From positions 544,001 to 608,000 of the forward strand of contig CBDFJG010000001.1 of assembly GCA_965248445.1 (NCBI GenBank): DNA of 64,000 nt. The letters are read 5' to 3'. Positions 1-64,000 of this stretch are shown piece by piece (within the stretch, counting starts at the first letter, position 1; the number at the start of each line of letters is the position of its first letter). The notes below the pieces were generated by a model, which did not search any database, was not told the origin of the DNA, and saw nothing but the letters and a program-made list of their open reading frames with translations. A program made the position numbers and the translations under genes. Source of the stretch: Planctomycetota bacterium. GTDB taxonomy: Bacteria; Planctomycetota; JAJSAM01; JAJVHW01.

Positions 1-10
1 GGAGGCAGCG

Positions 11-1999
11 ATGAGCATCACATCGCACCACAAGGCGGCCTGGGTGACGGGGGCGTTCCGCGCTATCGGACGCTGTGTCGTCCTCGCGGGACTCGCCGCC
101 GTCATCCCGATTGCGCTGGCGCAGGAGGACACTCCACCGCCTGGGGATCGGTCGGAACTGGCGGGGGACGGGCCAGGTCCGGTGGCGCCGGCACCTGACA
201 AGGAAGCCGCGGCCGCGGGTGACGGCGTGTCGACCCCTCGCGAGCCGGGTGCGCAGAGCAACTCGAGCGCGACGGGTTGGGGCGGGGCGGTCGCGCAGAT
301 CAGGTTCGTCGAAGGAGCTGTTGCGGACGCACCGCTCAAGCCGGCGGCCAAGCCGCGGCCGCAGAACGACTGGTTCGTCCAGCGTCTGAACGCGGGAGTT
401 CCGGCGTCGCTCAACGCGTACACGACGTACCAGCCCGCTGTGGCTGCGATCACACGACACACGCTGGACCGGCTGATCAGTGTCGACCCTGACAGTCCGC
501 CGCAGGTCGTCGGCTCCCTCGCGGTCTCGTGGGACGTGTCCGACAAGGGACGCACGTGCACGTATCGCCTGCGAAAGGGCGTGCAGTTCGCCGATGGTCG
601 GCCGTTCACCTCCGCTGACGTCGTCTTCAGTTTCGACGCGCTGCGCGATCCGGCGGTGTCCGCGGAGCATCTGCGCTCGTCGTTCGAGAGAGTCGAGTCG
701 GTGGAAGCGCCGGACGACCACACGGTCGTCGTGCGCTTCAAGAGCCGGCACTGGAAGGCGCCGTACATCGTCGGCCCCTCGCTCCCGGTGCTGCACAAGG
801 CGTGGTACCAGGATCGCATCACGGAGTCCGCGAGCGCGGCCGGTTCGGAGGTCGCGCCGATCAACCCGGGCAAGCCGGGGTTCGCCGCCGCGTTCGCGTC
901 GGTCAAGGAACCATGCCCCGGTACGGGTCCGTACTACCTCGCCGAACCCGGCCACGTCACGACTCACATCGTTCAGCTGACACCGAATCCGTTCAGCTGG
1001 CAGATGCAGGTGTTCCCGGCACGGAACAATTTCGAGGCGCTGCGCTGGGTCGATCTCCCGACCGAAGGCGACGCGTTCCACGCCTTCGTTCACGGGGAAC
1101 TGGACGTGTGGGTCGTCTCGCATGCCGCGTGGGAGCATCAACTGAGCCGCGATCCCCGCGTCTTCGTGTCAGGCAGCCACTACGTGTACGACCACATCGG
1201 AATCGACGCATCCGCCATCTTCTGGAACTGCCGTCAGCCACCGTTCGACGACGCGAACGTACGCAAGGCGATGACCCTGGCGACCGACCGCGAGACGATC
1301 CTGGACTCCGTCATGCAGGGTCACGGCGTGATCGCGTCGTGCAAATCCAAGCGCGCCTACCCGACGTACTCTCCCGAGATCGCGCCGCACCCCTTCGATC
1401 TCGACACCGCCGAAGTGCACCTCATCCGCGCGGGTTGGCTGCACGACACGGACAAGGACGGCATCTTGGACCGCGACGGAAAGCCGTTCACGTTCGAACT
1501 GACGTACCCCGCCGGCAGGGTCGAGTTCGACGGGATCGCAGACGAGCTCGAGCTGGCGTGCCGACAGCTGAACATCGAGATGCGCCGCAACCCGGTCACC
1601 TCGAAGGACTTCATCGAAGCGGTGCGGAACCGGCGGTTCCAGGCGATCGTCGGCTTCAGTTCATGGCCCGATCCGTGGATCGACCTGCACGGGCGCTACC
1701 ACCGGAGGCAGGACGTGCGGGGCGGGGGGAACCTCACGGGCTGGCACTCGAAGGAGATGGACAAGCTGCTCGAGGCGATGCAGGTGGAGCTCGACGAGGA
1801 CGTGCGCACCAAGCAGTTCCACGAGTTCAACCGGATCTTCCACGACGAGCAGCCGGAGACGCTCCTCGTCCACGGCAAGGTGGGCGTGCTGGTCGCCAAG
1901 CGCCTGCAGGGCATCAGCATCCGTCCCACCGGTCTGCAGTCGTTCGACCTATGGGTCCGGCCCGAGGACGTGCGGCACCGGAACGTGCAGCCGAAGTAG
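11..1999 (+). CDS. ABC transporter substrate-binding protein, peptide/oligopeptide (family 5)
   Basis: Signal peptide; LAVSWDVSDKGRTCTYRLRKGVQFADGRPFTSADVVFS, GTGPY and PPFDDANVRKAM motifs. Confidence 0.9.
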   Translation: MSITSHHKAAWVTGAFRAIGRCVVLAGLAAVIPIALAQEDTPPPGDRSELAGDGPGPVAPAPDKEAAAAGDGVSTPREPGAQSNSSATGWGGAVAQIRFVEGAVADAPLKPAAKPRPQNDWFVQRLNAGVPASLNAYTTYQPAVAAITRHTLDRLISVDPDSPPQVVGSLAVSWDVSDKGRTCTYRLRKGVQFADGRPFTSADVVFSFDALRDPAVSAEHLRSSFERVESVEAPDDHTVVVRFKSRHWKAPYIVGPSLPVLHKAWYQDRITESASAAGSEVAPINPGKPGFAAAFASVKEPCPGTGPYYLAEPGHVTTHIVQLTPNPFSWQMQVFPARNNFEALRWVDLPTEGDAFHAFVHGELDVWVVSHAAWEHQLSRDPRVFVSGSHYVYDHIGIDASAIFWNCRQPPFDDANVRKAMTLATDRETILDSVMQGHGVIASCKSKRAYPTYSPEIAPHPFDLDTAEVHLIRAGWLHDTDKDGILDRDGKPFTFELTYPAGRVEFDGIADELELACRQLNIEMRRNPVTSKDFIEAVRNRRFQAIVGFSSWPDPWIDLHGRYHRRQDVRGGGNLTGWHSKEMDKLLEAMQVELDEDVRTKQFHEFNRIFHDEQPETLLVHGKVGVLVAKRLQGISIRPTGLQSFDLWVRPEDVRHRNVQPK

Positions 2000-2001
2000 C
2001 G

Positions 2002-2697
2002 CTAGCCGCTCAGGAAGCGGCGGATCGCGGCCTGGCAGCCGGGCTCGCGGAGGACGCGGTGACCTGCGGGGAATGCCTCGAACGAGACTTCGAGTCCCTG
2101 GGCACGGAGCGCATCGGCACTCCTGCGCACGGCGTCGCCGGAGATGCTCTCGTCAGAGTCGCCGTGCACGCACAGGACGCGGAACTCCGGATGGTCGCGC
2201 ACAGCCGTCGCCGCAGGCTCCGCGAGGATCTCGTGCTTGATGCGGCCGCCCGCGACGACAAGGCGCCGGAAACTGTCCGGGTTGCGCACACCTGCAAAGC
2301 CTGCCAGGTAGCCGCCCTGTGAGAAGCCGAGCAGATCCACCCGGCCGGGGTCGATGTCGTCGTGCTCGAGGGCATGGTCGACGACGCGCAGAAGCCACTC
2401 CTCGGTCCGCGGGAGCCACGCGCGGAACTCCGGGTTGTCGCCGGTGTAGATGTACCACGCGTTGCCCTGGCGGATGCCGCTCGGGCGGCGCATCTCGAAC
2501 GGCAGCGGGCCCTGGGGAATCAGGAGCGTCGTGGCGGCCGGTGCGCACGCGCTGACCTCGTCGCGGAACGACTCCGGTGTCATGCCGAGGCCGTGGAGCG
2601 CGACCAACAGCGATCCGTCCGGATTTTCGGGCGTGCTGAGTAGCGCCGGTACGTCGAGGGCGTACGGCGTCGTGAACGTGCGCTCTCGGTCCGTCAC
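2002..2697 (-). CDS. Alpha/beta hydrolase (phospholipase/carboxylesterase type)
   Basis: LHG, GFSQGG nucleophile elbow, HGDSD, GH; GTG start overlaps upstream stop (GTGA). Confidence 0.85.
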   Translation of the reverse strand: MTDRERTFTTPYALDVPALLSTPENPDGSLLVALHGLGMTPESFRDEVSACAPAATTLLIPQGPLPFEMRRPSGIRQGNAWYIYTGDNPEFRAWLPRTEEWLLRVVDHALEHDDIDPGRVDLLGFSQGGYLAGFAGVRNPDSFRRLVVAGGRIKHEILAEPAATAVRDHPEFRVLCVHGDSDESISGDAVRRSADALRAQGLEVSFEAFPAGHRVLREPGCQAAIRRFLSG

Positions 2698-3749
2698 TCG
2701 ATCCAATCCGCGACAAAGATGTTCGTGTCGCCCTCGGCGCCGCCGTGGCGGTTGCTGGCCCAGACGAGGTGCTCACCGTCCAGGGAGAACATCGGGAAGC
2801 AGTCGAACTCGGCGTGCGTCGTGATGCGCTCCATCCCCGTGCCGTCCTCATTGATGAGGAACAGGTCGAAGTTGCGCGAGCGCGGGTCCTCGAAGTTCGA
2901 GGCGAAGATGATGCGCTTGCCGTCAGGGTGCCAGTACGGAGCGAAGCTCGCGCCAGGGAGGTCCGTGACCTGACGCTGGTCGCTGCCGTCCGCGTTCATG
3001 ATCCAGATGTCCATCAGCGTCGGGCGCACGAGGTCCCTCTCGAGCAGGTCGCGGTAGACCCGCAGGTCATCGGGATCATCCGGGTGGTACGCGCGGTAGA
3101 CGATCTTCGTGCCGTCGGGCGAGAAGAAGGGTCCACCGTCGTAGCCCGGGCGGTTGGTGAGGCGTCGCATGCCGGTGCCGTCCGCGGCCATCGTGTAGAT
3201 CTCGAGGTCGCCGTCGCGATCCGACGTGAACAGCAGCAGCCCGTCGGCGCGCGACGTGACCTCCGCGTGGTATCCGGCGCCGTCGGTCAGGCGCCGCACA
3301 TTCGAGCCGTCGGCGTTCGCGCGGTAGATGTCGTACGGAAAGAGCGGCCAGGTGTACACCTTCGGATTGCGTGGCGGAGGCGTCGGGCACTCCGCCCCGT
3401 ACGCGAACGTCGAGCAGTAGACGATCTCCCGATCACCCGGGAGGAAGTAGGCGCACGTCGTCCGGCCCTGGCCCGACGACACCATTGTCTCCGCGGAGCC
3501 GTTGGCGTTCATCGTGAAGATCTGATCGCACTGCAGGTCGTTGCGGCCGCGCATCTGGAACACGAGCCGGTCGCCGGCCCAGGACCAGTACGCCTCCGCG
3601 TTCTCGCCGCCGAACGTGAGTTGGCGGACGTTCTGCAGCCGCGGCTCGGTCGGCTCGTCCGGGTGCCGCCGCTCGTTCGCGGTCCCGTTGCCGACGCAGG
3701 CCGTCAAGAGGACCGCGCATGCGGTGTACGTCAGAGTGCGCCGGATCAC
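2694..3749 (-). CDS. TolB-like PD40 beta-propeller lipoprotein
   Basis: Lipobox LLTAC; GENAEAYWS, GYDGGPFFSPDG, SFAPYWHPDG repeats; start reassigned to GTG 3749. Confidence 0.85.
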   Translation of the reverse strand: MIRRTLTYTACAVLLTACVGNGTANERRHPDEPTEPRLQNVRQLTFGGENAEAYWSWAGDRLVFQMRGRNDLQCDQIFTMNANGSAETMVSSGQGRTTCAYFLPGDREIVYCSTFAYGAECPTPPPRNPKVYTWPLFPYDIYRANADGSNVRRLTDGAGYHAEVTSRADGLLLFTSDRDGDLEIYTMAADGTGMRRLTNRPGYDGGPFFSPDGTKIVYRAYHPDDPDDLRVYRDLLERDLVRPTLMDIWIMNADGSDQRQVTDLPGASFAPYWHPDGKRIIFASNFEDPRSRNFDLFLINEDGTGMERITTHAEFDCFPMFSLDGEHLVWASNRHGGAEGDTNIFVADWIE

Positions 3750-4639
3750 TAGCCACCTCCCGTTGTCGTGAACGCGTTCCAGACACCGTAGCCGAGCGCG
3801 ATCGCGGTGACCGCGACACACACGAGCGCCGCCCCGCGCCAGAGGTTCTCGCGCTCGGGATCGATGCGGTCCCTGAACGAGTCGCCGAGACCGAGTGCAA
3901 TCATCACGCCGACCACAAGTCCGCCGACATGGCCCGTGTTGCTGATGAAGCGGATCCACCATCCGAGGACCAGCATCAGGGCGATGTCCCGTACGAGCAT
4001 GCGACCCATCTGCCGCCCGCGCATGGTGCCGGAGCGGAGCGCGAACACCGCCAGCGCTCCGGCAACGCCGAACACGGCGCCGGATGCCCCGACCATCGGG
4101 ATCCGCGGATCGCCGCTGCCCCACGTCGCCCAGAACGAGATCGCGAGCGTGGAACCAACCCCGGACAGCGTGTAGAGCACGATCAGGCGCCAGGGTCCGA
4201 TCAACTGCTCGACCACGCGCCCGAGGTTGCGCATCGCGAACATGTTGAACCCGATGTGGATCAGTCCCGCGTGCAAGTACATCGCGGTGATCGTCCGCCA
4301 CCACTCACCGCCTTCGAAGACTGCCGGGTGGGAGTACCAGCCGGCCGGCCCCAGTGCGTGGTGAAGACCCGACATCGAGATCAGCGACTGCAGCACGCCC
4401 TGGTCGGGATGGATGCGGAACTGCACGTACAGCGTGAAGAGCAGGTAGGCGATGTTCGACCAGACGATGATGCTCGTGATGGTCGTCGGTCCGGCGATGA
4501 CCGAAACGCGACGCGGCGGCCCGCCGGCCGCGCGAAGACCGTCGGGATCGGACGTGCCGCATCCTGCGCACATCGCCGCGTCAACCGGGATGAACGACCC
4601 GCATTGTACGCACTGTTTCGTGGGGAGGCGCTCGCTCAC
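3749..4639 (-). CDS. Rhomboid intramembrane serine protease with N-terminal CxxC/CxxC zinc ribbon
   Basis: EWWR, HAGLIHIGFN, GASG catalytic motif, GHVGG. Confidence 0.9.
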   Translation of the reverse strand: MSERLPTKQCVQCGSFIPVDAAMCAGCGTSDPDGLRAAGGPPRRVSVIAGPTTITSIIVWSNIAYLLFTLYVQFRIHPDQGVLQSLISMSGLHHALGPAGWYSHPAVFEGGEWWRTITAMYLHAGLIHIGFNMFAMRNLGRVVEQLIGPWRLIVLYTLSGVGSTLAISFWATWGSGDPRIPMVGASGAVFGVAGALAVFALRSGTMRGRQMGRMLVRDIALMLVLGWWIRFISNTGHVGGLVVGVMIALGLGDSFRDRIDPERENLWRGAALVCVAVTAIALGYGVWNAFTTTGGG

Positions 4640-5097
4640 GCGATCTCCTCGTCCGGGACGTAGTCACACTCCACCGACACATCGAACCGCCCGTCCCGTG
4701 CGATCTCGAATCTCTCGCGGTAGCCGGTCGCGGTGCGCTCGATCGTCCAGCGCTGAGGACTGAGGTCGCTGCCGTCAGGAGGACTGAACACGAATCGATA
4801 ACGCGCGGACGGCTCGAGTTCTTGCACCTCGAAGCGCTGCGCTTCGCCCGCGTCCGACAGGACAAGGGCCTCGGCACCGTCCTGCGACGTGTGCAACACG
4901 ACGTGCTCCTCGCGTTCCCGCCCGTCCGCCAGGGAGTGGATCTGTCCGAAGAGGTGGCCGCCGGGCAGGTCCAGCCAGTCGACGAGCGCGCTGAACGGCG
5001 CCCCGCTCCACGTTCCCTCGCCGCGCCAGCCGCCCACCAGGAACGTCAGCCCCTGGAGCACGCCGGCATCGGCCGCCGACTCCTCGCTTACTCCCAC
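4636..5097 (-). CDS. Hypothetical beta-barrel protein (start uncertain, 5097 or 5061)
   Basis: [12 protein letters not shown] start typical of lipocalin-like barrels; coupled to neighbouring genes. Confidence 0.55.
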
Positions 5098-6662
5098 TCG
5101 ATCGTCGCCGGCGGCTTCGACGAGATGTCGAGCACGACGCGGTTGATGCCCCGCACTTCGTTGATGATGCGGCTGCTCGTGCGACGCAACAGCCCGTCGG
5201 GCAGCTGCGCCCAGTCGGCGGTCATCGCGTCTTCGCTCGTGACGGCGCGGATCGCGGTGACGTTCTCGTACGTGCGCTCGTCGCCCATGACACCGACCGT
5301 GCGAACGGGCAACAGGACGCAGAACGCCTGCCAGAGCGAGCGCATCAGTCCAGCCCGCTCCAGTTCCTCGATCAAGATCGTGTCGGCCCGCCGGAGAACG
5401 TCGAGCCGTCCGGCCGTCACCTCGCCGAGACAGCGGATCGCCAGTCCTGGACCCGGGAACGGGTGACGCCAGACGATGTGCTCGGGGAGCCCGAGCTCCG
5501 TTCCGATCACGCGCGCCTCGTCCTTGAACAGCTCGCGCAGCGGCTCGATGAGTTCGAAGCCCAGTTCTTCCGGCAGTCCGCCGACGTTGTGGTGCGTCTT
5601 GATGGTGGCGGTCGGTCCTCCGAACGCTGAGACCGACTCGATGACGTCGGGATACAGCGTGCCCTGCGCGAGGAAGCGCGCGTTCTCGACGTGACTCGAC
5701 TCGGCCTTGAACACGTCGATGAACTCGTGGCCGATGATCTTGCGCTTCGTCTCCGGTTCGGTGACGCCGGCGAGTGCCGATAGGAACCGCTCGGACGCGT
5801 GCGCCACGATCAGCGCCTTGCCGAAGTGCGCGGTGAACACCTCCTCGACCTCTCGTGCCTCGCCGGCCCGCAACAGTCCGTTGTCCACGAAGATGCAGGT
5901 CAGGTGGTCGCCGATGGCGCGGTAGATCAGAGCCGCAACGACTGCCGAATCGACGCCGCCCGACAACCCGCAAATGACCCGCGCGTCGCCGACCTGCGCA
6001 CGGATGGCCGCCACTTGCTCCTCGATCCACTGGGACATCACCCAGTCGCCCGACAGTCCCGCGACTTCGTAGAGGAAGTTCCGCAGCAGTTCCCGCCCGC
6101 GCGGCGTATGCACCACCTCGGGGTGGAACTGGACGCCGTAGATGGGCTTCTCGGCGTGGCGCACGGCCGCGAACGGCGCGCTGTCGGTGTGCGCGACCAC
6201 CTCGAAGCCCGCCGGCAGGGCCTCTACCCGGTCGCCGTGGCTCATCCAGACGTCCATCGCGTCAGGCAGACCGGAGAACAGGCCGTCGTGGTGATCGACC
6301 CGCAGTGCGGCCCGACCGAACTCACGATGGTCCGACGGCGCCACGCGGCCGCCGAGCGTCTCGCAGAGGAGCTGCATTCCGTAGCAGAGGCCGAGCAGCG
6401 GCACGTTCATCTCGAACACGCCGGGATCGCAGCGTGGAGATCCACCGGCCCAGACGGACGCCGGTCCTCCGGAGAGGATGATCGCCCGGGGCGCGAGTGC
6501 CTGGATCGAGGCAAGCGGCGCGTTGCACGGCAGGATGCGGCAGTAGACAGAGTTCTCGCGCACGCGGCGGGCGATCAGTTGCGCGTACTGGCTCCCGAAG
6601 TCGAGCACGGCGACGGTCTCGTGCCCCATCCCGGGCGCGTTCGAATGCACGTCGTCGGCCAC
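5088..6662 (-). CDS. guaA: GMP synthase (glutamine-hydrolysing)
   Basis: [35 protein letters not shown]. Confidence 0.98.
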
Positions 6663-8134
6663 TACTGGTCCTCTCGCTGTTCGCCGGCGCGGTAGTTGGG
6701 CGCCTCGCGCGTGATCATGATGTCGTGCGGGTGGTTCTCGCGGAGCGACGCGCCACTGATGCGCGTGAACTGCGCCTTCTCGTGCAGTTCCGCGATGTTG
6801 CGCGCACCCACGTAGCCCATCCCTGCGCGCACGCCGCCGACCAGCTGGTAGACGAAGTCCGAGAGCCGGCCGCGGTACGGCACGCGTCCTTCTACTCCCT
6901 CGGGTACGAGCTTCTCGCGCTTCTCGACGTCGCCCTGCGCGTAGCGGTCCTTCGAGCCCTTGACCATTGCGCCGAGCGAACCCATGCCGCGGTACTGCTT
7001 GAACGTGCGACCGCGGTAGAGAATCGTCTCTCCGGGGCTCTCCTCGAGGCCCGCGAAGAGCGAACCGACCATCACACTCGATGCACCCGTCGCGAGCGCC
7101 TTCGTGATGTCGCCGGAGTAGCGTATGCCGCCGTCGGCGATGACCGGGACGCCCGCCGCCTCGCAGACCTTGACGGCATCGTCAATGGCCGAGAGTTGCG
7201 GCACGCCGACTCCGCTGATGACGCGTGTGGTGCAGATGGAGCCAGGTCCGATGCCGACCTTGACGCCGTCCGCGCCTGCGTCGATCAGCGCCTTCGCTCC
7301 ATCGGTCGTCGCGACGTTGCCGGCGACGACGTCGACGTCGAATCGCGACTTCACGCGCTTCACGGCGTCGATGACGTTCTTCGAGTGCCCGTGTGCGGTG
7401 TCGATGACGATGACGTCCACCGCGGCCGCGAGCAGTTTCTCGATGCGTTCGTCGTCATTTACACCGCAGGCCGCCGCGACACAGAGGCGGCCCTCCGTGT
7501 CGAGGTTCGCGGCCGGGAACATCTCCAGCTTGTCGATGTCCTTGATCGTGATGAGACCCGCGAGCCGGCCGTCGTCCTGCACGAGCAGGAGCTTCTCGAC
7601 CTTCATCTCGTGGAGGACCGCCTTCGCCTGTTGAAGCGTGGTGCCAGGGGCGCGCGTGACCAGTTGCTTGGTCATGATGGAGTCGACGATTGCCGCATCG
7701 TCTTCGTGGAAGCGCAGGTCGCGCGCGGTCAGGATGCCGACCACGACGCCGTTCGCATCCGTGATCGGCAGACCGGAGATGCGGTTGCTCGTCATGTGCC
7801 GCCGCGCCTCGCCGACGCTCGCGGTCGGGCGGACCGTGACCGGATCGAGAATGACGCCGGACACGGTTCGCTTGACCTGCACGACCTCGTGGACCTGTTC
7901 GTCCGCCGTCATGTTCTTGTGAATGACGCCGATGCCGCCCTCGTAGCCCAGCGCGATCGCGAGCGCGGCTTCGGTGACGGTGTCCATCGCGGCGGACGCG
8001 ATCGGGATGTTCAACGCAACGCTGCGTGAGAACCGGCTCCGCGCGTCGATCTCGGAGGGGACGACCTCCGAGTAGCCGGGCAGGAGCAGCACGTCGTCGA
8101 ACGTGATGCCGTCGCCTCGAATCCGCTCCAACAT
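6662..8134 (-). CDS. guaB: IMP dehydrogenase
   Basis: TFDDVLL, CBS pair, [24 protein letters not shown]. Confidence 0.98.
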
Positions 8135-8179
8135 GCTTCACCTCTTCGGGACCGAGATCCCCTCGGGATTCTCACGTGC

Positions 8180-8243
8180 CAACGGCATCAGCCGTTGGAC
8201 CAACAACTCAGCGACGTCTCAACGGCGTCAGCCGTTGAACCAA
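8180..8243. repeat. Two 24-bp palindromic direct repeats upstream of guaB
   Basis: CAACGGC-atca-GCCGTTGgaccaa (8180-8203) and CAACGGC-gtca-GCCGTTGaaccaa (8220-8243). Confidence 0.75.
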
Positions 8244-8375
8244 AGCGCAGCGAAACACGGCCGGCGTGCCGACCCGTCGCGCGCGTCTCTGAGCGGCACC
8301 TGATTCGGGGAGAATCAGGCCCAATCCCGTGAGGCCCCCGCGTCGCGCCGGGGCACGCAGGCTGGATGAAGCGCG

Positions 8376-10313
8376 TCAGGGTACCCGTGCGCTCGGACGG
8401 GTGGCCTGCAAACCCGTGGGCGCCAGTCGCAGACCCGGGGTTTCAGGCTCGATACTCACCCGCCAGCCGCGTCCTCGCCCCACGAGGAGTGCCCCGAGGA
8501 GCGCGAACAGGGCGCCCAGAGCCGCAAACGAACGGTCGTGACGGCGCAATGTCGAGACGGCCTCCCGCCGGTCGGGAAGTGCGGCCAGCGCGGCATCCGG
8601 GGTCATGCCGCCCTCCCCGGTGCGAAGCGAGAAGCCCTCCGGAGGGGTCCACTGAACGGCCGTGGTCGCGAGCGCCTCCGGATCGCCCGGGACGTGCACG
8701 GTCAGGAGTCCCCCACCCGCGTGGCGCGGCGTTAGGGGAAGTTGTGCGTCCGGTGCGGCGTCCACCGTGCGCGCGCCATCCGGTCCGCGCAGTTCCACCG
8801 ACGTGACGCCGTCCGGCACCACATTATGCAGCGGGACGGGATCGCCGGCAGCGACGGCCGCGGGCAGCGCACGGTGGTCTCGCAGCCACGTCATGGCGTT
8901 GCGCAGGAAGACCGGGAACGCGCCCTCGAGGGCGAACGTGCCGTCGGCGGGCAGGAGTCCGAGCCGGACGTGCCGCACGCCACCCGAACGCCCTGCTGCG
9001 GCAACGGGGCCGGCTTCGCAGCTGAGGAGCGCGCGCTCGCCGTCGCGCAGCGTCAGCAATCGCGCGGACGGCGCCCGCACGGGGCCGGGGACGACGCCGG
9101 CGACGATCGGGTGCTCCCCCACGGCCGATAGGCGCGGGTCGGCGGCCTCGGCGCCCGCGGCGCCGAACGTCAGCGTTGCGATGCCCGGCGGGACCGGACG
9201 CGGCGCCGGATCGTCGGGACCACTCTCGGTGATCACGACGTCCGCCGAACGCAGCACGTCCTCCGCTGCCTCCAGCCCGGTCACGAGGGCGCGCTTGCGA
9301 TCGATCAGGTCGCTCGGGAGCGATGCCAGCGCGGCGGTGAGGTAGACGGTCGGCGACGCGGCCGGAGCACGAACGACCACAACCAGCGGACGGGGCCGCG
9401 TGATGTACACCGACTGGGTGTCGTCAGCCGTGAAGCCGTCGGGTGGATCGAGTCGCAGTTCGACCTGACCGACCACATCGGGCGGGAGGTCGAGTTCCAA
9501 CGTCGGCCAAGGCGACATCGTCGGAAGCTGGGAGCGCGCAACCTCCTCTCCGCCGGCGGACGCCACGACGAAGCGCGCCGCGAACCGCACGCCGGCGATC
9601 ACGTCCGCGTGGAGAGTGGACCCCTCGACGCGGACCGCGTCCAACGCAGAGTTCTGTGGGCGGATAGTGGGCACCGGCCCGACGCGGACACTCAGCAGAG
9701 GGGTCGGGTGGGTCCCTGCGTCTGGTGGCGCGTCGGAGATCACGAGAGTCACCCCGTCCATGCCCCGCAGCGTCCGCGCTTGCTCCGCGGCGGAGACCGT
9801 GACGTCGAGGGTCCTCGGTCCGAGACCCGTCGTCACGCCATCCAGTGCCGCGCGCACCTCGTCGAGAGAGCGTGTCGGCCCCACCAGCACGCGCGGTCGT
9901 TCGCCGGCAGTCCAGACCGTCACGTCATCGCGCGGGCCGAGCATCGCAAGCGCGTCGCGCGCCCCGTCCCTCGCGAGGTCGAGCCGCGAACGCTCGCCGT
10001 CGTCGCGCATCGACATCGACAGCGACGTGTCCAGCACGATCACGAGCGAACGAGCCGGCGGCGCGTCCTTCCCCGTGGCCGGTTCCGCTGCTGCAACCGC
10101 CAGCGCCACGAGCGCGAGGCACGAAGCCGCCATCGGGAGCACGTCCCGCAGCCGCCGCAGTCCCGAGCGGCCGGCGCCGCTCTTTGCAACCTCGCGCCAC
10201 ACGGTCAACGCCGCGACCTGCACCAGGCGGCGCCGTCGCCAGCGCAGGTGAAGCACGACGATCGGGATCACGAGTGCCGCGAACCACAGGTACTCCGGCC
10301 GCAGCAGTCTCAT
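8376..10313 (-). CDS. BatA/vWA domain membrane protein
   Basis: N-terminal LRPEYLW...PIVVLHL, MIDAS DTSLSM, C-terminal TM helix. Confidence 0.85.
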   Translation of the reverse strand: MRLLRPEYLWFAALVIPIVVLHLRWRRRRLVQVAALTVWREVAKSGAGRSGLRRLRDVLPMAASCLALVALAVAAAEPATGKDAPPARSLVIVLDTSLSMSMRDDGERSRLDLARDGARDALAMLGPRDDVTVWTAGERPRVLVGPTRSLDEVRAALDGVTTGLGPRTLDVTVSAAEQARTLRGMDGVTLVISDAPPDAGTHPTPLLSVRVGPVPTIRPQNSALDAVRVEGSTLHADVIAGVRFAARFVVASAGGEEVARSQLPTMSPWPTLELDLPPDVVGQVELRLDPPDGFTADDTQSVYITRPRPLVVVVRAPAASPTVYLTAALASLPSDLIDRKRALVTGLEAAEDVLRSADVVITESGPDDPAPRPVPPGIATLTFGAAGAEAADPRLSAVGEHPIVAGVVPGPVRAPSARLLTLRDGERALLSCEAGPVAAAGRSGGVRHVRLGLLPADGTFALEGAFPVFLRNAMTWLRDHRALPAAVAAGDPVPLHNVVPDGVTSVELRGPDGARTVDAAPDAQLPLTPRHAGGGLLTVHVPGDPEALATTAVQWTPPEGFSLRTGEGGMTPDAALAALPDRREAVSTLRRHDRSFAALGALFALLGALLVGRGRGWRVSIEPETPGLRLAPTGLQATRPSARVP

Positions 10314-10326
10314 GGTGACACCCGCG

Positions 10327-11211
10327 TCACTTGAGGACTCCCGCGCGGAGCATCCGGCGCAGCAGTTGCAACTCGTCCTCGTCCGCCGAGACCTGCAAGT
10401 GATGGCCGCCCCGCCCCGCGACGTACGCCGCAACCCGCCGCACGTGATGATCGAACGCCTTCGAGTACGCGGCGAGCACCTCGTCATCGATCAGGATTCG
10501 GAGTTCCTCGCCCGTCTCGGCATCCGCGAGCCGCAGCGCGCCGCCGAGGCGCGGGCTTCGTTCGTCGGGGTGGATGACCTGCGCCGCGAGCAGTTCCACG
10601 CGCCGGTGCACGATGACGTCGACCGCGCGGCGCCAGCCCTCGGCGCCCTCGGCATCGTCCAGGAAGTCGCTCGCGATGATCGCGATGCCCCTCCGGTTGT
10701 CGCGCGGCAGAGTTGCGGGGACGGTCCGGCCGGCGCGGGCGCGGCCGCCGGTCCCGATGGACGCGAGATCGGCGAGCAACGCCGACACGGCCCGCCGGCC
10801 GCGATAGGACTTCGGCGGTGCGGGCGCGTCGCGCAGCACCACCAGCCGCGCGCACCCGCCGCGGGCCAGCGCCACGGCGCCGAGCGCCGCCGCCACACGC
10901 GCTGCGGCGCGCAGCTTCTCGCTGTCGTCACCGGTCATGCTCGCGCTGGCGTCCACGAAGAGGTGCGCGTCCACACTCTCCTCGCGCTCGTGCACCTTTA
11001 CGACGACGTCCCGCAAGCGCGCGTACGCGTTCCAGTCGACGTACCGCAGGTCGTCGCCGGGGGTGTAGGTGCGGTGCTCGAGGAATAGCGTCCCGGCGCC
11101 GGCGGCGCTGGAGCTGCGATCTCCCGGCCGCGCCCCGCCGGCCGCCCGTGTGAATCCGATGTCGAGACGCGAAAGGCGCTCGAGTGCCCGCGGCGAGAGA
11201 ACGTCACTCAC
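10327..11211 (-). CDS. DUF58 family protein (MoxR-associated)
   Basis: FLEHRTYTPGDDLRYVDWNAYAR, DASASM, SDF. Confidence 0.9.
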   Translation of the reverse strand: MSDVLSPRALERLSRLDIGFTRAAGGARPGDRSSSAAGAGTLFLEHRTYTPGDDLRYVDWNAYARLRDVVVKVHEREESVDAHLFVDASASMTGDDSEKLRAAARVAAALGAVALARGGCARLVVLRDAPAPPKSYRGRRAVSALLADLASIGTGGRARAGRTVPATLPRDNRRGIAIIASDFLDDAEGAEGWRRAVDVIVHRRVELLAAQVIHPDERSPRLGGALRLADAETGEELRILIDDEVLAAYSKAFDHHVRRVAAYVAGRGGHHLQVSADEDELQLLRRMLRAGVLK

Positions 11212-12661
11212 TGTCCCTTGTCCTCGCGCGCAACGCGTCCAGGTAGCGCAGCACGAGCGCGCGATCGCTTGGAGACAGTGCAGTGCGGTCCACCGCCGCC
11301 TCGGCGCGCCGCACCGCTTCGGCCAGTGTGACGAGCGGCGGGGCGTCCTCGCGGGTCGGCACGCCGCCCGGTTCGAGGACGAGCCGCGGTCCGGTCTTCT
11401 TGATCGTCTCGTCGCCGGTGAACAGCGGGATCACGACCTCGCGGCGCGTGTTCTCGGGTTCCGGAGTCTCCGGACCGGGCGGCGGCTCGCCGGACTGCCC
11501 GCCGTCCTCGGGCTGCTGTGGATCAGGCGGCGGTGCCGGTGGTGTTGGTGGTGGCTGTGGTTGATCTTCGGCTCCGCCTCCGCCGCCTCCGCCCGCCGCG
11601 TCGCCTTCGATCACGAACGGAACAGGTTCGGAGCGCACCGTCCGCCCGTCGGGGTGCGTCAGCACCCCAATCGCGACGTGTGCGCCGGGCGTGAGCACGG
11701 CATCCGAACCGGGCAGATCGGTGAGGTCGACGACGCGCCCGGCGCCGTCGGGGCGGCCGGGTCCGAGTGCGAGTCGACCGCCCGCGGGAAGTCGCACGCC
11801 ATCCACAGCGATCTCGAGCGCGAATGCGGCGTCGGTCGCGAGCCCCGCGCCGGGACGTGCGCGAACCGACGCGAGCATGTGGTCCCCCGGCTGGAACGGA
11901 CTGCCCAGCACGCGCAGCCCGACCGCTGCTGGCGGCAGCGCACCCGGATTGTCGGGCGGCGGCGGGACGGGAGGGTCCGCGGCATCCGGTGCGGACGGCT
12001 CCGTAGGCTGCGTGCCCGTCGGTGCTGCACCGTCGTCGTCGTCGTGGGGGTCGAGCGCGCGCGCGCCACCGTCGTTTCTGTGCTCGCTCGGCGACTCCGT
12101 GCTGGCGTCACCACCGGCGCTGCCGGGGAGCAGCGGCAGCAGCGCAGCCAGTCCGGCGATCAGCAACAGCACGACGATCGCGCCTGCACCCGCGCGAAGC
12201 ACGCGCAGCGCCGCCGGATGCGGGCGCGCGGGGAACGTGCGCTCCACCAGCCGTGGTCGCGTGTCGGCCGCCCGCGCGGCGTCCGCGTAGACGTGCTCGG
12301 CGAGTCCGGCCGTGGTCCGCCGGTCGAGCAGCGCCAGGGCCGTCGTCATCCGGTCGTCGAGTCCTCCCGCGCGGTCGAGCCGCCGCGCCAGCCGGCTGCG
12401 GCGCGAGCCGCCGACCCACGCGAGACCGAGCGCCGCCGCGGGAGTCAGGATCAACAGCGGCATCAGCTGCGCCGCCAGCGCGGCGACGTCGATCTCCATC
12501 CCGACGCGAGGTCCGATGAACGGCCACGCGGCGACGACGGCCCCGAAGACGGCCAGAGCCAATCCCGAGACCGTTGCCGCCGTCAGCATGCGGCGGGACC
12601 GCTCGCGCCTAGCGGCGGTGCGCAGCACGGACTCGATGCGATGGCGGGGCGACGGCGTCAT
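11204..12661 (-). CDS. Hypothetical membrane protein with Pro-rich linkers
   Basis: Three TM helices, ARRLD...LDDRMTTA, C-terminal LVLRY; overlaps DUF58 start. Confidence 0.7.
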   Translation of the reverse strand: MTPSPRHRIESVLRTAARRERSRRMLTAATVSGLALAVFGAVVAAWPFIGPRVGMEIDVAALAAQLMPLLILTPAAALGLAWVGGSRRSRLARRLDRAGGLDDRMTTALALLDRRTTAGLAEHVYADAARAADTRPRLVERTFPARPHPAALRVLRAGAGAIVVLLLIAGLAALLPLLPGSAGGDASTESPSEHRNDGGARALDPHDDDDGAAPTGTQPTEPSAPDAADPPVPPPPDNPGALPPAAVGLRVLGSPFQPGDHMLASVRARPGAGLATDAAFALEIAVDGVRLPAGGRLALGPGRPDGAGRVVDLTDLPGSDAVLTPGAHVAIGVLTHPDGRTVRSEPVPFVIEGDAAGGGGGGGAEDQPQPPPTPPAPPPDPQQPEDGGQSGEPPPGPETPEPENTRREVVIPLFTGDETIKKTGPRLVLEPGGVPTREDAPPLVTLAEAVRRAEAAVDRTALSPSDRALVLRYLDALRARTRDSE

Positions 12662-12709
12662 CTCGGGAGGAGCGTACAGGCCCGAGGGCTACCCCGTTAC
12701 TGTCCGGGC

Positions 12710-13570
12710 GTGAGCAGGCGCATCCGCGCATACGAGGCCGGCGGGAACCGCTGGGAAGACGACTTCGAAGCGTCCGACGACGAGCCGGCCGCCGAGCGGA
12801 GCGTGCGCCCTGGCCGCGTGGAGATTCTGTTCGACCACCCGCGCTGCACGGTGGTGTCGAAGCCGTCCGGCGTGCTGACGATCCCCGCCCGTCACGGAGA
12901 GGCGAAGACGATCGTCGATCTCGTGGAGGCCATCTGGCGAAAGAGCGATCCGGACGCGCCGCGCCCGGTCATCTGTCACCGCCTGGACCGCGGCACGTCC
13001 GGATGCCTGCTCCTCGCCAAGGACCGCGAGGCGGCCAAGGAACTGATGCGTCAGTTCAGTGCACGCGAGGTCGAGAAGACGTATCTCGCGTTGGTGATCG
13101 GCGCACCGCAGCCGCCTGCGGGAACCGTCGAATTCCGCGCGGCACCGGACAAGTACAAGCCCGGCGCGATGTGGACGCCCAAGAAGGGCGGCAGCAAGTG
13201 CTGCGATCACTACGAGACGCTCGAAGCGTTCCGTGGCGTCTCGCTGGTCCGTGTCTCGCCCGAGACTGGGCGTACGCACGAGGTTCGGCTGGCCATGCTG
13301 ACGCTGGGCTCGCCCTGCGCGGTTGACCCGCTCTACGGGTCGGCCGATGGACTGCTGCTGTCCACGTGGAAGACCGGCTACCGCACGGGACGCGGCCGCG
13401 TGGGGCGGCCGCTGATCGACCGCCTGACCCTGCACGCCGAGAGCATCGTGTTCCGGCCTCCGGGCGACCCGCCGGAGGGCCCCGCGGTCTCGGTGACCGC
13501 GCCGCTCCCCAGGGACTTCGCAGCGACCCTCCGGCAGCTTCGCCGCCACGCTGCGCCGGGCTCCCTCTGA
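12710..13570 (+). CDS. RluA-family pseudouridine synthase
   Basis: KPSGV, HRLDRGTSG, TGRTHEVR, DPLYG, LHA. Confidence 0.92.
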   Translation: MSRRIRAYEAGGNRWEDDFEASDDEPAAERSVRPGRVEILFDHPRCTVVSKPSGVLTIPARHGEAKTIVDLVEAIWRKSDPDAPRPVICHRLDRGTSGCLLLAKDREAAKELMRQFSAREVEKTYLALVIGAPQPPAGTVEFRAAPDKYKPGAMWTPKKGGSKCCDHYETLEAFRGVSLVRVSPETGRTHEVRLAMLTLGSPCAVDPLYGSADGLLLSTWKTGYRTGRGRVGRPLIDRLTLHAESIVFRPPGDPPEGPAVSVTAPLPRDFAATLRQLRRHAAPGSL

Positions 13571-13672
13571 CCGCCCGCGCAGAACGGGTCTCAAGGCCGG
13601 CGAGCCGAGTACCGACCGCAGGGGTGAGAGAGCAGGTCCGGATTCGACGCGGACGTCGAATGGAGGCTCGAA

Positions 13673-14086
13673 TTGCGCAGGAGCTTGGGGCAAGGGGGCA
13701 TGACCCTCGTCGAGGCGACCGTCTCGATCACCGCTCTCGCCGGCGCCCTGCTCGGCGTGACCGCTTCGGTCCTGGCCACCGCGCGGCTCGATCAGACTGT
13801 CGCGGACAAGCAGGCCGCCAGCCGCGCCCTGTCCTCGCTCGTCGAGGAAGTGCGCGCCACACCGTTCGACGACCTCAGCGGCACCTGGTCGGCCACCACG
13901 CGCAACGTCCGCGTGCAGAACGCCGACGCGGCGGCCACGTTCCTCGTAACGGACGCCGTGGTGTCGGCGTCGTGGCCCGTGCGCCGGGTCCAGATCACCG
14001 TGGACATGCCGGACTCCTCACCGCTCGACGTGCTGCAGACGACGGTGTACGTCAGCGAGCGCGCAGCCGGATCGGGAGGGCTCTAG
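13673..14086 (+). CDS. Type IV pilin-like protein (prepilin cleavage motif)
   Basis: G/MTLVE followed by a hydrophobic helix. Confidence 0.75.
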   Translation: MRRSLGQGGMTLVEATVSITALAGALLGVTASVLATARLDQTVADKQAASRALSSLVEEVRATPFDDLSGTWSATTRNVRVQNADAAATFLVTDAVVSASWPVRRVQITVDMPDSSPLDVLQTTVYVSERAAGSGGL

Positions 14087-14088
14087 CC

Positions 14089-15408
14089 ATGCGCCGTCAG
14101 TCCCCCGCCCGAAGTGAGCGCGGCACGGCACTGCTCGCCGTCGTGTTCCTCGTCACGGTCTGCGCGGCTGTCGCCGCATCGCTTCTGGTCCCCGCGCTGG
14201 CGCGTCACGGTGAGGTCGAGACCTCCGTGGACCGCGACCGCGCTCTCGAACTCGCAGAGTCTGGCCTGGACCGCGGTATCGCGGCCATCCGGCGTCCCGG
14301 CGGCGAGATCACCGCGAACACGAGCGAGGCCTTCACGATGCCGGGCTCGGGCTCCGTCGAGGTCGACTACCTGCTCGGCTCGACGAATGGGCTCGATGAC
14401 GACGGAGACGGTACGGTCGACGACGCGGACGAGGACGAGTTCGTCGAGATCCGCAGCGTCGGTGTATTCGGCAGCGAGCGCCGCGGCGTGGCGGTCGTGC
14501 TGCGGCGAGCGGTCAACGCAGGTGCGCTTCCGGCCGCGCTCATGTTGAACGGCACCGCGCCGATCCTCGATCTGCAGGGCGCGGACTACGTCTTCGACGG
14601 CGAGGAGCACGACCTGAACGGCGACCCTGTGGGCGGCGGCACCGATCTGCCCGCAATTGTCTGTGTGTCACCCGCAAGCGACGTCGTGTCGCAAATCGCA
14701 CCAACGGCATATGGGCAGTCTCTCGGTACCGGAGGGGCGCCGCCGATCGTCTCGGGCCCCGCCGTGGGCCTGGACGAGTGGATCGACCAGCTCGAGATGT
14801 CGGCCGACACGACGCTGACCCCGGGGATCTACGAGAGCGGAACTTTCGGCTCGGCCACGTTCGAGGGCGTTCGCGCGACGTTCGCCGACGGCGACGTCCA
14901 TCTGACCGGCACGACGCAGGGCGCCGGACTCCTGGCGGTGCGAGGCGATCTGACGATCACGGGCGACTCTCAGTGGACAGGCGCCATCTTCGTGAGCGGG
15001 ACGATCCGCATGACCGGCGGTGGTGCGCAGAGCGTGGTGGGCGGCATCGTAGTCGGCCAGGCCATGGAAGGCGCAGCGTACTCCGCGACAGAACTCACTG
15101 CGATGACGGCGACCGAACTGGCGGCCGTTGACGCGGCTTTCGCGGCATACGACACATCGATGTCGGACGTCTACCAGTGGGACGCGACGTCGGGAGAGTG
15201 GGTGCTCGTGCCGTACACCGGTGGCGGCTCTTCGGAAAACGAAGACGACGAAGACGACGAAGACGGCGGGACGCCCGGCTCCGGGCCGTCGATCACCGAC
15301 CTCGCGGGGTCCGCGGAGGTGCTGCACGCGCCCGCCGCGATCGAACTGGTGCTCAGCCGCCTAGGCGCCGTGCGCGTCCTGGCGTGGCGCGAGATGGTCG
15401 CGCCCTAG
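14089..15408 (+). CDS. PilX-like pseudopilin
   Basis: ERG/TALLAV, ALELAESG, NGLDDDGDGTVDD acidic loop, C-terminal WRE. Confidence 0.75.
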   Translation: MRRQSPARSERGTALLAVVFLVTVCAAVAASLLVPALARHGEVETSVDRDRALELAESGLDRGIAAIRRPGGEITANTSEAFTMPGSGSVEVDYLLGSTNGLDDDGDGTVDDADEDEFVEIRSVGVFGSERRGVAVVLRRAVNAGALPAALMLNGTAPILDLQGADYVFDGEEHDLNGDPVGGGTDLPAIVCVSPASDVVSQIAPTAYGQSLGTGGAPPIVSGPAVGLDEWIDQLEMSADTTLTPGIYESGTFGSATFEGVRATFADGDVHLTGTTQGAGLLAVRGDLTITGDSQWTGAIFVSGTIRMTGGGAQSVVGGIVVGQAMEGAAYSATELTAMTATELAAVDAAFAAYDTSMSDVYQWDATSGEWVLVPYTGGGSSENEDDEDDEDGGTPGSGPSITDLAGSAEVLHAPAAIELVLSRLGAVRVLAWREMVAP

Positions 15409-15647
15409 CGTTCAGCCCGATCGAACAGCCCTCGCACGGGCTGGAAGCGGGTCCTGAGCCTCCGAAAGCGCCGGGCGTAGGTTTGCTCGAAGACGCCTGG
15501 GTGGTCGCCGAGAACGGCCTCGAAGCGACCGCGGACCAACTCGATGGCGCGGTCGATCTCGGCAGCGGGCACCTGCTCGGAGCAGATCATCGTGGCCACC
15601 TCGTGAGCGGCCTGGTCCAGCGCCTGGACCTCTGGGTGAACGCGCAT
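15405..15647 (-). CDS. Small hypothetical protein
   Basis: GGAGG RBS; FEQTYARRFRRLRTRF. Confidence 0.6.
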   Translation of the reverse strand: MRVHPEVQALDQAAHEVATMICSEQVPAAEIDRAIELVRGRFEAVLGDHPGVFEQTYARRFRRLRTRFQPVRGLFDRAER

Positions 15648-15708
15648 GTCAGCCTCCCGGGCGCGGCATCCTACTGATCACGGGGGACGGGCGTCCGGCC
15701 AGCCCGCC

Positions 15709-16072
15709 TCACCGTAGTCGGCCCTCGTCGTCCACCTCGACGATGCGGGTCTGCCCATCGGACATGCGGACGGGGAGCGAGGCGGTCCAGCCGGTCGCGC
15801 TGCCCGCGGGTGCGATGTTGAGAGCGCCGAGCCCTGCGGGTTCGACGCCGGGGAAGGTGAAATCCGCGGGGTCGAGGGACGGTTCGTCGCGGTCGCGTTG
15901 CGCGTAGTACAGCGCCATCAAGCGTTCACGGGCCGGCCACGTCGGGTCGGCGGGAGCGTGGAGCGGGGCCTCGCCGGGCGGCAGCGCGGAGAACGTGACG
16001 TAGCCGTAACGCTCGGGGCGGCGGGGCGGTGCATGTCGATTGCGTCCTGCGGGGTCCAGACCCAGTTGTCTT
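15709..16072 (-). pseudogene. C-terminal remnant of a CBM9-like carbohydrate-binding protein, cut by IS66 and frameshifted
   Basis: Removing an 8-bp duplication gives DNWVWTPQDAIDMHRPERYGYVTFS, in frame with ORF 15709-15921. Confidence 0.7.
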
Positions 16073-17572
16073 GTAACCGTTCACCCCTTGACAGCGTGTG
16101 AGCCTCAGCGTGCGAGGGGCAGCGGGACCATGACGGGCGGGTCGGCGCCGGTGAGGTGCGCGGCGACCGAGTCGGCGAGGAAGTCGAAGACTTGGTCGCC
16201 ACGGCGTCGCAGCGTGGCCGCGGCGGTCAACACGCGCTCGGCGAAGCGGAGTCCGCGAGCGGACTGGCTTCCGAAGGAGCCCTTGCGCCAGAGCACCGCT
16301 TTGCGGACCGCGCGCTCGGCGGCGTTGTTGGTCGGACTCACGTCCTGGGTCCGCGCATAGGTGAAGAGGGCGACCACGCGGGGGCGCAGATGGTTGGCCA
16401 GAGCCGAGTCGTCGTTCGCGATCAGTCGCTCGAGCCGTCCGCGCAGCACAGCGGCTTCGCCTTGCAGCCGGTCACGGTCGCCGTGCTCACCGAAGAGCCG
16501 GTAGCTGCGCATGACCGACTGCGCGATCATGACGCCCTTGTTGCCGAAGCGGCGATGTTCTCGCGGGCCTTCGGCCAGCGCACGGAAGGCGCGCTCGATG
16601 TGCGCCCAGCAGAGCTGGCGGCGGGCAAGTGGGTGTGACTCGTAGGCACCCATCCGGTCGCTGATCACCGTGCCACCGAAGCGCCGCCCGATCAGCCGCC
16701 CTTTCGCCTTGGCACTGCGGCGGCGATCGATCCCGAAGGCTGTGGCGTGCTCGCTCTCCGCCGCCCACAGCCAGCACACCCGGCCCCGTTCCTTCCACGA
16801 CGTCTCGTCCACGTTGGCTCGCAGCGACGTGCGGACTGCCCCGAGGGCTTCGAGGTACGACGAGTGCAGAGCGTCACTGAGCCGACGCTCACAGTCGCTG
16901 ATCTTGCCCAGCGACATCTTCACACCGAAGATCTCACCGAGCAGCCGCTGCGTCTCCCGCACGCTCACGCGGTACACGCCGCGCAGCGCGCCGGCAAGTG
17001 TGGTCAGCCGCGGACCGAAGGCCCCGGTCGGCACGCCATCGGGCAGGACCGCCGTCGTGACCGCACGACAGCGCCGGCACCGCGCCTTGTGCAGCCGGTG
17101 CTCCCGCACCGTGACGAGCACGCGCGGGAGCACCGTCACCTGGTGCCGGTACGGATCGCCGATGCCCTGCTCGAGATCGTCGTGTCCGCACGCGTCGCAG
17201 AGGTCGGGACGGTGCTCCTTGGTCTCATCGACGTTGGACGGATCCACCAGCTCGCGCGCCGTGCCCTCATGGCCCGGCTGTCCGCCCTGCTTGCGACCGC
17301 TACGCGGCCTTCGGCCGCGACGGCGCTTGGACCACGCCGGGTCCGACGACGGAGGCCTCGAGCTGTTGCGGGAGTCACGCTTCAGACGCGACTCGAGCTC
17401 GTCGATGCGGCGCAGATGCTTCGCTTCGCGACGCTCCAACTCCTCGATCCAGGCCAGAAGGCCCTCGACCATCGCCCGCAGATCCTCGTCCTGCCGCTCG
17501 CCCACAACATCTTGATCGACCGATGGCCGAACGATCTGGATCCTGGCTCGCGACGAAGGGGTGAACGGTTAC
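16073..17572 (-). mobile_element. IS66-family element (single-ORF, ISBst12-like), copy A; no target duplication
   Basis: Terminal IRs GTAACCGTTCACCCC / GGGGTGAACGGTTAC; flanks differ. Confidence 0.92.
16105..17505 (-). CDS. IS66-family transposase
   Basis: NSSRPPSSD, GGQPGHEG, DETSW, QLCWAH, TNNAAER. Confidence 0.95.
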   Translation of the reverse strand: MGERQDEDLRAMVEGLLAWIEELERREAKHLRRIDELESRLKRDSRNSSRPPSSDPAWSKRRRGRRPRSGRKQGGQPGHEGTARELVDPSNVDETKEHRPDLCDACGHDDLEQGIGDPYRHQVTVLPRVLVTVREHRLHKARCRRCRAVTTAVLPDGVPTGAFGPRLTTLAGALRGVYRVSVRETQRLLGEIFGVKMSLGKISDCERRLSDALHSSYLEALGAVRTSLRANVDETSWKERGRVCWLWAAESEHATAFGIDRRRSAKAKGRLIGRRFGGTVISDRMGAYESHPLARRQLCWAHIERAFRALAEGPREHRRFGNKGVMIAQSVMRSYRLFGEHGDRDRLQGEAAVLRGRLERLIANDDSALANHLRPRVVALFTYARTQDVSPTNNAAERAVRKAVLWRKGSFGSQSARGLRFAERVLTAAATLRRRGDQVFDFLADSVAAHLTGADPPVMVPLPLAR

Positions 17573-17664
17573 CGTTCAGCGGCACCGTCTGGGACGTCAA
17601 CAACCTCGGGTCGTTCAGCGTCTTCGAGGGCAACGACAACGGCTACCAGACGCTCTACCAGTAG
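17573..17664 (+). pseudogene. 3' stub of an unknown gene abutting IS66
   Basis: FSGTVWDVNNLGSFSVFEGNDNGYQTLYQ* with host-like codon usage, starts at the IS end. Confidence 0.5.
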
Positions 17665-17667
17665 TCC

Positions 17668-18576
17668 TCAGCCGGCCTGGATGGCGGTGATGCAGGCGAC
17701 ATCCACGATGTCGCCTGCAGTCGCGCCGCGCGACAGGTCGTTCATGGGACGAGCGAGTCCCTGCAGCACGGGCCCGAGCGCTGCGCCGCCCGCCAGCCGC
17801 TGCGTCAGCTTGTAGGCGATGTTCCCGGCACCGAGGTCCGGGAACACCAGCACGTTGGCGTTGCCGCCGACCGCGCTTCCGGGCGCCTTGCGGGCCGCTA
17901 CCGACGGAACCAGCGCAGCGTCTCCCTGCAACTCCCCGTCCACCGTGAGCTCCGGCTCGCGACCGCGAATCAGATCGACGGCGCGGCGCACCTTCGCGAC
18001 GTCGTCATGCTCGGCGCTGCCCTTCGTCGAGAAGGAGAGCAGTGCCACGCGCGGTTCCTCCTCGAGGAACAGGCGGGCGCTGGTGGCGCCGGCGATCGCG
18101 ATGTCCGCCAGTTGCCCGGCCGTGGGGTCGGGCACCACGCCGCAGTCCGTGAACACGAAGGTGCGGCCGTCCGGCAGCGCCATCAGGAAGAAGCTCGAGA
18201 CCGTGGTGATCCCGGTGGCCATGCCGATGCCGACGATCGCCGCGCGGACGGTCTCGGCGGTAGTGTGCACGGCGCCTGCGACGCAGCCGTCCGCGTCTCC
18301 GGCCCTCACCATCAGCGCGGCGCGAAGCAGTGGATCGTCGAGCGCGGCGCGCGCGTCCGCGACGGTCATCCCCTTGTGCGCGCGGGCCTCGGCGAGCATC
18401 TCCGCGTAGGCGTCGAGGCGATCGGCCGACACGGCCGGCGTCAGCGGCTCGGCCAGGCGCTCGTCTGCGAGCCGCGTCGCCGCTTCGCGCACACGGTCGT
18501 CCTCCATCTCGGGCAGCACGATCCGGCGCCGGCGCGCGCGGGCACGTTCGTGCAGGCGGTCGAGGACGTCGCTCAC
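17668..18576 (-). CDS. pta: Phosphate acetyltransferase (PTA_PTB family)
   Basis: [49 protein letters not shown]. Confidence 0.92.
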
Positions 18577-20384
18577 TCGGCGTCTTCCCCGAACGTCTCG
18601 ACCAGACCGATGTCCACCGTGACCTCGGAGGCGAGCAGGTACTGCGCGTAAGTCTTGCCCTGCGCGTCGAGCAGCAGCGACAGCGTCCCTCCGCCACCCA
18701 GGCTCTCGTGCAGCAGGAAGTTCAGCGCGAGGAGGTTCGGGACCTCGAATCGCTCGACCTCGCCGTGACAGATGCCCTCGAAACGCTCCTTCACGAACTC
18801 TGCAGTCAGGTGACTTCGCATCCACGCGTACACCGCCGGAGTGCGCGCGATGACACCGATGTTGCAGGCGTCTCCCTTGTCCCCGGAGCGGGCGAGACAG
18901 AGTTCTTCGAGGTGCACCACCGTGCGGCGGCCGCTGGTCGGGATGCGCGTGCCCGGCATCTGAGGGGTGAAGTCCTCTTGCCCGCCGGCACCCGGCACGG
19001 CGGACGACAGTTCCACCTCTCTGTCGCCGACCACTACCCGCACGTTGATCACGTCGCGGCCGATGAGCGCCGGCCAGTAGCCGACGACACCCGAAGCGCG
19101 CGGCCGACCCTGGTCCGCGAGGTACGTGATCCCCGGCACGGTGCCGAGCACACGCGGCACGAGTTGCACGGCAAACTCGTGTTCGAGCTTGTTGCGATCT
19201 GCGTCGCGCGCGGCGACCTGGAGCAACACCTCGGAGGGCGGCAGCGCATCGTCGTCGAGAGGCGGGTGCGTGGAGCTCCACCCGACCAGCGCGGTCTCGG
19301 TGTCCTGGTACTGATCGCGGCCGCCGGCCGAGTCCCAGAACGACTCCGCGACGACCTCCGCCTTGCGCAGGGCGTCGGGGCCGGAGATGAGGAGCCGCCC
19401 GAACGCGCGGTAGCCGTGGGAGAAGCTGATCGAGACCTTGAACTTCTCCGGTGCCGGGCCACCGCGGGCGCCGGTGACGCGCACGCGGTTCTCCCCCACC
19501 TGCTCCAGCTGGATGGAGTCGAAGCGTGCGATGCAGTCCGGCGCGATGTATCGCGGGGAGCCCATCTCGTACACGAGTTGTTCGCTCACCGTGTGTACGC
19601 TGACCAGTCCGCCTGTGTCCGGATGCTTCGTCACGACGAACGTCCCGTCGGCGTTCGCCTCGATGAGCGGATAGCCCATGTTCAGGAACGACGGCACGAT
19701 CTGCCAGTCGGTGAAGTTGCCGCCGGTGCACTGCGTACCGCACTCGATGATGTGTCCTGCGATCACCCCCGCGCCGAGGCGGTCCCAGTCGTCCTCCGCC
19801 CAGCCGAATTCGTGGATCATCGGGGCGAGCGTCACAGCGGTGTCGGTGATGCGACCCGCGAGCACAACGTTGGCTCCCATCGAGAGCGCCTGCGACACGG
19901 GACGGGCGCCGAGGTACACGTTCGCAGACATGACGCTGTTCCGCTCGTCGGAGAGCGGGCGGCCGGTGTCCATGTGGTCGAGCGTCTCGCCGCGGGAGGC
20001 GAGCGCGTCGATGTCTTCGAACACGTCGTCGCCCAACACGACGCCGACGCGCAAATCGTCGGCGATACCGAGTTCCTCGGCCAGTGCAACGAGCGCATCG
20101 CGGCAGGCGAGTGGATTCACCCCGCCCGCGTTGCTGATGATCGTGACGCCCTTCTCGATGCAGAGCGGCAGGACGTCGCGCATCTGGCGCAGGAAGTCCG
20201 CGGCATAGCCCTTGGAAGGGTCCCGCTGGCGCTGCTTCTGCAGGATCGCCATCGTGACCTCGGCCAGGTAGTCCATGACCAGGTAGTCGATGGGCCCGCC
20301 CTCGACCTGCCTTTTCGCGGCGGTGGGATCGTCTCCCCAGAACCCGCCGCAGTTGGCGATGACGATGCGATCTCTACGCGGCAC
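18573..20384 (-). CDS. Acyclic terpene utilisation AtuA family protein (DUF1446) with C-terminal AtuA-related domain
   Basis: [33 protein letters not shown]. Confidence 0.9.
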
Positions 20385-20459
20385 GACGCCTCCTTCCGAA
20401 GCGCCACATTGTAGGCGTGCTGCGCCGAGACTCGGTGGGCTTCGATGCGCGTGCTCGGA

Positions 20460-22985
20460 CTACTGCTCGATGTCGAAGTCCCGATTCCCGAGAAGCTCTC
20501 GAGTCTGGCCCTGGATCGTCACGTCCGCCGCGCTGTCCGTCGCCGGCAGGTTCTGCAGATCGGGCACGCCGTAGAACAGGTAGACCACGCCGCTCGGGTC
20601 GCCCGGCGGCCCGAACGTGAACGGGGACGCGACGTACACGTCCATGCGGCCATCGCCGTTGACGTCGCCCTTGCCCGCATACGTTCCGAAGCCGGCTGCC
20701 CTCTCGCTGCCGCCGATCCGCCGGGACGCCCCGGTCTGCTGGATCGTACCGATGAGATCGGTGGTGCGGAAGACGAAGGCCGCGCCGCCGAGGGAGACGC
20801 TCAGGGACGTGTTGGAGTCCGGAATGACCAACTCGTCCCGGCCATTGCCGTCCAGGTCCGCGGCCAGCATGACTTCGACCCCCCATGACTGCAGGGACGG
20901 GTTGATCTTGACGTCGGCGTCGCTGGTGGACTTCGAGCCGAACGATGCCCCGCCCTGGAACAGCCACACGGCTCCGCTGAACCCGCCCGTGAGGGGGTCG
21001 AACAGGATCAGGTCGCCTGTGGAGTCTCCGATCACGTCGGCGATCAGCGACACGAAGCCGAGCGACTCCGTGGATTCCGCAGCCGTGATCACCGCGCCCG
21101 CCGAAGCGAGTGTCGGCTGATCCAGGAGAGACAGTGCGCTGCCGCCGGCGAACACGTAGACGTCGTTGCCGCCGTCGCCCCCTTGCTGCAACGACACAAT
21201 GTCGTCCTTCGTATCCCCGAAGAGGTTGCCACACGCACGCACCCAGAGGACCGTGGAGCCCTCGCCCGTGACCTTCTGGCTCGCGTTGCTCGAGAGCCCG
21301 TTCACGATCACCGCCGCATCGAACACGTAGATGAAGGGCTTGAAATCCGGAGAGGATCCGAACGACGTGACGACCAGATCCAGACGTCCGTCGCCGATCA
21401 CGTCGCCCACGCAGATCGAGTTCCCGAACCCCTCCTGGCTGACGCCGCCGATCGTGACGTCGGCGTCGGCGAACGGATTGATCGAGCCCGCGAACCCCGC
21501 GCCGCCGAAGAAGATGTGCACCGCGCCGTCGATGTTGTTCGCGAACTGGTCCGCGACGATCAGGTCGTCCTGCCCGTCGCCGGAGAGGTCGGCTACTACG
21601 AAGCTCTGCCCGAACAGGTCGAACTGGTCCCCGGATGCAAAGAACGCGTCCACCGACGTGGCGGTTGAGAGCGCGGACGGCAGTGTGTCGCTGCCGAAGA
21701 TCACTTGCACGTTGTTCGGGTTGAGCGCTGCTCCGCCCGCGCTTCCGGTCGCGATGACGATATCCGCGAACTGGTCGCCGTTCAGGTCGCCCGGCACTGT
21801 CATCGGCGGGACCACGCGATCCACGGAGCCGACGGCCTGGTACTCGCTGAAGTGCGAGACGATGGCCGTGATGAGGCCCGCACCGAAATCGACCGTGAAG
21901 TCGGTGACGTCCAGCAGTGCGATGTTCCCGTCCTCGTCCTTCACCGCGACCTGCACGTCGCCGGCCTCGTTGAACAGCGCCGGGTTGAACGGCAGGATGA
22001 TCGTCGCGGCCACTCCGAACTGAAGGCCGTCCGGACCGAAGAACACCGCGGGACCGCCGGGGTCGGTCCCGTCGACCGGCACGCCGAGACCGCTTCCGAT
22101 GATGATTGCCGACGGCTTGCCGAGCGCACCCGGTGGGACGAACACGGCTGCGCCTAAGAGGTCACCGAGCTCCCCCTCGGTGATGGCGAGGTTGCCCCCG
22201 GCCGGACCGATCACCTTGCCCCGTGCGTCGTCGCTGGCGAGTTTCGCGTCCGTGATCTCGACGATCTGCTTCTTGTCGGTCTTCGGCGCCTTGATGCCGA
22301 TCGAGACGTCGACGTCGCCCCCCGGACCGGTGCTCGAGACGAACAACAGGTGATTGCCGAAGTCGCCGAGCACGACGTCCTTCTGCTTGTGCTTGCTCGC
22401 CCCTGCCTCGGGGGCCGGGAACGTGAACTCCGGGTCGTCGCCGCCGATGTCGACGGTCTCCATCACCGGCTCCGCATCCGATCGCTTGCTGGCCTTCGCC
22501 TGGAACTTGCACTTCGCGCCGGGATCGATCGCGAAGCCGACAATCTGCTGGCCGCCGGAAGTGTCCACCGTCTCCTTGAACTTCTTGGAGCTCTTCCACT
22601 TGACCTTCGCTTCGTAGTTCCCGACGGCGCTTGCCTGGATCACGACGCGGTACTTGCCGCTGACGGGAATCGGGAGCTTCTTGAGCTTCGCCCCGACACC
22701 TTTGACCGAGACCAGTCCGGCGGAGATCTCGGTGTCGCCCTGGTCGAGCACCTTGAAGGTCACGTTCGGCGCGGGAGTCCCGCCCTTGACCTTCTTGCCC
22801 TTTACAGAAACGGACAGCGTCGCACCGGCAGGAATGCACGCTGTGAGCGTCTCGAGCTCGTCCACCGGGTCGATCGTGCCGCGGACCTTCTGTCCGTTGG
22901 CGACCTCGATGTCGATGTCCGCGCGGCCGGTTGCCACGAGCGTGATCAGCACGAGGAGCGAAGCAAACGCGAATCGGCGGGACAT
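20460..22985 (-). CDS. Secreted FG-GAP/integrin-alpha repeat protein with ZU5-like domain
   Basis: Signal peptide; GDLNGDQFAD, ADLSGDGQDD, GDVNGDGRMD repeats; VPPGAL...FGPDGLQF. Confidence 0.8.
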   Translation of the reverse strand: MSRRFAFASLLVLITLVATGRADIDIEVANGQKVRGTIDPVDELETLTACIPAGATLSVSVKGKKVKGGTPAPNVTFKVLDQGDTEISAGLVSVKGVGAKLKKLPIPVSGKYRVVIQASAVGNYEAKVKWKSSKKFKETVDTSGGQQIVGFAIDPGAKCKFQAKASKRSDAEPVMETVDIGGDDPEFTFPAPEAGASKHKQKDVVLGDFGNHLLFVSSTGPGGDVDVSIGIKAPKTDKKQIVEITDAKLASDDARGKVIGPAGGNLAITEGELGDLLGAAVFVPPGALGKPSAIIIGSGLGVPVDGTDPGGPAVFFGPDGLQFGVAATIILPFNPALFNEAGDVQVAVKDEDGNIALLDVTDFTVDFGAGLITAIVSHFSEYQAVGSVDRVVPPMTVPGDLNGDQFADIVIATGSAGGAALNPNNVQVIFGSDTLPSALSTATSVDAFFASGDQFDLFGQSFVVADLSGDGQDDLIVADQFANNIDGAVHIFFGGAGFAGSINPFADADVTIGGVSQEGFGNSICVGDVIGDGRLDLVVTSFGSSPDFKPFIYVFDAAVIVNGLSSNASQKVTGEGSTVLWVRACGNLFGDTKDDIVSLQQGGDGGNDVYVFAGGSALSLLDQPTLASAGAVITAAESTESLGFVSLIADVIGDSTGDLILFDPLTGGFSGAVWLFQGGASFGSKSTSDADVKINPSLQSWGVEVMLAADLDGNGRDELVIPDSNTSLSVSLGGAAFVFRTTDLIGTIQQTGASRRIGGSERAAGFGTYAGKGDVNGDGRMDVYVASPFTFGPPGDPSGVVYLFYGVPDLQNLPATDSAADVTIQGQTRELLGNRDFDIEQ

Positions 22986-23122
22986 GACTCACCTCCCCCC
23001 GACCAGTATGCCACCCCTATGCCATGACCGCCCTGTCCCGTGAGCCCGGCCTGGCTGCGCTACTGGCCGGAGCCGAACTCCTGGTTCCCGATCGCCTCAT
23101 CCCCAGCGCCGTCGATGATGAG

Positions 23123-23376
23123 GTGTCACCCGCATCGAGCACCTTGAACGTGACGTTCGGCGCCGGAGTCCCGCCCTTCACCTTCTTGTCCTTGGCGATG
23201 ACGGTAAGCGTGGAGTCGCCTGGGATGCAGAGGGTGAGCGTCTCCTTCTCGGAGACGGGGTCGATCGTCCCGCGGACCTTCTGTCCGTTGGCGATCTCGA
23301 TGTCGACGTCGGCGCGGCTCTGCACGCAGAGCGCCGCGAGGACGACGCACGCGGCGATCACGATCCGATTCCGCAT
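23123..23376 (-). pseudogene. Truncated paralogue of the N-terminus of the FG-GAP protein
   Basis: ADVDIEIANGQKVRGTIDPV...KKVKGGTPAPNVTFKVLD nearly identical to the 22985 protein, then similarity stops. Confidence 0.75.
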
Positions 23377-23545
23377 TCCCCACCTCCACTGGACGGCGCC
23401 CGGCCGCCACAACCTAGAGCTCCACGGCTGCGAACGGCCGCAGCCGGTCAACGTCCGATCTCCCAGGCGCAGCTCCAGAGCGCGCCCGGAATCACGAACG
23501 CGGGCTCCGTGAGGAACCCGCGTCGTGATGTCTCCTGAGCGTGGC

Positions 23546-24461
23546 TCAGGGGATGAAGACGTTACCCGTGCCGGAGTCACTCACGTTCGTACCCGAGATC
23601 CCCACGAACACGTTGCCCGGTCCGATCTGGTTGTTGTCACTCCCCGGCAGCAGACGCACGCCCGTGGTGAGGCTCTTGAGCTTGTTGGCGCGGATCGTGT
23701 TGCCGTCGGAGGTGTGCATCTCGATGCCCGTTCCGGCGCCGATCACCTTGTTGCGGCGCACGACGGAGTCGACCAAGTTGCCGGTGTAGATGCCGATGGC
23801 GCCGGGGTTCGCGAGCAGGATCTTGTTCCGGTCGACGAGGACGTCGTCTTCGTAGACGACGATCCCGTACTCGGCCGCGCCGGTGATCTTGTTACCGCGC
23901 ACGACGGCGTTCCCGGCCGTGGCCCGGATGCCACGCGGCATCCCCTCGATACGGCAGCCCTCGACCAGCTGGTCGACGGTGGGCGACGTCGGTTCGAGGT
24001 AGATCCCGTAGACGAACCCAGCACCGACCGGCGCGAACACCTTGCACTTCAGGGCCTGGAGGCGCTCAGCGACGCGCAGCTCGAACACATGTCCCGTCGG
24101 GGCGCCGGTGAAGGTCGCGCTCACGCGCTCCATGGAGAGTCGGTCACACGCGCACGCCGCCAGGTGCGCTCATCGAGAGCTTCTGCAGCGTGACACCCGA
24201 TGAGTTGAGCACGCGCATCGCGTACCCACCGCCGGCCTGGATGACCGTGGTGCCCTTACCGCGGATGAGCAGGTTGTCGACGTTGTTGACGACCACGTTC
24301 TCGGCGTACGTGCCGCCGACGATGAGGATGACGTCTCCGTCATTCGCCGCATTCACGGCGCCCTGGATCGTCAGGTGGTCTTGCGGGACCCTCAGCACGT
24401 CGGCCATCGCCGTCGTCGTCAGAAGACCCAGTACCAAGCTCGAAAGCATGAACTTGCGCAT
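23546..24461 (-). pseudogene. Right-handed parallel beta-helix (NosD/pectin-lyase-like) secreted protein, frameshifted near 24145
   Basis: VPQDHLTIQGAV...GTYAENV continues in another frame as CDRLSMERVS...; GGAGG RBS. Confidence 0.75.
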
Positions 24462-24687
24462 CTCTTCCTCCTTCGAGGCCGGGTGGGCAACCAGCCCGCC
24501 GTTTCTTGGCCTCGACCCCCTGAACACGGGGGTGCGGAAGGCGCCGCAAGGTCGAGGCTTGTTCGAAGGAGGGACCCGAGCCTGGCCAGGCTCAGGGGGA
24601 ACTCAGCGTCAGGGCGCGGGGGGTGCAGCGCATCCCCCGTGACCGCAGCCCTCCGTAGCGGTCGGAGACCGCGTAGGAGGGAGACAC

Positions 24688-24745
24688 CCGTAGATGCCGC
24701 GGGCACGGGGATCGCCCCGCGATCCCCGTGCGGGCGCATCTACGG
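24688..24745. terminator. Long hairpin at the 3' end of the Rieske-like gene
   Basis: GCACGGGGATCGC/GCGATCCCCGTGC inner stem, CCGTAGATGC/GCATCTACGG outer stem; no U-tract. Confidence 0.5.
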
Positions 24746-25285
24746 CGTCTGGAGACGGATCTCGAGGTCCTGAGCGTCGTCCACGTACGCCTCGACCAGG
24801 AGGGTCCCGAGTCGGGAGGCGGCGGGGCCCGCAGTGGGCTCTCCGTCCAGCCTCCAGAGAGACTGGCAGCCCGGGCAGATCAGCCGGTCCAGGCTCTCAT
24901 CCCACTCGAGGTCGCTACCGTCCACCGGACACTCCGCCGTGCAGGCAGCCAGGTGCGTCGTGTGGACCCGGACGAGCACCACGTTCTCCGTGAGTTCCTC
25001 TCCCCGCACGATACGGCTGGTGCCGACCCCGAGCCTGCGGCCGTGCAGGTCCACCTGCCACGTCCCGGGCATGACCGGAACCGCTGTCGCGAATTCATCC
25101 GAGGGGCGAGTGATTCGCGAATACGTGCCGGCGGGCGCCGTGGGCACCGGGGACCGCGAAACCGGGATCTCGGGTGCTGCGCCGCTCTCGCGGCCGAGGT
25201 CCTCGTGGAGGCGCCGCAGGCCCCGGCCGAACACGTCCAGCAGCCGCCGCCGGGACAGGCCCTCGCGGTCGTCGTCGCCTCCCAC
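24740..25285 (-). CDS. Rieske-fold-like protein with non-canonical ligand motifs
   Basis: SRRRLL; ECPVDGSDL...ICPGCQSLWRLDG...GPA spaced like Rieske boxes. Confidence 0.6.
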   Translation of the reverse strand: MGGDDDREGLSRRRLLDVFGRGLRRLHEDLGRESGAAPEIPVSRSPVPTAPAGTYSRITRPSDEFATAVPVMPGTWQVDLHGRRLGVGTSRIVRGEELTENVVLVRVHTTHLAACTAECPVDGSDLEWDESLDRLICPGCQSLWRLDGEPTAGPAASRLGTLLVEAYVDDAQDLEIRLQTP

Positions 25286-25290
25286 GCTCG

Positions 25291-26475
25291 TCAGGCCCTT
25301 TCGAACAGGACCGCCATGCCCATGCCTCCGGAGACGCAGAGCGTCGCAATGCCCCTCCGGGCGCCGCGTCTCTTCATCTCGTGAAGCAGCGTGACACAGA
25401 TTCGCGAGCCCGTCGCGCCGATCGGATGCCCGAGTGCAATCGCGCCGCCGTTGACGTTCATCCGATCTCCGTCGATGTGCAGATCCCGGTCGCACGCGAT
25501 CACCTGCGCCGCGAACGCCTCGTTCAGCTCGATGAGGTCGATGTCGTCGAGCGACAGGCTCTGCCGCTCGAGCAGTTGCCGCACGGCCGGCACCGGGCCG
25601 ATGCCCATGATGTTGGGGTCGACCCCGGCGACGGTCCAGTCGACCACGCGTGCCATCGGCTCCACGCCGAGCGCCTCTGCGCGCTCCGCCGTCAGCACGA
25701 CCATGGCCGCAGCTCCGTCCGTGATGCCCGAGGAGTTGCCGGCGTGGACCGTGCCGTCCTTCTTGAAGACGGGCTTCAGCTTCTTCATGCGCTCCGCGGT
25801 GCTGTCCGCCCGCGGGTGCTCGTCGGTGTCGACGATCGTCGGGCCCTTGCGCCCGGGGATCTCGATCGCGAACGACTCGTCCTGCCAGACACCCCGCTCG
25901 GTGGCCGCGGCACATCGTGCCTGAGACCGCTCTGCATAGGCGTCCTGCTCGTCGCGGGAGATGTCGTACTGCTCCGCCAGGTTCTCCGCCGTCTTGCCCA
26001 TGAGCTGATCGGAGATCGGACACTGGAAGCCGTCGCGGTACATCCCGTCCACGACCTCGGAGTTGCCGAGGCGGTAGCCGAAGCGCGCGTTCAGCAGGAA
26101 GTACGGCGTGTTCGACATCGACTCGGTACCGCCGACCAGGAGCGTGTCGCGCCGTCCGAGCTGGATCGCATCGTGGGCAAGCGCGACCGCCTTGAGCGAC
26201 GACGCGCAGGCCTTGTTCACCGTCATGGCGGGAGAGCTGACGGGAACGCCGGCGCGGACCGAGACCTGCCGCGCCGTGTTGGTGCCGCCGCCGGCCTGCC
26301 GGCCGTGGCCGAAGAGCGTCTCCTGGACGTGCTCCGGCCCAACCCCGGAGCGGCGCAGCGCCTCGGTCGCTGCGGCAACTCCGAGGTCGGCGGGACTGAG
26401 CTTGATCAGCCCGCCCCCGAACCTCCCGATCGGGGTCCGGACCGCTCCGGCAACGACAACTTCAACTGCGGACAT
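25291..26475 (-). CDS. Acetyl-CoA C-acyltransferase (thiolase)
   Basis: RTPIG, NKACASS, NEAFA, GGAIALGHPIGATG, CVSGGMG. Confidence 0.95.
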   Translation of the reverse strand: MSAVEVVVAGAVRTPIGRFGGGLIKLSPADLGVAAATEALRRSGVGPEHVQETLFGHGRQAGGGTNTARQVSVRAGVPVSSPAMTVNKACASSLKAVALAHDAIQLGRRDTLLVGGTESMSNTPYFLLNARFGYRLGNSEVVDGMYRDGFQCPISDQLMGKTAENLAEQYDISRDEQDAYAERSQARCAAATERGVWQDESFAIEIPGRKGPTIVDTDEHPRADSTAERMKKLKPVFKKDGTVHAGNSSGITDGAAAMVVLTAERAEALGVEPMARVVDWTVAGVDPNIMGIGPVPAVRQLLERQSLSLDDIDLIELNEAFAAQVIACDRDLHIDGDRMNVNGGAIALGHPIGATGSRICVTLLHEMKRRGARRGIATLCVSGGMGMAVLFERA

Positions 26476-27030
26476 CGAATTCCTCCGAACTCTTGTCTTG
26501 CGAACGCGAGAGCGTACCCGAGGCGGTGTGACGGGGGACACGTCGCACGGGGCGTAGCCGCCTCGAAACCGTGGAAAACCAAGGCGTGGGGGCCGGCCGG
26601 GCCGGAGGGGCGCTATCCTCAGATGCCGGAACAATGGGAACCCGCCAGGGGCTCCTCAACGTCCGACAGTGTGTCCGGCTCAACCGCTGACGCGGTTGAT
26701 GCGGGGCTCGGCGGCGGATGCCGTCGAAGCACGGAGGAGCCGCTTGGCGGGCGCGTTGTCTTCTGGCTCACCGGCTGACGCCGGTGATGCGGATAGCAGC
26801 GGACAGATCGAAGAGACAAAACGCGGAGAGACGGTTGATGCCCGCCCGAGACGACCACGAACTGAGCCTGGCCGCGCTGCGGCCGGCGTCCCCGATTGGG
26901 GACAGAACGGTCGTCTCTCGCCCTCAGCCCGTTCGGCCCGCGGTTCGCGTCTCTACCCTGCCAATACCAAAACGGCCCATCCCATGGCATGGATGACGCC
27001 GCGTCCTTGTTCGTCCGGAGGAGGTCCCCG

Positions 27031-28941
27031 ATGAACCACCGATCTCGCACTGCTGCGCGCCACGCGCGTCCCCTCGCTCTCATCACCGCCTTGGCCGTGC
27101 TGGCAGGCTGCTCCGCCGAGCTGACCGACACCGGCGCGCTCGAACGGCAGGATGCCGTGCGCACCGTCGTCGCTCAGGATCTGGCCAAGCGGGTCGCTCC
27201 GCTGCCGGCTCCCGCGGTTCCGGTCGTCGCGGCCGGCGCGCTGCCGGTGACGGCGATCGCGGCTTCAGTGGCCGACATCGCACCCCTCGCGGCACCGCAG
27301 GAAGACGGCGTCCGCTTCGACGGCGAAGCGGCCCGCAAGCTCGCTGAGGAGAACGCGCGCTTGCAGGCCGAGCTCCGCCGCACCACGGAAGAGCTCGAGA
27401 GCACACGTCAGCGGGAGCGCGACCTGCGCCTGCCGCCACCGCCCAAGCCCGTGCTCGTCGAGAGCACGGACGGACAGGCGATCGGCGTCGGCGGCGGCCA
27501 CCCCGTGCCCGACCCGATCCCCGGCACCGTACCGCTGGCCGCAGCGCTCGGAGGGACGGTGTACGACCAAGGTCAGCCCGTCGAACGCGAGGTGGTCACC
27601 GGAGCCCGTGAGGACTTCGTGATCGTCGACGACCGCGAGCCCGAGGTCATTTACGTCGAGGAGCAGGAGCCCGAGGTCATCTACGTCGAGCGCGAGGCGC
27701 CCGCCGTCGTGTACGAGCAGGTGGTCTACGAGACCGAGGTCGTCTACCAGTGGATCCCGTTCGGACACCGCCACTACATCGGCTGCGGACACCACTACTA
27801 CGGCTGCCACGATCACGCCTGGTACTACAACCTCGGCGGTCACTTGGACTTCCATCTGTCCGGGCACGACTGGGATCTGTACTCGCACTTCGGGTACTCG
27901 AACTCGTACCACCACGGCCACCACGGCTACCGCTACCGCCACCACGGCGGCGGCCACCACTTCGCGTACTACGACCGCCACGACGACCATCACGACGACC
28001 ACCGCACCGGTCGCCGCAAGGCCTTCAAGCGCGGCTTCCGCCAGGGCTTCAACGACGGCGTGGCTGCGGGCGGCGGCGTGGGCGGTGTCGGAGGCGGTGG
28101 CGCTGTCCCCGTGCGGCGCCGTCTGGGCGATACGGGCACCACGGCGACGTCATCCACCGCGACGACACGTCGCGGCCGCGACGGCGGCGGTGCGACTGCC
28201 GGGCGGGAGAACCCGCGCGGCCTGAGCCCCACCTCCAGCACCCGGAGTTCGACAGGCCGCACTCGGAGCACGACCGGTCAGGCCACCGAGTCGACGTCCC
28301 CGCGCCGACGCTTCGGCGTCTCCGGAGAGAGCACCTCGCCACGCACGACCCGGCGGGGCTCCGCAACGTCAACCGACCGCGGGACCAGCACGAACACGCG
28401 CCGTGACCGCGGCGCCGTCGCAACGGAGAACCCGGTGACACGCACCCGGCGGGACCGCACGGCCGTGGACACAAACGGGACCACGCGCCGCAGCCAGAAC
28501 ACGCCGACCGTGGTGCGCACGCGCCGCAGTGGTCAAGCGGGCCAGCCCGGCCTCTCCGGGCGCCGTAACGTGAGCCGTACGACGTCGAACGTGACGCGCA
28601 CGACCACTCCCACTGTGCGCACACGCACAACGGCGCCCACGCGGCGCACGCGCACCGCTCCCACACAGCGGACGCAGCGGACGCCGGAGACCCGCACGCG
28701 GACGGCCCCGACCCCTCGGGTCCAGCGCTCGCCGCCGACCCGAACCCGCCGCGCACCGACGACCCGCCGCGCACCCACGACCCGCTCGGCCCCCACGCGC
28801 TCCCCCCAGGTGCGCAGGGCTCCACAGTCAGCGCCGTCACGCACCCGCCGATCGGCACCGAGGCCCCAGCAAAGAGCGGCACCGAGCACGCGAAACCGGG
28901 GCGGTAACGGCGGCGGCGCGAGGCGCCGGCGCAACCGCTGA
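27031..28941 (+). CDS. Hypothetical lipoprotein with coiled coil, His/Tyr-rich segment and long Arg/Thr/Ser-rich tail
   Basis: GGAGG RBS; lipobox LAGC; host-like codon usage. Confidence 0.7.
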   Translation: MNHRSRTAARHARPLALITALAVLAGCSAELTDTGALERQDAVRTVVAQDLAKRVAPLPAPAVPVVAAGALPVTAIAASVADIAPLAAPQEDGVRFDGEAARKLAEENARLQAELRRTTEELESTRQRERDLRLPPPPKPVLVESTDGQAIGVGGGHPVPDPIPGTVPLAAALGGTVYDQGQPVEREVVTGAREDFVIVDDREPEVIYVEEQEPEVIYVEREAPAVVYEQVVYETEVVYQWIPFGHRHYIGCGHHYYGCHDHAWYYNLGGHLDFHLSGHDWDLYSHFGYSNSYHHGHHGYRYRHHGGGHHFAYYDRHDDHHDDHRTGRRKAFKRGFRQGFNDGVAAGGGVGGVGGGGAVPVRRRLGDTGTTATSSTATTRRGRDGGGATAGRENPRGLSPTSSTRSSTGRTRSTTGQATESTSPRRRFGVSGESTSPRTTRRGSATSTDRGTSTNTRRDRGAVATENPVTRTRRDRTAVDTNGTTRRSQNTPTVVRTRRSGQAGQPGLSGRRNVSRTTSNVTRTTTPTVRTRTTAPTRRTRTAPTQRTQRTPETRTRTAPTPRVQRSPPTRTRRAPTTRRAPTTRSAPTRSPQVRRAPQSAPSRTRRSAPRPQQRAAPSTRNRGGNGGGARRRRNR

Positions 28942-28967
28942 CGCACGATTTATCAGACTGAGAGTGA

Positions 28968-28996
28968 GCGAGGGTGCCGCCCGGCGGCACCCTCGC
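28968..28996 (+). terminator. Probable intrinsic terminator
   Basis: 13-bp perfect stem GCGAGGGTGCCGC/GCGGCACCCTCGC just after the stop. Confidence 0.6.
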
Positions 28997-29164
28997 GCTC
29001 GTTTGCAGAGCACGCTCACAGTCACGATACGCGCGGCGGAAGCGCGTCGCGCACCGACCCGTCGGGACGACCTGCAAGACCCCGTTTCTCGCGCTGAGAT
29101 TCGCCTCAAAACGCGAACTTTCGGGAGCCTTCACGCAGGCTCGGATTCGTGCCGATGAGAGCGC

Positions 29165-29575
29165 GTGAGAACAGCTCAGGCCACGGCCCTCCCTCCCGTC
29201 TACACACCCGCATCCGCAGTGAAGGCGCTGCCGCTGATCCGCTCGATCGCGCGTGATGCGCATGCGACGTATCTGCGACTGCGCGAACGCCTCGCCGCGT
29301 TCAACGACTTCAAGTCGCTCGAGGAACTCTCGAGCGATCTGAGCCTTCCACACAAGGTCCGCGACGACCTTGCGGAGTTGCGGGACCACGTCGTCGAACT
29401 CGGTGACCACCTGGGCGCCCGTTTCGGCGAGCCCGAGCTGGGGATCGTGTATCTGGACGCGCGTCTCGGCCGCCGCCGGGTGCAGCTCTGCTGGAAGCTC
29501 GGCGAGGAGACCATCCGGTACTGGATCCCGGTGGACGGCGACTACGACGAGCGCCGGCCGCTCCCGGGCGTCTAG
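29165..29575 (+). CDS. DUF2203 family protein
   Basis: LPLIRSI, ELGIVY, LCWKLGEETIRYW, RRPL. Confidence 0.8.
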   Translation: MRTAQATALPPVYTPASAVKALPLIRSIARDAHATYLRLRERLAAFNDFKSLEELSSDLSLPHKVRDDLAELRDHVVELGDHLGARFGEPELGIVYLDARLGRRRVQLCWKLGEETIRYWIPVDGDYDERRPLPGV

Positions 29576-31244
29576 CCCGAATCGTTCACCAGCCGGGAAT
29601 CTGAGCGGGCCGTCGTCTGTCTAAGTGCTCGTACTCGCTAGTACTTGCACCGACAGGAGCGCCGGCCCGATGACGACAGACTGTAGCCCGCAGGGGACCC
29701 TCTTCGCGGGCATCTGTGGACGCACCGCGGTGACGCGCTTCGACGCCGGTACCGTGACGAGCGACGGGGGCGTGCTGCTGCTCGAGCGGGTCGATCGTCG
29801 CATCGATCTGCTCTCGCGGTTTGCGCGCTGCTTCGGGGACCACCGGGACCCGCGTCGGGTCGAGCACACGGTCGGCCAGATGCTGCGTCAGCGGGTCTTC
29901 GGGCTGTGCGCGGGCTACGAGGATCTGGTGGACCACGACCATGTCGGCAAGGACCCGCTGTTTGCCGCGGCGTGCGGCAAGCGCGAGGGTGCTCTGGCCA
30001 CGCACCCGACGCTCTCGCGGCTCGAGACCACGCAGCTCGGCGCCACGGCACAGACGCGCTACGCCAAGATCGAGATGGACCAGGAGCGCGTGGACAGCGT
30101 GCTCAGCGACGTCTTCTGCGAGGCCATGGGGCCGGAGGATCCGGGCCTGCTCGTGCTGGACCTGGACCACTCCGACGTGCGGCTGCACGGCCGGCAGGAG
30201 GGCCGCTTCTTCCACGGCTACTACGGGCACTACTGCTACCTGCCGCTGTACGTCTTCTGCGGCGAGCACCTCTTGCTCGCTCGGCTCCAGACCGCTGACA
30301 GAGATCCCGCGCGCGGAGTCGTGGACGAGCTCCGTGCGCTGGTCTTACGTCTGCGGCGCCGCTGGCCCCGGGCCAAGGTGCTCGTGCGCGCAGACTCGGG
30401 CTTTTGCCGCGAGGAGCTGATGGCCTGGTGCGAGGCCGCCGGCCACTTCTACCTGCTGGGCATGGCGCGCAATGAGCGCCTTGAGCGACACGTCGAAGAC
30501 GCGCTCGATGAGGCCGCAGCCCGTGCCGTGCAGACCGGCCGAGCAGCCCGGGTCTTTCGCGACTTTGCCTGGACCACGCTGGGGAGCTGGAGCCAGAGGC
30601 GTCGCGTGGTCGCCAAGGCCGAGCACCTGCCGGGCGGCAAGCGCAATCCCCGCTTCGTGGTGACCAATCTGCCGCCTCGTAGCTGGAGCAGCAAGCGTCT
30701 CTACGAGCAGCTCTACTGCGCCCGGGGCGAGGCGGAGAATCGCATCAAGGAGCAGCAGCTCGAGCTCTTCGGCACCCGTCTGTCGGTGCACACGATGCAG
30801 GGCAACGCCGTGCGGATGGCCATGTCGGCCATGGCCTACGTCCTGACCTGTGCGCTGCGACGCATCGGTCTCGCCGGCACCGAGATGGCGCGTGCGCAAG
30901 CCGGCACGATCCGCCTGCGGCTGCTCAAGATCGGCGCGCTCGTGCGGATCACGACGCGCCGGATCTGGGTCTCGATGTCCTCGTCGTGGCCCTGGCAGCA
31001 CGTCTTCGAGCGCTGCGCGCAACGACTGCTGGCATCCCCGAAGCCGACCTGACGTCCCGCCGCGCCGTCCGCCACACCACCGCCCGGCCTACGGTCTGCC
31101 CACACCGCAGAATCCGCGCCGTTTCGGCCGCTCACTCGCGTTGCCCTTGTGGCAACGACGACAGCATCCGCCCTCGCCTGGCCAAGATCTGACCCTGTGG
31201 ACTCCGAAAGCACCGTCATCGCGACGTCTCGTGAACAGATGCGG
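29576..31244 (+). mobile_element. IS1380-family element
   Basis: Imperfect IRs CCCGAATCGTTCAC / GTGAACAGATGCGG; flanks CTAG and CTAA. Confidence 0.75.
29670..31052 (+). CDS. IS1380-family transposase
   Basis: FDAGTVTSDGG, GYED, HGRQEG, RADSGF, KAE, RGEAENRIKE. Confidence 0.95.
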   Translation: MTTDCSPQGTLFAGICGRTAVTRFDAGTVTSDGGVLLLERVDRRIDLLSRFARCFGDHRDPRRVEHTVGQMLRQRVFGLCAGYEDLVDHDHVGKDPLFAAACGKREGALATHPTLSRLETTQLGATAQTRYAKIEMDQERVDSVLSDVFCEAMGPEDPGLLVLDLDHSDVRLHGRQEGRFFHGYYGHYCYLPLYVFCGEHLLLARLQTADRDPARGVVDELRALVLRLRRRWPRAKVLVRADSGFCREELMAWCEAAGHFYLLGMARNERLERHVEDALDEAAARAVQTGRAARVFRDFAWTTLGSWSQRRRVVAKAEHLPGGKRNPRFVVTNLPPRSWSSKRLYEQLYCARGEAENRIKEQQLELFGTRLSVHTMQGNAVRMAMSAMAYVLTCALRRIGLAGTEMARAQAGTIRLRLLKIGALVRITTRRIWVSMSSSWPWQHVFERCAQRLLASPKPT

Positions 31245-31247
31245 CTA

Positions 31248-31513
31248 AGTCCGATGAACAACGCCGCCGAGCGCGCGGTCCGCAAAGCGGTGCTCTGGCG
31301 CAAGGGCTCCTTCGGAAGCCAGTCCGCTCGCGGACTCCGCTTCGCCGAGCGCGTGTTGACCGCCGCGGCCACGCTGCGACGCCGTGGCGACCAAGTCTTC
31401 GACTTCCTCGCCGACTCGGTCGCCGCGCACCTCACCGGCGCCGACCCGCCCGTCATGGTCCCGCTGCCCGTCGCACGCTGAGGCTCACACGCTGTCAAGG
31501 GGTGAACGGTTAC
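31248..31513 (+). mobile_element. 3' remnant of the IS66 copy A type
   Basis: Near-identical to the reverse complement of about 16073-16335, including the IR. Confidence 0.9.
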
Positions 31514-31687
31514 CTGGACAACGGGCGAGCGAGGGTGAAGTGGGGCATGGACTATCGCGTGAAATTCGGTCCCTTCGGATGGTTGCTGGGCCAAACCATG
31601 ATGAAGTTGATGATGGGCAAGATCCTCGACGGCAATCTGAAGGGTCTCGCCAACAGAGTTCGGTCGAACCGGCCTGCGGCTTCATAA
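31514..31687 (+). pseudogene. 3' stub of an SRPBCC-like gene
   Basis: MDYRVKFGPFGWLLGQTMMKLMMGKILDGNLKGL begins at the IS end. Confidence 0.55.
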
Positions 31688-32087
31688 GCGGCCGGAGCGG
31701 CCCGTTTCTCAGCCCTCCGCGGCGTCCGCGCCGCTGGAGCCATCGCGGGTTCGGTGTCCTTCTCCGCGTGGTGCTTGGCAGCACACGATGACCACGCCGG
31801 CCCTTCACCACCGCAAGGCGGGCCACCGCCCCTCCCGTATGACACAGGAGGTCGCTCACTAAACTCCAAGACGCGGTGTCTCAGAATCGTTGACACGTCC
31901 CGGCGATCCGCGGGTAGGATCGCGGAGATTCAGGTGAGAGGTCTGGGCCGAGAGGGGTTCATGCACCAACGCCACCCGGCAGCGGGTCGCGTAACTGGGC
32001 GACACTCTGGATCTCCTGCTCGGCATGGGCGGTCTCCTTGGAGAGTCGAATCTGCGGCGTGCGGTCCGCCGAAGCAAGGAAGGGTTC

Positions 32088-34250
32088 ATGCACCAACGCC
32101 ACCTAAAGAGAGTAGGGCAACGTCTCGGGAAGTATCAGCTTCGCAAATTAATCGGGGCGGGTAGCACGGGGGCGATTTACAGAGCTTATGACGAGTCGCT
32201 TAGCCGAGAGGTCGCGATCAAAATATTGCTCAACGAGCGTGCGGAGAATAAGCTATACTTGGAACGCTTTCGATCCGAAGCCAAAGCGGCCGGCCAGCTT
32301 AGGGACCAGCATGTCGTTGCGGTCTATGAACTCGGAGAAGATCGCGACACACATTTCATTGCGATGGAATTGGTCGATGGCGGGAGTGTCGCTGACGAAC
32401 TCAAAAAGCGGGGCGCATTCCCGGTCACCGAAGCCACCCACATCACGGCAGATGCCTGCCGCGGCTTGAGTGCCGCTCATCAGCTTCGACTGGTGCATCG
32501 CGACATTAAACCGGAAAACCTTCTGAGAACGAAGAACCAGCTAGTAAAGATTGCGGACTTTGGCCTGTCAAAGGGCGATTTCCGGAAGCACAACCAACTC
32601 ACGATGACCGGCGAAATTCTCGGCACACCTTACTTCATGAGCCCGGAGCAATGCGAAGGTGCACCGGTAGACGAGCGAAGCGACATTTATTCGCTTGGGG
32701 CGACATACTACATGCTGCTCACGGGAGCTTACCCCTATTCCGAAGCAACGACAATAATGCAAGTCATGCATTTGCATTGTTCGGACAAGGAGCTCGATCC
32801 CTGTCTTGTCCACGCGAAACTTCCTGATCAATGCTCTGCAATCGTAAAAAGGGCGACTGCAAGGAGTCCGGACGACCGATACCAAACGGTCGATGACATG
32901 CTTGTCGATCTCGAGGAGCTTCTAGCCGATCAGGACCGGATCTCCCAAAACACAAAGAAACGTGGAGAGACCAAGAGGAAGCGACAAGTTGTGATGGTAT
33001 CGATCATTGTGGCCGTGGTGGTTGCCGGCGCCACCTTGCTCATGTTGAATGCGAATAGAACAACAGGAGAGGCAAGGCATGGCGAACGTTCTCCAGCCAG
33101 CCGCCGATTTTCCGGTGCGCTGTCACAAGGAGTCACCGCGGACACCGTTACCTTTGGCACGACGACGGCCTACTCCGGCACCGCCGGTGATCTTGGCCGC
33201 AACATAGTATACGGGATCAGAGCTTGTTTCAAGGCAGTTAATAAACAGGGAGGAATACACGGGCGGAAGCTGGAGCTTGTTGTGCTCGACGACGGATACG
33301 AGCCAGTTAGAGCATTGAACAATATACGGATACTCTTTGAAGAGAAACAAATATTTGCAACGATCGGCAATGTTGGAACGCCGACGGCAAAGGCGATCCT
33401 CCCCTACACTATTGAGAATCGCTACCTGTTGTTCGCGCCATTCTCCGGTGCCAAGCTACTTCGGCGGGACCCACCGGACCGATACGTTTTTAATTTTCGC
33501 GCGAGCTACACCGAGGAGATTGCCGCCATGATGCAATACCTCGTCGAATTGCGTAAGATTGATCCGCAAAAAATCGCGGTCTTTGTCCAGGACGATTCGT
33601 TTGGAGACAGTGGTTTTGATGCGGTCGTTCAAGCATTGAGCGAGCATGAAATTGAGGGGAAGGATGTATTGCGGGTTAAGTATCGACGCAACAGTGTCGA
33701 GGTGGAAGATGCCGTGAAGGAGATCGTGCGCGAAATTGAGAACGTCGATGCTATCGTCATGATTTCGACGTATGAGCCAACTGCCAAATTTGTCAGATCG
33801 GTCAAAGACAAGAGTAAGAAAGAAATACATTTCGCAGCGGTGTCGTTTGTTGGCAGTCGCGGCTTGGCCGAAGAATTTCGCGAGATGGGCGCACGCTCAC
33901 GCTATGGTGAGGGCGTCATTGTTACCCAGGTCGTGCCGCACTATGATGCGAAGGCTAAGGGGGTGAATCGCTATCGACAGTTACTGCGGGAACATTGCCC
34001 AGAAGCGCGGCCAAGTTTTGCTTCGTTGGAGGGTTTTATTGCAGCGGAGTGCCTTGTCAAAGGATTGGAAGCCGTGGGGCCGAACCTGACTACGGAACGT
34101 CTTGTCGATGCGCTTGAGAACATCAAGGATTTGGATCTCGGAGTGGGGCCGCTCCTCAGCTTTGGACGATTTCGGCATCAGGCTTCAATGAAGATCTGGG
34201 GGACAATTCTAGACGACGAAGGCAACTACAAGAGTCTGAAGCTTGAATAA
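32088..34250 (+). CDS. Membrane Ser/Thr protein kinase with C-terminal type I periplasmic-binding (Leu-binding-like) domain
   Basis: GAGSTG, AIK, HRDIKPEN, DFG, GTPYFMSPE, TM helix, GGIHGRKLELVVLDDGYEP, GNVGTP; AT-richer than flanks. Confidence 0.93.
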   Translation: MHQRHLKRVGQRLGKYQLRKLIGAGSTGAIYRAYDESLSREVAIKILLNERAENKLYLERFRSEAKAAGQLRDQHVVAVYELGEDRDTHFIAMELVDGGSVADELKKRGAFPVTEATHITADACRGLSAAHQLRLVHRDIKPENLLRTKNQLVKIADFGLSKGDFRKHNQLTMTGEILGTPYFMSPEQCEGAPVDERSDIYSLGATYYMLLTGAYPYSEATTIMQVMHLHCSDKELDPCLVHAKLPDQCSAIVKRATARSPDDRYQTVDDMLVDLEELLADQDRISQNTKKRGETKRKRQVVMVSIIVAVVVAGATLLMLNANRTTGEARHGERSPASRRFSGALSQGVTADTVTFGTTTAYSGTAGDLGRNIVYGIRACFKAVNKQGGIHGRKLELVVLDDGYEPVRALNNIRILFEEKQIFATIGNVGTPTAKAILPYTIENRYLLFAPFSGAKLLRRDPPDRYVFNFRASYTEEIAAMMQYLVELRKIDPQKIAVFVQDDSFGDSGFDAVVQALSEHEIEGKDVLRVKYRRNSVEVEDAVKEIVREIENVDAIVMISTYEPTAKFVRSVKDKSKKEIHFAAVSFVGSRGLAEEFREMGARSRYGEGVIVTQVVPHYDAKAKGVNRYRQLLREHCPEARPSFASLEGFIAAECLVKGLEAVGPNLTTERLVDALENIKDLDLGVGPLLSFGRFRHQASMKIWGTILDDEGNYKSLKLE

Positions 34251-34289
34251 CGCAAAAACCGAACTCATCGAACGCACGAGCTTCCCGAC

Positions 34290-34395
34290 GAAGTCCGCGG
34301 GTTCGGCTTCGAGTTGCTCGCGGTCGCCGTGCGTCTTGTACTCGCGCACACCCCGCATCAGTGCCTGCGCGATGTCGAGTCCGGCCTCACCGAAG
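34290..34395 (-). pseudogene. Internal relic of another IS66 transposase
   Basis: FGEAGLDIAQALMRGVREYKTHGDREQL aligns with FGNKGVMIAQSVMRSYRLFGEHGDRDRL of copy A. Confidence 0.55.
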
Positions 34396-35090
34396 CATGC
34401 ATATCCGGTTAATGACCGCGCCCACTACATCTTGTGCTAGAAGGGCAGCGGGCTTGCAGGCTCGTCGGCGTAGACCTGTTCGTACGTGCGCGGCGGCGTC
34501 TTCGCCGCGATGCCGAGGACCGTCTGGAACGCTGCCTGCGGCGTGCGTCTCCTGTTGAACCGGAACGTGAACTCGTCGAGATACCGCTGCAGGTGCTTCT
34601 CCGAGACCCGGCCGTGGTGCGTGCCTACGAGCCAGGTCTTGAGGTTGGAGAAGACCAGGTGGTGCAGGTGCCTCAGGACGTCCGCCTGCGCCGCGCCCAT
34701 CATCGTGGACTCGATCCCGTGCTCGTAGCCGAGTTTCTCGACTGCGTCGTAGGTCTCGTGGCCGTCGGTCACGACGAGCGCCCCACGCTCGATGCTGTCC
34801 TTGACGAACGCCAGCAGGTGCGGCTTCGATGAGGCCGGCACGTGGCGCAGCCGGATGCGTCCGGGCTGTGTGCCTCTCTTCGTCGGACGCACCTCGACCG
34901 CGCCGACCACGACGGCCTTGTCTGCCGCGGTGCGCTCCTCTCGGCCTCGAAACGGCGCTCCGATCAGCGCCTCGTCGACCTCGACGACGCCGAACAACTG
35001 CGCGCGCTCCGGCGCGACCATCGCAGATCGCAGTTTCTGGAGCATCTGGTACGCGGTCTCGTAGCGGGTCAGACCGAGCTGTCGCTGGAG
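34396..35090 (-). mobile_element. 5'-truncated IS1595-family element (transposase remnant 34437-35090)
   Basis: End CATGCATATCCGGTT; near-identical to about 39320-40008. Confidence 0.9.
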
Positions 35091-36400
35091 CCAGGGTCGA
35101 GCGGAACCTGTTCAGCGGCCAGCGGTCCGACGACCCCGGCGTCGACATCGACGGGCCGAACGCCGTGGTGCAAAAGAACCGGTTCGTCTACGGCCTCGGC
35201 GTCGGCATCCAGGTCGATGCCGAGAACGGTGGAACGGCCACGGTCTGCAAGAATACGGTCGATTCGATGGCGGGCGACTCCTACATCCTGGTGGAGAACG
35301 CGGCGGGCCCCAGGGTCCTGAAGAACGTCTTCAAGAACGCTTACATTGGCGATAGCTACGACCACGTCATCGACCTCCAGTCCTGTGACGACGCCCTAGT
35401 CTCCGGCAACAAGATACTGACGATGAACTACTCCATCGAGAGGGGGATCAACGTCGCGGGCGAACGGGCGACGGTAACGAAGAACTGCATCGAGAACGTG
35501 AATGGCTACTACTACGACCTGTATTGCATCTACGTGCAGGGGAACGACGCCGCGATCAGCCGCAACAAGATCCGGATCTGCGGCGCCGGGGAGGAATCCG
35601 ACACGTATGCGATCTACGTTTCCGGGAACACAGCGAGCGTCACGCGAAACGCGATCAACGACATAGCTGGTGGCGGCGACGAGATCTTCGGGGTCTATAT
35701 CGACGGCGACGACGGCTCCATCGACGGCAACCGGATCAGCCACCTGAACGAAGAGTACACGTACGCCATCTACTACACCGGCCACAGGGCCCGGATCGTC
35801 AAGAACAGGATCGCGCACGTGATGGCTGACGGGGACATCTACGTCCGCGGCGATGACTTCCTGATCGAGAACAACACCGTCAGGGACGGAGCGTACTACT
35901 GCACCGGTATCTACACGCGCGGATCCGCCACGATGCTCGGGGCGGCGGTGATCCAGCGGAACTCACTGAGCTTTCTCGGGTCGGACGGCATCGACCACGG
36001 AGGCAACGGGGTGGTCATCCGCGACAACAAGCTGAACCACCTGGCGGGGTTCGGGGTGATTGCGGACGGAAACGACAACGTGCTGATCGGTAACAGTGTG
36101 TCGGGCACGTACACGGCCGCTTTCCACATCGATGGCAACGACAACAGCGTGACGGGTTGTGCCGCCAGGGACAGCGACGGAGACGGGTTCAGGATCCAGG
36201 GCAACAACAACACGCTGGAGAACTGCACGGCGTCCAACTGCGCCGCCGAGGGCCTCGACAACAGCGGCACCGACACCAGCGCGATGAACTGCCGGTTCAC
36301 CGGCTCCCGAATCGACTACGCCGGCAACAACAACATGATCGACGACACCGGAACGACGTTCGGGACCGGAAGTGCCGCGACCGCGCCCGAGATCAACTGA
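35091..36400 (+). pseudogene. Beta-helix (NosD-like) protein lacking its N-terminus
   Basis: Regular G-I-x-V-x-G / I-x-x-N repeats; begins at the IS1595 breakpoint. Confidence 0.75.
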
Positions 36401-36524
36401 CCTCGGGACCATCGAGATCGGGACACCCGCGCGGACGGGTCCTGCGGATACCGAGATGGGATGAGATCCCGTCTTCTCGACCAAGGTTCTTAGAGCGTTG
36501 TTGGCGCTGCCCGCCTCGCCTGCG

Positions 36525-38056
36525 GTACCCGTTCAGGGTATGACGATCCGCGGCCTCAGCGCGTGATCGGGAGCGCGACGAGAGCCGGCGGCGAGCGGTT
36601 GTGCGCGAGTGCCGCGCTGACGTCTGCGAGGTAATCGAAGACGCTCTCGCCACGCTGGCGGAGCGTGGCGGTGACGGTCAGGATGCGCTCGACGAAGCGG
36701 AGTCCGCGCTCGCTCTGACTTCCGTGCGTTGCGCGTCTCCACAGGACCGGCTTGCGCACCGCGCGCTCAGCGGCGTTGTTCGTCGGGGAGACGCCAGGGA
36801 CGTCGGCGAAGGTCCACAGAGCCTCCGCTCGGTCGAGCAGATGCCGAGTCGTTCCGCGTACTCGGCGGTGCTTGCTGTCTGCGCCGCGCACGAGCAGCGT
36901 CAGGAGTCGGTCCCATGTGAGACGCAGCTCACGCCGCATGCGGTCGCGGTCCCCGTGCTCGCCGAAGTGACGCTGAGCTCGCATGACAGCCTGGGCGAGA
37001 CGCACGGCCTGCTTGCCGAAGCGCCGGCCGCCGCGCGAGCCCTCGGCCAGCGCTCGAAAGTCCCTCTCGAGATGCGCCCAGCAGATCTGGCGGCGCTCGG
37101 TGGGATGCTGGTCGTAAGCGCCCATACGGTCGGTCACGAGGACGCCCCTGAAGCGCTTGCCCACGAGTCGCCGCATGGCCTTGGCGCTCCTGCGCCGATC
37201 GATACGATGGACCGTGGCGTGCTCACAGACCGCGCTCCACAGCCAATGCAGCGTGCCACGACGCGACCACGGTGTCTCGTCTACATAGGCGACGCTGCTC
37301 GTGCGTACGGCCCCGAGGGCCTCGATGTGCGCTGAGGAGATGGCTCCCGACACCCGCTCCTCGATCGCACTGACCGTGCCCGGTGACATCGAGACGCCGA
37401 TGACGTCACGCAACAGACGACTGGTCTCGCGCCGCGACAGGCGGAAGACGCCGACCAGAGCCGCGGTGAGCGCACAGAGTCGCGGGCCGAAGGGACTCGC
37501 CGTCACACCGCTTGGCAGCGAGGCAGTGGACGTGGCGCCACAGTCCGTGCACCGTGCCCGGTGCAACCGGTGCTCGGTCACCTGGATCAGCCGTGGCGGG
37601 ACCTCGAAGACCTGCTGGCGTGTCGGGGCGCGATCGATCGGGACGAGCACGTCGCTCCCACACGCGCTGCACTCGCGCGGGCGGTGGTCCTCTACGCCAT
37701 CGACCTCGGACTCGTCCACGAGCTTGCGCGTCGCCCCTTTGTGGCCGGGCTGCGCACCCTGGCGCTTGTCCGACGGCGGCTTGCGCCGCCGCCGCTTCTT
37801 GGACCACGACGGATCCGAGGACGGTGGGCGCGAGGAGGTGCGGGAGTCCCGGCGAAGACGGCTCTCGAGATCGTCGATCCGTGCCGCCTGCCGCTCGATC
37901 ACCTCCGCCTGCTCGGCAATCGTCTCGTCCCGAGCGTCCAGACGACGGGTCAGGCGCTCGACCAGATCACGCAGCTCATCGGTGCCCACATCCGATTCAT
38001 CGACCGAACGGAAAGCGATCTGGATCCGAGCTCAGAACCAAGGGCTGAACGGGTAC
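36525..38056 (-). mobile_element. IS66-family element copy B1 with 8-bp target duplication CGCCTGCG
   Basis: IRs GTACCCGTTCAG/CTGAACGGGTAC; duplication at 36517-36524 and 38057-38064. Confidence 0.95.
36556..37989 (-). CDS. IS66-family transposase
   Basis: SSRPPSSD, DETPW, QICWAH, TNNAAER. Confidence 0.95.
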   Translation of the reverse strand: MGTDELRDLVERLTRRLDARDETIAEQAEVIERQAARIDDLESRLRRDSRTSSRPPSSDPSWSKKRRRRKPPSDKRQGAQPGHKGATRKLVDESEVDGVEDHRPRECSACGSDVLVPIDRAPTRQQVFEVPPRLIQVTEHRLHRARCTDCGATSTASLPSGVTASPFGPRLCALTAALVGVFRLSRRETSRLLRDVIGVSMSPGTVSAIEERVSGAISSAHIEALGAVRTSSVAYVDETPWSRRGTLHWLWSAVCEHATVHRIDRRRSAKAMRRLVGKRFRGVLVTDRMGAYDQHPTERRQICWAHLERDFRALAEGSRGGRRFGKQAVRLAQAVMRAQRHFGEHGDRDRMRRELRLTWDRLLTLLVRGADSKHRRVRGTTRHLLDRAEALWTFADVPGVSPTNNAAERAVRKPVLWRRATHGSQSERGLRFVERILTVTATLRQRGESVFDYLADVSAALAHNRSPPALVALPITR

Positions 38057-38967
38057 CGCCTGCGCGCGGGGACCGCGCTCGGCGGGCCGCGAGGACAGGT
38101 TGGGTGGTGCGACGCCTTCGCCTGTCGGCTCGGGCATGAATCCGGGGCGGCGGAGCGCGCGCGAGTTCGCTCGGAAGACTCGTGGCTCATGCGGGCACCT
38201 GCGTGGCCGACGTGGCCACGGGTGTGGGCCGGGGGACGAAGGGCTGTTTGTTTCGAGCCACCCAGTGGACGGCGACCAGGAGCTTTCGCATGGACGCGAC
38301 GAGGGCGACCTTCGGGAGCTTGCCCTGGGACCGAAGCCGTTCGTAGAAGGCGCGCAGCCAGGGGTTCCTGCGCACCGCGGTCAGGACGGGCATCCACAGG
38401 GCCCTGCGCAGCCGGGCGTGCCCGATGCGGGTGATGGCGGCGCGTTGGCCCTGGTTGCGTCCGGACTGCTTGAGTGCCGGGACGACCCCGATGTATGACG
38501 CCAGCGCCTTGGCGTCGCGGAAACGAGTGATGTCGCCCAGCTCCGCGACGAGCCGCGCGGCGGTCTGTGGCCCGATGCCGTCGATGGTCGTGAGGAGCTT
38601 GCCGACCTCGTGGTGCTCCAGGGTTCCCCCGATCAGCTTCTCCAAGTCGCGAAGGCGCCGGCGCAGCAAGTCCAGATCCTCGCAGGCGTACCGGACCTGA
38701 GTGCGATAGGCCTCGGCGTGGTGGCGGCCCACGGACGACTTGGCTGCACGGACCAGGTCTTGGGCAAGCTGCCGCCCGACTCGGTGACGTCCGTCGTAAC
38801 GGAGCGCGGCGAGTCGCTTGACCGAGACACCCACAAAGGCCTGCGCGGTGGGATGGCGGTTGAGCAGCGCCGTGGCGAGTTCGCTGTCGAGGGTGCGGAC
38901 GTGGCGTGTGAACTCCGGGAAACCCAGGTCCACCAAGCGGTGAAGCCGGCGGACCCGGTCTCCAAAG

Positions 38968-40008
38968 CATGCATATCCGGTTGACGACCGTGACCCCAAG
39001 GGGTAGTGTCTCGGACGCATGCCGAAGCCGGGCTACCCTCGCAACATCGTGGAGTTCACGGAGCAGTTCGCGACGGAAGAGCAGTGCCTCGAGTACCTCG
39101 TGCAGTGTCGTTGGCCCGACGGGTTCCGCTGCCGCCGGTGCGGCGGCAAGAAGTACTGGCCCCGTCCAGATCGAAGAGCGATGCGGTGCGTGGGCTGCGA
39201 CCTGATCACGTCGGTCACCGCGGGCACAGTGCTGCATCGCAGCCGGCTGCCGCTGAAGTCCTGGATGTGGGCCGCGTACTTGATGACGACGGACAAGCGG
39301 GGCGTCTCTGCGCTCGCACTCCAGCGACAGCTCGGTCTGACCCGCTACGAGACCGCGTACCAGATGCTCCAGAAACTGCGATCTGCGATGGTCGCGCCGG
39401 AGCGCGCGCAGTTGTTCGGCGTCGTCGAGGTCGACGAGGCGCTGATCGGAGCGCCGTTTCGAGGCCGAGAGGAGCGCACCGCGGCAGACAAGGCCGTCGT
39501 GGTCGGCGCGGTCGAGGTGCGTCCGACGAAGAGAGGCACACAGCCCGGACGCATCCGGCTGCGCCACGTGCCGGCCTCATCGAAGCCGCACCTGCTGGCG
39601 TTCGTCAAGGACAGCATCGAGCGTGGGGCGCTCGTCGTGACCGACGGCCACGAGACCTACGACGCAGTCGAGAAACTCGGCTACGAGCACGGGATCGAGT
39701 CCACGATGATGGGCGCGGCGCAGGCGGACGTCCTGAGGCACCTGCACCTGGTCTTCTCCAACCTCAAGACCTGGCTCGTAGGCACGCACCACGGCCGGGT
39801 CTCGAAGAAGCACCTGCAGCGGTATCTCGACGAGTTCACGTTCCGGTTCAACAGGAGACGCACGCCGCAGGCAGCGTTCCAGACGGTCCTCGGCATCGCG
39901 GCGAAGACGCCGCCGCACGTACGAACAGGTCTACGCCGACGAGCCTGCAAGCCCGCTGCCCTTCTAGCACAAGATGTAGTGGGCGCGGTCATTAACCGGA
40001 TATGCATG
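38968..40008 (+). mobile_element. IS1595-family element with 8-bp target duplication CTCCAAAG
   Basis: IRs CATGCATATCCGGTT; duplication at 38960-38967 and 40009-40016. Confidence 0.93.
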
Positions 40009-40038
40009 CTCCAAAGTCCTGGACCACGCGATCCCTGA
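39019..40038 (+). CDS. IS1595-family transposase (C-terminus frameshifted relative to the other copy)
   Basis: RWPDGFRC zinc ribbon, VEVDE, TDG, HLQRYLDEFTFRFN. Confidence 0.9.
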   Translation: MPKPGYPRNIVEFTEQFATEEQCLEYLVQCRWPDGFRCRRCGGKKYWPRPDRRAMRCVGCDLITSVTAGTVLHRSRLPLKSWMWAAYLMTTDKRGVSALALQRQLGLTRYETAYQMLQKLRSAMVAPERAQLFGVVEVDEALIGAPFRGREERTAADKAVVVGAVEVRPTKRGTQPGRIRLRHVPASSKPHLLAFVKDSIERGALVVTDGHETYDAVEKLGYEHGIESTMMGAAQADVLRHLHLVFSNLKTWLVGTHHGRVSKKHLQRYLDEFTFRFNRRRTPQAAFQTVLGIAAKTPPHVRTGLRRRACKPAALLAQDVVGAVINRICMLQSPGPRDP

Positions 40039-40479
40039 GTCTGACGAGCTCGCGCAGTTCCTCGGTGCCGGAGTCGGGCAGCCGCGTGGGCTCCGGGCGT
40101 TTCTGGCGAGCGAACCGGGCGAGCCCGAGGGCGTCGATGGCATCGGTCTTGGTCCGCTGCAGGTCCTCGCCGGCGAAGCGGTGGGTCCGCAGCGGATTGA
40201 TCAGCACCATGGCGAAACCGCGCGAGAGAAGCTCCGCCGCCAAGTTGCGCCAGTAGTGCCCGGTCGCCTCCAAGGCCACGAGCACGTCTCGAGGGACGCC
40301 GAGCAACTCGAAGAGCTCCTCGTAGCCCTGTGCGTCCTCACCGAAGGCGGTGGGCCGCACCAGGATCTCTTCGTCCTCGTCCATCACCGCCACGACGTGC
40401 TTCTTCGAAGCGATGTCTATCCCCGCGTAGCGCATCGTGCACCTCCTGTCATGCGACGAGGAGGACCGGGAGCCTCGGA

Positions 40480-40660
40480 GCCGGCGACCGTACTCATCCT
40501 TGTTCATGCGAGGACGCGCGTCTGCGCGCCTCAGGATCCCGTCCGAGCGTGGGTCGCCGGTCGAGGGCGCCAATCTCATCTCCGAGGACTGCGCCTCGTG
40601 AAGGCCGCGGCGACCCTCTCCCGGCTCTCGTCGATCTCTGTCCACCGTAGGTCGCGGGCA
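40480..40660 (-). ncRNA. Predicted IS110 bridge RNA (boundaries approximate)
   Basis: Four guide segments matching the actual target and donor, each pair flanking a hairpin; see findings. Confidence 0.75.
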
Positions 40661-40760
40661 TGAGTGGACGTCATACAAGAAGGCCGGTCCCTGCCTCGGT
40701 GTAACCCGTAGCGGTTTCCAGAGGCGCTGACGGGCTTGCGAGCCCGAGGAGGAACCGGCT

Positions 40761-41804
40761 ATGGCAAAGGCTACACGTTTCGTGATCGGGATGGACCTGG
40801 GCGACCGCGTGGTGCCTGTGTGTGTGCTGGACCGCAAGACGGGCGAGATCGTGGGCGAAGGGCGCGTCGCGACGACGCGTGCTCGCCTGACGGAGTTCCT
40901 CGGCGAGATCGAGCGCTCGAAGGTGGTGATGGAGAGCGGGACGCACTCGCCGTGGATCAGCCGCCTCGCCGAGGGTCTTGGTCACGACGTCATCGTGGCC
41001 GATGCGCGTCGGCTGCGCGCGGTGTGGGACTCGCCCAAGAAGAGTGACCGCCGCGACGCGCTGGTTCTGGCGCAACTGGGGGCCGGGCACCCAGGGCTCC
41101 TTCATCCGGTGTCTCACCGGAGCGAGCGCGCACAGACCCACATGGTCGTGCTCCGAGCGCGCGAGCGTGTGGTCGACGCGCGTACGAAGTTGGTCAATGC
41201 CGCGCGGGGCTCGGTGAAGTCGCTCGGGTACCGATTGCCCGCTTGCTCCGCTCCGAGCTTCCATCGCAAGGCACGCGAGGCGGTGCCGGAAACCCTCGTG
41301 GACGCCCTGGCCCCGTTGTTCGACGCGATCGCAGCGTTGACGGAGAGCATCGCGCGCTACGACCGCGAAGTCGAGCGTCTCGGCCGCGACGCGTATCCGG
41401 TGACACGACGCCTTCGCGAGGTACCCGGCTGCGGTCCCGTCACCGCGCTCGCCTACGTGCTCGTCGTCCACGACCCAGAGCGCTTCTCGCGCAATCGCGA
41501 CGTGGGCGCGTACGTCGGTCTCGTCCCGCGCCAGGACCAGTCGGGCAAGATCGATCGCCAACTCAGGATCACGAAGTGCGGCGACCGGATGCTCCGCCGG
41601 CTGCTCGTGCAGTGCGCGCACTACGTGCTCGGACCACACGGGCCCGACAGCGACCTGAGACGCTGGGGTCTGGAGCTGGCGCAACGGGGCGGGAAGAACG
41701 CGAAGAAACGGGCGACCGTCGCGGTCGCCCGCAAGCTCGCCGTGCTCTTCCACGCTCTGTGGATGAAGGACCGCGCGTACGAGCCGCTCGCTCGAGCGGC
41801 GTGA
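40761..41804 (+). CDS. IS110-family (IS1111-type) recombinase/transposase, intact
   Basis: GMDLG, MESG, KSDRRDA, VPGCGP, GLVPRQDQSG, AVARKL. Confidence 0.95.
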   Translation: MAKATRFVIGMDLGDRVVPVCVLDRKTGEIVGEGRVATTRARLTEFLGEIERSKVVMESGTHSPWISRLAEGLGHDVIVADARRLRAVWDSPKKSDRRDALVLAQLGAGHPGLLHPVSHRSERAQTHMVVLRARERVVDARTKLVNAARGSVKSLGYRLPACSAPSFHRKAREAVPETLVDALAPLFDAIAALTESIARYDREVERLGRDAYPVTRRLREVPGCGPVTALAYVLVVHDPERFSRNRDVGAYVGLVPRQDQSGKIDRQLRITKCGDRMLRRLLVQCAHYVLGPHGPDSDLRRWGLELAQRGGKNAKKRATVAVARKLAVLFHALWMKDRAYEPLARAA

Positions 41805-41849
41805 TGACCGACTGAACACCACGAACAACACGGGAGTCTGATCGACCGA

Positions 41850-42080
41850 GCAACGCGCCCACCCGGGCGATGCCCATCTCCCAACTCGAAGGCGCGACGA
41901 CTGCGGTGGCTGAACGGGCCCGGCCCCGGCCGAGGCCGCGTAACTGATGGCAGCGTCGCCCTCGAGCGGATGCCTCAACGTGCACCGGGTCCAAACGACC
42001 CCCTGACGAGTGCGGATGGATGCGTGCAGAGGGAGCCGGCATCGGCTGCGGTGGACGGATCGCCAAGTCGATCCGACGCC
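41850..42080 (+). ncRNA. Predicted IS1111 seekRNA/bridge RNA (boundaries approximate)
   Basis: Downstream non-coding end holds segments matching both flanks of the insertion site. Confidence 0.6.
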
Positions 42081-42105
42081 TTGACACAAGAGGCCTTCTC
42101 ATGGA

Positions 42106-43632
42106 CGTTCAGCCATTGTGTCTGAGCCCGTATCCAGATCTCCGAGCGGGTTGACGATGAACACCATGTGGGCAAGGACGACCTCCGCGAGTTGATCGAG
42201 CGGCAGTCGCGGCGTCTCGCTGCCCAGGACGAGAAGATCGCTGAGCAGCAGCGTGTCATCGAGGGGCAGCAGGAGGAGATCGCAGATCTTCGGAACCGCC
42301 TGAAGCGGGATTCGCGCAACTCGTCGCGGCCGCCGTCCTCGGACGCGCCGTGGTCCAAGCGTCGGCGCCGGCGAAAGCCCCCGTCGGACAAGAAGCAGGG
42401 CGGCCAGCTGGGTCACGAGGGCAGGACGCGGCGGCTGGTGGACGAGGACGAGGTCGATGACGTCGAGGACCACCGCCCGAGCGAGTGCTCGAGCTGCGGG
42501 GGCAAGGAGCTCGAGCCGCTGGCGCGTCGTCCGCACCGCCACCAGGTGTGGGAGATCCCGCGGGTGCTGGTCCCGGTGACCGAGCATCGTCTTCACCGTG
42601 CGCGCTGCCGGGAGTGCGGCGAGGTGGTGGCGGCGGCGTTGCCCGAGGGCGTCACCAAGAGCGCCTTGGGCCCGCGGCTGAGCGCGCTTGCGGCATCCTT
42701 GAGCGGCGTCTACCGCGTGAGCCGCCGCGAGGTCTCCCGGCTTCTCTCGGAGGTCTTCGGTGTGACGATGTCGCCCGGCACCGTGAGCGCCATCGAGGGA
42801 CGGCTCGGTGAAGGGCTCTCGCTGCCGCACATCCAGGCGCTTGGCGCGGTGCGCACGAGCTCGGTGGCCAACGTGGACGAGACGCCGTGGAGCGAACGTG
42901 GCGAGCTGCGCTGGCTCTGGACCGCGGTGGCCGAAGGCGTTACCGCGCACCGCATCGACTCCCGCCGCAACGCGGCCGCGATGAAGCGCCTGATCGGCCG
43001 GCGCTATCGCGGGGTGCTGGTGACCGACCGCATGGGCGCCTACGACAAGCACCCGCTCAAGAGGCGCCAGCTCTGCTGGGCCCACTTGGAGCGCGACTTC
43101 CGCGCTCTCGCCGAAGGGCCGCGGGGCGGATGGGTCTTCGGCAAGAAGGGCGTCGAGATCGCGGGGGCCGTGATGCGAGTGCACCGCGGCTTCCGCGGCC
43201 ACGGCGACCGCACCCGGCTCGCGCGCCAGCTCCGCGATCCCAAGCGCCGGCTCCGCCGCCTGCTCGAACGCGGGGCACGCGCCAAGCACTGTCCGGTCAG
43301 GGGCATGTCCAAGCACCTGCTGGCGCGCTTCGATGCGCTCTTCACCTTCGCCGAGGTCCCCGACGTCGACCCTACGAACAACGCCGCCGAACGCGCGGTC
43401 CGCAAGCCGGTGCTCTGGCGCAAGGGCTGCTACGGCAGCCAGTCCGCTCGCGGCGAACGCTTCGTCGAGCGAGTGCTCACGGCCACCGCGACGCTGCGCC
43501 GCCGGGGGGGCAAGTCTTCGACTTCCTCGCCGACTCGCTCGCCGCGCACGTCTCCGGCGCCGACCCACCCGTCCTCGTCAGCCTGCCGATCCCGCGCTGA
43601 GGATCAGGGCCCCCGAAGGGCTGAACGGGTAC
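42106..43632 (+). mobile_element. IS66-family element copy C; left IR cut by the IS1111-type element
   Basis: Starts at CGTTCAG (IR missing its first bases); ends CTGAACGGGTAC. Confidence 0.85.
42168..43600 (+). pseudogene. IS66 transposase with a frameshift in a G7 run near 43505
   Basis: Conserved C-terminus QVFDFLADSLAAH lies in another frame. Confidence 0.85.
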
Positions 43633-43730
43633 GTCGAGGTCGCCCGCAATGCGATCACCGGCACTCCGGCTCCTCGGCTCGTCCCTCAGGCCGCCTCGGC
43701 CTGAGGCTGGATACCCACGTGAACGGGTAC
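43633..43730 (+). mobile_element. 3' end remnant of a further IS66
   Basis: VEVARNAITGTPAPRLVP* tail then IR GTGAACGGGTAC. Confidence 0.6.
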
Positions 43731-43737
43731 TCGCGCT

Positions 43738-44061
43738 CTACCGGAGACTCCAGGTGACTCGCCCGTTCTCTGCCCCCTGTTCCAGTATGACGACCGACAT
43801 CAATGGCGACTTCAGTCGGACGTCTCGACTGTCCACAATCTCACCGCCCGCGATCGTCTGTGACACCGTCTCCTTGTCCAGCGTGTTGAAGTAGACGGTC
43901 AACCGCGAACCAGCCGGTTCGGGAGCGTCATTCCGTACGACGACCGCCCGTCCTCGTCGAGGGAGGTTCGGGGTCGATCTGATCCAGATCCGGAACGTCT
44001 TCGCGCGCGACAGCGCTGAGGTGGTCGTGATGTCGCGGGCGGTGTCGGGCGTTCCATCCAC
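43738..44061 (-). pseudogene. 3' stub of an unknown gene between IS66 ends
   Basis: Open frame from the IS boundary to a stop; no start codon. Confidence 0.35.
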
Positions 44062-45593
44062 GTACCCGTTCAGGGTATGACGATCCGCGGCCTCAGCGCG
44101 TGATCGGGAGCGCGACGAGAGCCGGCGGCGAGCGGTTGTGCGCGAGTGCCGCGCTGACGTCTGCGAGGTAATCGAAGACGCTCTCGCCACGCTGGCGGAG
44201 CGTGGCGGTGACGGTCAGGATGCGCTCGACGAAGCGGAGTCCGCGCTCGCTCTGACTTCCGTGCGTTGCGCGTCTCCACAGGACCGGCTTGCGCACCGCG
44301 CGCTCAGCGGCGTTGTTCGTCGGGGAGACGCCAGGGACGTCGGCGAAGGTCCACAGAGCCTCCGCTCGGTCGAGCAGATGCCGAGTCGTTCCGCGTACTC
44401 GGCGGTGCTTGCTGTCTGCGCCGCGCACGAGCAGCGTCAGGAGTCGGTCCCATGTGAGACGCAGCTCACGCCGCATGCGGTCGCGGTCCCCGTGCTCGCC
44501 GAAGTGACGCTGAGCTCGCATGACAGCCTGGGCGAGACGCACGGCCTGCTTGCCGAAGCGCCGGCCGCCGCGCGAGCCCTCGGCCAGCGCTCGAAAGTCC
44601 CTCTCGAGATGCGCCCAGCAGATCTGGCGGCGCTCGGTGGGATGCTGGTCGTAAGCGCCCATACGGTCGGTCACGAGGACGCCCCTGAAGCGCTTGCCCA
44701 CGAGTCGCCGCATGGCCTTGGCGCTCCTGCGCCGATCGATACGATGGACCGTGGCGTGCTCACAGACCGCGCTCCACAGCCAATGCAGCGTGCCACGACG
44801 CGACCACGGTGTCTCGTCTACATAGGCGACGCTGCTCGTGCGTACGGCCCCGAGGGCCTCGATGTGCGCTGAGGAGATGGCTCCCGACACCCGCTCCTCG
44901 ATCGCACTGACCGTGCCCGGTGACATCGAGACGCCGATGACGTCACGCAACAGACGACTGGTCTCGCGCCGCGACAGGCGGAAGACGCCGACCAGAGCCG
45001 CGGTGAGCGCACAGAGTCGCGGGCCGAAGGGACTCGCCGTCACACCGCTTGGCAGCGAGGCAGTGGACGTGGCGCCACAGTCCGTGCACCGTGCCCGGTG
45101 CAACCGGTGCTCGGTCACCTGGATCAGCCGTGGCGGGACCTCGAAGACCTGCTGGCGTGTCGGGGCGCGATCGATCGGGACGAGCACGTCGCTCCCACAC
45201 GCGCTGCACTCGCGCGGGCGGTGGTCCTCTACGCCATCGACCTCGGACTCGTCCACGAGCTTGCGCGTCGCCCCTTTGTGGCCGGGCTGCGCACCCTGGC
45301 GCTTGTCCGACGGCGGCTTGCGCCGCCGCCGCTTCTTGGACCACGACGGATCCGAGGACGGTGGGCGCGAGGAGGTGCGGGAGTCCCGGCGAAGACGGCT
45401 CTCGAGATCGTCGATCCGTGCCGCCTGCCGCTCGATCACCTCCGCCTGCTCGGCAATCGTCTCGTCCCGAGCGTCCAGACGACGGGTCAGGCGCTCGACC
45501 AGATCACGCAGCTCATCGGTGCCCACATCCGATTCATCGACCGAACGGAAAGCGATCTGGATCCGAGCTCAGAACCAAGGGCTGAACGGGTAC
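44062..45593 (-). mobile_element. IS66-family element copy B2 (apparently identical to B1); no target duplication
   Basis: Same IRs and identical translated ORFs as 36525-38056. Confidence 0.95.
44093..45526 (-). CDS. IS66-family transposase
   Basis: Identical protein to 36556-37989. Confidence 0.95.
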   Translation of the reverse strand: MGTDELRDLVERLTRRLDARDETIAEQAEVIERQAARIDDLESRLRRDSRTSSRPPSSDPSWSKKRRRRKPPSDKRQGAQPGHKGATRKLVDESEVDGVEDHRPRECSACGSDVLVPIDRAPTRQQVFEVPPRLIQVTEHRLHRARCTDCGATSTASLPSGVTASPFGPRLCALTAALVGVFRLSRRETSRLLRDVIGVSMSPGTVSAIEERVSGAISSAHIEALGAVRTSSVAYVDETPWSRRGTLHWLWSAVCEHATVHRIDRRRSAKAMRRLVGKRFRGVLVTDRMGAYDQHPTERRQICWAHLERDFRALAEGSRGGRRFGKQAVRLAQAVMRAQRHFGEHGDRDRMRRELRLTWDRLLTLLVRGADSKHRRVRGTTRHLLDRAEALWTFADVPGVSPTNNAAERAVRKPVLWRRATHGSQSERGLRFVERILTVTATLRQRGESVFDYLADVSAALAHNRSPPALVALPITR

Positions 45594-46200
45594 ACGCGCG
45601 CTTCGTGGTCACCAACGTCTCGCGCAGCTACAAGCCCGAGACGACCTACTGCAAGACCTACTGCGGTCGCGGCGACGCCGAGAACCGCATCAAGGAACTC
45701 AAGGGTGGCCTGGCGGTGGATCGCACGAGCAACTCGAGCTTCCTGGCGAACCAGTTCCGCGTGCTGATGACCGCGGCGGCCTACGTACTCTTCCAGGAGT
45801 TACGCTACCAGTTGCGCGGCACCACGGCCGCAGTCTGGCAGGTGCACACGATCCGCGAACGGCTGCTCAAGATCGGCGCCCGCGTCGTGGAATCGGTGCG
45901 CCGCGTCGTCGTGCATCTCGCGGCGGCCTGCCCATGGCGCGAGCTGTGGTGCCGCGTCGCGCGAAGGCTCGGCGCTGCGCCGGTCTGAGCGCAGCCGATG
46001 GCCAGAAGAACGACACGCTTCCGGCTACCGGTCCGTCCAGACCTCGTCCGCGCGGCGGCAAATGGACTTGAACGCCCCCTCGGAACGAAGATCCCGCCGT
46101 CCGAGACCCCGCCGACCTCGGTGAACGCCGCAAGTCGAGCGCCCGGGCGCTCGGACCGGCCGAGGGACGCCATCGCGAGCGTCGTCATGAATAGTGCGGG
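45594..46200 (+). mobile_element. 3' remnant of a second IS1380-family element (transposase stub to 45988)
   Basis: RFVVTN, RGDAENRIKELK, FLANQFR; end ATGAATAGTGCGGG followed by CTAG. Confidence 0.8.
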
Positions 46201-46338
46201 CTAGCAGGCGGGCGCGACCAGGTCAGGCGATCCTCGGGATGCGTGCAGATGGCCGACTGGCCGTCAGCGCGTCTAGCAACTTGGGCTAGTTGCAGGTGTC
46301 CCGCGTTGTACGCCGGTGACCGCTCGGTCAAGCGCGTT

Positions 46339-47490
46339 CTAGAGCCTCTCCGAGCCGAACTTGTTGTCGCCGGTGTACGTGTTCGCGCCGTCGCCGGCGG
46401 TGTCGTCCAACTCCTTGCCGCCGCTCTTCTTCGTCTTGTTGAGGGTGAAGGTGTTGCCGGTGCCGGAGACGTCCACGCCGTCGTTGCCGGCCTTCGTGAT
46501 CTTGTTCGCCGTCACGCTGTTGCCGTTGCTGCGGACGACCAATCCGTCCTCGTTCACCTTGCTCACCTTGTTGCCGTCGATGACGTTCGCGTCCGAACCG
46601 ACCTCGACGTCGATGCCGTCCGATCCTGTCCCCTCGATCTTCTGGAACCTGTTTCCGCGGATCGTGTGACCGCCGGTCCCGAGCAGCACGATGCCGTCTC
46701 CGAGCGTGCCCTTGACCTTGTTGGAGAAGAAGCTGTGTGCAGAGCCCTCGACGAGGATTGCCTGATCGCCGCTGCGCAGGCACACGTTGCGTTCGAACGT
46801 CGCTCGCTGCGAGGGGTTCTCCGCGTCCGTGTTCAGGGCGACACTCGCCGGGTCGAGCACCTTGTTGCGCGAGATCATGTTGTCGTCGCCCGCGATCTCG
46901 ATGCCGTCGTCCTGCGGGGCCTTGACCGTGTTCCTAGTGACGATGCAGTCGTGCGATGGGATGCGGCCCTCGCGGACCTCGTGGTCACCTCCGAGCGTGA
47001 TGGCGTCGCGTCCGACGCCCTCGACGCGGTTCTTCTGCACGGTAACGCGACGCGAGTCATCGACGCGGATGCCGTCGGACGCGCCGCCGGTCACGCGGCA
47101 CTTCTCGATCACCACGTCGGTCGAGGAGAGCACGTAGATGCCGATCCCGGCGGCGTCCTCGACGCGGATCTTCGAGACGTCGATGTTCGTGGAGTTGCTG
47201 ATCGTGAGACCGGTGCCGAGCCCCGACGCGTCGATCACGACCTTGCCCTTGCCGCGAATCTCGATGCCGTCCTTGCCGTCGAGCACCGGCGTTTCGGCGT
47301 AGGTGCCCCTCTTGATGACGATGACGTCGCCCGTGTCCGCACTCGTGAACGCCGTCTGGATGTCGGGGGCGGTGGCGCTGGGGACCTGGATCGTCGCGGC
47401 GAACGCCGGACCCATGGTCGCGAACGTCATGACAAGTGCGAGCGCGACCCGGAATCGGGGAGACCTGCTGCGCGGCGGCATCGGCGGCAC
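46339..47490 (-). CDS. Secreted right-handed beta-helix (NosD/pectin-lyase-like) protein
   Basis: Signal peptide; IQVPS...DIQTAF...GTYAE; DGI repeats. Confidence 0.85.
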   Translation of the reverse strand: MPPMPPRSRSPRFRVALALVMTFATMGPAFAATIQVPSATAPDIQTAFTSADTGDVIVIKRGTYAETPVLDGKDGIEIRGKGKVVIDASGLGTGLTISNSTNIDVSKIRVEDAAGIGIYVLSSTDVVIEKCRVTGGASDGIRVDDSRRVTVQKNRVEGVGRDAITLGGDHEVREGRIPSHDCIVTRNTVKAPQDDGIEIAGDDNMISRNKVLDPASVALNTDAENPSQRATFERNVCLRSGDQAILVEGSAHSFFSNKVKGTLGDGIVLLGTGGHTIRGNRFQKIEGTGSDGIDVEVGSDANVIDGNKVSKVNEDGLVVRSNGNSVTANKITKAGNDGVDVSGTGNTFTLNKTKKSGGKELDDTAGDGANTYTGDNKFGSERL

Positions 47491-47867
47491 CTCCTGGCTT
47501 CGAGATGGCTGTCTGCGAGCGACGGGAATAGTGCGACTCTATCGTCGCGACGGCGTCCGGTGTTCATCCCCTCGACGTCGCGTTTGGCGCGAGGACGCGC
47601 TCGGCGGTCGCGTCGTCCGGTTTGCTGCGTCGAAACTCCACGGTGCGCCGCGGAGATGCCGCAGGATGGCGTCGACGACCCTCGGATTCACCAGCACCGC
47701 GAGCAGCGCGCGTCAGGCAGGGTGACTCGGGCGGCGCGGGTCGTCAGCAAAGCCACGAGCGACGACGCTCGGAGCCTGCCGCGCAGTCACTCTTGGGTGA
47801 CCAAAGCGGGCGACGATCCCCGCATTCTGAGAGTCGGAGGCGCAAGTCACTGGCTTGCAACGAGTTG

Positions 47868-47899
47868 GGTGTGGCACGCCCGTGAGGAGTCGAACCTCA
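47868..47899 (-). repeat. att-like 32-bp duplicate of the tRNA-Arg 3' end
   Basis: GGTGTGGCACGCCCGTGAGGAGTCGAACCTCA also at 48935-48966. Confidence 0.9.
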
Positions 47900-48276
47900 G
47901 GACCGCTCGCCACTTCGTGCCCGATGTGGCGGCAGAGTTCCTCGGGGACGCGGTCCAGCTCGACGAGTAACTCCCGCAGCGTCTGCCCCTCGACGTACTC
48001 CATCGCCATGAAGTGCTGCCCGCCCGTCGCGTCGCAGTCGTAGGTGCGGACGACGTTCGGGTGCCGGACGACCTTGCCGATCTCCGCCTCACGCAGGAAC
48101 CGTTTGAAGAAGCCCGGCGTCTCCAAGAGGTGCGCGTGGACCACCTTGAGCGCGACGCGCGTGCCCTCGTCCAGCCCCGGCACGCGACCGTCCACGACGG
48201 CGGCGTAGACCTTGCCCATCCCGCCGGAGCCAAGCTCGCGGTCGATCAGATACGGGCCGAGGCGGTTTCCCTCCAC
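47900..48276 (-). pseudogene. N-terminal fragment of a Ser/Thr kinase truncated near the att repeat
   Basis: LGSGGMGKVY, VALK, RFLREA, HPNVV, MEYVEG; no HRD or DFG. Confidence 0.85.
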
Positions 48277-48346
48277 GTGCGAAGGCTACCAAGGGAGCGG
48301 GCTGTCCAGCGGTGGCGAGATGGAGTGCGTACGTCGTGTGACCGGA

Positions 48347-48835
48347 TCAGCGCTCCTCGTCCGGCCGCAGAAAGCGATGGACGTCCGGTGACGCCGAACC
48401 GGCAAGTTCTTCGAGGCAAGCGACTGCGCGTGCGCGACCACCCAACTCGATGCACGAAGCATCGGCGTGCACATAGAGCAGACCGGCGACCGCTCCCGCC
48501 CGGCGCAACGGGACGCATGCAACCGTGACGCACTCGAGATCGAGGATCGAAGGAGCAGGCGTGACGTCCGGCCGGAGGACGTCGATCAGGCTGACGCCTC
48601 GCCCCCCGTCCACCACGCGCTGCACGGCGACCCTCGAGTACAAAGGCGTGCCGGAGGGAACGGTGCCGTCGTCCAGCCGCCCGCGGACGAGGCGCGGCCG
48701 CTCCCCGGCGTCAAGAGCGAGCAGCAGTGCGGTCTGGGCACCGGTGACCTCCAGTGCCCGCTGCAAGAATCGGTCAGCAGCGTCCACGTCGCCCTCCGGT
48801 GAGCATTGCGGCGATCCCGCCGGAGCCAAGCTCAC
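48347..48835 (-). CDS. GAF-like domain protein, probably a fragment
   Basis: YSRVAVQRV, SILDL...VACVPL...GLLYV. Confidence 0.5.
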   Translation of the reverse strand: MSLAPAGSPQCSPEGDVDAADRFLQRALEVTGAQTALLLALDAGERPRLVRGRLDDGTVPSGTPLYSRVAVQRVVDGGRGVSLIDVLRPDVTPAPSILDLECVTVACVPLRRAGAVAGLLYVHADASCIELGGRARAVACLEELAGSASPDVHRFLRPDEER

Positions 48836-48938
48836 GGTCGATGCGGTTGGGGCCGAGGGTCTCGGGAGTCACGGCGGCACGGTATCAGGGTGCGGTGGGC
48901 CGAGTCGCCGGGCGGGACCTTCGCCGAATTGGAAGGTG

Positions 48939-49015
48939 TGGCACGCCCGTGAGGAGTCGAACCTCAAACCTCCTGATCCGTAGTCAGGTGCTCTATCCAA
49001 TTGAGCTACGGGCGC
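48939..49015 (-). tRNA. tRNA-Arg (ACG)
   Basis: GCGCCCG acceptor stem, anticodon loop CTACGGA, GGTTCGAC T-loop, encoded CCA. Confidence 0.96.
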
Positions 49016-49048
49016 GCCGGTCCCGCCTGTGAGGCAGGGTCGGTCGTC

Positions 49049-51136
49049 TTAGCCGGGCAAATCCCTGCGGTCAACTTCTCCGGTTGTCCCCGGATCGGGC
49101 TCTTGAGGCGCACGCGCGAGACCGAACAGGACGGCGACCCCGGCCACGACGATCAGCAGCGAGACGCCGACCGCGACGCCGTTGTCGCCGCCAGCATGAT
49201 CGTGTGCGCTGGCGAGCATCGAGTCCTCGCCCAGCTTCGCGGTCAGCACCAAGGACGCGTTGTTGAGCGCGTGCGCGGCGATCGCCGGCCAGATCGAGCG
49301 GCCGGCGACGGCGAGCAGGCCGAGCAGGAGCCCGACGAGGAAGGTGCCGAGCCACTTCTCTGGGTAGATGTGAAAGACCGCGAAGAGCGCGGCGGTGGCG
49401 ACCACAGCGGTGACGCCCGGGCGGCCGCGTCGCTTCTTCGTCGCCGAGAGTCCCGACATGACGAAGCCCCGGTAGAAGAGCTCCTCGCAGACGGCCGGAA
49501 GCACCCCGATCAGGAGCACCAGCACGACGGCGGGCGTCGACTGCACCAGCGCCTCGAACGCCTCCGCGAGCTTGTGGAACGGCCCCTCCGGCGCGATCTC
49601 GCCGATCACGTGGTGCTGGATGAAGCCGTTGACCACCGGCGCAGCGAGGCCGAGCGGCACCGCGAGGAGCATCGCGAGCGCCTGAGGACGGCGCAACCGG
49701 AACGTGTCGCGGAACGACACGTGGAACCACCACGCGAACAGTGCACAGGGCGCGGCGATCACCAGCGCCTGCGTCGCAAACACGTTCTCGAGCAGGTTCT
49801 CGGTCGGGAGAACGGGCTGCAGGTACCAGATCAGCGCGAGCGAGATGGTGCAGAGCGTCAGCGCCGTCGCGGGCGTCGGGAAGCGTCGGGACTTGGGCCG
49901 CTGGAGCAGCGGCGCGCTGCCCTCCGGGCCGCGGAACAGCGTCTCCTCCCGCAAGAAGAGCTGCACCGTGCCGTAGAGCGCGAGTCCGGCGGTCGCGACG
50001 GTCGAGAGAAGCGTGATCGCGGCAATCGTCCCGTCGAACTTGCCGACCATCAGGTCGCGGAAGAAGAGCACTACGTTCGTGATCGGGAGCGCCGCAAGCG
50101 TCGGCGTCAATTCGATGCCCGGGATCACGACCACCATCGCGAGCGGCATGACCAGCAGGAACATCGGCGTCAGGTAATGCTGCGCCTCCTTGACGCTGCG
50201 CGCCATCGTCGAGAGCGCGATCGAGAGCGCGCTGAACAGTGCGGCGAGCGGGACGAGCAGCGCGAGGATCCCCAACACCGACAACGGCCCGAGCGACAGC
50301 CCTTCCATGCCCTCGACGCCCATCGAACTGACCAGCGGGCCGAGCGTCAGCCACATCGACAGCAGATTGAGCAGGGCCGCGACGAGCGTGACGGCGCCCA
50401 CCGCGAGGTACTTCCCGAGAACGAGCTCCTGGCGGCTGCACGGCGCCACCAGCAGCGTCTCCATCGTGCCGCGTTCCTTCTCGCCGGCGACGACATCGAC
50501 CGCGGGGTAGAAGCTGCTCGTCAGCGTCATCAGCAGGAGAATGAGTGCGAGCATCTTTCCGAGCACGTAACCCGACCGCGCCTCGGACGACGCGATGTCG
50601 AGCGATTCGCGGACCTCGATCGGTTTCAGCCACGATGCCGGCAGCTCGTGGTCGCCCAAGCGTTCGAGGAGGATGCGATCGGCCGCGAGTTGCGCGCGGC
50701 TCTGCCACTTGCGGCGGGCGGCACGGCTCTCGTCGTCGCTGCTGTCGTGGTGCACGACGACACCAGCCGAACGGTCTCCGGCGAGCGCCGCGGCGGCGCC
50801 GTCCGTGGCCTCGACCCACAGTGCGATCTCTCCGCGCGCAAGCGAAGCGGCCGGATCATCGACCGGGACGACCTGAAGGTCCGGATCTTCTCCCTCTTCC
50901 CAGCGGAACACGGCGTCCGCGATCACCGCGGCGTCCTGACCGGTGACGGCGACGGTCTGCGCGCGCGCGGCGATACGCTGGCGCTGTTTCCCGATCAGCG
51001 GCCCGACGGCCAGCATCATCATCGGGTAGAGCAGCACCGGCACGACGAGCGCGACGAACAGCGTGCGGCGATCGCGGGCTGCTTCGAGCAGTTCCTTCTG
51101 CGCGACGAGCAGCACCGTGCGAAGGCTGAGCTTCAT
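49049..51136 (-). CDS. NatB-like ABC permease fused to CPBP (Abi) intramembrane protease
   Basis: KELLEAARDRRT, GEKERGTMETLL, EELFYRG, FAVFH, HALNN. Confidence 0.9.
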   Translation of the reverse strand: MKLSLRTVLLVAQKELLEAARDRRTLFVALVVPVLLYPMMMLAVGPLIGKQRQRIAARAQTVAVTGQDAAVIADAVFRWEEGEDPDLQVVPVDDPAASLARGEIALWVEATDGAAAALAGDRSAGVVVHHDSSDDESRAARRKWQSRAQLAADRILLERLGDHELPASWLKPIEVRESLDIASSEARSGYVLGKMLALILLLMTLTSSFYPAVDVVAGEKERGTMETLLVAPCSRQELVLGKYLAVGAVTLVAALLNLLSMWLTLGPLVSSMGVEGMEGLSLGPLSVLGILALLVPLAALFSALSIALSTMARSVKEAQHYLTPMFLLVMPLAMVVVIPGIELTPTLAALPITNVVLFFRDLMVGKFDGTIAAITLLSTVATAGLALYGTVQLFLREETLFRGPEGSAPLLQRPKSRRFPTPATALTLCTISLALIWYLQPVLPTENLLENVFATQALVIAAPCALFAWWFHVSFRDTFRLRRPQALAMLLAVPLGLAAPVVNGFIQHHVIGEIAPEGPFHKLAEAFEALVQSTPAVVLVLLIGVLPAVCEELFYRGFVMSGLSATKKRRGRPGVTAVVATAALFAVFHIYPEKWLGTFLVGLLLGLLAVAGRSIWPAIAAHALNNASLVLTAKLGEDSMLASAHDHAGGDNGVAVGVSLLIVVAGVAVLFGLARAPQEPDPGTTGEVDRRDLPG

Positions 51137-51888
51137 CCCCGCACCAACCGGAAGAACGCGTCTTCGAGGTTCGACTCACCGGTGCGTGCTTGCAGCTCCG
51201 CGAGCGTGCCCTTGGCGAGCACCTTGCCCTCGTGGACGATCACGATTCGATCGCACAGCCGCTCCGCCTCGCTGAAGAGGTGCGTCGAGAGGAGGATCGC
51301 CCGGCCCTGCGTGCGCGCGGACTCCACGAACTCCACGACGTTGCGCGCCACGATCACGTCGAGGTTGGCGGTCGGCTCGTCGAGCACGAGGACCGGCGGG
51401 TCGTGGATGATCGCCCGCGCCAGCGAGACCTTCTGGCGTTGTCCAGCGGAGAGCCGTCCACAGACCCGGTCGCAGAAGTCGTTCATCTCGAGCAGGTCGA
51501 GGACCTCGCTCACGCGGGCCGTGAGGGCGGTCTCGTCCATGCCGTGGAGACGGGCGTAGTACACGAGCGTCTCGCGGCCGGTCAGGCGTTCGTACACGCC
51601 CGTCGAGGACGACACGAACCCGAGTCGCCGGCGCACGCCGTCCGGGTCCTCCTGAACGTCGCGGCCGCCGACGCGCGCGCTGCCCGAAGTCGGCTGCAGG
51701 ATCGTGGCGAGGATACGCAGCGCCGTCGTCTTGCCGGCGCCGTTCGGTCCGAGCAGCCCGACGATCTCGCCGCTCGCACACGTGAACGACACGCCGTCCA
51801 CGGCGCGCACCTCGCCCCCGCCCGGAGCGCGGAAGATCTTGTAGAGGTCACGGACCTCGACGGCGGGGCCGGAGGTGAGTTCGCTCAA
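51133..51888 (-). CDS. NatA-like ABC ATP-binding protein
   Basis: GPNGAGKTT, LSAGQ, LDEPT, STH. Confidence 0.92.
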   Translation of the reverse strand: MSELTSGPAVEVRDLYKIFRAPGGGEVRAVDGVSFTCASGEIVGLLGPNGAGKTTALRILATILQPTSGSARVGGRDVQEDPDGVRRRLGFVSSSTGVYERLTGRETLVYYARLHGMDETALTARVSEVLDLLEMNDFCDRVCGRLSAGQRQKVSLARAIIHDPPVLVLDEPTANLDVIVARNVVEFVESARTQGRAILLSTHLFSEAERLCDRIVIVHEGKVLAKGTLAELQARTGESNLEDAFFRLVRG

Positions 51889-52658
51889 TCGGGGATGTAG
51901 ATGTTGGAGTCGTCGTCGTCGTCCGAGTCGAGGCGCGCGATGAGGACGGTGATGTTGTCTTTGCCGCCGCGTTCGTTCGCGAGGTCGATCAGCGCCTGCG
52001 TGCTCCGCTGAAGATCCAGGTCGCTCATCTGCATCGTGGCGAGGATCTCCTGGCCGTTGGCGAGGTCCGACAGGCCGTCGCTGCAGAGCAGGTACAGATC
52101 CCCGGGCTCGGCGGGGAACACGTTCACGTCGGCCTTGCACTTGACGCCGGTCCCGATGGCCCGCGTGATGATGTTGCGGTAGGGACTGCGCTCGGCCTCC
52201 TCCGCGGAGATCAGCCCGGCGCGCAGCTGCGCGTTCACGAACGAGTGGTCCTCGGTGATCTGCTCGATGCCGCCGTCACGAATGCGATAGACGCGGCTGT
52301 CACCGACGTGCGCCACGACGACGAAGTCCTCCTGGTGGTAGACCAGCGCGACGGTCGTGCCCATCTCCTGATAGCGGTCGTCGATCGCACCGAAGCCATG
52401 TACGGCCTTGTTGACGTCACGCAGCCACGTGTCGAGCGTCTGCTTGAACGCATTCGCGACGACCGGCTCGGAGATGGCGCTCCGGCCACGCAGCGTCTCG
52501 GGGAAGTACTTCTTGAAGGTCTTGTTCAGCGTCGAGACGCAGAGCGAGGACGCCACCTCGCCGAAGTCCCGCCCGCCCATGCCGTCCGCGACCACGCAGA
52601 ACCCGTCCTTCTCGGACCAGTACAGCGTGTCCTCGTTCAGTTCGCGGCGGAGGCCCAC
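51885..52658 (-). CDS. PP2C-family Ser/Thr phosphatase (start uncertain; conserved frame extends to about 52690)
   Basis: NED, VADGMGG, HVGDSR, LCSDGL, GGKDNIT. Confidence 0.92.
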   Translation of the reverse strand: MGLRRELNEDTLYWSEKDGFCVVADGMGGRDFGEVASSLCVSTLNKTFKKYFPETLRGRSAISEPVVANAFKQTLDTWLRDVNKAVHGFGAIDDRYQEMGTTVALVYHQEDFVVVAHVGDSRVYRIRDGGIEQITEDHSFVNAQLRAGLISAEEAERSPYRNIITRAIGTGVKCKADVNVFPAEPGDLYLLCSDGLSDLANGQEILATMQMSDLDLQRSTQALIDLANERGGKDNITVLIARLDSDDDDDSNIYIPD

Positions 52659-52803
52659 GTCGGTCTTGCCGAAACACGTGATGCGGATGGCTGGTCCCCA
52701 ACTGCCCGAAGTGGATCAGGTCGGATGCTGCTGCGAGTGACGGGCTACCCCTTCTTCGACGGCATCGCTCGCGAGCCGCAATATAGGGCCCCGTGATCAG
52801 GAG

Positions 52804-53256
52804 ATGAGGATGCTCGACCGTCTGCTCGGCCTGACGCCAGCTCTTGGGATACTTCTCGGCCCGGTTCTCGCCCTCGGGGGCTGCGCCCTGTTCGGCGCCG
52901 GCCACACCGTCCACGCCACCCTGGCGCAGCAGGGCCGGGTGATGCGGCTGTCACCCGGCGACGACCTCGCGGTCACGCTCCCGAACGTCAGCGGTCCGTC
53001 TGCCAGTGCCTCAAGGGGCTTCGACTGGGCCCCCGCCGCCTACGACGAGGACGTCCTCTCTTACGACGACGATCCCGAGCACATCCGCTCCCTCAGGAAC
53101 GGCAAGCCCGACCCCTGGGCGCCGGCCTTCGAGCGCCACACGTTCCGGGCCCGCGGCACAGGCAAGGGCGAGATCCTGATGGGTGCGCCGGGTGCCGAGC
53201 CACTGGAGGGCGGCCTCTCCGGTCGCGCGTTCCGCCTCGGCGTGATCGTCAGGTAG
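52804..53256 (+). CDS. Lipoprotein, possibly chagasin/I42-like
   Basis: Lipobox LGGC; GDDLAVTLP...GFDW...TFRARGTG. Confidence 0.5.
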   Translation: MRMLDRLLGLTPALGILLGPVLALGGCALFGAGHTVHATLAQQGRVMRLSPGDDLAVTLPNVSGPSASASRGFDWAPAAYDEDVLSYDDDPEHIRSLRNGKPDPWAPAFERHTFRARGTGKGEILMGAPGAEPLEGGLSGRAFRLGVIVR

Positions 53257-53415
53257 GCCGCTCCGAGCCTGGAGTCCCGCGCTCGGTGTGCGGATTTCCT
53301 TCCCCGCGCGTGCGCGAGGCCGCACTACTCTCCGGGGCTCTTTGCCGACTCCGGGCCTCCGCTGGGATGTACCGGGCGGCTCGGCGCAGCTCGGCAGAGC
53401 CACGAAAGGACGGTC

Positions 53416-54657
53416 ATGACGACGGCAGGCGACTCCGGCGACCCTCTGATGGTCGCGTTCTCGGGCGGACTCGACACCACTTGGCTGGTGGCGCGATCAC
53501 GTGAGATCGAGGAGCGACGTCCGGTCATCACCGTGACGGTGGACACCGGGGGGTTCTCGCCCGAGGAGCTTCGTCAGATCGAGGACCGCTCCCGCCAGGC
53601 CGGAGCGGCCCGGCACGTCCTGATCGACGGGCGGCAGTCGGTGTTCGACCGGTTCGTGCGGTTCCTGATCGCCGGAAACTGCCTGCGCGGCGGGTCCTAC
53701 CCGCTGTGCGTGGCCGCCGAGCGGATCGTGCAGGCCGAGGAACTGGCGTGCGCCGCGCGGACCTCCCGCGTGCGCACCGTCGTCCACGGCAGCACCGGGG
53801 CCGGCAACGACCAGATCCGGTTCGACGTCGCGCTGGCGGTGCTGCTGCCGGAGGCCGAGGTCCGCGCCCCCGTGCGGGAACTCAGTCCCTCGCGCGAAGA
53901 GGAGTACGCGTTCCTCGAGGAGCGCGGACTGCCCGTGGACCGCGCCGCCAGGACGTACTCCGTCAACCGCGGGCTCTGGGGCACGACGATCGGCGGCGGC
54001 GACCTGCACCACCCGGAGAAGCCGATCCCGGCGGACTGCTGGGCCGACACGGCGGATCCGGATGCGTGCGACGCCGTGGGCGAGACCGTGGCGGTGACGT
54101 TCCGGCAGGGCGTGCCCGTCGCGCTCGACGACGCCGAGATGTCCGGGCCGGACCTCGTCGCGGCGCTGAACGAACGCGCGGCGGCACAAGGCGTCGGCCG
54201 CGGCATTCACACCGGCGACACCATCCTCGGTATCAAGGGACGCCTCGCGTTCGAGGCTCCTGCGGCGGCTGTGCTGGTCTTCGCGCACCGCGAACTCGAG
54301 AAGCTGGTGCTCACCAAGCGCCAGATGGAGTGGAAGGACCGCCTCGGCGCGTACTACGCCGCGCTGGTCCACGAGGCGCTCTACTTCGACCCGGTGGCGC
54401 GGGACATCGAGGCGTTTCTCGCGTCATCACAGACCACGGTCACGGGCACCGTGCGCGTGCGCTGCGTGCGCGGCCGCACCGAGGTCGCCGGGATCGAGAC
54501 CGACGCGTCGCTCATGGGGCGGCTCGGTTCGGTGTACGGCGAGGGTGCCGGCGCGTGGTCCGGCGACGAGGCGCGCGCGTTCGCGAAGCTGTACGGCTTG
54601 CCGTCGGTGCTCGCGGCGCGGCGGGACGCGGACCTGGCCGACGGCGGTGCGTCATGA
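53416..54657 (+). CDS. argG: Argininosuccinate synthase
   Basis: AFSGGLDT, HGSTGAGNDQIRF, YSVNRGLWG, GIKGR. Confidence 0.95.
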   Translation: MTTAGDSGDPLMVAFSGGLDTTWLVARSREIEERRPVITVTVDTGGFSPEELRQIEDRSRQAGAARHVLIDGRQSVFDRFVRFLIAGNCLRGGSYPLCVAAERIVQAEELACAARTSRVRTVVHGSTGAGNDQIRFDVALAVLLPEAEVRAPVRELSPSREEEYAFLEERGLPVDRAARTYSVNRGLWGTTIGGGDLHHPEKPIPADCWADTADPDACDAVGETVAVTFRQGVPVALDDAEMSGPDLVAALNERAAAQGVGRGIHTGDTILGIKGRLAFEAPAAAVLVFAHRELEKLVLTKRQMEWKDRLGAYYAALVHEALYFDPVARDIEAFLASSQTTVTGTVRVRCVRGRTEVAGIETDASLMGRLGSVYGEGAGAWSGDEARAFAKLYGLPSVLAARRDADLADGGAS

Positions 54658-55667
54658 AGACGCACCTCGACAAGATCGCTTCCTGCACCATCAACGCGAA
54701 GCTCGACCGCGAGGTCGAGGTCAGCGACCAGCTCGCGCCGGAACTCGGGCGGGTGGTCGTCGTGCGCGCATTGCGCGAGAAGACCGTCTACGACAAGGTC
54801 GAGCTGGTCAGCGGCCGCATGGCGAAGATCAGCAAGGACGACGTGATCGCGGGTGTGCTCGGCCGGCGTCGCGCGTTGCGCGGCTTCGTCGGTGACATCC
54901 CGGACGAGATCCGCGTCGGCGACCGGGTGCACATCCTGAACATCGGCGGCGTCGTCGGCGTCGTCGTATCGGGCAACCTCGACCTCGGACAGCCGCTGCT
55001 CTGCGAGGTCGTGGGCGCGGTCATGCACAACGGCGAACCGGCCAGCATCTCGAAGGGCATCCCGCCTCCGCCGGACACGCTCGGTGACGTGCCACTGATC
55101 CTCGTCGAAGGCACGTGCATGAACTCGGGCAAGACTTACGCGGCTGCAACGCTCATCCAGAAGCTGACGCAGCGGGGCTACCGGCTGAACGGCGCGAAGT
55201 TGACGGGCGTCGCGTGCATGCGCGACCAGCTCAACATGGAGGACCACGGAGCCGTGCGCACGAAGAGCTTCCTCGACGTGGGGCTGCCCTCGACCGTCGG
55301 CGTCGACGACGTCGCGGGCGTGGCGCGAACCCTCCTCGCGGACCTCGCGAGCGACAAGCCCGACGCGATCATCGCCGAACTCGGCGACGGCATCATCGGC
55401 TACTACGGCTGCGACAAGATCCTGGCCGACCCGGAGATCCGCAGGGCGACCAAGGCGCACGTCATGTGCGCCAACGACCTCGTCGGCGCGTGGGGCGCGG
55501 TCGAGGTCATGCGCAAGTGGGGTCTCGAGATCGACGTGCTGACCGGACCGGCGACGGACAACGACGTGGGCGAGGGCTACGCGAAGCAGGAACTGCGGCT
55601 GCCGGCAGCGAACGCACGGCTCAACCCGCACAAGCTCGCCGACCTGGTCGAAGGCCTGGTGTTCTGA
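54654..55667 (+). CDS. DUF1611/DgcN-like P-loop protein; candidate N-acylglutamate synthase
   Basis: ATGA overlap with argG and TGATG with argC; GTCMNSGKT, KLTG, ELGDG. Confidence 0.7.
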   Translation: MKTHLDKIASCTINAKLDREVEVSDQLAPELGRVVVVRALREKTVYDKVELVSGRMAKISKDDVIAGVLGRRRALRGFVGDIPDEIRVGDRVHILNIGGVVGVVVSGNLDLGQPLLCEVVGAVMHNGEPASISKGIPPPPDTLGDVPLILVEGTCMNSGKTYAAATLIQKLTQRGYRLNGAKLTGVACMRDQLNMEDHGAVRTKSFLDVGLPSTVGVDDVAGVARTLLADLASDKPDAIIAELGDGIIGYYGCDKILADPEIRRATKAHVMCANDLVGAWGAVEVMRKWGLEIDVLTGPATDNDVGEGYAKQELRLPAANARLNPHKLADLVEGLVF

Positions 55668-56734
55668 TGATCGCGACGGCCGGACCGTCGACGCGATTCA
55701 AGATCGCCATCGCCGGTGCCAGCGGCTACGGCGGCGCGGAGATGCTCCGCTGGATCGCGGTGCACCCCAATCTCGAGGCGTGCGCGGTGACGTCGCGCCG
55801 CAACCAGGGGCGCGCCGTGCCGGAGGTGCACCCGAATCTGGCCGGCTTCCACGACGACCTGAACTTCGTCGGTAACGTCGACGACATGCTCGCGACGGAG
55901 CCGCAGGCAGTCGTGCTCGCCGTGCCGCACAAGACCGCTGCCGACATGGCGCTGAAGGTGCAGACGGCACTCCCGGACGTCCCGATCGTGGATCTGTCCG
56001 GCGACCATCGCCTGGACGACCCGGACTCGTATCGCGCGCACTACGGCGTGACGCACCCCCACCCCGGCGCACTGACGTCCGGCGAGTGGGTGTACGGGTT
56101 GAGCGAGGCAAACCGCGATCGCATCTGCAACGCGCGTCTCATCGCCAACCCCGGCTGCTACGCGACCGGCGCGGCACTCGCCGCGCTGCCGCTCTCGGAA
56201 GAAGGGCTGATCGCCGGACCGGTGCGGCACGTGGCGATCACCGGCTCGTCCGGCGGGGGCGTCGAAGCAAGACGCGGAACTCACCATCCCGAACGGGTCG
56301 AGAACGTGCGCGCATACAAGGTGCTGGCGCATCAGCACGTGCCCGAAATCGTGCGGTGCCTGCGCGAACACGGGATGGGCGACCACGCGTGGCACATGGT
56401 CCCGCAGTCCGGTCCGTTCGCCCGCGGCATCCTGACGACGCTGTTCGTCGAGCTCACGCGAGAGATGACGGGCGACGAGTTGCGCGGCATCTACGACGGC
56501 GCGTTCGAGAACGAGCCTTTCGTGCGCATGCGCGACGGCTCGCCGCAGATCGCCCACGTGCACGGCACGAACTTCTGCGACATCGCCGTGCACGTGGATG
56601 GCAAACAGGCAGTCGTGCTGTCGGCGATCGACAACCTCGGCAAGGGCATGGCCGGACAGGCCGTGCAGAACCTGAATCTCCTCCTCGGCCTGAACGAGGC
56701 CGCTGGCATCGCGGTGCCCGGGAGCCGGCCGTGA
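55667..56734 (+). CDS. argC: N-acylglutamyl-phosphate reductase
   Basis: GASGYGG, DLSGDHRL, ANPGCY, DNLGKGMAGQAVQN. Confidence 0.95.
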   Translation: MIATAGPSTRFKIAIAGASGYGGAEMLRWIAVHPNLEACAVTSRRNQGRAVPEVHPNLAGFHDDLNFVGNVDDMLATEPQAVVLAVPHKTAADMALKVQTALPDVPIVDLSGDHRLDDPDSYRAHYGVTHPHPGALTSGEWVYGLSEANRDRICNARLIANPGCYATGAALAALPLSEEGLIAGPVRHVAITGSSGGGVEARRGTHHPERVENVRAYKVLAHQHVPEIVRCLREHGMGDHAWHMVPQSGPFARGILTTLFVELTREMTGDELRGIYDGAFENEPFVRMRDGSPQIAHVHGTNFCDIAVHVDGKQAVVLSAIDNLGKGMAGQAVQNLNLLLGLNEAAGIAVPGSRP

Positions 56735-57897
56735 CCGAGGATATCCGCGACGCCGAGGCGCGGTACGGCATCCCGACGTACTCGCAGCTCCCGCTCACAC
56801 TGGTGCGCGGCGAGGGCTGCTACGTCTGGGACAGCGACGGCAACCGACACCTCGATCTCTACGGCGGGCACGCGGTTGCGCTGACCGGGCATTGCCACCC
56901 GCGCGTCGTGGCGGCGATCCGAGAGCAGGCAGGCAAGCTGCTCTTCTACAGCAACGCCGTGTCGAGCGACGTGCGTGCACGCGCACTCGAAGACCTGGCA
57001 GCGACGGCGCCCGAAGACGGCTTCCGCGTGTTCCTCTGTAACTCGGGGACAGAGGCGAACGAAGCCGCCATCAAGCTGGCGCGAAAGACGACCGGACGCC
57101 GTGAGGTCCTCTCGATGGAGGGCGGTTTCCACGGCCGCACGATGGGATCGCTGTCGGCGACACACCTCGGCCACTACCTCGCGGACTACGCCCCCGGAGT
57201 GCCGGGACACCGGTTCATCCCGTTCGGCGACCTCGACGCCGCAAGCGCCGCGATCAGCAGCGAGACCGCTTCGGTCATGCTCGAGCCGATCCAGAGCATG
57301 GCGGGGATGCAGACCGCCACGGACGAGTACCTGCGCGCGCTCCGCGCGCGGTGCGACGAACACGGTGCGCTGCTGCACTTCGACGAGGTGCAGACGGGGC
57401 CGGCGCGGACCGGAACCTGGTGGTACGGCGATCACGGCGGGGTCGTGCCGGATCTCATCAGCACGGCCAAGGGCCTGGCGAGCGGCGTACCCGCGGGTGC
57501 GGTGCTCGCGCGGGCGAACGTCGCCGAGGCGGTTCGGCACGGCGACCAGGGCACGACGTTCGGCGGCGGGATGCTCGCGTGCGCGGCGATCTCGGCAACG
57601 CTCGCCGTCGTGCGCGACGAGGGCCTGCTCGAGAACGCGACCCGGCGCGGCGCCGAGATCACAGAAGGCGTCTCGGCGCTCGCGGGCGTCACGGACGTGC
57701 GCGGACGCGGCATGCTGTTAGGGATCGCGCTCGATCGGCCGGCCAAGCCCGTCGTCGCGGCGCTACGCGATCGAAGGATCCTGACCGGCACGACGGTCGG
57801 CGATGCGCACGTCCTGCGCATCCTGTCCCCCATCACACTCGGCGACGCTCAGGTGGCGACGTTCATCACACAGCTGGGCGAGGTGCTCGATGCGTAA
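56731..57897 (+). CDS. argD: N-acylornithine aminotransferase
   Basis: NSGTEANE, FHGRT, DEVQTG, AKGL. Confidence 0.92.
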   Translation: MTEDIRDAEARYGIPTYSQLPLTLVRGEGCYVWDSDGNRHLDLYGGHAVALTGHCHPRVVAAIREQAGKLLFYSNAVSSDVRARALEDLAATAPEDGFRVFLCNSGTEANEAAIKLARKTTGRREVLSMEGGFHGRTMGSLSATHLGHYLADYAPGVPGHRFIPFGDLDAASAAISSETASVMLEPIQSMAGMQTATDEYLRALRARCDEHGALLHFDEVQTGPARTGTWWYGDHGGVVPDLISTAKGLASGVPAGAVLARANVAEAVRHGDQGTTFGGGMLACAAISATLAVVRDEGLLENATRRGAEITEGVSALAGVTDVRGRGMLLGIALDRPAKPVVAALRDRRILTGTTVGDAHVLRILSPITLGDAQVATFITQLGEVLDA

Positions 57898-58891
57898 CCT
57901 GCTCTCGCTGGCGGACCTGCCGGGCAGGGAACTGGAAACCCTCCTCGCAGAGGCCGCGCGCATCGCGCGTGACGGCCCGGATCCCACGGCCCTGCGCGGC
58001 AAGCGCGTCGCTCTGCTCTTCCTCAACCCATCGCTGCGCACGCGCACGTCGATGGAACTCGCCGCCAAGACGCAGGGGGCGCACTCCGTCACGCTCGTGC
58101 CCGGCGCCGACGCTTGGAAGGTGGAGCTCGAACGCGGCGCGGTCATGAATGGAGAGGCTGCGGAGCACATGGTGGACGCGATCCGCGTGCTCTCGCGCAT
58201 GTGCGACGGGATCGGCGTCCGCACGTTCGCTGGATTGCGCGACGCCGACGAGGACCGGCAGGAGCGCGTGCTCTCTCTCATCGCGGAGGAGAGCACCGTT
58301 CCCGTCGTGAACATGGAGTCGGCTTTGGATCACCCGCTCCAGGCGCTGGCCGACCTGCAGACGCTGCAGGAGGAACTGGGTGATCTGCGCGGTGCGCCGG
58401 TCGCGCTGACGTGGGCGCCTCATCCGAAGGCGCTGCCGATGGCGGCGGCCGCCGCTTTCCTGCGCGGTGCCGCGCGCGTGGGCGCGGACGTCCGCGTCGC
58501 CGCCCCCGAGGGGTTCGCGCTGCCGGACGAACTCGTGGAGGAGGCGCGCACGCTGCTTCCCGGCACCGGCAGCGTCTCCACCACGAACGACCAGCGAGCG
58601 GCCGTGCAAGGCGTGCGCGCCGTGTACGCCAAGGCCTGGGCGGCTCCGGCTCTCTACGCGGATGCGGCCGCCGGAAGCGCTGGACGCGATCGAAACGCCG
58701 CCTGGACCGTCACGGAGGGTCTGATGGCGGAGGGCGCCGACGCGGTGTTCCTCCACTGCCTCCCCGTGCGCCGCAACGTGGTCGTCACGGACGAGGTGCT
58801 GGACGGGCCGCGCAGCCGCGTGTACCGCGAAGCGGAGCACCGGTATCACACGGCTTGCGCCGTGCTGAGCCGCGTGCTGGGAGGCGCGTGA
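57890..58891 (+). CDS. argF': N-acylornithine carbamoyltransferase (ArgF' type)
   Basis: FLNPSLRTR, TWAPHPKALP proline-rich loop, HCLPVRRN. Confidence 0.9.
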   Translation: MRNLLSLADLPGRELETLLAEAARIARDGPDPTALRGKRVALLFLNPSLRTRTSMELAAKTQGAHSVTLVPGADAWKVELERGAVMNGEAAEHMVDAIRVLSRMCDGIGVRTFAGLRDADEDRQERVLSLIAEESTVPVVNMESALDHPLQALADLQTLQEELGDLRGAPVALTWAPHPKALPMAAAAAFLRGAARVGADVRVAAPEGFALPDELVEEARTLLPGTGSVSTTNDQRAAVQGVRAVYAKAWAAPALYADAAAGSAGRDRNAAWTVTEGLMAEGADAVFLHCLPVRRNVVVTDEVLDGPRSRVYREAEHRYHTACAVLSRVLGGA

Positions 58892-59802
58892 TGGACGACG
58901 TGAAGATCCTGATGCAGGCGCTGCCCTACATCCGCGCGCACCGCGGGAAGACGTTCGTCGTCAAGTTCGGCGGCGCGGTCGTGGAGAACACGGAGGCCTT
59001 GGCCACTCTCGCAAAGGACGTGTCCCTGCTCACGAGCGTCGGCATCGACATCTGCATCGTCCACGGTGGCGGGCCGCAGGCGACGGCGATGTCCGAGAAG
59101 CTCGGCCTCGCGCCGAAGTTCGTCGAGGGTCGCCGCATCACGGACGCCGACACGCTCGAGATCGCGAAGATGGTCTTCGCGGGCAAGATCAACCTCGAGA
59201 TCCTCGGCGCCCTGCGCGCGCAGGGCTTGAGTGCGGTCGGGCTCTCCGGGGTCTCCGGCGACCTCGTGCAGGCCGTCCGTCGCCAACCCACGGAGTATCG
59301 CGACGACGATACGGGCGAGAAGCGTGTGGTCGACATGGGCCACGTGGGCGACATCGAAAGTGTCGACACGTACCTGCTCCGAGAGCTGATGGACACGGGC
59401 CACGTACCGGTCGTGAGTTCGCTGGCCGCGGACGGTGACGGCAACTTCCTGAACATCAACGCCGACACGGTCGCGACGGCCATGGCGGTCGATCTCGCGG
59501 CCGACAAGTTCCTGCTGATGACCAACGTCGACGGCATCCTCCGCGACAAGGACGACCCGTCGTCCCTCGTCGCGACCGTGACCGCCGCCGAGGCGGAGAA
59601 GCTGATCGAGGACGGTGTGATCGCCAGGGGCATGATCCCGAAGGTCAACAACGCCCTCGACGCGCTGCGCGGCGGCGTGGATCGCGTGCACATCCTGAAC
59701 GGCGAGCGTCCGCACACGCTCCTGACCGAGCTGCTCACGAAGCGCGGCAACGGCACCTTGCTCACGCTGGAAGAACAGCCGCCGGGGTACCTCATCGGAT
59801 GA
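58891..59802 (+). CDS. argB: N-acylglutamate kinase
   Basis: ALPYI, KFGG, VHGGG, NINAD, GMIPK; no fused GNAT domain. Confidence 0.95.
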   Translation: MDDVKILMQALPYIRAHRGKTFVVKFGGAVVENTEALATLAKDVSLLTSVGIDICIVHGGGPQATAMSEKLGLAPKFVEGRRITDADTLEIAKMVFAGKINLEILGALRAQGLSAVGLSGVSGDLVQAVRRQPTEYRDDDTGEKRVVDMGHVGDIESVDTYLLRELMDTGHVPVVSSLAADGDGNFLNINADTVATAMAVDLAADKFLLMTNVDGILRDKDDPSSLVATVTAAEAEKLIEDGVIARGMIPKVNNALDALRGGVDRVHILNGERPHTLLTELLTKRGNGTLLTLEEQPPGYLIG

Positions 59803-60887
59803 GCACGCCGGTGTTCACCGCGGACGACCCGGTCGACCTGACCGTGCGCCTGGTCGAGACGCCGTCGGTCTCCGGCGGTGAGTCGGCGGTCGTCGGCCTG
59901 ATCGCCGAGGGGCTGCGCGCCGCAGGACTGCGGCCGATCGTGACCGGCCGCAACGTGCATGCCGTCGTAGAGGGCAAGCGCCCTGGCCGCCACACGCTCC
60001 TGCTGCAGGGGCACATCGACACGGTGCCCGCTGGACAGGATTGGACCCGCGATCCGTGGCGCGCGTCGCGAGAGGACGGGCGGATCTACGGCCTCGGGTC
60101 CAACGACACGAAGGGCGGCGTCGCCGCGATGATCTGCGCTTTCGCGGACCTCGCGAAGACGCGGGACTTCGGCGGGACGCTCGTGTTCGCTGCCACATGC
60201 GATGAGGAGACCGGCGGCGAGGGCCTCGAGACACTGCGCCCCCACCTGCCGCCGCTGACCGGCGCGGTGATCGCTGAGCCGACGACGCTGCGAGTCTGCA
60301 CGGCTCAGCGCGGGTTGATGCGAATCGTCGTCGCGTGCCACGGCCGTTCCGCGCACGCGTCGCGACCGTGGCAAGGCAGCAACGCGATCGAGTTGGCGCT
60401 GGCCGACATCGCGGCTCTCCGCGCGATCGAGGCGCCGGACGTGCACCCGCTGCTCGGACGCACGACCTGCACGCCCACCATGATCGAAGGCGGCGTCGGG
60501 TCCAACGTCGTCCCGCCGCTCTGCCGCTACACACTCGACGTGCGCCCCACGCCCAACTACCCGAACGCGTGGTGGGAGGAGCGCATCCGGGCCACGGTCC
60601 AGGGCGAGATCGAGGTGTTCCGGGGTCGCATGGTGCCGGTGGAGACCGAGCCCGGAGACCGGCTCGTGCAGGCGGCACTCCTGGCGGCCGCCACCGGCGA
60701 CGCGGCACCGTTCGGCGGCGTCAGCGATCTGTTCCACGTGCGCGACGTCGCCGGCGTCGTGCTCGGTCCAGGGCGCTCGGAGCAGAGCCACTCCCCCGAC
60801 GAGTGGGTGGAGGAAGAACAGGTGCGTGCGGCGGTCGCCGTGTACCGCGACCTTGTGCTGAGTTACCTGACGGGAGAGGCCGCATGA
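59799..60887 (+). CDS. argE: M20 deacylase (acylornithine/acylcitrulline)
   Basis: GHIDTV, GLGSNDTKG, DEE, EPT, HSPDE; operon context. Confidence 0.85.
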   Translation: MSTPVFTADDPVDLTVRLVETPSVSGGESAVVGLIAEGLRAAGLRPIVTGRNVHAVVEGKRPGRHTLLLQGHIDTVPAGQDWTRDPWRASREDGRIYGLGSNDTKGGVAAMICAFADLAKTRDFGGTLVFAATCDEETGGEGLETLRPHLPPLTGAVIAEPTTLRVCTAQRGLMRIVVACHGRSAHASRPWQGSNAIELALADIAALRAIEAPDVHPLLGRTTCTPTMIEGGVGSNVVPPLCRYTLDVRPTPNYPNAWWEERIRATVQGEIEVFRGRMVPVETEPGDRLVQAALLAAATGDAAPFGGVSDLFHVRDVAGVVLGPGRSEQSHSPDEWVEEEQVRAAVAVYRDLVLSYLTGEAA

Positions 60888-62302
60888 CCAAACGCAAGAA
60901 CCCCGCGACATCGCGCACATCCAAGCGGGGCCTGTGGGGCGCACGGTTCGACGGCGGACCGTCGGCCGCGATGCGCGCGATCGGGGACTCGCTGCACGTC
61001 GATCAGCGTCTCGTGGACCAGGACCTCCGCGGGTCGATCGCTCACGCGCGCATGCTCGGAGACCAGGGCATCCTACGGAAGGCCGACGCACGGAAGATCG
61101 TGAGCGAGCTCGGCAAGATGCGACGCGAGATCGCGCGCGGGGAACTCGTCGTGGAGGGCGCCGACGAGGACGTCCACTCCTGGATCGAACGCGTCCTGAC
61201 GGAGCGGATCGGCGACGACGGCGCACGGCTGCACACGGCCCGAAGCCGCAACGATCAGGTTGCCACGGCGTTCCGCCTCTTCCTGCGGGACGGGACCGCG
61301 GAGGTCAACGACGCTCTGCGCGCACTGCAGTCGTCTCTGGTCGCGCGGGCGGCCGAGATGATCGGCGTCATCGTGCCGGCGTACACGCACCTCCAGCGGG
61401 GCCAACCTGTGCTTCTGTCGCACCAGTTCCTGGCCTACGTGGAGATGCTCGAGCGCGACCGCGGACGGTTCCTCGACCAGGCGCGCCGCATGAACGAGTG
61501 CCCGCTCGGCGCGGGCGCGGCAACCGGCGTGCCGTATCCCATCGACCGCGCCGCGACGGCGAAGGAACTCCTGTTCGATCGGCCGACAGCCAACTCCATG
61601 GACAGCGTGGCGGATCGCGACTTCGCTGCGGAGTGGCTGGCCGCAGCGGCAATCCTCGCCGTGCATCTCTCGCGGCTGGCCGAGGACATCTGCCTATGGG
61701 CGTCGTCCGAGTTCGGGCTTCTCTCGCTCGGCGACGCGGTCTCGACGGGCTCGTCGATCATGCCTCAGAAGCGCAACCCCGACGGCGCGGAGCTTGTGCG
61801 CGGGAAGGCCGGTCGCGTGATCGGCTCGCTGGTGTCCCTTCTGACGACCCTCAAGGCGCTGCCGCTGACGTACAACCGCGACCTGCAGGAGGACAAGGAG
61901 GTCGTGTTCGACGCGCTCGACACGTCCCTCGTGTGCCTGCGCATGCTGGACGACACGCTCGCAGAGAGCCGCTTCGTGCCGGAGGCGGCCGCGCGGCTGC
62001 TCGAGGGCGGACACCTGCTGGCGACGGAACTGGCGGACTTCCTCGTCGGGAAGGGCGTCCCGTTCCGACTCGCGCACGAGGCGGTCGGCGAGGTTGTGAA
62101 GGAGTGCGACGACCGAGGCGTCGACCTCTCCGAGCTGTCGGAGGAGGACCTGGTCGCGCTGCACCCGCGCTTCGCGGACTGCGCAGAGACACTCGACTTC
62201 GCCAGCGCCGTGGATCGGCGCGACCACCTCGGGGGCACGGCGACGAAGCGCGTACGCGCTGCCATCCGCAAGTGGGTGCGCCGCCTCGCGCCGCGGAGGT
62301 AG
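60884..62302 (+). CDS. argH: Argininosuccinate lyase
   Basis: LWGARF, RSRNDQ, GSSIMPQKRNPD, YNRDLQEDK. Confidence 0.97.
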   Translation: MTKRKNPATSRTSKRGLWGARFDGGPSAAMRAIGDSLHVDQRLVDQDLRGSIAHARMLGDQGILRKADARKIVSELGKMRREIARGELVVEGADEDVHSWIERVLTERIGDDGARLHTARSRNDQVATAFRLFLRDGTAEVNDALRALQSSLVARAAEMIGVIVPAYTHLQRGQPVLLSHQFLAYVEMLERDRGRFLDQARRMNECPLGAGAATGVPYPIDRAATAKELLFDRPTANSMDSVADRDFAAEWLAAAAILAVHLSRLAEDICLWASSEFGLLSLGDAVSTGSSIMPQKRNPDGAELVRGKAGRVIGSLVSLLTTLKALPLTYNRDLQEDKEVVFDALDTSLVCLRMLDDTLAESRFVPEAAARLLEGGHLLATELADFLVGKGVPFRLAHEAVGEVVKECDDRGVDLSELSEEDLVALHPRFADCAETLDFASAVDRRDHLGGTATKRVRAAIRKWVRRLAPRR

Positions 62303-62311
62303 TCGATCCGG

Positions 62312-62890
62312 ATGGAACTCGACGACGCCGTCGTGCGCAACGCTTTGCGCCCCGCCACCGGAGACTGGCGATCGTCGAACGACCTGAAGGACGCCGCCGT
62401 ACTTCTGCCGTTGCTGCGTCGGGACGGCGCCGATCACCTGCTCTTCACGCTGCGCCGCGCGGACCTGCCCGACCACCCAGGCCAGGTTGCGTTCCCCGGC
62501 GGGTCACGCGACGCGGGCGAGGATGTCGTGACGTGCGCCCTGCGCGAGACCGAGGAGGAGGTCGGGCTCCCGGCCGACCTGCTGACGCCGCTCGGCCGCC
62601 TGCCGGAGCGCGTCTCGATCGCGGGCTTTCTCGTCGCGCCGGTCGTTGCGCGGCTCACACGTGAGCATCCGCCCGTGCCGGATCTGCGCGAGGTCGAGGA
62701 CGTCTTCGACGTCCCACTCTCCGCACTCCTCGACAAGAGCCTCTGGCGTTTCGAGTCGCTCTCGACACCTCGGGGCAACTTCAACCACATCCCGTACTTC
62801 GACGGCGGACGCCACACTGTCTGGGGACTGACCGCCGTGATCGCCCGCGACTTCCTGCGCAGCGTGCTGGAGTTCGATCCGGGCCCGTGA
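62312..62890 (+). CDS. Nudix hydrolase, CoA pyrophosphatase type
   Basis: AAVL, HPGQVAFPGG, ALRETEEEVG, VWGLTA. Confidence 0.9.
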   Translation: MELDDAVVRNALRPATGDWRSSNDLKDAAVLLPLLRRDGADHLLFTLRRADLPDHPGQVAFPGGSRDAGEDVVTCALRETEEEVGLPADLLTPLGRLPERVSIAGFLVAPVVARLTREHPPVPDLREVEDVFDVPLSALLDKSLWRFESLSTPRGNFNHIPYFDGGRHTVWGLTAVIARDFLRSVLEFDPGP

Positions 62891-63357
62891 CCGACTCGAC
62901 GTTCGAGTTGACGTCCTTCGTGCAGGCAACGCCGCAGACAGTGTTCGACTGGCATGCACGACCGGGTGCGCTCGAACGCCTCGCTCCGCCGTGGGAGCGC
63001 GTCGAATTCCTGCAGAAGGCTCCGCTCAGCGTCGGCAGCCAGGTGGTGCTCCGCGTGTCGGCACCCTGGCCCCGCAGGTGGGTGATTGAGCACATCGAGG
63101 TGCAACCGGGCAGGTCCTTCCGCGACGTGTAGGTGACTGGGCCCTTCGGGAAGTTCGACCACCAGCACCTCTTTGCAGCCCAAGCGGTGGGTTGCCTGTA
63201 CTCGGACCGTATCGTCTACCAGTTGCCACTCGGGCGGCTGGGTCACGCCGTGGGGAGCGGCGTGTTGCGCGCGAAGCTCGCGCGGTCATTCGCGTATAGG
63301 CATCGGACAGTGTGCGGCGATCTCGCCGCCCGACGTGCGTTGCCATCGGAGCAGACC
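62887..63357 (+). pseudogene. SRPBCC domain interrupted by an in-frame TAG (63130-63132)
   Basis: VFDWHARPGALERLAPPW...FRDV*VTGPF...HQH; in frame with the downstream ORF. Confidence 0.7.
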
Positions 63358-64000
63358 ATGTTGATCGCGATCACTGGCGCCGGCGGGCTCGTCGGGCGCG
63401 CCCTGGTACCGTTCTTGACCACCGGCGGGGACGAGGTCGTGCGGCTCGTCCGCCGCGACCCGAGTTCCGAGGACGAGGTCGCGTGGAGCCCCGCCGACGG
63501 GACCGTCGACACGCGCGGTCTGCGCGGCGTGGACGCCGTCGTGCACCTGGCCGGCGAGGGCATCGCCGACGGGCGCTGGAACGCCGCCAAGAAGGAGCGC
63601 ATCCGCGCCAGCCGCGTGGACGGCACGGCAGCCATCGCGAAGGCCATCGCCTCGATGGACGAGCCCCCGCGCGTGCTCGTGTGCGCGTCTGCCATCGGGT
63701 TCTACGGCGACCGCGGCGACGAAGAACTGACCGAGGACAGCGCCGCCGGGACAGGGTTCCTCCCGGAGGTCTGCCAGGCCTGGGAAGACGCTGCCGCTCC
63801 CGCCAGGGAAGCGGGAATCCGCGTCGTGAATCTGCGCATCGGCATCGTGCTGTCCGCGCGCGGCGGCGCCCTCCACAAGATGCTGACGCCCTTCAAGCTC
63901 GGTGCGGGCGGAGTGATCGGCAGCGGCGACCAGTGGATGAGCTGGATCGCGATCGACGACGTGCTGGGAGCGATCCGTCACGCCATCGCACAGGAGCAGA
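63358..64000 (+). CDS. TIGR01777-family NAD-dependent epimerase/oxidoreductase (runs off the window)
   Basis: ITGAGGLVG, VHLAGE, SAIGFYG, GFLPEVCQAWE, GSGDQWMSWI. Confidence 0.88.
   Translation, partial: MLIAITGAGGLVGRALVPFLTTGGDEVVRLVRRDPSSEDEVAWSPADGTVDTRGLRGVDAVVHLAGEGIADGRWNAAKKERIRASRVDGTAAIAKAIASMDEPPRVLVCASAIGFYGDRGDEELTEDSAAGTGFLPEVCQAWEDAAAPAREAGIRVVNLRIGIVLSARGGALHKMLTPFKLGAGGVIGSGDQWMSWIAIDDVLGAIRHAIAQEQ

Follow-up and report, generated by a model that had tools for sequence, protein, structure and literature searches.

The question raised by this locus is whether one RNA-guided insertion sequence (IS) has been programmed to enter the end of another, and what such an entry would mean for the element that receives it. 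The window (the whole 64,000-nt stretch of Planctomycetota DNA that was analysed) carries on its minus strand an IS110-group element, here called element A, whose two boundaries abut the two halves of the left end of an IS1111-type element, here called element B.

Element A extends over 36464..40679 (minus strand), has a CT core at each end, and measures 1628 bp once two nested elements are subtracted. One of these, an IS1595-family element (38968..40008, plus strand), breaks the recombinase gene of the window copy (38187..40435, minus strand, start at 40435), and the other, an IS66-family element (36525..38056, minus strand), lies within the right end; each has an 8-bp target duplication. The genome holds four copies of A, which are 0–1 nt apart over 1629 nt, and the enzyme is 399 aa long in both intact copies, where D7, E56, D98, D101 and S308 are all present. 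It matches PF01548, the DEDD RuvC domain (E 4e-35), and PF02371, with its catalytic Ser (E 1e-29), and scores 255 bits with NF033542 against a cut-off of 140. Upstream of the gene is a non-coding leader of 245 nt, and the right non-coding end is about 190 nt long.

The ends of A have the CT core alone in common, with a short ATA/TAT-type flank and no long sub-terminal repeat. This core is found at both ends of all four copies, and uninterrupted sites hold a single CT, indicating no larger duplication. The left junction (40678..40686, minus strand) comprises a 7-nt left target (40686-40680) and the core (40679-40678), while the right junction (36458..36472, minus strand) comprises a 7-nt left donor (36472-36466), the core (36465-36464), and the right target (36463-36458). 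A candidate joint promoter, TTGGTC-17-TATGAC, is readable across the joined ends of A; no circle joint of A occurs among the contig joints listed, and no promoter or terminator consensus was found in 40300-42200. As to the surrounding genome, a one-gene IS66-family element (in the window at 36525-38056 and 44090-45560) is present in more than 30 identical copies, together with several diverged families, and the genome is in a state of IS expansion.

The first-pass annotation had proposed that the leader of A encodes an IS621-type bridge RNA with a CT core and with its guides in the order left target, right target, left donor and right donor. This proposal is borne out by comparison with relatives, namely the best 80 of 361 confirmed loci from genome contigs, with 55–75% identity over the N-terminal domain. 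The alignment holds 39 sequences: 38 of 45 non-redundant leaders plus that of the window, with seven left out, six being near-copies within a single subgroup and the seventh having a long insertion. Its consensus fold predicts a conserved core at 40466..40624 (minus strand), with one outer stem and a pair of hairpins that both contain a large internal loop, the target-binding loop preceding the donor-binding loop. Across the 39 sequences, 92% of cells are paired, as against 39–53% in slid controls and with none of 500 shuffles as high, and 28 of 41 pairs are changed on both sides, a count of compensatory changes that is inflated by kinship among the aligned leaders.

One part of the proposed structure fell away. 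The words GGGTCGCC and GGCGACCC had been paired as the stem that closes the target loop; this pairing is formed in just 73–76% of cells, with one of its pairs broken in 37 of the 39 sequences, and is a coincidence of a single sequence. The target loop instead closes with a partner at 40571-40564 (99.4% paired in the 39 sequences), and GGCGACCC (40558-40551) belongs to the donor-loop stem, as its 5′ strand. Folded by itself, the leader of A has a z-score of −1.9, and its lowest-energy fold, which lies about 4 kcal/mol below the family fold and differs from it in the target loop, leaves the target guides buried, and the analysis relied on the family fold instead. A scan of the leader against Rfam returned no relevant family. 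One subgroup of relatives (L012, L013, L023, L029-L033, L035, L036, L038, L041, L044 and L062) has a longer leader and, in the roughly 700 nt that follow the stop codon, no right end matching the donor guide; their right ends may be long.

All four guide matches claimed for the window copy are present, and the guide words occupy the loop positions set by the family alignment. The stretch 40607-40600 is identical to 40686-40679, 40580-40574 is identical to plus-strand 36460-36466, 40543-40535 is identical to 36473-36465, and ACAAG at 40503-40499 complements the left-end CTTGT. When the genome is cut into 44,110 tiles of 245 nt, only two have the four words in this order, and these are presumably A's own copies. 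On the minus strand, the left target guide (40599..40607) matches 7/7 bases of the left target and then reads CA, not CT, over the core, leaving the second core base mismatched. The pairing of the right target guide stands, and its extent needed correction: with the core it comprises the 8 nt at 40582-40575, and the last base assigned to it in the first pass, 40574, belongs to the handshake AT at 40574-40573, so that the whole feature spans 40573..40582 (minus strand). Beyond the core, this guide matches 6/6 bases in the other three copies and 5/6 in the window copy. The left donor guide (40534..40542, minus strand) has a G where relatives have T, A or C, and the same change is found in the right end of A. 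Finally, the right donor guide is discontinuous (40508-40499, minus strand), with CAT, two unpaired bases and ACAAG, followed by a handshake GA at 40498-40497.

That the guides covary with the flanks, as the first-pass reading would require, holds across the family. The comparison began with 80 rows (79 loci plus A, L057 having no start), the relatives being the best 80 of 361; 49 rows lacked a junction or a loop, and 27 distinct guide pairs were kept, including A. Among the 26 pairs other than A, right-guide positions +3 to +5 are 92% identical to the right flank (32% when shuffled), and left-guide positions are 48% identical to the left flank (again 32% when shuffled), the latter figure being lowered because a simple left-register rule misplaces a few rows. 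None of 5000 shuffles reached the observed right or left figure. Four variants of donor guide and right end occur, A's being unique, and in 26 of 27 pairs the guide follows the end. In the donor loop, target position 7 is complementary to the first handshake base in 88% of 33 cases as against 58%, and the second handshake base shows no signal; in A, this handshake pairs target position 7 by G-T only. A left match of 7/7, as seen in A, is reached by just one of the 26 other pairs. The core CT together with the CA that follows it is fixed in the family (26 of 27 pairs), and about 10 bases of A's match are therefore specific to it.

These features invite comparison with IS621 and ISCro4 (PDB 8wt6, 9t56), which have the same DEDD + Ser recombinase as A (E 4e-37 and 3e-40) and likewise carry a bridge RNA upstream of the gene, with a target loop, then a donor loop, and a CT core. 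Their bridge RNA is described in the available portions of PMC11208160, PMC11208158 and PMC13626964, and the last two of these, in the same portions, also report for IS621 an 8-nt left donor pairing that ends at the first core base, a right donor guide with two unpaired bases, and an AU handshake in the target loop, all as in A. There are also differences: the A enzyme has 399 aa and a longer middle region as compared with about 330 aa, its right target guide reaches 5–6 bases past the core instead of 2, and its target is an IS1111 left end and not a REP repeat. Judged from its sequence features (the domains, the upstream leader, the CT core, the two-loop guide order and the covariation), element A would be placed in the IS110 group with the IS621-like bridge recombinases.

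The element that A interrupts has its own gene on the plus strand at 40761..41804, an open frame of 347 aa. By the definition given in the available text of PMC11187229, IS1111 elements have sub-terminal inverted repeats of 11–13 bp, set in from the left and right ends by 7 and 3 nt respectively, and encode enzymes of 330–350 aa. The 347 aa of B fall within this range, and NF033542 covers both IS110 and IS1111 groups. All seven complete B relatives have 11-bp repeats with 7-nt left and 3-nt right extensions, and the B of the window shows the same layout once A is removed on paper. Its right end (41805..42105, plus strand) is non-coding, includes a −35-like TTGACA at 42081 and the right sub-terminal repeat at 42092-42102, and closes with the 3-nt extension.

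The suggestion that the interrupted element is itself of an RNA-guided type agrees with this right non-coding region of about 290 nt, from which B's own guides can be read at approximately 41906-41916, 41938-41946, 41972-41980 and 42015-42021. The right target guide of B matches its right flank at 9/9 positions in the window, the donor guide tracks the right end in all four relatives (of seven) whose guides could be parsed, and the left guide reads the first bases of IS66-type terminal repeats. Downstream lies an IS66-like element (42106..43630, plus strand) whose left terminal repeat is the landing site of B. By guides and flank, the target of B is thus read as the terminal repeat of IS66-type elements, and since the flank of B is an IS66-like left end, the locus is a nest of an IS66 end, then an IS1111 element, then an IS110 element. 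Nothing convincing was found for the original left flank of the IS66-like host. Elsewhere in the genome, lone B right ends at C2:855576 and C3:295664 adjoin a repeat of the same IS66 type. Two B-type left ends, at C3:478460 and C4:1974290 (L247 and L249), sit inside a REP-like repeat with the GGCGTTGGTG word, which has 42 genomic copies, and because of these two placements a second B variant probably targets that repeat. A metagenome scan with the B protein gave no matches.

The outer half of the left end of B (36454..36465, plus strand) contains the 7-nt terminal extension and bases 1–5 of the sub-terminal repeat, and the inner half (40678..40760, plus strand) contains the remaining repeat and the leader. 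Within the left sub-terminal repeat, all four copies of A sit at a single base, on all four B genes of the genome, and none is found in an unrelated target, which is the pattern that the first-pass annotation would have predicted. The two strands together offer 24,328 CTCA sites against which this choice is made. Of the free sites, none fits the 14-base target exactly and only two fit it with one mismatch: a coding, non-IS site, and a fifth B-type left end without a gene, which has the same one-mismatch target as the window copy and yet is empty. None of three B right repeats is occupied by A; the bases outside the shared 11 mismatch the guides at three positions, and the right repeat is spared for this reason.

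Uninterrupted copies likewise upheld the reading of the target as an IS1111-type element's left sub-terminal inverted repeat. Of 400 other genomes of the phylum, 18 carry a 19-nt left-end pattern intact, at 66 sites in all, whereas a reversed-pattern control is found in none. Thirty uninterrupted loci were examined, 18 of which have at least 300 nt downstream, and 14 of these 18 have an IS1111-type, B-like gene. These relatives read GATG(G/A)GATGAGAAGGCC, the sequence expected of an intact target. The right junction of A was found in none of 400 other genomes. Among read-run contigs, the left junction is spanned by those of runs X1, X5 and X7, and the X6 contig ends 6 nt short of it. The X5 (6 differences in 347 nt, 98%) and X7 (22 in 536 nt, 96%) contigs, at a depth of 3–7, come from two studies besides the source and cross the left junction by more than 50 nt on the B side. 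No read-run contig searched spans the right junction of A by 31 letters, and a search of viral contigs for that junction gave two matches, both due to chance.

Given these observations of sequence matches, conserved structure, covariation and site occupancy, it is probable that the target loop of A is programmed to the 14–15 bases that are most conserved in the left end shared by a widespread IS1111-type clade. The end of B is a harmless, multi-copy and horizontally travelling landing pad, and this is the likely reason for the guide programme. Much like IS621, A would join its ends at the CT core into a circle, and the circle joint could provide a promoter for the bridge RNA and recombinase. 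The donor loop would then read the joined ends of A and the target loop the bottom strand of B's left end, and recombination at CT would place A in the left sub-terminal repeat, facing away from the B gene and leaving no duplication beyond the core. Expression of the RNA, the circle, the promoter, the chemistry and the effect on B are all predicted by this analogy.

How B would fare can be considered from what is left of its end. After insertion, the outer end keeps the extension and 7/11 repeat bases, including those read by B's own donor guide, and the inner end keeps 9/11 without the extension; the B gene is displaced 1.6 kb from the putative B joint promoter. Because the left end is split into incomplete halves and the gene is so far removed from the joint promoter, B would seem rather more apt to be impaired than to be left functional, reversibly so if A excises precisely. 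Excision is disfavoured in IS621, according to the available portion of PMC13626964. Three of the four hosts are also damaged elsewhere: one has IS66 before the gene and an altered right end, one has lost its right end to IS1595, and one has a truncated gene. This damage, with no two hosts identical, fits inactivity of B and fits equally a genome full of IS debris.

The four hosts are mosaics. The closest two differ at 16 of 1343 nt and the others by 17–22%, while the copies of A that they carry differ at 0–1 of 1629 nt. Two host types can be told apart, B1 (in the window and on C3) and B2 (two copies on C4), which are about 20% apart in the gene, and one B2 gene carries a B1-type first 100 nt. 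Over at least 74 nt the inner flank is the same in three of the four A copies; that of the fourth departs from it about 40 nt past the junction, with 12 differences in 100 nt, and the outer ends are of two types. In the window, 35090-36466 is a 1380-bp copy (99.6%) of C4:1674415-1675794, a locus that ends in a free B-type left end lacking a gene; the same stretch is the 3′ part of a gene for a 586-aa exported, beta-helix-like protein, lying between an IS1595 fragment and A. The outer terminal extension of the window is of AG type, whereas the donor guide of B1 itself specifies the TG type. From the mosaic hosts, the copied flank and this AG/TG conflict, it follows that flanks have been exchanged across A, by homologous recombination, one-ended transfer or misassembly. 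One-ended transfer is reported for CazIS110-1 (10.1101/2025.10.25.684509) and discussed in 10.64898/2026.08.14.744561, as far as the available parts of these two sources go. Since recombination across A copies, or misassembly, could multiply junctions, only two insertions are surely independent, and four are possible.

Such exchange bears on several other accounts of the locus. One old insertion of A, spread from host to host through A and its flanks by homologous recombination or gene conversion, might account for all four hosts, so that repeated guided insertion would be unnecessary. The mosaic hosts, their swapped outer flanks, and the inner flank that is identical over at least 74 nt in three of four copies would be in keeping with this. 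Stretches of 30–40 nt are short for homologous recombination, and the inner stretch shared with the fourth copy, whose flank begins to diverge about 40 nt in, is of that length; there are two outer-end types besides, and variants of 2–4% occur at the same junction in two other studies, though these are compatible with old inheritance too. A single old insertion is accordingly held to be quite improbable. That the locus is an artefact of joining repeated elements during assembly is barely credible: the 4.2 kb between the junctions consists wholly of multi-copy elements, and the outer flank is duplicated elsewhere, but a base-precise CT junction that is predicted by the guides recurs in four copies and is spanned by X1, X5 and X7 contigs. 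Misassembly could account for the swapped flanks, not for the junctions.

It is also conceivable that B has stayed mobile and that its recombinase carries B and A together as a composite, in which case A would have gained a carrier and not a dead rival. A cuts beyond the bases read by B's donor guide and leaves the outer end with its 7-nt extension and 7/11 repeat bases, at two loci the terminal extension is the same and the repeat flank is of one kind, and ISPpu9 offers a precedent for modular IS110 movement with a passenger (PMC12288879, in its available portion). Hitch-hiking of this kind is nonetheless unlikely, as no identical composites are seen (the copies of A being 0–1 nt apart and the closest hosts 16 in 1343), three of four hosts are damaged elsewhere, and the B gene would sit 1.6 kb from the joint promoter. 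Finally, the guide of A may have evolved for some other sequence, CT-CA merely happening to complement the start of the IS1111 repeat. This would suit the fixation of CT-CA in the family, the loose left-flank matches of most relatives, and the relative L022, whose host is an unrelated IS1111-type element, entered at the right repeat, with matches of just 3/7 and 5/6. The matches of A itself, at 7/7 and 5–6/6, argue against an incidental target, as do the lack of any other repeated genomic sequence that fits the guide and the empty one-mismatch coding site, and this explanation is considered very improbable indeed.

The preferred reading, that A is programmed to the left end of B, can also be viewed against its relatives. 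The guide programme of A is absent from relatives among 51 distinct guide pairs. L022 (1820-4730) has its insertion in a right sub-terminal repeat and is present in a single copy; its genome has two PF02371 genes in all, that of the relative and that of its host. Of 45 loci with enough left flank, it is the only one to have landed in an IS1111-type repeat. Proteins like that of A were found in none of 16 other genomes of the class and in 4 of 400 genomes of the phylum (59–68% identity), three of the latter having parsed guides and none of these carrying A's programme. Similar proteins occur in three plasmid records (56–58% identity), and ten proteins are 80–94% identical to A. A metagenome pattern scan for the left guide of A in its scaffold yielded no real bridge RNA (0/120) among the matches listed. 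The Durrant supplementary alignment includes a relative with the scaffold of A, and the target 11-mer was not found in seven Durrant supplementary files.

Other relatives have targets of different kinds. Four copies in one Myxococcota genome (L016, L017, L020 and L021) share a target with tRNA-like TTCGAA on both sides, and their left guide reads CA over the core, as in A. That the relatives L016-L021 lie in tRNA genes was considered and not confirmed: ARAGORN finds no tRNA at the interrupted sites. Seven loci from betaproteobacteria-like bins (L002, L003, L028, L039, L040, L047 and L069) have a common left flank that is GC-rich, palindromic and REP-like.

Several known systems resemble parts of this nest. 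IS4321 and IS5075, the subject of work by Partridge and Hall in 2003, reportedly land at a fixed base in the inverted repeats of Tn21-family elements. Like A, they enter the inverted repeats of a different mobile element always at one base, and they are a close parallel of B, an IS1111-type element aimed at IS66 terminal repeats. The roles differ, however, as IS4321 and IS5075 are IS1111-group attackers, and here an IS1111-type element is attacked by an IS110-group one. ISEc21 is, like A, a member of the IS110 group with an upstream guide RNA and a natural target inside another IS, but it hits IS3-family transposase genes at the codons that surround their second catalytic Asp, and A hits an end repeat (for ISEc21, the available text of PMC11187229). 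The prey of A belongs to its own RNA-guided family, unlike the IS3-family prey of ISEc21. ISEc11, ISKpn4 and ISPa11, IS1111 elements with a seekRNA, share with B the 11-bp repeats, the 7- and 3-nt extensions and the long non-coding stretch with guides downstream of the gene, and the 347-aa enzyme of B also fits their layout, as set out in that same available text; B differs in that its left end is interrupted by A in the source genome.

An IS110-group element aimed at an IS1111 end was not found in the literature searched, including the available portions of PMC11208160, PMC12288879 and 10.1101/2025.05.14.653916, and listing in ISfinder or in bioRxiv supplements is possible. What is new is the use of a fellow RNA-guided element as the target; the mechanism and the targeting of mobile elements have both been published, and the locus is therefore not a new kind of system. 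It is tempting to suggest RNA-guided hyperparasitism within one family, whereby A occupies every gene-bearing B and reversibly shuts the clade down, giving a three-tier chain, with CT-CA making IS1111 ends recurrent prey and L022 a second, independent case; this broader proposal is a tentative one, somewhat short of an even chance.

The position of the insertion is of interest in its own right. The cut in the IS1111 left end is exact: the guide-read terminal bases fall on one side of A and most of the sub-terminal repeat on the other, and by virtue of this position the locus is a natural experiment on end recognition. Which enzyme domain binds IS1111 ends is stated as not known in the available text of PMC11187229. 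Should hyperparasitism prove true, the site would be a natural probe of the purpose of the sub-terminal repeat. With its 399-aa recombinase, two intact copies, long right target guide and tight natural match of 7+CT+6, A is moreover a reasonable candidate for an orthologue screen. For the family as a whole, the locus means that RNA-guided insertion sequences can be aimed at one another, as set down here in a readable, three-level nest.

Follow-up and report, generated by a model that had tools for sequence, protein, structure and literature searches.

Which enzyme acylates glutamate in an arginine operon that carries neither argA nor argJ? The question is raised by the window, a stretch of 64,000 nucleotides from a Planctomycetota bacterium (assembly GCA_965248445.1, contig CBDFJG010000001.1, positions 544,001 to 608,000), which holds a gene cluster in the order argG-ORF-argC-argD-argF'-argB-argE-argH. 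An earlier note on this DNA had put forward the one unassigned ORF as a new DUF1611/DgcN-like N-acylglutamate synthase, a non-orthologous replacement of ArgA. The features of the operon are as follows.

53416..54657, + strand: argG, argininosuccinate synthase, 413 aa (PF00764 and PF20979; TIGR00032 at 266.4 bits, just under its cut-off of 268.2)
54654..55667, + strand: the focal ORF, 337 aa, two-domain, predicted N-succinyl-L-glutamate synthase (ATGA overlap with argG, TGATG overlap with argC)
54654..55058, + strand: N-terminal, almost all-beta domain of the focal ORF, about residues 1-135 (from structure models and conservation)
55074..55664, + strand: C-terminal SIMIBI-type P-loop domain of the focal ORF, about residues 141-337 (K160/T161 of Walker A, second Lys K182, D191, Walker B E242)
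55667..56734, + strand: argC (TIGR01850 at 335.5 bits, cut-off 233.6)
56731..57897, + strand: argD, N-acylornithine aminotransferase (ArgD models are the best matches, under their cut-offs; TIGR00707 at 365.8 bits, cut-off 410)
57890..58891, + strand: argF', N-acylornithine carbamoyltransferase, apparently of the succinyl type from Ala at X. campestris position 92 (PRK04523 at 366 bits, cut-off 288)
58891..59802, + strand: argB, N-acylglutamate kinase, 303 aa, without GNAT fusion (TIGR00761 at 236.6 bits, cut-off 151.3)
59799..60887, + strand: M20 ArgE/DapE-like deacylase (PF01546 and PF07687; below every equivalog cut-off)
60884..62302, + strand: argH, argininosuccinate lyase, without GNAT fusion (TIGR00838 at 546.6 bits, over its cut-off; start read at the junction)

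The operon was as the earlier note had read it. All seven gene junctions overlap, by 1-8 nt, the neighbours are recognised by Pfam and NCBIfam models, and the P-loop-like motif GTCMNSGKT occupies residues 153-161 of the 337-aa focal protein. In ArgB the match to the 429-position ArgA model is confined to positions 2-280, and in ArgH the match to the 624-position PRK12308 model to positions 3-459; both thus cover only the non-GNAT parts of these models, and neither protein carries a GNAT tail, again as proposed. The M20 protein is probably an N-succinylcitrulline desuccinylase. A scan for promoters and terminators gave chance-level results, with no promoter-like and two terminator-like signals against 2.2 expected.

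The absence of argA and argJ extended beyond the operon to a profile search of the whole source genome, which is 92.1% complete. That search found no ArgJ, and the sole match to the ArgA model was ArgB itself. One of the two models that we take to represent short ArgA (PRK07757 and PRK07922) gave two 28-bit matches against a cut-off of 154 bits, and the other gave none. ArgR was not found in the genome, nor was the argF'-linked, Bacteroidota-like GNAT that we located in another genome of the phylum (G186, below). A LysW/LysX route was rejected because the best match to a LysX/ArgX-type ligase model reached 37 bits against a cut-off of 275.6. The GNAT N-acylglutamate synthases (long ArgA, TIGR01890; short ArgA; BT3761) and ArgJ occupy the same predicted pathway position as the focal protein, but the focal protein itself had no GNAT or ArgJ profile match at E <= 0.1 in Pfam/NCBIfam, and neither Foldseek nor a wider structural aligner found a relation to them.

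If the focal protein replaces these enzymes, its family should anticorrelate with them, a check that the earlier note had proposed. We used one set of 251 genomes of the same phylum throughout; they are kin, and the counts therefore overstate independence. The family was present as a strong match (E <= 1.6e-97) in 79 genomes, the carriers, and a weaker full-length paralog (1e-67 to 1e-76) in nine. ArgJ occurred in 110 genomes and the short-GNAT model PRK07757 in 87, with no overlap with the carriers in either case, where independence would give 34.6 and 27.4 genomes. The five genomes with long ArgA likewise included no carrier. Both states were seen inside single families, with three carriers and four ArgJ genomes in one (f7) and two of each in another (f20). 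ArgF' was found in 77 of the 79 carriers. The M20 enzyme of the window has a close relative in 60 of the 251 genomes, and 59 of these are carriers (59/79). Carriers with both ArgF' and the M20 deacylase would have a deacylating linear route, which needs fresh glutamate acylation. Together, the gene context and the mutual exclusion with ArgJ and ArgA make it likely that the focal protein is the step-1 enzyme of arginine synthesis, and the predicted replacement of ArgA is well supported.

One observation stands against strict replacement. A query with the G186 GNAT, which lies after argF', found this gene in seven of the 251 genomes, five of them carriers. The protein presumably resembles BT3761, and its nearest Atlas clusters are from Planctomycetota and Bacteroidota. 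In the five double carriers argF' and the GNAT form a separate second locus, while the family gene is intact beside argC-argD-argB. The focal protein might then be an accessory operon NTPase (a regulator, a partner of ArgB or an assembly factor), with an unrecognised GNAT elsewhere acylating glutamate. Regulatory NTPases that dimerise are common among SIMIBI proteins, the fold matches include HypB and FtsY, and no ArgR was found in the genome. Zero overlap with three step-1 enzyme families nevertheless suits a replacement better than a helper, and the same query found no argF'-linked GNAT in 74 of the 79 carriers, the source genome included. We consider an accessory role improbable.

The wider family shows the same gene context. 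At least 3927 relatives were scored among 8000 candidates, and E <= 1e-30 was reached by 131 clusters at 50% identity. In the ESM Atlas the focal protein fell among hypothetical-protein clusters only, with minor DUF1611, MobB or CbiA shares. A scan of named genomes gave at least 581 confirmed relatives, and our context counts come from the best 80 of these; the nearest are Planctomycetota, at 79-80% identity, and most of the others are related Acidobacteriota, so that these counts too overstate independence. An arg gene lay in the fetched flank at 79 of the 80 loci, the exception being L021. Many flanks stop at contig ends, and within them argG was seen at 74 loci, argC at 73, argD at 66, argF' at 59, argB at 56, argH at 48 and an argE-like gene at seven.

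The scarcity of argE-like genes in those flanks (7 of the best 80 of at least 581) would fit a protein that acts as ArgJ does, passing the succinyl group from N-succinylcitrulline back to glutamate and replacing ArgA and ArgE together. The complete exclusion with ArgJ is also consistent with such a transacylase, and S. denitrificans is reported to lack ArgE in the GapMind work of Price et al. The window's operon has an M20 deacylase of its own, a close relative of which is largely confined to carriers, and a transacylase would have no need of a full Mg-NTP site. This explanation seems to us very improbable.

The step-1 assignment for the family is already in print, and the focal ORF is a new member; in this respect the earlier note's claim of a new candidate does not hold. 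Price et al. (GapMind; bioRxiv 2024; PLoS Genet 2026) predict the ArgA role for a Steroidobacter homolog, ACG33_RS14135, and a table in PMC13759103 lists the N-succinylglutamate synthase role of its family as a prediction. They argue from the gene's place in the operon, from its exclusion with Pseudomonas ArgA, from a Foldseek likeness to DgcN and from position 92 of ArgF', and they count 109 genera; the prediction and the argument from DgcN are those of the earlier note, made for the same family. The focal protein shares 42-44% identity over about 340 columns with homologs of the Steroidobacteraceae clade. Its bit-score ratio of 0.32-0.33, a proxy taken from P0139 and two Steroidobacteraceae proteins, lies above the 25-30% bit-score thresholds for the ACG33_RS14135 family; the gene of A0A127FCT3 was compared by eye alone, and A0A127FCT3 was not among the listed members of ten clusters looked up. 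The focal protein also has the family's other marks, an arg cluster, an ArgF' with Ala92 and no canonical ArgA in a genome 92.1% complete. The two systems are alike in operon setting, in the ArgF' argument and in remote similarity to DgcN. They differ in phylum, the nearest relatives among our best 80 being Planctomycetota, and in the ArgE-like gene of the window's operon. To the published comparison with Pseudomonas ArgA, as far as its available text goes, we add the exclusion with ArgJ and short ArgA and a proposed ATP-dependent mechanism.

Archive deposits include a plasmid with the Steroidobacter gene, which carries the family motifs by eye, and another with E. coli argA. The literature searched held no result for the plasmid-borne Steroidobacter gene, and the locus tag or accession of this homolog appeared there only in the GapMind paper. 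Searches that left most subscription journals outside found no paper on a succinylglutamate synthetase, an acetylglutamate ligase or a P-loop ATP-dependent NAGS, and a search on DUF1611/DgcN found no relevant paper. The ATP-ligase mechanism is thus the part that we did not find in the literature within that scope.

The identity of the acyl group can be read from ArgF'. In an alignment with solved chains, both wild-type and position-92 variants, the ArgF' of the window carries Ala at the site of Glu92 in the X. campestris enzyme. According to Price et al. (GapMind), Ala, Pro, Ser or Val at this position switches specificity to N-succinylornithine. Ala92 thus narrows the N-acyl group of the earlier note to succinyl; the acylation step itself fits the context, and succinyl is the most likely group on this residue evidence. 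Position 92 was never Glu in the 59 carrier loci with argF' among the best 80 (49 Thr, seven Ala, three Ser), and was Glu in five of 17 loci from non-carrier genomes (17 of the 22 fetched). A succinylated arginine pathway is established for Bacteroidetes, where BT3761 serves it (PMC7311316).

The 49 Thr residues lie outside the tested switch residues, A, P, S and V, and Thr is described by Price et al. as only 'chemically similar' to them. This leaves some room for a step-1 enzyme that makes N-acetylglutamate, or for a ligase acting on a carrier protein of the LysW type, and ArgD and ArgB do give weaker matches to LysW-pathway models. Against this, the ArgF' of this operon carries Ala, for which a switch to succinyl specificity is reported, the genome's best LysX/ArgX match is far below its cut-off, and the overlapping junctions leave no space for a carrier gene. 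We think either variant quite improbable.

How would the focal protein make N-succinyl-L-glutamate? The structure model (pLDDT 97.1) has a near all-beta domain over about residues 1-135 and a SIMIBI-type P-loop domain over about residues 141-337. Foldseek placed dethiobiotin synthetases (BioD) at ranks 1-4 (E 8.1e-7), the DUF1611 protein 2obn 15th and DgcN 36th (E 6.1e-5 and 1.3e-4). The wider structural aligner put the DUF1611 protein 2g0t first (Z 17.9, rmsd 2.7, 180 residues aligned), followed by BioD and 2obn, both at Z 16.7, and DgcN (7xrj) at 15.9. The Z scores lie within a close range, so the fold alone does not favour BioD. The DUF1611/DgcN alignments have an rmsd of 2.7-3.0 over 180-185 residues and cover the C-terminal domain only.

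The DUF1611/DgcN likeness proposed in the earlier note therefore stands in part. DgcN (PDB 7XRJ) and DUF1611 (2OBN, 2G0T) share with the focal family the C-terminal P-loop fold (Z 15.9-17.9), the G-x5-GK spacing, the Walker B Glu and a similar total length, and glutamate acylation is the chemistry proposed. Membership of DUF1611 (PF07755) was rejected: the focal protein scored 15 bits against a gathering threshold of 25 (E 0.016), over only 32 P-loop residues, and the motifs differ. The best E among 105 family members was 1.3e-5, and no protein of the genome matched PF07755 at 1e-10. The focal family lacks the motifs G-x-D-x3-GK, TGQ-x-G and EGQG, which never vary in a 16-member DUF1611 alignment (20 loci gave 18 ORFs, of which two near-duplicates were dropped), and has GKT, KLTG and ELGDG where DUF1611 has GKM, ATGQTG and EGQG. 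The focal family also works in a biosynthetic setting and DgcN in a catabolic one. The link is real at the level of the fold, but it is not exclusive, and BioD is linked at least as closely. Being remote and limited to the C-terminal domain, it does not allow the chemistry of DgcN to be simply transferred.

BioD (TIGR00347; 1DAE, 1A82, 3OF5) was the best profile match (probability 94.3, E 9.5e-8, against probability 22, E 9.6e-4 for DUF1611). K160, T161, K182, D191 and E242 of the focal protein align with invariant BioD residues, K15, T16, K37 (at +22), D54 and E115 in E. coli numbering. In a 16-member BioD alignment (15 of 20 loci plus E. coli) the P-loop Lys is followed by Thr at +1 and Lys at +22 in every sequence; in DUF1611 no sequence has this pair (0/16), with neither Thr nor Ser at +1 and no Lys at +22. 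DgcN (7XRJ) has Met and Ala at the places of the Walker A Thr and the second Lys, both of which the focal family keeps. Judged by sequence, these residues separate a BioD-type from a DUF1611-type protein better than the fold does. All five were invariant in the 79 arg-locus proteins aligned (L028, which has a frameshift, was left out) and almost invariant across 105 diverse members.

The focal protein is not itself a BioD: membership was rejected at 13.3 bits against 83.3 for TIGR00347. BioD has only one domain, of about 225 aa, a biotin setting and a different substrate, whereas the focal protein has 337 aa, an extra beta domain of 135 residues and an arg operon around it, with no biotin genes nearby. 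A single-sequence search of the PDB sequences with the focal protein gave one match (E 0.81), and the family profile matched only P-loop proteins there (FtsY, BioD, MobB), with DgcN absent among the 40 matches.

BioD is described as passing the gamma-phosphate to a carboxy group on its substrate, with a Glu in the Walker B position (10.1101/2022.06.23.497301). For the M. tuberculosis enzyme, PMC9932657 names K15, T16, K37, D49 and E108 among the site residues. In the SIMIBI group we count two further C-N ligases, CTP synthase and formyl-THF synthetase, as systems related to BioD. Both act through phosphorylated intermediates. We take K37 of BioD to stabilise the acyl-phosphate.

By analogy, Mg-ATP bound at K160, T161, D191 and E242 would phosphorylate the carboxylate of succinate, as in a BioD-type acid-amine ligase, and K182 would stabilise the acyl-phosphate. 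The alpha-amine of L-glutamate would then attack it, so that succinate, ATP and L-glutamate would give N-succinyl-L-glutamate, ADP and Pi without CoA. This would be step 1 of a linear succinylated pathway in which ArgB, ArgC, ArgD and ArgF' would carry the product to N-succinylcitrulline, the M20 enzyme would desuccinylate that intermediate, and ArgG and ArgH would complete arginine. The five nucleotide-site residues of BioD are kept and two of them are missing in DgcN, and for this reason we read an ATP ligase ahead of a succinyl-CoA transferase. If the step-1 role is granted, these BioD-like residues incline us towards the ATP route. The full proposal is an ATP-dependent, CoA-independent succinate:L-glutamate ligase that combines a P-loop domain of the BioD type with its own beta domain; we hold this to be an evenly balanced call.

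To our knowledge every known NAGS uses acyl-CoA, and a DgcN-like transferase would convert succinyl-CoA and L-glutamate to N-succinyl-L-glutamate and CoA, its P-loop holding the CoA phosphates or giving allosteric control. All the context evidence fits this equally well, DUF1611 proteins lead or tie the structural matches, and 65 of the 105 family members match PF07755 weakly, at E <= 0.1. It is also the reading implied by Price et al. Set against it are the Walker A Thr and the +22 Lys, lacking in DgcN/DUF1611 (0/16) and kept in the family (79/79), a DUF1611 profile match far weaker than that of BioD, and structural alignments that span just some 180 residues of the C-terminal domain. We regard a CoA-dependent transferase as unlikely, though not far-fetched.

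Confirmation of the step-1 role would fill the missing first arginine step in many environmental bacteria (at least 581 confirmed relatives here, and 109 genera in the published count). If the ATP ligase is correct, it would be a new chemistry for that step in about a third of the sampled genomes of the phylum (79/251), and also in Acidobacteriota and Steroidobacteraceae. Such an enzyme would escape an acyl-CoA assay, and an assay with acid and ATP makes the published prediction decidable; a succinyl-specific enzyme may in addition fail to rescue E. coli argA. The five nucleotide-site residues are also present in all six paralogs examined outside arg operons (six of the nine paralogs), so they mark nucleotide chemistry rather than the step-1 reaction. 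Were the ATP ligase correct, the paralogs that lie outside arg operons and pair with M20 hydrolases would add to the N-acyl amino acid ligases, and the family might open a new way of making N-acyl amino acids.

The N-terminal domain, modelled alone (residues 1-135, pLDDT 92.8), gave no Foldseek match at E <= 0.001, which demonstrates neither a new nor a different fold. Against 48,161 chains none reached Z 5; the best, at 3.6, was Tudor/LexA-like, and DUF1611 chains were not among the matches listed. Five of its residues, Y46, E50, R55, R72 and N96, are invariant in all 79 arg-locus proteins, and we see this domain as the candidate part for binding the amino acid or the acid.

Apart from the operons that carry the family gene, the predicted N-succinyl-L-glutamate synthase gene, a second gap at step 1 of arginine synthesis is found in three operons with a succinyl-type argF' (Ala92):

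L176:98-7930 (genome G141), argH-argG-argC-argD-argF'
L180:5474-14214 (genome G197), argB-argH-argG-argC-argD-argF'
L184:1271-10011 (genome G166), argB-argH-argG-argC-argD-argF'

The first gene is argB in L180 and L184, where the contig reaches that far. Searches of these three genomes found no match to the family gene, ArgJ, short ArgA or long ArgA, nor to the queries for the argF'-linked GNAT and the window's M20 deacylase. In this operon type the end of argF' is overlapped by an ORF of 601 aa that matches nothing in Pfam or NCBIfam and is a candidate for the step-1 gene of these genomes.

At three other loci a 441-447-aa P-loop protein is encoded immediately upstream of argF' and a GNAT gene, with an M20 gene next in line in two of the three:

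L179:5572-9904, P-loop protein, then argF' and GNAT
L183:5504-8683, the same arrangement
L190:6333-10517, the same arrangement

Its only match was a weak one to CobW, and it resembles cyclic 2,3-diphosphoglycerate synthetase-like proteins.

A paralog clade of the family gene, present in 9 of 251 same-phylum genomes (five of them with ArgJ), lies outside arg operons and retains the five nucleotide-site residues (in 6 of 6 paralogs examined). Two paralogs lie downstream of genes for a flavin-reductase-like protein and an M20 hydrolase, which suggests another acylate/deacylate pair in these two genomes:

L116:6118-9065
L117:5447-8266

Searches of the whole window genome (92.1% complete) for ArgR, BioD and canonical DUF1611 found none. 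In one assembly (L028:10001-14183) the family gene, argC and argF' are all frameshifted, probably through sequencing errors.

Two genes flank the window operon:

52804-53256, 150-aa ORF, upstream of argG
62312-62890, NUDIX hydrolase, 9 nt past argH

The NUDIX motif resembles that of CoA pyrophosphatases; among the 80 related loci (the best 80 of at least 581 relatives), only 2 show the linkage. The 150-aa ORF has no Pfam match; its N-terminus is hydrophobic, and it contains a lipobox-like Cys.
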